17,403 nucleotides of DNA from Candidatus Bathyarchaeum sp. (lineage in GTDB: Archaea > Thermoproteota > Bathyarchaeia > Bathyarchaeales > Bathyarchaeaceae). The translations under genes were made by a program, and so were the position numbers. Below are positions 1 through 17,403 of the stretch, piece by piece. The stretch is from positions 2,020-19,422 of the forward strand of contig JAOZIF010000089.1 in assembly GCA_026014495.1 (NCBI GenBank), in the 5' to 3' direction. Within the stretch, counting starts at the first letter, position 1. Each line of letters begins with the position of its first letter. The notes beneath the pieces are model-generated. The model was not told the DNA's origin. It searched no databases and saw only the letters and a program-made list of their open reading frames with translations.

Positions 1-53
1 ATGCCTGACTTGCACTCAGGAGGCCGCGGGTTCAATTCCCGCTCGGTCCACCA
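1..53 (+). tRNA. tRNA-Ala(UGC), 3' part (5' end outside window), CCA encoded
   Basis: Anticodon stem CCTGA(4-8)/TCAGG(16-20) with loop CTTGCAC (anticodon TGC 11-13). T-arm GCGGG-TTCAATT-CCCGC (26-42). Acceptor 3' strand TCGGTCC with U70 (Ala G3:U70 identity), discriminator A50, CCA 51-53. Confidence 0.95.
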
Positions 54-86
54 CTTCAATTAACAAACAAAGAGATTTTTCAGTAT

Positions 87-105
87 TAGTCAAGGTTCCT
101 TAACT
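87..105 (+). promoter_or_regulatory. Degenerate distal palindrome (TAGTCAA-N6-TTAACT) upstream of NosD-like gene
   Basis: 16/19 identical to the reverse complement of 8659-8677; same order relative to the downstream gene. Confidence 0.55.
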
Positions 106-117
106 TTGAAAGATGTA

Positions 118-151
118 TTTTGGTCAATGTTTCTTGACAAAAATCCTTTTC
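118..151 (+). promoter_or_regulatory. 34-bp conserved upstream block with GTCAATGTTTCTTGAC palindrome (123-138), copy 1
   Basis: 33/34 identical to the reverse complement of 8602-8635 (118-144 exact). Both copies lie 5' of a beta-helix surface-protein gene in the same relative orientation. The repeat is certain; the regulatory role is inferred. Confidence 0.75.
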
Positions 152-183
152 AAATTTGTTCAGATAATAGGGTATTAGAGAAA

Positions 184-1212
184 ATGAAAAACCACAAAAG
201 GATACAGGTAATGTTTCTGGTTATTTTTGTTGTTTTGGTGTCATTTCAGCAAATTGCGGTAAATGGACAATCTAATACGATTGTTGTTCCAGACGATTAT
301 TCCTTTATCCAAGAAGCTATTGACAATGCCCTAGAGGGAGATACAGTTTATGTGAAGAAAGGGATTTATCATGAAAATTTGGGGATAAATAAATCAATTT
401 TTTTGATTGGAGAAGATAGGGATTTGACAATAATTGATGGAAATACTTCCCAAAGTTATCGAGTGCCAATAAACATAAATTGCTACAATGTCACTGTTTC
501 GGGTTTCACGCTCAGGTATGGTTATGCTGGAATCCAATTTCAGGGAGGGGAAAATTGCACTATTTCGGGCAACAAAATAGCCGATGCTCAATTTGGGATT
601 CGAGGTGGAACATGGAATAACATAACTGATAACACTTTTGAGAATATCGGACTTGGAGGTGCAATACGATTTGATGGTTCAACTCATAATATTGTTCAAA
701 AAAACTTCATCAAGTCTTGTACTGAGGGGGTCCAAGTTATGTGGGGAAGCGACTTAAACACAGTTTCCGAGAATACAATAATTGGATGCGAAGATGTTGG
801 AATAAGACTGCAAGAATCTGACGGAAACATAGTTACAAGAAATATTGTAAGAAACACAGGAGTTGGCATCAGCATATACATTGCTAATAACAATGAAATT
901 ATTAAAAACAATTTCATTAACAATACAATAGAAGTTGGAGCTGATGAATGGTATGCTCGGCAATGGGGATATGGGTATTCTATAAACAAGTGGGAACAGA
1001 ATTATTATAGTGATTATAACGGGACAGACGCAGACAGTGATGGAATAGGAGAAACATCCTATTTGATAAATGAAAAAAATCAAGACAACTATCCACTTAG
1101 TGAACCGATGGAATTACCAGAGATTCCAGAGTTTCATTCATGGACAATTTTTCCTCTCTTATTGATAGGCAGTTTGGCTGTTATTGTCGTTAAAAAAAGA
1201 CTGTTTAGTTAG
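184..1212 (+). CDS. Secreted NosD-like parallel beta-helix surface protein with PEF-CTERM anchor
   Basis: ORF 106-1212. ATG at 184 preferred because it yields the signal peptide MKNHKRIQVMFLVIFVVLVSFQQIAVNG. Motifs VPDDYSFIQEAID, repeated N-x-I-x-x-N coils, DADSDGIG; C-terminus IPEF + TM helix + KKR. Confidence 0.9.
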   Translation: MKNHKRIQVMFLVIFVVLVSFQQIAVNGQSNTIVVPDDYSFIQEAIDNALEGDTVYVKKGIYHENLGINKSIFLIGEDRDLTIIDGNTSQSYRVPININCYNVTVSGFTLRYGYAGIQFQGGENCTISGNKIADAQFGIRGGTWNNITDNTFENIGLGGAIRFDGSTHNIVQKNFIKSCTEGVQVMWGSDLNTVSENTIIGCEDVGIRLQESDGNIVTRNIVRNTGVGISIYIANNNEIIKNNFINNTIEVGADEWYARQWGYGYSINKWEQNYYSDYNGTDADSDGIGETSYLINEKNQDNYPLSEPMELPEIPEFHSWTIFPLLLIGSLAVIVVKKRLFS

Positions 1213-1323
1213 TAGCTCATAAAAATGTACAACGATGTACCTATAGGAAATACAACTTTGCTTTGAATATTCGTGGAGACCAAACTAATGAAACGCATTG
1301 GTTTTGATGAAAAATACAGTTTT

Positions 1324-1350
1324 GGGTTCAATTCTCGCTCTGTCCACTAC
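1324..1350 (+). repeat. Degenerate direct repeat of the tRNA-Ala 3' end (att-like)
   Basis: GGGTTCAATTCTCGCTCTGTCCACTAC vs GGGTTCAATTCCCGCTCGGTCCACCAC (28-54): 24/27 identical. Confidence 0.8.
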
Positions 1351-1431
1351 ACTCTCCAAAGGTAGTATACTAATGGTCATGTGAACTTTTGTAGCAAACG
1401 TGTGCTGTGCAGAAAATTTCAGAAAAAAAGT

Positions 1432-1471
1432 TAGTTTTCAACAATGAACTACTATTAGGAAACTAATATGC
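1432..1471. repeat. 40-bp intergenic motif, copy A
   Basis: 33/40 identical without gaps to 11540-11579; contains TTCA-acaa-TGAA and TATTAG-gaaa-CTAATA palindromes. Confidence 0.8.
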
Positions 1472-1634
1472 CGCACAGAAGTGTGAATAAACTGTAGCCA
1501 ACAACAGAGTGATTCTACCTCATTAGGTTTCTAATTTGGATTTGTGGTTGGGTTTTGTGTTATGGATTTGTGTGTCGGAATGTATTTTTAGTGTTTGGAG
1601 AAGGATTGGGTTGAGTGTGTATGAGGGGTAGTTT

Positions 1635-2363
1635 GTGAGGGTTTTGAAGAGTCTTTTGGTTTTGTTTTCGTTGTTTTGTGGTGTTTTGATGTGTTCGGGT
1701 TTGGTTTTTGCTCAGTCGGGGGTTGTTGGTGTTTCTGAGGGTGATTGGTTTAGTTATGGGTTTAGTTTTGAGTGGTACTCGGATGACGCTAACATGACTG
1801 TTCCAGAGGAGGATGTTTTTGATTATTTGATGGAGGGCGAGTTGATCATGTTTGAGGTTTCTGAGGTTTTGGGCTCAAATGTTACTGGCCAGTTTGAAAT
1901 AAATTACGAGAATGGAACACAGCAAATCATATCGGGCTGGGTTGATGTGACTACAGGAGAGGGAGAATTTGGGAACTGGCTTATTTCTTCAGGCCTAGAC
2001 GCAAACGATTTCACTTATCAGTCAGACTTTGGCGAGGCTATAAATGAGACATTGATGTTTTCGTCGCAACTGGGTTTGAGAGAAACAAACCATATTGAAT
2101 ACTCGTTTGGCAACACTACAGACGACGACTATTATTACGTGTTTAGCGTGAACATGTACTGGGACAAAGAAGTTGGCGTCCTTGTTGAAATGTCGTTTGA
2201 TGGAGAAATGATGGCAGACGGAAACTTGACTACGGCGTATGGAGGATGGAAACTTGCTGAATCAAGCATTGAACATATACCAGAATTTTCTGCGCCAGTA
2301 GTAGTTGGGAGTTTTGTTGCAGCTACGATTGCAATTTTTGCAATTAAGAAGCGCATACACTGA
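1635..2363 (+). CDS. Acidic secreted surface protein with PEF-CTERM anchor, unknown function
   Basis: GTG start with GAGGGG SD; N-terminal hydrophobic signal ending VFAQS; D/E-rich body; C-terminus HIPEF + TM + KKRIH. Confidence 0.85.
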   Translation: MRVLKSLLVLFSLFCGVLMCSGLVFAQSGVVGVSEGDWFSYGFSFEWYSDDANMTVPEEDVFDYLMEGELIMFEVSEVLGSNVTGQFEINYENGTQQIISGWVDVTTGEGEFGNWLISSGLDANDFTYQSDFGEAINETLMFSSQLGLRETNHIEYSFGNTTDDDYYYVFSVNMYWDKEVGVLVEMSFDGEMMADGNLTTAYGGWKLAESSIEHIPEFSAPVVVGSFVAATIAIFAIKKRIH

Positions 2364-2405
2364 CGGCATAGTGGCCAAAAGATTTGTTTCTTGACCGGTT
2401 TGCAG

Positions 2406-2603
2406 TTAGATAGTATCTAGTAACTTTTTGAAGGAGTCCTTTTTTTCTCGCAGTTGGTCTAGCTCTTTTTCCAGCGAGTCGATTTTGGTTTTTGCTTGTT
2501 CTTTGAGTTCTTCCAGTTCTGCTGTGAGTTCAAGTTTTTCGAGTTGGAGTTTTGTGACCTTGTTTCGTATTGCTTTCAAGGTTTGCATAAGTTGCGTGTT
2601 CAT
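2406..2603 (-). CDS. Small coiled-coil protein (65 aa)
   Basis: ATG preceded by GGGG SD; continuous L/E/K heptad pattern. Confidence 0.7.
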   Translation of the reverse strand: MNTQLMQTLKAIRNKVTKLQLEKLELTAELEELKEQAKTKIDSLEKELDQLREKKDSFKKLLDTI

Positions 2604-2777
2604 CCCCTTTTTTTGAAGTGGTGAGGGCTTTAGCTTTGAACTAGTATAGGAGGCGCTAAAAAAGTATTGGGTTTAGATGTTTTGTGGTGTTTAGGCAACA
2701 TAAATAATTAAATTTTTAGTTAAATCCATAGTTAAACTTTAATAGTAAATAATTCAACTAAAAACTGAGGGAAAAAA

Positions 2778-3014
2778 ATGGCATGGACCACAAACACGGT
2801 AACCCAAAACGGAAACACAACAGTAACTTGGCAAATCTCTGGCAGCGCCTTATCAACACATGACTGCGTTGTCTTGAAACCCACTTCAGGAAGCTCAGGA
2901 GTAAAAATAACAAGCATAACAGTTTACCGAGACCCCACACGCTACAGCGTCACAGTGCAGGTAGTCGGCTCAGCTGCAATGGCGTACCGCTTTGCTGCTG
3001 AACAAATGGATTGA
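2778..3014 (+). CDS. Small Thr/Ser/Val-rich predicted all-beta protein (78 aa), unknown function
   Basis: ATG with GAGGG SD after an AT-rich promoter region; alternating beta-strand pattern; no signal peptide. Confidence 0.75.
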   Translation: MAWTTNTVTQNGNTTVTWQISGSALSTHDCVVLKPTSGSSGVKITSITVYRDPTRYSVTVQVVGSAAMAYRFAAEQMD

Positions 3015-3023
3015 GGTGAAAAA

Positions 3024-3209
3024 ATGCAAATAAAGGTTCTAAAAGACGCTAAAGGAAAAGTCTTAGCAACTGTTGACCAAACAGTAAACCCGCTGGTGCA
3101 AGTCGAACCTGTCGCTACAAAAGGGGAAAAAATAGAACTAAACGTCGAAGCAACAAAAAATTACGAATACAACTTGCCTACGTTCTACAAAAAAGTTGAA
3201 AAGCGCTAG
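3024..3209 (+). CDS. Small basic partner protein (61 aa), unknown function
   Basis: GAGGTGA SD overlapping the upstream stop; 9-bp gap; followed by a T-tract. Confidence 0.75.
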   Translation: MQIKVLKDAKGKVLATVDQTVNPLVQVEPVATKGEKIELNVEATKNYEYNLPTFYKKVEKR

Positions 3210-3343
3210 AAGCGCTGATTCCCCCACTTTTTTTGCAAAACTAGTTTAGATAATGTAAATGTTGTCAGAGCACATTTATTGCATGCGGTTCCAGAAAGCT
3301 TTAAGCGGTAATCAAATTATCCTATGTTGGGGCGTGCAAATTA

Positions 3344-3625
3344 TTGAGAATGCGAACTTTTTTGGCCTATTTTCATGTAGTGAACTTTGTGATTATGATT
3401 TGTGTTACGGCCTATGTTTTGTCTAGTTTTTGGGGACAAATTCAGGATTGGTGGGTAGCCATTTACAGTTATTATTTGATACTGGGATGTTCAGGCGTAG
3501 TTGTTTCTATGTGGATTGCAATAGATGGAAAACGCTTAGAGCGCTACGCGGTCAAGATAAAAAGCTTAGAAAAGAAGCTTAACAATCTGGAAAAGAAGAT
3601 TAAATTGATAAAACCGCGCAGCTAG
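3344..3625 (+). CDS. Small membrane protein (2 TM + basic coiled-coil tail)
   Basis: Two hydrophobic segments then KIKSLEKKLNNLEKKIK; start may be ATG 3350; overlaps the convergent R15P isomerase stop by 4 nt. Confidence 0.6.
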   Translation: MRMRTFLAYFHVVNFVIMICVTAYVLSSFWGQIQDWWVAIYSYYLILGCSGVVVSMWIAIDGKRLERYAVKIKSLEKKLNNLEKKIKLIKPRS

Positions 3626-4560
3626 GTTGCAAATATCCACGGGTACTTTCTGTTTATCAATTCAGATATCGAGTCTGGAGAAACTACACCCTCTTCGCAT
3701 ATTATTCCATGAATAAATTCTCGTCTAGTAACATCAAATGCAGGATTTCGTATAATCAACCCAGAAGGAGGAGATTCCCAGACCTCTTTGGAGCTTCTTT
3801 CTTCAATTTTTTCATAATCACCAAGAACAGTTGCAGGGTCAAACTTCAACAGCTCCGAAACCACATAAAACGGTGTTCGCGCCTCCTTAGCGGCAAGGGC
3901 AACCATGCTTGTCCCTATCTTGTTTATGACATTACCTTCAGAGGTTATGGCATCAGCGCCCACCACAACCAAATCAATTTCGTTCATGAAAAGCCGCACC
4001 GCAGAATCAACAATCATGGTTGTTTTGATGTTGGAGTCTAACATTTCTTTTGCAGTTAGTCTGCCCTGAAAAACAGGTCTTGATTCGGTGCAAACCACTT
4101 CAAAGGTTTTTCCATCCAGCTTAGCCTTGCGCAGCATATTAGTGACTGTTGAAGAGTGGCAGTGAGTGAGAACCCGTGAATTATTGGAAATTCTTTTGGA
4201 ACCAATAGCCGCAATCTTTTCTTTTGACTGTTCAAGGCGCTCCAAAAATTGGCTGGTAACTTGGGAAACCACAACCGCCAGTTCTTGAACATCTGTTTTG
4301 TTGCTGGATTCCACAGCCTGAATCACATAGCGAACGGCATTTCTCATTAGCGGCTCTGTTGCCCTAGAAGCAAAAAGAAGCTCTTTAGCCTCGAGTAATT
4401 CATTCAGAAACCCAGTTTTAGTTTTCGCCTTGGATTGTGTCACAGCTTCTTTAACAGACGTTATAGCCGCTATTGCCACATTTCGTGCACCCTGAATTTC
4501 AAGCTGCTTTATTCGTTTTGCCGTATCAGAAATTAAGTCATGCAAACCACAATCCCCCAC
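3622..4560 (-). CDS. e2b2: Ribose-1,5-bisphosphate isomerase (eIF-2B/MTNA family)
   Basis: IQGARNVA, ASRATEPLMRN, THCHSS (catalytic Cys), CTESRP, VVGADAI (catalytic Asp), NKIGT, NPAFDVT; same window as AMP phosphorylase and form III RuBisCO. True start may be TTG at 4545. Confidence 0.9.
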   Translation of the reverse strand: MGDCGLHDLISDTAKRIKQLEIQGARNVAIAAITSVKEAVTQSKAKTKTGFLNELLEAKELLFASRATEPLMRNAVRYVIQAVESSNKTDVQELAVVVSQVTSQFLERLEQSKEKIAAIGSKRISNNSRVLTHCHSSTVTNMLRKAKLDGKTFEVVCTESRPVFQGRLTAKEMLDSNIKTTMIVDSAVRLFMNEIDLVVVGADAITSEGNVINKIGTSMVALAAKEARTPFYVVSELLKFDPATVLGDYEKIEERSSKEVWESPPSGLIIRNPAFDVTRREFIHGIICEEGVVSPDSISELINRKYPWIFAT

Positions 4561-4580
4561 TAAACATAGCTATACTAACC

Positions 4581-4603
4581 ATTCAGTGGCTTAAAAACTG
4601 AAT
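4581..4603 (-). promoter_or_regulatory. TATA-like box (TTTTAAG on minus strand) flanked by inverted repeat ATTCAGT-N9-ACTGAAT
   Basis: Perfect 7-bp inverted repeat enclosing the TATA-like box, about 30-50 nt upstream of the R15P isomerase start. Confidence 0.5.
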
Positions 4604-4632
4604 TCTACGAGATAAAAAAAGAAAGAACACAT

Positions 4633-4655
4633 GGGACGTTAAAAAACTGCGTCCA
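4633..4655 (-). terminator. GGACG/CGTCC hairpin followed by T-rich tract after the serA-like gene
   Basis: Stem 4634-4638/4650-4654, 11-nt loop, just after the stop, then TTCTTTCTTTTTTT on the minus strand. Confidence 0.5.
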
Positions 4656-4661
4656 CCAATT

Positions 4662-5576
4662 CTAGCCACGCTTTTTGGAGTTCACATGCTCCTCGATTGC
4701 TTTGATTACGCCTTCGCCCTTCTCTTCGATGGCTTCGTGAGTCTGACCAATACTATGCGGCGTAACGATAGCACGCTCATGTTGAATCAAACTGTTTGCC
4801 AACTCATCATCAAATGGAGTTTTAGAAACAAGAACATCCAAAGCTGCCCCAACTTTGCCAGCCTCTAGAGCATCCAGCAACGCTTTTTCGTTTATGATAC
4901 CGCCTCGTGCAGTGTTAACAAGAAAAACGCCATCCTTCATTTTGGCGATTTCTTCTGCTCCAATAAGGTCGCATGTTCCACTGGTTAACGGACAGTTAAC
5001 AGACATGAAATCGGAGGTTCTTAGGAGTTCATCTAAAGAAACAATAGATACTCCAGGAGCATCTTGAATGCATGGATCAGAAACAATAACTTTCATTCCC
5101 AGAGCAGAACCTAAACGAGCAACTTCTCGCCCAATTTTGCCGCATCCAACAATTCCCAAAGTTTTTCCAGTAACCCTGCAGCCAATCAGGGACGTTTTCT
5201 TCCATTCTCCACGCTTCATGGACCTGTCTCCTTCGACAAGGTTTGTGGCATGCGCAAGAATGTAGGCGATAACGCCCTGTGCAACATCATATGATTGTGC
5301 GGGAACATTGTGGAACTTGATTCCGTGTGCGTTCAGACAGTCTAGGTCAATGTGGTCAATACCGTGGGTTGCGGTTATGACGCATTCAAGGCTTTTCATG
5401 ATGTCTACTAGTTCTTTGTTTACTTTTGTTTTGCTTCGGACAACAAGTATGGTAACCTTGTCTAAAGGTAAACTGTAATCGATGTCACTTGTTTGGAAGA
5501 CTTTCCCAAACTTGGATAATCTATCGAGAAACTCTTTGCCGAAGTTGTCGCACACAAGAATTGTATGGTTGCTCAT
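4662..5576 (-). CDS. serA: D-2-hydroxyacid dehydrogenase, D-3-phosphoglycerate dehydrogenase-like (no ACT domain, divergent active site)
   Basis: VVRSKTKV, Rossmann GIVGCGKIG...SDP, NTARGG, AALDV, TPH; catalytic Glu not conserved (see findings), so the substrate is uncertain. Confidence 0.8.
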   Translation of the reverse strand: MSNHTILVCDNFGKEFLDRLSKFGKVFQTSDIDYSLPLDKVTILVVRSKTKVNKELVDIMKSLECVITATHGIDHIDLDCLNAHGIKFHNVPAQSYDVAQGVIAYILAHATNLVEGDRSMKRGEWKKTSLIGCRVTGKTLGIVGCGKIGREVARLGSALGMKVIVSDPCIQDAPGVSIVSLDELLRTSDFMSVNCPLTSGTCDLIGAEEIAKMKDGVFLVNTARGGIINEKALLDALEAGKVGAALDVLVSKTPFDDELANSLIQHERAIVTPHSIGQTHEAIEEKGEGVIKAIEEHVNSKKRG

Positions 5577-5731
5577 TTTCTACTCACATACTATTTTTTT
5601 GCCGTTTTTGGAGATGCAGTTTGGGAAATCCACTGAACTAATGAAGAGTCCCTCATGCCAAACAGCTCTTTAGCTCAGGGAGAGAGCGCAACGCATTATT
5701 TAAGCATTTATGGATTGATTAAACCCTTTAG

Positions 5732-6814
5732 CTAAATGCTCCATCCAAGACCAGACAAGACTCCCGCTAGGGATTCTAGCATGGAATCTATTGTCTCAAA
5801 TGGCATGTAGCCCATGTTACCTATACGGAATGTGGCGTTTTGTATGCTTCCATAGCCTTTTGCAAGCTCAAAGCCTTCGTCACGCATCTTCTCGTAAACT
5901 GCAACACCATCAACTCCTGGTGGAGCGTTTACACAGTTTACGGTTGGGCTTTCGTACCCGCTCTTGGGGAACATGGTTAGTCCAAGTTTTTGGATGCCTT
6001 CTCTGATGCGGCGGTTGCGTTCTGCGTAAAGGTCAAAGAACCACTGTTTTCCTCCATTCTTTTCAATCACATCAAGAATAGCGTGTAATCCAGCAATCTG
6101 AGGAATCGTTGAAGTCATGGGCGTGCCCTTCTTTTGCTGATATTTTTCCCACACCTTAAAGTCAAAGTACCAGCCCTTATTTTTTGCAGTTTCAGACGCT
6201 TTGAGGGCATCTTTGCTTACGCTTCCCACGCTTAATCCAGGAGGAACCCCAAAACATTTCTGTGAACTGGAAAAGCACACATCCAAGCCCCACTTGTCAA
6301 CATCGATTCTGGTTCCGCCCATGGAACTTACACAGTCAACAAGCAACAGTTTGCCATGACTTTTTACTACGCCAGCCAGCTCTGCTAAGTGGTTCATTAA
6401 ACCAACACTTGTTTCGTTATGGGTTACAGAAACAGCCTCAACATCCTTGGTCTGGGACAGCTTCTCATCAAGCAAATCTGGAGTAATAGGTTCACCTAAA
6501 GGAACTTCGAGTGGTTCCACCTGTTTTCCGTTTGCGGTTCCGGTCTCGGCAAACCTTTCACCGAAGTTTCCACAGATACAAGAAAGCATCTTCTTGTTTA
6601 CACAGTTTAGTACAGACGCTTCCATGAATCCAGAGCCAGTGCTCGAAAACAGGAAAACCTCATTTTGTGTTCCCATGAACCGCTGCAGCATCTCCACGGT
6701 TTCAACATGCAGTTTCTTGTATTCTGCACTGCGGTGACTAACCATTTGCATACCCATTGCCTTTAGAACCTCTGGGTAGCAGGCAACAGGACCAGCAGTA
6801 AACAACTTCAACAA
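5732..6814 (-). CDS. Class V PLP aminotransferase (serine-pyruvate/serine-glyoxylate/archaeal phosphoserine aminotransferase family)
   Basis: FTAGP, SHRS, HNETSVG, VDCVSSMGG, SSQK(PLP)CFGVPPG, FRIGNMG; GGTGA SD before TTG. Confidence 0.92.
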   Translation of the reverse strand: MLKLFTAGPVACYPEVLKAMGMQMVSHRSAEYKKLHVETVEMLQRFMGTQNEVFLFSSTGSGFMEASVLNCVNKKMLSCICGNFGERFAETGTANGKQVEPLEVPLGEPITPDLLDEKLSQTKDVEAVSVTHNETSVGLMNHLAELAGVVKSHGKLLLVDCVSSMGGTRIDVDKWGLDVCFSSSQKCFGVPPGLSVGSVSKDALKASETAKNKGWYFDFKVWEKYQQKKGTPMTSTIPQIAGLHAILDVIEKNGGKQWFFDLYAERNRRIREGIQKLGLTMFPKSGYESPTVNCVNAPPGVDGVAVYEKMRDEGFELAKGYGSIQNATFRIGNMGYMPFETIDSMLESLAGVLSGLGWSI

Positions 6815-6851
6815 TATTTCACCTATCTACTTGTAAAACAAGAAAAATAAG

Positions 6852-6864
6852 TATTAAACCTTTC
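6852..6864 (-). promoter_or_regulatory. BRE-TATA promoter of the aminotransferase (GAAAGG-TTTAATA)
   Basis: Canonical archaeal BRE + TATA about 38 nt upstream of the start. Confidence 0.55.
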
Positions 6865-6878
6865 AGCCACAACTAAAG

Positions 6879-8576
6879 CTAAGAACGTTGTAAACGTACG
6901 CCAAACATTCTACTCCAAAACACAGCAACCAAACTCACAACCAAAAACAAAGGCAGAATAACCCATGCGGGAAACTCGGGGATTACAAAGTTTGACGGAA
7001 ACTCGGGGCTTGAAGTAGGCATTGCTTCAGAGTTTGGCTCAGTCAAAAAGGGAGTGAAAGAAACGGTGCCTAAGTCAAAATCGTATTTTGAGTCATGAAT
7101 TGTCAGGTTGATTGCTTGGGTGTCTGTTGTGCCCCACCAATTATTTGCAGCTGAGATGTCGTTTGGTGTGTCGGTTAAGTAGATGCTGTTTTCGGCATAG
7201 TTCTTGATATTATTGTAACTGAGTGTAATAGAAGAACAGTTTCCTAGATTAATTGCCACTGTCGTGTTGGAAATTGTGTTTCTTTGGATGGTTACAGGTA
7301 AGCTAGCTGATATTCCTGTTAAACTGTTTGTTATCAAATTATTTTCAATCACTGCTGACCCTCCGTCGCCACCACCAATTCCCACGGTATTATTGGATAT
7401 TGTGTTGTTACGAATTACAACATTACCCGCACCATAATCATATTCATTGAATCCCGAAAAGGTAATGTGACCTATCGCTATGCCTTTACCATTGTTTGTG
7501 ATCAAATTTCCTTCAATTGTTGAACCCCCTGCTGCCCGAATACCATAAATAGAATCAAAAATGACGTTGCCAAAAATGTGAGTATAGCCTTCTGTAAGGG
7601 TGATTCCATAACCGCCAAGAGGACTACTAATTATGTTGTTTGAAATTACAGACGAATCTCCTCGAATACTGATTGCAGAAGACGAGTCATTCGCTCGTCC
7701 ACCCCAATCATAGGTTGGCTCGCCTCCAGCAATAGTATTATTTGCGATTGTACAAGAAACTCCGCTAATTTTGCCAGTAAGTGTATTATCTGAAATTACT
7801 GCAAAAGAGCATTTAACAGTGCCAGTAATTGTGTTACTGGAAATAGTGGATGATTCACCAATAACATCTCCAACAATTGTGTTGTTTGAAATTACACATG
7901 AACCACTAACAGAGATGGCATAACATAGATCATAATACAATGCATATGCTTGTCCCTGAGCATCAGTTCCTGTAATTGTGTTGTCCGAAATTACCGAAGA
8001 GTCTCCTGCACTAATTGCATAGGGTAATGAACTAGTAGAAGAGAAATGTCTGCCCTTAATTGTGCTCTTCACAATTATAGACGATGCCCCAACAGTGATT
8101 TCTCCAATAATGTTACTGTTGCTTATCTTTAGAGAACCATTACTGGATAGCGTTACATCTTCAAGAACCACATGTTCAAGTATGCACCCAGAACCATCCT
8201 GCTCACTCCACGGGATACTACTGGATGTAAAGTCTATTTCGTCACAGTTAACGAAACGAACGGTTTCAACATCATTGCCTTTTGCACATAAAGCACCGTC
8301 CACACGTATGTGGTAGCCATTCAAGTCAACAGTTACTCCAGATTCAACGGTCAAAGTTACCCCAGCGTTCACAAGTAAAGGTCCAGTGAGGTTGTATGGA
8401 CTGTCTGCCTTTGTCCACGTAGTATCCGAACCAATAACGACAACCAACCCAGATTGTGCAGAAATTGGCACCGCACCAAAATTTAGGGTAATGGCTAAAA
8501 CTAATGCAGTAACAAGAAATGCAATTAAAAATTCACGTGTAACTGATTTCTTTATGACAGGCAATCCAATTAACAC
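6879..8576 (-). CDS. Secreted right-handed beta-helix surface protein with duplicated PEF-CTERM motif
   Basis: Signal peptide ending PISAQS; DTTWTKADSPYNLTGPLLVNAGVTLTVESGV N-domain; many I-S-x-N-T-I coils; SAANNWWGT...YDFDLG; PEFP...IPEFP + TM + basic tail. Confidence 0.9.
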   Translation of the reverse strand: MLIGLPVIKKSVTREFLIAFLVTALVLAITLNFGAVPISAQSGLVVVIGSDTTWTKADSPYNLTGPLLVNAGVTLTVESGVTVDLNGYHIRVDGALCAKGNDVETVRFVNCDEIDFTSSSIPWSEQDGSGCILEHVVLEDVTLSSNGSLKISNSNIIGEITVGASSIIVKSTIKGRHFSSTSSLPYAISAGDSSVISDNTITGTDAQGQAYALYYDLCYAISVSGSCVISNNTIVGDVIGESSTISSNTITGTVKCSFAVISDNTLTGKISGVSCTIANNTIAGGEPTYDWGGRANDSSSAISIRGDSSVISNNIISSPLGGYGITLTEGYTHIFGNVIFDSIYGIRAAGGSTIEGNLITNNGKGIAIGHITFSGFNEYDYGAGNVVIRNNTISNNTVGIGGGDGGSAVIENNLITNSLTGISASLPVTIQRNTISNTTVAINLGNCSSITLSYNNIKNYAENSIYLTDTPNDISAANNWWGTTDTQAINLTIHDSKYDFDLGTVSFTPFLTEPNSEAMPTSSPEFPSNFVIPEFPAWVILPLFLVVSLVAVFWSRMFGVRLQRS

Positions 8577-8601
8577 AATTAAATACTACATTAACTAGCT
8601 A

Positions 8602-8635
8602 GAAAAGAATTTTTGTCAAGAAACATTGACCAAAA
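8602..8635 (-). promoter_or_regulatory. 34-bp conserved upstream block with GTCAA-N6-TTGAC palindrome (8615-8630), copy 2
   Basis: Reverse complement is 33/34 identical to 118-151. Confidence 0.75.
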
Positions 8636-8658
8636 CAATTCTAAATGAAAAAACCTCA

Positions 8659-8677
8659 AGTCAAGAAACGTTGACTA
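8659..8677 (-). promoter_or_regulatory. Distal palindrome AGTCAA-N6-TTGACT
   Basis: 8660-8675 is 15/16 identical to 8615-8630, 45-bp spacing. Confidence 0.65.
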
Positions 8678-8684
8678 TCCAAAC

Positions 8685-9701
8685 TTATTGTTTTTGTAAT
8701 TCAGTTTTGTACAAGAATAGGGCAGGCAGACCGCCTGTGTGAAAGAACACTACGTTGTCATCTGCTTTGAAGTAGCCTTTCTTGATTAGGTCAATTAGCA
8801 TGACCATTGCTTTGCCTGTGTAGATTGGATCTAGAAAGATTCCTTCAGTGTGGGCAACAAGTTTGAGGGCACTTGTAACTTCGTTGTTTATTATGCCGTA
8901 GCCTTCCTTGATGTAGTCATCAAAGACAGCCACATCCTCAGGAACAATTGACACGCCAACACCAAACAACTTTGCAGACCTATTAACTAGCCCAGCAACA
9001 GTGTTTGCGGCGTCGGTTTTGCTTGCAAAAACGCTTGCAGCCAAAATCTTGGCTTTAGTGTCCAGTAGTTTTGTTCCAAAGATTAGACCTGCTTGGGTTC
9101 CGCCTGTTCCGCACGCACATACAATATAATCAATCGTTTCTCCAAGTTCATGAAATTGGTTTACTAACTCTTCCATAGCAAGGGCGTACCCTGGAACAGT
9201 TAAGGGAAGTGAAGCTCCAGCAGGAATAACATAAGGATGATGCCCCTGTTTTTTGTATTGTTCAGCTAAACGGTTCATGTAATCGTCAACGTGTGGACCA
9301 TAGCCTTCTATGAAATGAATCTCCGCGGACAGCATCTTGTCCAAAAGCAGGTTTCCATCGTAAACTTCAGGTTCTTCTCCTACAAGAACTAGCACAGGCT
9401 TTATTCCAAGCCTTCGTGCAGCAGCCGCAACCATGCAAACACAGTTTGACTGAATCGCACCTACACAAATCACAACATCAGCACCCTTGTTTTGGGCGTC
9501 TGCAAAAAGAAACTCCAGTTTTCTGGCTTTGTTACCTCCAAAGGCTAGGTCTGTCATGTCGTCTCGTTTCACGAAGAGCCTTGGACCATTTAGAGCCTTT
9601 GAGAGGCGAGGCATCTTTTGTAGGGGGGTTGGAAAACCAGCGAAACATGTTTTCTGTGTGTGCATTTTTTGTAAAGCCATCAGTTTGCTAGATTTGACCA
9701 A
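8685..9701 (-). CDS. dcyD: D-cysteine desulfhydrase family PLP enzyme
   Basis: KRDDMTDLAFGGNK(PLP)ARKLEF, GAIQSN, CGTGGTQAG, DPIYTGKA and FFHTGG (Thr, not the Glu/Leu of ACC deaminase); AAGGAG SD. Confidence 0.85.
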   Translation of the reverse strand: MVKSSKLMALQKMHTQKTCFAGFPTPLQKMPRLSKALNGPRLFVKRDDMTDLAFGGNKARKLEFLFADAQNKGADVVICVGAIQSNCVCMVAAAARRLGIKPVLVLVGEEPEVYDGNLLLDKMLSAEIHFIEGYGPHVDDYMNRLAEQYKKQGHHPYVIPAGASLPLTVPGYALAMEELVNQFHELGETIDYIVCACGTGGTQAGLIFGTKLLDTKAKILAASVFASKTDAANTVAGLVNRSAKLFGVGVSIVPEDVAVFDDYIKEGYGIINNEVTSALKLVAHTEGIFLDPIYTGKAMVMLIDLIKKGYFKADDNVVFFHTGGLPALFLYKTELQKQ

Positions 9702-9853
9702 TTATTTTGGCTCCTTAAGCTGATGTATAACAGTTAGTGGTACTTGAATCTGTAAGTTTCGGTTGATTTCAAATCCAGAATATAAAGCATTAACAAAAAA
9801 CAGAAAGTTTTAATAGATAAATAAATTGTCACCGTTCAGGGAATGGTTTCACT

Positions 9854-10822
9854 TTGGCAGTAAAATCGGTCTTAGATTTCATTGGAAACACGCCACTTAT
9901 TCAACTAAACAGCAAAGAAGGCGTATTCAGTACTTTTGAAGCAAACCTGTACGCAAAAGTAGAGTATGTTAACCCAAGCGGAAGCATCAAAGACCGAATT
10001 GCAAAATACATGATTGAGCAAGCCGAAAAACGTGGCGACCTAAAGCCCGGATACACAATCATCGAAGCCACAAGCGGAAACACAGGCATCGCATTTAGCA
10101 TGGCAGGCGCAGCCAAAGGCTACAAAGTAGTTATAGTCATGTGCGAAACCATGACAGAAGAAAGACGCAACTTTATGCGAGCATACGGCGCAGAGGTAAT
10201 ATCTACCCCAGCATGCGATAGCCTGAAAGGCGCAGTAGACAAAGCAAAGGAGCTTGCTAAAAATCCGGGTTACTGGATGCCAGCGCAGTTTGACAATTAC
10301 GACAACGTTGAAGCCCACAGGATAATAATGGGCAAAGAAATCATAAACCAAGTTCCGAACGGATGGGTTGACGCTTTTGTTGCTGGAGTAGGCACAGGAG
10401 GCACCCTTATGGGCGTAGCCAAAGCCCTCAAAGAAGTGAATCCCAACGTGCTGATAGTTGCGGCTCAGCCAGCAAGCTCTCAAGAGCTTACAGGCGGAAA
10501 AGTGGGAGAGCACAGAATAGATGGAATTGGCGATGGCTTTATTCCAAACATAGTAGACAAGTCCATTATTGATGAGGCAGTAAACGTTGAAGACGAAACC
10601 GCAGTAAGCTGGAGCAGAATGCTCGCAAGCAAAAAGGGACTGTTCGCGGGAATATCTTCAGGCGCCAACGTGTACGCGGCAGTGGAAATTGCAAAAAAGT
10701 TGAAGAAGGGACAAACGGTTGTCACAGTTTTGCCTGACAGCCAAGACAGATACGCAAGCCTAGGAATCTTCACAAACAAAAAAGCCAAAGAAATACATGT
10801 CCCAAAAACGTTCGCGCCCTAA
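9854..10822 (+). CDS. cysK: Cysteine synthase family PLP enzyme (CysK/CysM-like)
   Basis: IGNTP, NPSGSIK(PLP)DR, ATSGNTG, QFDN, GVGTGGT, GIGDG, GISSG. Confidence 0.9.
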   Translation: MAVKSVLDFIGNTPLIQLNSKEGVFSTFEANLYAKVEYVNPSGSIKDRIAKYMIEQAEKRGDLKPGYTIIEATSGNTGIAFSMAGAAKGYKVVIVMCETMTEERRNFMRAYGAEVISTPACDSLKGAVDKAKELAKNPGYWMPAQFDNYDNVEAHRIIMGKEIINQVPNGWVDAFVAGVGTGGTLMGVAKALKEVNPNVLIVAAQPASSQELTGGKVGEHRIDGIGDGFIPNIVDKSIIDEAVNVEDETAVSWSRMLASKKGLFAGISSGANVYAAVEIAKKLKKGQTVVTVLPDSQDRYASLGIFTNKKAKEIHVPKTFAP

Positions 10823-10875
10823 AATCAACAGTTTTTTAGTTAGATTCAAGTGTCATATGTTCCTTAGTGTAGGGT

Positions 10876-11493
10876 ATGCAAGAGAAGTATCTGGTTTTCA
10901 CTGGAAGACCCAATGCAGGCAAAAGTAGTCTGGTCAAAGAACTTACGGGCTTGAACATAGTAACGGGTAAGCATGCAGGAACTACACGAAAAGTCAAAAA
11001 ATATCCTTTAAGTGACGGCTTAGTTTTTGTAGACCTTCCGGGACTAGGAAAAATGGTTGGAGTTTCCAAACAATTCGAAGAAAAAGTTAATGAACAAATC
11101 ATCGAGTTCTTGGAAAACAACGCCAAAGACATAATTTTAGCCGTCGCAGTCTTGGACATATCCACTTTTCTAGAAGTAACTTGGCGGCTAGAAAAAAAGG
11201 GAATCATGTCAGTAGACGTTGAAATGGTAAAGTTTTTGGCATCCAATTTAGGCGAATTCCCCTTAGTTGCAGCCAACAAAATCGACAAAACAAACAAAAA
11301 AGAACTGCAAGCTAACCTCAACGACTTTATGTACAGAATAAGTGACGGTGACCCAACAAAAGTAAAAGACAACGTATTTCCAATTAGCGCAAAAAAAGGA
11401 ACAGGCATAGGAGAACTGAAAAGCGTCATTCACACAAAGCTGGTAGAGAAGGGTTACAAAACACCATTCAAGGTCCAAAGTAACGAAAAGTAA
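10876..11493 (+). CDS. engB: GTP-binding protein EngB/YsxC family
   Basis: G1 GRPNAGKSS, G2 GTT, G3 DLPG, G4 NKID, G5 ISAK. Confidence 0.88.
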   Translation: MQEKYLVFTGRPNAGKSSLVKELTGLNIVTGKHAGTTRKVKKYPLSDGLVFVDLPGLGKMVGVSKQFEEKVNEQIIEFLENNAKDIILAVAVLDISTFLEVTWRLEKKGIMSVDVEMVKFLASNLGEFPLVAANKIDKTNKKELQANLNDFMYRISDGDPTKVKDNVFPISAKKGTGIGELKSVIHTKLVEKGYKTPFKVQSNEK

Positions 11494-11539
11494 GCAAGTT
11501 TTGGATAATAATTATTCTAATTAAAAAAACAGAAAAAGC

Positions 11540-11579
11540 TAGTTTTCAACAATGAACCTCTATTAGTCTCTTAATATGC
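11540..11579. repeat. 40-bp intergenic motif, copy B
   Basis: 33/40 identical to 1432-1471; lies between convergent engB and membrane-protein genes. Confidence 0.8.
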
Positions 11580-11638
11580 TTGACGACTTGCAACGAATAA
11601 TTATTGTTAAACAAAAAGAGAAAAAAGAAGCCCAGTTG

Positions 11639-12058
11639 CTACTTTTCTTTTGCCATGTCAAGAACGGATTTTATTGATATTATCACAGCTGCTGGAGCTG
11701 CAAAAGCCACAACATATGACAGGACAGCAGAAGCCCAAAAGAATAGCAAAGGATGCAGATACCATAAGCCTGCCCACACGTTTGCCCCAGACGCCACTAA
11801 CAACGCAATAGTTGCAATAAGGAAACCAGAAACTTCTCTTCGGGTGATGCTTGTAAGCCCAACAACAGAACCCAAAACCAGCATTGCAAAAAGCACATAC
11901 CCATCGCTCGTTTTGATGTTTGCTGCCCAGTTAGCTGGCGGGTCAGTAGGTGTTAGTATATATGAGTCATACGCGGAGTAACCCAGAATAAGCCCAGCGA
12001 ATACTGCCACTGCAACAAAAATTATGTAAGCCCATTGTGCAATCTCTTGCATGTTCAT
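11639..12058 (-). CDS. Uncharacterised multi-pass membrane protein (about 4 TM)
   Basis: Hydrophobic helices (GLTSITRREVSGFLIATIALL, VAFAAPAAVIISIK); own TATA (TTTATAA near 12093-12100, minus strand); T-tract after the stop. Confidence 0.8.
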   Translation of the reverse strand: MNMQEIAQWAYIIFVAVAVFAGLILGYSAYDSYILTPTDPPANWAANIKTSDGYVLFAMLVLGSVVGLTSITRREVSGFLIATIALLVASGANVWAGLWYLHPLLFFWASAVLSYVVAFAAPAAVIISIKSVLDMAKEK

Positions 12059-12122
12059 TGTTATCCCAAAAACACAGAAGGTTAAGGATGCATTATAAAT
12101 TTTCTGTACTTTCTCCTAAAAC

Positions 12123-12160
12123 AAAAAACTGAAAAAAAGGGACGAAACAAATTCCGTCCA
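12123..12160 (-). terminator. GGACG/CGTCC hairpin + oligo-T after rbcL
   Basis: Stem 12140-12144/12155-12159, 10-nt loop, followed on the minus strand by CTTTTTTTCAGTTTTTT. Confidence 0.6.
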
Positions 12161-12169
12161 TAAAATCGC

Positions 12170-13390
12170 TTATTTCCATAGCTCTAAGGCAACATGCAAT
12201 TCTTTGTGAGACTTAGCATATTCCTGCAACGATATTCCATTTAGGGTTGCGTCCACCGCTTGTCTCATAGCAACTGCGCCACAGACAGTCCCATCTGTAT
12301 GCCCATGAATCCCTCCGCCAGCCTGAATCACTAAATCATTCCCAAAGAATTTCATTAAAGCAGGAACCAAACTAGGATAAAGACCACCAGACGCAACAGG
12401 TAAGGCCTTCTTTAAACCATACATGTCTGTTTTAAGTGCCTCACAGTTTTCGGAAACCTCGTCCTTGGTTTCAGACATTTTACCCACAACAGTTCCAACA
12501 TGAAGCTGATCAACACCAATAATTCGCGCAACCTTTGCGATAACCTTCATCGAAACTCCATGCTTAGGGTTGTTAGTGAAGGCTGCATGTCCTGCACGGT
12601 GGGCATGAAGTATCAAACCAAAATCGTGTTCACGTATTGTCTGCAACGCAGAATATCCACAGGTCAAAATGTCAATCATCAAATATCTTCCGCCATGGTC
12701 TTTAACAAACTGTGCACGCTTAATCATTTCTTGAGTTTCTGAGGTGATATTAACCATGTACACCTTCTTTTCTCCAGTTTCAGATTCAGCGCGGTCCCGC
12801 ATCTCAAGAGTAGCAACAAGACGGTCATCAAAAGGATTGAAACGTTGACTACTAAGGTTCTCGTCGTCTTTTACTACGTCACATCCTCCAATCCAAGCGT
12901 CATACGCTACCTTTGCATGGTCTTTTGTTTTCAATCCTAGTTTTGGCTTGATAATTGTCCCAACAAAGGGTCTATCCTTAACTCCTAGTAGTTCACGGAT
13001 TCCAGTGACACCATACTTGGGGCCTTTGAAGCTTTGAACCAACTGTTTTGGCAATTGGATGTCGTTTAGTCGCAGGTTTTTGAGTGCACGCAATCCAAAC
13101 ACGTTTCCAGCAACACTGCTTAGGATGTTAGGCATGTTGCCGGGTTCAAATAGTTCAATTGGATAAGCAATACGGATATTGTTGCCGTTTATTCTGAACA
13201 CGCATGCAGCAAGCTTTTCCACGTAAGGCTTTATTGTAGTAAGTTCAGTCCATGTTCCCACTGAACTTTCGGCTGCAACGCCTCCAGCCGCCTCTGTTAA
13301 GCTGATTCCTTCTGGTTCAACATAAAAGTCACAGATTAGGTCGGTTGCCTTTGGCTCGTAAGATTGGTCAACAAAATCTACGTATTTCAA
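12170..13390 (-). CDS. rbcL: Ribulose-1,5-bisphosphate carboxylase, archaeal form III
   Basis: AAESSVGTWT, GNVFG, IKPKLG (K175/K177), DVVKDDE (K201 motif), HAHRAGH, HVGTVVGKM (K334), ASGG, QAGGG; TTG start with GAGGG SD. Confidence 0.96.
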   Translation of the reverse strand: MKYVDFVDQSYEPKATDLICDFYVEPEGISLTEAAGGVAAESSVGTWTELTTIKPYVEKLAACVFRINGNNIRIAYPIELFEPGNMPNILSSVAGNVFGLRALKNLRLNDIQLPKQLVQSFKGPKYGVTGIRELLGVKDRPFVGTIIKPKLGLKTKDHAKVAYDAWIGGCDVVKDDENLSSQRFNPFDDRLVATLEMRDRAESETGEKKVYMVNITSETQEMIKRAQFVKDHGGRYLMIDILTCGYSALQTIREHDFGLILHAHRAGHAAFTNNPKHGVSMKVIAKVARIIGVDQLHVGTVVGKMSETKDEVSENCEALKTDMYGLKKALPVASGGLYPSLVPALMKFFGNDLVIQAGGGIHGHTDGTVCGAVAMRQAVDATLNGISLQEYAKSHKELHVALELWK

Positions 13391-13459
13391 CGTTAATCAA
13401 CAACCCTCTTAGTACAACTCAACTAATATTATAATTGTGATGATGATATAGATTAACAG
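13391..13459. promoter_or_regulatory. Compact bidirectional promoter rbcL / AMP phosphorylase
   Basis: Only AT-rich core is TATTATAATT with palindromic TTATAA at 13429-13434; GTTAATC (13392-13398) / GATTAAC (13451-13457) inverted pair at the ends. Confidence 0.6.
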
Positions 13460-15019
13460 TTGTGGAATGTCATGGAATTCAAGGTTAAACTGTTGGAAAT
13501 AAGATCAGGTGGAAAACAGATAATAGTTATAGATGACGAATACGCGAGCCTGCTTGGAATTCATTCTTCGGACAGGGTTGAAGTTGCATACAAAAAACAG
13601 AACATAATTGCCATTGCTAATGTAGCCACAGATTTTCCTAAGAAAAATTTGGGAATTTACGAAGAGGTTCAAGACAAACTCAAAATCCAAGAAGGAGAAA
13701 CTGTAACTGTTCGCCCAGCTGAAAGACCTGAATCCCTTGGATACATACGCAACAAGATTAATGGACAAAGACTTACAGCTCCAGAAATAAAGAGCATAAT
13801 ATTGGATGTTGTTGAAAGGCACCTAAGCGACGTTGAATTAGCCTCTTTTGTCACAAGCCTGCACATTCACGGAACAAGCATGGATGAAGTTGAAGCATTA
13901 ACCAAAGCCATGGTGGAAACAGGACAAACCATAGACTTTGGCAAAGGTGCAATCTTGGATAAACATAGCATAGGTGGAGTTCCAGGAGACAAAACCACCA
14001 TTCTCGTAGTTCCTATAGTCGCAGCCGCTGGCTTTACAATTCCTAAAACGTCTTCTCGGGCGATAACTTCTCCAGCAGGCACAGCTGATAGAGTGGAAGT
14101 TTTGTGTCCAGTTGACTTAACATGTGAAGAGATGCGCAGCATTGTAAAGAAAACTAATGCGTGTTTAGCATGGGGCGGTGCACTTGAGCTTGCTCCAGCT
14201 GATGACCTTCTTATTCAAGTTGAGTATCCTCTTTCCATTGACCCTTTGTTGTTGCCTTCAATTCTAAGTAAAAAGAAGGCGATAGGCGCCGATTACATTG
14301 TGGTTGATATACCCACGGGAAGAGGCACAAAAATCAAGACCATTGGAGAAGCCCAAACTTTGGCGCGAGAGTTCATAGAATTGGGCAAACGATTAGACAT
14401 GCACATCCAGTGTGGAGTAACCTTTGGTGAGCAGCCAATAGGTTATGCTATAGGACCAGCTCTTGAAGCAAGGGAAGCACTCTTGGCGCTAATGGGCAAA
14501 GGCCCCATAGATTTAGTGAACAAGGCAGCTAGTTTAGCGGGGCTACTCTTTGAGATGATGGGAGCAAAAGATGGCATAAAGGAAGCAAATAACATTCTTA
14601 AATCAGGTAAAGCTGAAAAGAAACTCAGGGAAATTATTGCCGCACAAGGCGGAGACCCTAACGTGAAACCTGAAGACATAGAGATTGGAAAACAGGTAGC
14701 AGAGATTTGTTCAGACGAGGCAGGCAGGGTTCAGTGGATAAATAACAGAAACATTGCACAGATAGCAAGAATAGCGGGAGCACCTAAAACTAAGTCTGCA
14801 GGCGTATTACTGAATAAGAAGCTTGGAGACAAAGTGGCAACAGGAGATGTGCTATACAGGATTTATTCGGGTAGCACACAAAAACTGGAGTCCGCTGTTC
14901 GAATAGCCGAAAAACTAAATCCATATGGAGTAACTGGAAAGTTTGGCGAAAAAATGCTGGTTGACCGCATTCCAAGCAAGAAAATTTACTACGAGAAGCC
15001 ATTCATTCTGGAACGCTAA
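13460..15019 (+). CDS. deoA: AMP (NMP) phosphorylase, thymidine phosphorylase family
   Basis: Archaeal N-terminal barrel (GIHSSDRVEV), DKHSIGGVPGDKT, KTSSRAITSPAGTAD, DIPTGRGTKI; start may be ATG 13472. Confidence 0.95.
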   Translation: MWNVMEFKVKLLEIRSGGKQIIVIDDEYASLLGIHSSDRVEVAYKKQNIIAIANVATDFPKKNLGIYEEVQDKLKIQEGETVTVRPAERPESLGYIRNKINGQRLTAPEIKSIILDVVERHLSDVELASFVTSLHIHGTSMDEVEALTKAMVETGQTIDFGKGAILDKHSIGGVPGDKTTILVVPIVAAAGFTIPKTSSRAITSPAGTADRVEVLCPVDLTCEEMRSIVKKTNACLAWGGALELAPADDLLIQVEYPLSIDPLLLPSILSKKKAIGADYIVVDIPTGRGTKIKTIGEAQTLAREFIELGKRLDMHIQCGVTFGEQPIGYAIGPALEAREALLALMGKGPIDLVNKAASLAGLLFEMMGAKDGIKEANNILKSGKAEKKLREIIAAQGGDPNVKPEDIEIGKQVAEICSDEAGRVQWINNRNIAQIARIAGAPKTKSAGVLLNKKLGDKVATGDVLYRIYSGSTQKLESAVRIAEKLNPYGVTGKFGEKMLVDRIPSKKIYYEKPFILER

Positions 15020-15031
15020 GCAATATGTCAC

Positions 15032-15706
15032 GTGATTTTGATGGTTAAAGCGGTTATCTTTGACTGGGACGGAACACTTGCAGACACAAGAAGCGCCGTG
15101 GTTCAGTCTTTTCAGAAGGTCTTAACAGAAGCAGGCTGCAGTGTTAGTGACGAATTTATAGAAAGGCGCATGGGAATTGGAACAAAAAAGACAATTATAC
15201 AAGCATTTAGAGAATGCAACATGCGACTTGACGTTTCAACGCTGGAAAAGCTTGTAAATACAAAAGTTACGATGCATGCAGGACTCGCAAAGATTGTGAG
15301 CATACTTGCGGGAGTCACTGAACTTTTGGATGTGCTACATGGAAAAGTAAAGCTTGCTGTGGCAACAATGAGCAATAGAGCAGTTATTGACACGCTACTA
15401 CCTGCAAAAGGAATCGCGTCATACTTTGAGGTTGTAGTTTCGGCGGATGATATTGCAAATCCAAAGCCTGACCCTGAAGTGTTCTTGATGACAGCAGAGA
15501 AATTGGGGGTCGAACCAAAAGAGTGTGTGGTTGTTGAGGATTCAGTTTTTGGCATAGAAGCTGCTAGGGCGGCAAACATGAGGTGCATAGCTGTTTCTTC
15601 AGGAGTTTACAGTAAAGAAGAACTACAAAAAGAACAGCCTGACATGGTGGTTGGCTCTCTTGCTGAAAAAGAGAACATACTGGAGTTCATTTTCGGCAGT
15701 GGCTAG
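15032..15706 (+). CDS. HAD-superfamily phosphatase, subfamily IA variant 3 (beta-PGM/CbbY-like)
   Basis: Motif I DWDGT, motif II VATMS, motif III KPDPEVF, motif IV VEDS; 12 bp after the deoA stop (likely co-transcribed). Confidence 0.9.
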   Translation: MILMVKAVIFDWDGTLADTRSAVVQSFQKVLTEAGCSVSDEFIERRMGIGTKKTIIQAFRECNMRLDVSTLEKLVNTKVTMHAGLAKIVSILAGVTELLDVLHGKVKLAVATMSNRAVIDTLLPAKGIASYFEVVVSADDIANPKPDPEVFLMTAEKLGVEPKECVVVEDSVFGIEAARAANMRCIAVSSGVYSKEELQKEQPDMVVGSLAEKENILEFIFGSG

Positions 15707-15789
15707 AACAAAAGTCCTTGCTAAATAATAGGGTGTATCGTGTTTAATTTGCGCCTATTGACTGGATAGATGTTATTCGCTAAACTTAT

Positions 15790-15815
15790 ATGACATACGT
15801 CATTGTTATATATAA
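15790..15815 (+). promoter_or_regulatory. ATGAC-N4-GTCAT palindrome immediately upstream of TTATATATAA TATA box
   Basis: Palindrome 15790-15803, TATA 15806-15815, GGTGA SD before ATG 15851. Confidence 0.55.
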
Positions 15816-15850
15816 TCCAAAACAAGAACATAACGCGGTGAAAACAGAAC

Positions 15851-16267
15851 ATGCTACTCCCCTGCGAAGTTGCAGTCAAATCAGTGATTCCAGCCATTCG
15901 ATCAGCAATAGCAAGAGAACTAACACAAACACATGGACTCAAACAAAAAGAGGTAGCTGAACTTTTAGGAATAACACAAACTGCTGTCAGCAAATACACA
16001 AGATTCTACAGAGGAACAGTCATAGAAGTTCAAAGAATAGAAGAGGCAAACTTTGTTATCCAACAAACTGTTACCGCGCTAGCTAAGGGTCAAATGGACA
16101 AATATGAACTTGCAGAAAAACTTTGCACCATCTGCGGAGTAATTAGAGAAAAAGGCGTTATGTGTGAATTGTGTTCACTGTCAGACCCAGACATAGAGAA
16201 CAATAAATGTATAGTTTGCTGTCCAAGCAATAAAACAAGAATGGAACAGCTCAAAAAAAGCAAGTAA
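15851..16267 (+). CDS. Archaeal XRE-type HTH transcription regulator (COG2522-like) with Cys-rich C-terminus
   Basis: LPCE...IPAIRSAIAREL, HTH KQKEVAELLGITQTAVSKY; CxxC at 92/95, 105/108, 120/123. Confidence 0.85.
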   Translation: MLLPCEVAVKSVIPAIRSAIARELTQTHGLKQKEVAELLGITQTAVSKYTRFYRGTVIEVQRIEEANFVIQQTVTALAKGQMDKYELAEKLCTICGVIREKGVMCELCSLSDPDIENNKCIVCCPSNKTRMEQLKKSK

Positions 16268-16307
16268 GCTACTCTAGTTAAAAACTAAAAAATGGGTTTA
16301 AGCTGCT

Positions 16308-17216
16308 TTATTTTGCAGCTTTCTTTGTGGTTTTCTTTGCAGTTGTCTTTTTTGCTGTCTTTGTGGTTTTTGTTTCAGCTTTAGGTTTAGCTTTAGGTTT
16401 CTTTTCAGCTACTGATGCCTTTGTTTTCGGTTTTGCAGTTGTTTTTTCTGTTTCCTTTTTGGGCTTGGCAGGTTTCTTAGCGGCTTTTGTTGCAGTTTTC
16501 TTTTTTGTTTCTTTTTTGGGCGTAGCAGCTTCTGGTTTACTGAATGATTCAACGAACTGGACGGTTGTTAGCTCTGGTAGAAAGCGCTGTATGTCCATTG
16601 CGATGCCTCTTTTTGCTAACTGAATACCTTCAACGTAGAAGGATTCGTCAGGCATATTCACGGTAACGTTTGCTTTTACAATTTTGAAGTTGAACTTTTC
16701 AACCTCAACTGCAGGTATTCGACGATGAATAAGTGCAGAAACTTTTTCTTCAGCAGTTTTAAGTTGTTTTTGGATGGTAACCTCGTACACAAGTGTTTTA
16801 CCAGCCAAGGGCGGATTAAAGTCAAGTGTTACGCGTCCAGAGCCCATGGTTCGCACAGTTGCGAGTCTTTTGTCGTACTCGATTTGTGCTCCCAGCCTAG
16901 GGGTTATTCCTCGGGCTGCGAGGCGTCGAATGGGAACAAGTTTGACTTTTTCTGAATCTCTGTTTCCGAAGGCATTCTCTGGGGGAATTTCTACAGAATC
17001 TTTTTTATTGATTTTGAATGTGAGGAGCGCTTCGTCTAGGGCTTTTAGTAGCCATCCTTCTCCAGCTACCACGAGTCTTGGCTCGTAGATGTCTCCTTCT
17101 TTGTAGAGTTTATTCTCTTTTGCTATTTCCTCGGAGGTTGTGTCAAAAACATCTCCAGTTTCTTTAACCTTACCAGTATAATCAACAATAATGAAGTCGC
17201 TTTTTTGAATTGGCAA
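16308..17216 (-). CDS. slyD: Long-type archaeal FKBP peptidyl-prolyl isomerase (SlyD-like) with Lys/Ala/Thr-rich tail
   Basis: DYTGKVKETGDVFDTT, GEGWLLKALDE, PPENAFG, LDFNPPLAGKTLVY; C-terminal domain, then a 76-aa low-complexity tail. Confidence 0.9.
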   Translation of the reverse strand: MPIQKSDFIIVDYTGKVKETGDVFDTTSEEIAKENKLYKEGDIYEPRLVVAGEGWLLKALDEALLTFKINKKDSVEIPPENAFGNRDSEKVKLVPIRRLAARGITPRLGAQIEYDKRLATVRTMGSGRVTLDFNPPLAGKTLVYEVTIQKQLKTAEEKVSALIHRRIPAVEVEKFNFKIVKANVTVNMPDESFYVEGIQLAKRGIAMDIQRFLPELTTVQFVESFSKPEAATPKKETKKKTATKAAKKPAKPKKETEKTTAKPKTKASVAEKKPKAKPKAETKTTKTAKKTTAKKTTKKAAK

Positions 17217-17403
17217 ACATATCCTTCCTTAATTACTAGACTTCTCTGCTGATGTCTAGCCTCCAGCACCATTCATAAATGTTACGTATCCACATAACCA
17301 ACCACACAACAATACAAACTTCTCAAACAACAAAAACACTTCTTCAAGAGGCACTTCAATTGGGTGATAGTTTTAATTGTGAAGGTTAACACGAAAGTTT
17401 TCG

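Follow-up and report, generated by a model that had tools for sequence, protein, structure and literature searches.

Serine and cysteine genes amid the AMP-RuBisCO genes of a Bathyarchaeum genome: ordinary enzymes in a lineage-specific arrangement

Introduction

The archaeal AMP pathway, made up of AMP phosphorylase, ribose-1,5-bisphosphate (R15P) isomerase and form III RuBisCO, was reportedly described in T. kodakarensis by Sato et al. in 2007. AMP phosphorylase yields ribose-1,5-bisphosphate, the isomerase converts it into ribulose-1,5-bisphosphate, and RuBisCO combines this with CO2 to give two molecules of 3-phosphoglycerate (3-PGA). The pathway has already been reported in Bathyarchaeia (PMC8407382). 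A further route leads from 3-PGA through O-phosphoserine to serine (the phosphorylated serine pathway, here with a class V aminotransferase) and to cysteine ('Cys2'), and is established in A. pernix and in T. kodakarensis, the latter with TK1966 and TK1548 (PMC5120207). T. kodakarensis also removes 2-phosphoglycolate by means of TK1734, TK0683 and TK0186 (PMC11032457), and HAD phosphatases tied to RuBisCO or its substrate include CbbY, a xylulose-1,5-bisphosphate phosphatase (PDB 4UAR, 4UAV), and the haloarchaeal RuBP phosphatase (PMC9700705).

The window analysed here is a stretch of 17,403 nucleotides from a Bathyarchaeia MAG (93% complete) of the same genus as the sediment archaeon Ca. Bathyarchaeum tardum. 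Within 12 kb it holds the genes for AMP phosphorylase (deoA), form III RuBisCO and R15P isomerase, and these are interspersed with genes for four further enzymes, namely a class V aminotransferase, a short dehydrogenase resembling SerA, the cysteine synthase CysK and an enzyme of the D-cysteine desulfhydrase family. Every gene named in a first-pass annotation was found where that annotation had placed it. With a probability of about 0.62, the span represents two ordinary modules joined by rearrangement in the ancestor of this one genus, the serine and cysteine genes being housekeeping and no dedicated channel connecting them to the AMP pathway.

The AMP pathway genes

The window encodes the full set of three enzymes of the archaeal pathway, each matched at family level and with its catalytic motifs intact. 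The RuBisCO large subunit (rbcL, 12170-13390, reverse strand) scores 567 bits against TIGR03326 (cut-off 497) and keeps the active-site motifs KPKLG, VKDDE, HRAGH, VGKMS and GGGIHGH; AMP phosphorylase (13460-15019, forward strand) scores 641 bits against TIGR03327 (cut-off 535), and the two divergent genes are separated by a 69-nt gap. The R15P isomerase, the e2b2-family enzyme of the second step (3622-4560, reverse strand), has TIGR00511 as its top family over its full length, differing from the described enzymes in that its 288 bits lie slightly under the cut-off of 314. Its nearest solved structures are nonetheless the R15P isomerases of P. horikoshii and T. kodakarensis (213 and 204 bits, against at most 129 for aIF2B and MtnA), the catalytic Cys of THCHS and Asp of GADAIT are retained, and the genome's three further e2b2 paralogues resemble MtnA or aIF2B. 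The adjacent trio of most Bathyarchaeia is split in this genus, where the isomerase gene has an inverted orientation and is found 5-8 kb away from rbcL, behind the serine and cysteine genes.

The serine and cysteine genes

The D-2-hydroxyacid dehydrogenase (4662-5576, reverse strand; 304 aa) has phosphoglycerate dehydrogenase (PGDH) as its best family (TIGR01327, 223 bits over the N-terminal 302 positions); its 12 best PDB matches are all PGDHs, and it is the only TIGR01327 match in five genomes, namely the MAG and four relatives, the complete B. tardum genome included. The class V, AGXT-type aminotransferase (5732-6814, reverse strand; Pfam Aminotran_5), a predicted phosphoserine aminotransferase, matches PDB 2DR1, the P. 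horikoshii PH1308 'serine aminotransferase', at 394 bits, while the two remaining Aminotran_5 members of the genome are both NifS-type desulfurases. In a tblastn search of the MAG, no other gene for a 2-hydroxyacid dehydrogenase or an AGXT-type aminotransferase came up. Whether canonical serA and serC exist elsewhere had been raised by the first-pass annotation, and neither the MAG nor the complete B. tardum genome offers any candidate besides these two genes. SerB, with ACT and phosphatase domains (262 bits), is encoded outside the cluster and was found in all genomes tested; SepRS is absent. In another Bathyarchaeia family (f26), where orthologues of the pair occur, the gene order runs TrpB2-like, aminotransferase (67% identity), dehydrogenase (50%), SerK-like and adenylate kinase, with SHMT (GlyA) on the opposite strand and no R15P isomerase gene.

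Because the two genes are the sole serC and serA candidates, SerB lies elsewhere, SepRS is absent and the f26 context is as described, they most likely constitute, judging from sequence, a housekeeping phosphoserine pathway. The dehydrogenase would convert 3-PGA into phosphohydroxypyruvate, the aminotransferase, of the PH1308/TK1548 type, would turn this into O-phosphoserine, and SerB would release serine. The likeness to the 'Cys2' route (PMC5120207) thus extends to a PGDH-like dehydrogenase paired with a PH1308/TK1548-type aminotransferase, with SerB elsewhere, CysK present and no serine acetyltransferase in the MAG. There are, however, several differences from that route. The dehydrogenase retains its catalytic Arg and His and the cationic VRSK and W-K-K residues, but its substrate loop is altered, the Glu of DVFxxEP has become Thr and the Arg of GRAG is missing; PGDH activity is not assured, since these last two residues are lacking. 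Further, no SerK was found in the MAG or the complete B. tardum genome, CysK resembles the bacterial O-acetylserine enzymes rather than the O-phosphoserine type of A. pernix and T. kodakarensis, and cysE is present in the close relative B. tardum.

CysK (9854-10822, forward strand) scores 372 bits against TIGR01139 (cut-off 351), has bacterial O-acetylserine sulfhydrylases as its nearest solved structures and carries the PLP Lys and TSGNT loop. The second PLP enzyme, a D-cysteine desulfhydrase / ACC deaminase family member (8685-9701, reverse strand), matches TIGR01275 at 291 bits (cut-off 289), with 7YSK, 4D8T and 1J0A as PDB relatives, and its gene stands directly upstream of the aminotransferase gene, co-oriented, in most loci of the genus. 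Both would belong to the housekeeping serine/cysteine module. The window holds no serine acetyltransferase, as had been noted before, and neither does the rest of the MAG. B. tardum retains cysE alongside a canonical cysK, and the syntenic site in the MAG shows a clean absence of this pair.

Intergenic elements and inserted genes

The genes of the cluster look, from the sequence of their upstream regions, to be separately transcribed: a promoter-like element precedes each individually, and no cis motif common to the cluster genes was found. Between dehydrogenase and isomerase genes (4561-4661, reverse strand) lie a hairpin with an oligo-T run and then an invariant TATA-like TTTAAG; the T-run and TTTAAG are conserved across 12 loci of the genus, and the gap holds insertions of 0.8-3.2 kb in three species. 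The gap between aminotransferase and dehydrogenase genes (5577-5731, reverse strand) contains an invariant TATA-like block of 16 nt, along with a conserved element of 26 nt that occurs once in the genome; neither a consensus RNA structure nor an Rfam match was found in it.

Three genes inside the span went unmentioned in the first-pass annotation. A beta-helix (NosD-like) surface protein of 565 aa (6879-8576, reverse strand; Pfam Beta_helix and NosD) is encoded between the desulfhydrase-family and aminotransferase genes; with its own repeated GTCAA-N6-TTGAC cassette (8584-8675) and missing from the corresponding place in most relatives, it is an insertion outside the metabolic set. An EngB-type GTPase, an unrelated housekeeping gene (10876-11493, forward strand; NF003255, 160 bits against a cut-off of 164), is found at the corresponding place in only some loci of the genus, and a small membrane-protein ORF occupies 11639-12058 (reverse strand).

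The arrangement across relatives

The interleaving of the two gene sets is restricted to one genus, which was compared through 25 species genomes. In about 45 Bathyarchaeia and two DPANN loci the genes for R15P isomerase, RbcL and DeoA form a compact adjacent trio, and none of the aminotransferase, dehydrogenase, desulfhydrase-family and CysK genes occurs within 10 kb of it. Likewise, in ten sister-genus genomes of the same family, RbcL and isomerase genes are 25-40 bp apart and the serine and cysteine genes are not linked to the compact trio. The linkage that had been proposed therefore stands inside the genus and fails in sister genera and in the other loci. The suggested comparison of RuBisCO-positive and RuBisCO-negative relatives cuts both ways: an orthologue of the aminotransferase occurs in a RuBisCO-negative genome (G308, 96% complete), and two RuBisCO-positive ones (G081 and G140) lack both aminotransferase and dehydrogenase genes; in their place, these two genomes encode a canonical short SerA, an aminotransferase paralogue and a glyoxylate reductase. 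The interleaved arrangement is thus derived and, on comparison of gene orders, its juxtaposition is one evolutionary event.

Certain observations nevertheless weigh against two modules brought together by rearrangement. The genes for aminotransferase, dehydrogenase and isomerase stay together in every member of the genus, with isomerase identity down to 71%, even where RbcL and DeoA have moved away, as in four species (RbcL 32 kb off, 676 kb off or on other large contigs); this persistence could reflect selection for co-location. In one species (L008), RbcL, aminotransferase, dehydrogenase and isomerase genes are contiguous and co-directional. The residues lost from the dehydrogenase count on the same side, as does the lack of cysE in the MAG, with which a cysteine route based on O-phosphoserine would be compatible.

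Alternative readings

The first-pass annotation had proposed that nucleotide ribose is channelled into serine and cysteine. In its strong form, this makes the locus a selected functional unit leading from nucleotide ribose and CO2 through 3-PGA and O-phosphoserine to both amino acids, CysK or a CysM-like paralogue using O-phosphoserine directly because the organism has no serine acetyltransferase. Such a unit is unlikely. In its favour, the product of RuBisCO is the substrate of PGDH, the dehydrogenase gene adjoins that of the isomerase in 23/23 genomes of the genus having both, and the L008 order, the empty cysE site and the precedent in A. pernix and T. kodakarensis (PMC5120207) agree with it; moreover, SerK is absent, and therefore O-phosphoserine must come from 3-PGA. 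Against it stand the single-event juxtaposition, the trios free of serine and cysteine genes in other lineages, each module being found without the other, the individual promoter-like elements with the T-run and insertions before the isomerase gene, and the separation of RbcL and DeoA in four species. CysK, too, passes the equivalog model of the O-acetylserine type, and B. tardum keeps its cysE and canonical cysK. Further, general serine supply must depend on this aminotransferase and dehydrogenase, as there are no other candidates, so they serve it whatever the carbon source. What holds of the proposal is its enzymology, which the sole SerA and SerC candidates, SerB elsewhere and the phosphoserine context in f26 make plausible; a dedicated channel is not supported beyond that, and linkage beyond the genus fails.

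It is improbable that the dehydrogenase, aminotransferase and desulfhydrase-family enzyme act instead on different three-carbon anionic substrates, such as sulfolactate, sulfopyruvate and cysteate, or D-amino acids, with serine made another way. Sulfonates are isosteric with phosphate esters, the altered dehydrogenase, short of its catalytic Glu, may suit another substrate, and the best NCBIfam matches of the desulfhydrase-family enzyme are CuyA, a cysteate sulfo-lyase (330 bits), and XcbE, a CoM enzyme (292 bits). Both scores, however, are under their cut-offs (450 for CuyA), no alternative SerA or SerC candidate exists, the retention of SerB in every genome tested implies that O-phosphoserine is supplied, and the orthologous pair in f26 lies beside TrpB2-like, SerK-like and GlyA genes.

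The HAD-IA hydrolase (15032-15706, forward strand; Pfam HAD_2), 12 nt past deoA, passed no NCBIfam model (beta-PGM family 139 against 153, phosphoglycolate phosphatase 103 against 180 and 107 against 225) and is a predicted sugar-phosphate or small-acid phosphatase. Among solved structures it is related to beta-PGM, TM1254 and CbbY. Like CbbY and the haloarchaeal RuBP phosphatase (PMC9700705) it is encoded beside pentose-bisphosphate genes, but it resembles CbbY weakly (66-72 bits), beta-PGM and TM1254 being at least as similar, a FucA-type aldolase partner is not adjacent, and its adjacency to deoA is confined to this genus, a HAD gene occurring near the trio in only one of the about 45 Bathyarchaeia and two DPANN loci, as a 31% match.

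A photorespiration-like clean-up of RuBisCO oxygenation products by HAD, aminotransferase and dehydrogenase, running from 2-phosphoglycolate through glycolate, glyoxylate, glycine/serine and hydroxypyruvate to glycerate, had also been suggested, and is very improbable. The aminotransferase does belong to the AGXT / serine-glyoxylate family, and the bacterial phosphoglycolate phosphatase Gph is among HAD-IA enzymes. TK0185 is presumably the R15P isomerase gene of T. kodakarensis. That organism is likewise an anaerobe that has form III RuBisCO and whose genome encodes a phosphatase, an aminotransferase and a 2-hydroxyacid dehydrogenase; its glyoxylate aminotransferase gene TK0186 adjoins TK0185, although strictly anaerobic archaea with RuBisCO often lack a 2-phosphoglycolate removal system (PMC11032457). 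The phosphatase here, however, is HAD-IA and below the cut-off of every phosphoglycolate-phosphatase model, the dehydrogenase is closer to PGDHs, with its cationic residues kept, than to glyoxylate/hydroxypyruvate reductases of the TK0683/PH0597 kind (a genuine PH0597-like one occurs in the sister genus and is absent here), the aminotransferase is class V and not TK0186-like, and other RuBisCO-bearing Bathyarchaeia lack both the HAD-deoA adjacency and the aminotransferase linkage. Neither family of glycerate kinase nor a TK1734-type (HAD-IIA) phosphatase was found in the MAG or the complete B. tardum genome; without glycerate kinase or SerK, the cycle cannot bring carbon back to 3-PGA.

Conclusion

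Overall, a dedicated new pathway is without support, and the cluster consists of ordinary enzymes in a lineage-specific arrangement. Since 3-PGA would be common to both modules, the product of RuBisCO could feed serine.

Gene content of the window and its host genome

It is evident from six-frame ORFs and protein family scans that genes of the AMP-RuBisCO pathway and of serine and cysteine metabolism do lie together in the window, as the first-pass annotation had reported. On the reverse strand stand R15P isomerase (R15PI, 3622-4560), a 304-aa D-2-hydroxyacid dehydrogenase (4662-5576), a class V aminotransferase (5732-6814), a beta-helix surface protein (6879-8576, Pfam Beta_helix) and a PLP enzyme of the D-cysteine-desulfhydrase/ACC-deaminase family (8685-9701; TIGR01275, 291 against a cut-off of 289), followed on the forward strand by CysK (9854-10822) and the GTPase EngB (10876-11493; NF003255, 160 against 164). 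Beyond a small membrane-protein ORF (11639-12058) and form III RuBisCO (RbcL, 12170-13390), both on the reverse strand, come AMP phosphorylase (DeoA, 13460-15019), a HAD-IA hydrolase 12 nt 3' of deoA (15032-15706) and an HTH protein (15851-16267, Pfam HTH_3) on the forward strand, and an FKBP on the reverse (16308-17216, Pfam FKBP_C). The small ORF, between EngB and rbcL, encodes a hydrophobic protein of 139 aa without a family match.

The host MAG amounts to 2.19 Mb in 196 contigs (completeness 93%, GC 41%), with no 16S rRNA among them. Protein by protein, the window products are 72-87% identical to those of the complete genome of Candidatus Bathyarchaeum tardum, from the same genus. Most relatives lack the beta-helix surface-protein gene that separates the desulfhydrase-family gene from the aminotransferase; here it occupies 6879-8675 together with a tandem GTCAA-N6-TTGAC cassette, which also stands upstream of a NosD-like gene at 106-1212. 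Further, a 47-nt direct repeat (83% identity) occupies two intergenic regions, at 1425-1471 and 11533-11579.

The AMP pathway

The AMP pathway, previously inferred for Bathyarchaeia (PMC8407382), is predicted to be complete in the genus. AMP phosphorylase, of the DeoA type with an N-terminal extension, matches TIGR03327 over its full length (641 bits against a cut-off of 535). For R15P isomerase, TIGR00511 is the top family although its 288 bits fall below the cut-off of 314; the best solved relatives are the R15P isomerases of P. horikoshii and T. kodakarensis, and the catalytic residues, the Cys of THCHS and the Asp of GADAIT, align. The remaining e2b2 paralogues in the MAG are MtnA-like or aIF2B-like: two resemble methylthioribose-1-phosphate isomerase (contigs C150:363-1256 and C16:56897-57784), and an aIF2B-like gene is on contig C194. 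RuBisCO passes the form III model (TIGR03326, 567 against 497) and contains the motifs KPKLG, VKDDE, HRAGH, VGKMS and GGGIHGH, with the carbamylated Lys and the active-site residues.

Serine and cysteine synthesis

For serine, the dehydrogenase and the aminotransferase of the window are the only candidate genes in the genus. The PGDH model matches only the window dehydrogenase-type gene in each of five genomes, the complete one included; tblastn of the MAG finds no second member of either the dehydrogenase or the aminotransferase family, and the only other Aminotran_5 genes of the genome are two NifS-type desulfurases. PGDH is the best family of the dehydrogenase (TIGR01327, 223 against a cut-off of 454, as a short form), and all twelve of its best solved relatives are PGDHs. 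Its catalytic Arg and His are conserved, as are cationic residues at the PGDH phosphate-binding positions. The catalytic Glu is replaced by Thr (DVLVSKTP) and GRAGxG by TATHG, changes common to the orthologues, in which the Glu position varies among T, K, S and Q; a 3-4 residue insertion (PFDDE) directly follows TATHG. A distant homologue, at locus L047, has ATHG and retains the Glu.

The aminotransferase is not a canonical SerC, scoring only 41-57 bits with TIGR01364/01366 as against 394 bits with PH1308, the P. horikoshii 'serine aminotransferase' (PDB 2DR1); in T. kodakarensis an aminotransferase of this type, TK1548, has been given the phosphoserine aminotransferase step (PMC5120207). A SerB with an ACT domain is encoded on contig C82 (TIGR00338, 262-264 bits against 144), and SerB is found in every genome tested, relatives included. 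SepRS is absent from the genome, and SerK (NF053625) has no match in the MAG or the complete B. tardum genome. In another Bathyarchaeia family (locus L044:103-6936), orthologues of the aminotransferase (67% identity) and the dehydrogenase (50%) stand at a locus without R15PI, in the order TrpB2-like, class V aminotransferase, Glu-less dehydrogenase, SerK-like and adenylate kinase, with SHMT on the opposite strand. The product labelled SerK-like there resembles ParB and matches SerK weakly (93 bits against 380). Taken in combination, the sole-candidate status of the two genes, the retention of SerB, the lack of SepRS and SerK, the likeness to PH1308 and PGDHs and the L044 context favour the phosphoserine pathway over other readings of their predicted roles; the loss of the catalytic Glu from the dehydrogenase is a caveat to this.

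For cysteine, CysK scores above the cut-off of TIGR01139, an equivalog of the O-acetylserine type (372 against 351), its nearest relatives being bacterial enzymes of that kind; a CysM-like paralogue is encoded on contig C194. The first-pass annotation had remarked that the window holds no serine acetyltransferase, and this extends to the whole MAG, in which the best match to the cysE model is a generic hexapeptide repeat of 50 bits. A cysE-like gene is present in four relatives, B. tardum and three others; that of B. tardum heads a pair with a canonical cysK, flanked by two conserved genes (L049:5410-7427). In the MAG (G000) the same flanking genes are 110 bp apart (contig C113, about 50575-50685), the cysE-cysK pair being cleanly gone, and no cysE turned up elsewhere in the MAG. 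CysK may therefore use O-phosphoserine directly, but its sequence gives no sign of it.

Gene order outside and within the genus

An R15P isomerase alignment was used to fetch 80 loci, which were then scanned with all window proteins. In about 45 loci from Bathyarchaeia (R15PI 59-72% identical), R15PI, RbcL and DeoA are adjacent, and the 10 kb around them is in every case free of aminotransferase, dehydrogenase, desulfhydrase-family gene and CysK; a HAD appears in just one, as a 31% match. The compact trio likewise occurs in two DPANN loci. Among 31 genomes sampled at family level, representing 20 genera, all those outside the genus that have both RbcL and an R15PI of the window type place them 25-40 bp apart. 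Moreover, the aminotransferase orthologue is present in a RuBisCO-negative genome (G308, 96% complete), and two RuBisCO-positive ones (G081 and G140) are without the window-type aminotransferase and dehydrogenase, in place of which they have a short SerA of the canonical type, an aminotransferase paralogue and a glyoxylate reductase resembling PH0597. The compact trio elsewhere, together with these three genomes, establishes that the AMP module and the Ser/Cys module are evolutionarily independent; their interleaving is a single derived rearrangement. At a sister-genus locus (L048:9384-12220), a canonical short SerA (DVFEEEPP) and a 30%-identical class V aminotransferase adjoin a PH0597-like glyoxylate reductase; the genome of the window holds no counterpart to any of these three genes.

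Within the genus, where 25 species genomes were compared, the aminotransferase, dehydrogenase and R15PI are together in 23 of the 23 genomes that have them, with insertions of 0.8-3.2 kb between dehydrogenase and R15PI in three species. The linkage of Ser/Cys and AMP genes is found in this genus alone, the roughly 45 other Bathyarchaeia loci being without it. In four species RbcL-DeoA is 32 kb off, 676 kb off or on other large contigs. In one species (genome G206, L008:6378-10956), RbcL, aminotransferase, dehydrogenase and R15PI follow one another directly on the same strand, and CysK, the desulfhydrase-family gene and EngB are missing; the R15PI match there contains one in-frame TAA. A further member of the genus (G203, 7 contigs, 92% complete) has SerB and lacks RbcL, R15PI, dehydrogenase and aminotransferase. 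It was rejected as a natural knockout, since the four missing genes are contiguous in relatives and one deletion or one assembly gap suffices to explain their absence.

Transcription and intergenic elements

Upstream of the dehydrogenase, on the reverse strand (5640-5712), 12 genus loci have in common an invariant 16-nt TATA-like block, TAAATGCTTAAATAAT, and a conserved 26-nt element, TCCCTGAGCTAAAGAGCTGTTTGGCA, which a genome-wide fuzzy search finds at no second place. The two may be a promoter plus operator. A riboswitch or structured leader was discarded at this position, there being no Rfam match and no consensus structure or covariation across the 12 orthologous leaders. Ahead of R15PI, the intergenic gap contains a hairpin with an oligo-T run and then an invariant TTTAAG. 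A repeat search of the window yielded no regulatory motif common to the cluster promoters; the repeats found belong to the beta-helix genes and the 47-nt dispersed element. Judged by these intergenic features, the aminotransferase, dehydrogenase, R15PI and their neighbours are likelier to be separate transcription units.

Competing readings of the gene order

Overall, the reading we favour, at a probability of roughly 0.6, is that the window holds ordinary enzymes belonging to two known pathways with 3-PGA in common, co-located by rearrangement in a single genus. A selected coupling of the two modules is still conceivable, since dehydrogenase and R15PI stay paired throughout the genus, but it would rest on a single evolutionary event. 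A stronger version follows the proposal that nucleotide ribose plus CO2 is channelled into serine and cysteine: in Bathyarchaeum, selection would hold R15PI together with the SerA variant that lacks the Glu and with the phosphoserine aminotransferase of class V, because 3-PGA derived from nucleotides and CO2 would be the preferred source of O-phosphoserine and then of cysteine, made without serine acetyltransferase. We consider this unlikely; if true, it would be a nucleotide-to-cysteine route previously undescribed.

The other proposal, a photorespiration-like clean-up of RuBisCO oxygenation products, has a precedent in the removal of 2-phosphoglycolate in T. kodakarensis (PMC11032457), and is not borne out in this genome. 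The HAD, for which no model passed, fails those for phosphoglycolate phosphatase (TIGR01449, 103 against 180; NF009695, 107 against 225) and its likeness to Gph does not exceed that to beta-PGM or CbbY; a Hydrolase_6 or TK1734-type phosphatase is found in neither the MAG nor B. tardum. As a glyoxylate/hydroxypyruvate reductase the dehydrogenase scores 154 against 455 (NF009714), its PGDH matches being stronger, and the PH0597-like reductase recognisable in the sister genus (L048) has no counterpart in the MAG. Neither family of glycerate kinase (PF05161, PF02595) has a match in the MAG or the complete B. tardum genome and, with SerK lacking too, neither kind of kinase is there to return the carbon to 3-PGA. 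The haloarchaeal RuBP phosphatase, a HAD acting with FucA aldolase from a single operon (PMC9700705), is akin to the window enzyme in being a HAD, but the latter has no FucA aldolase partner adjacent. A bypass from serine to pyruvate through the desulfhydrase-family enzyme was dropped as the purpose of the cluster, being energetically pointless.

Conclusions and perspectives

Because Bathyarchaeia, abundant as they are in anoxic sediments, have hardly been brought into culture, their carbon flow is deduced from gene content. The window is a caution against taking a lineage-specific gene order for a new pathway. It also fixes annotations for the genus, namely the sole candidates for serine synthesis and a predicted complete AMP pathway, and for the species of the window the absence of cysE and SepRS. 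The Glu-less PGDH-like enzyme is the most testable oddity of the locus. Were the strong coupling real, sediment archaea would have their supply of sulfur amino acids tied to nucleic-acid scavenging.
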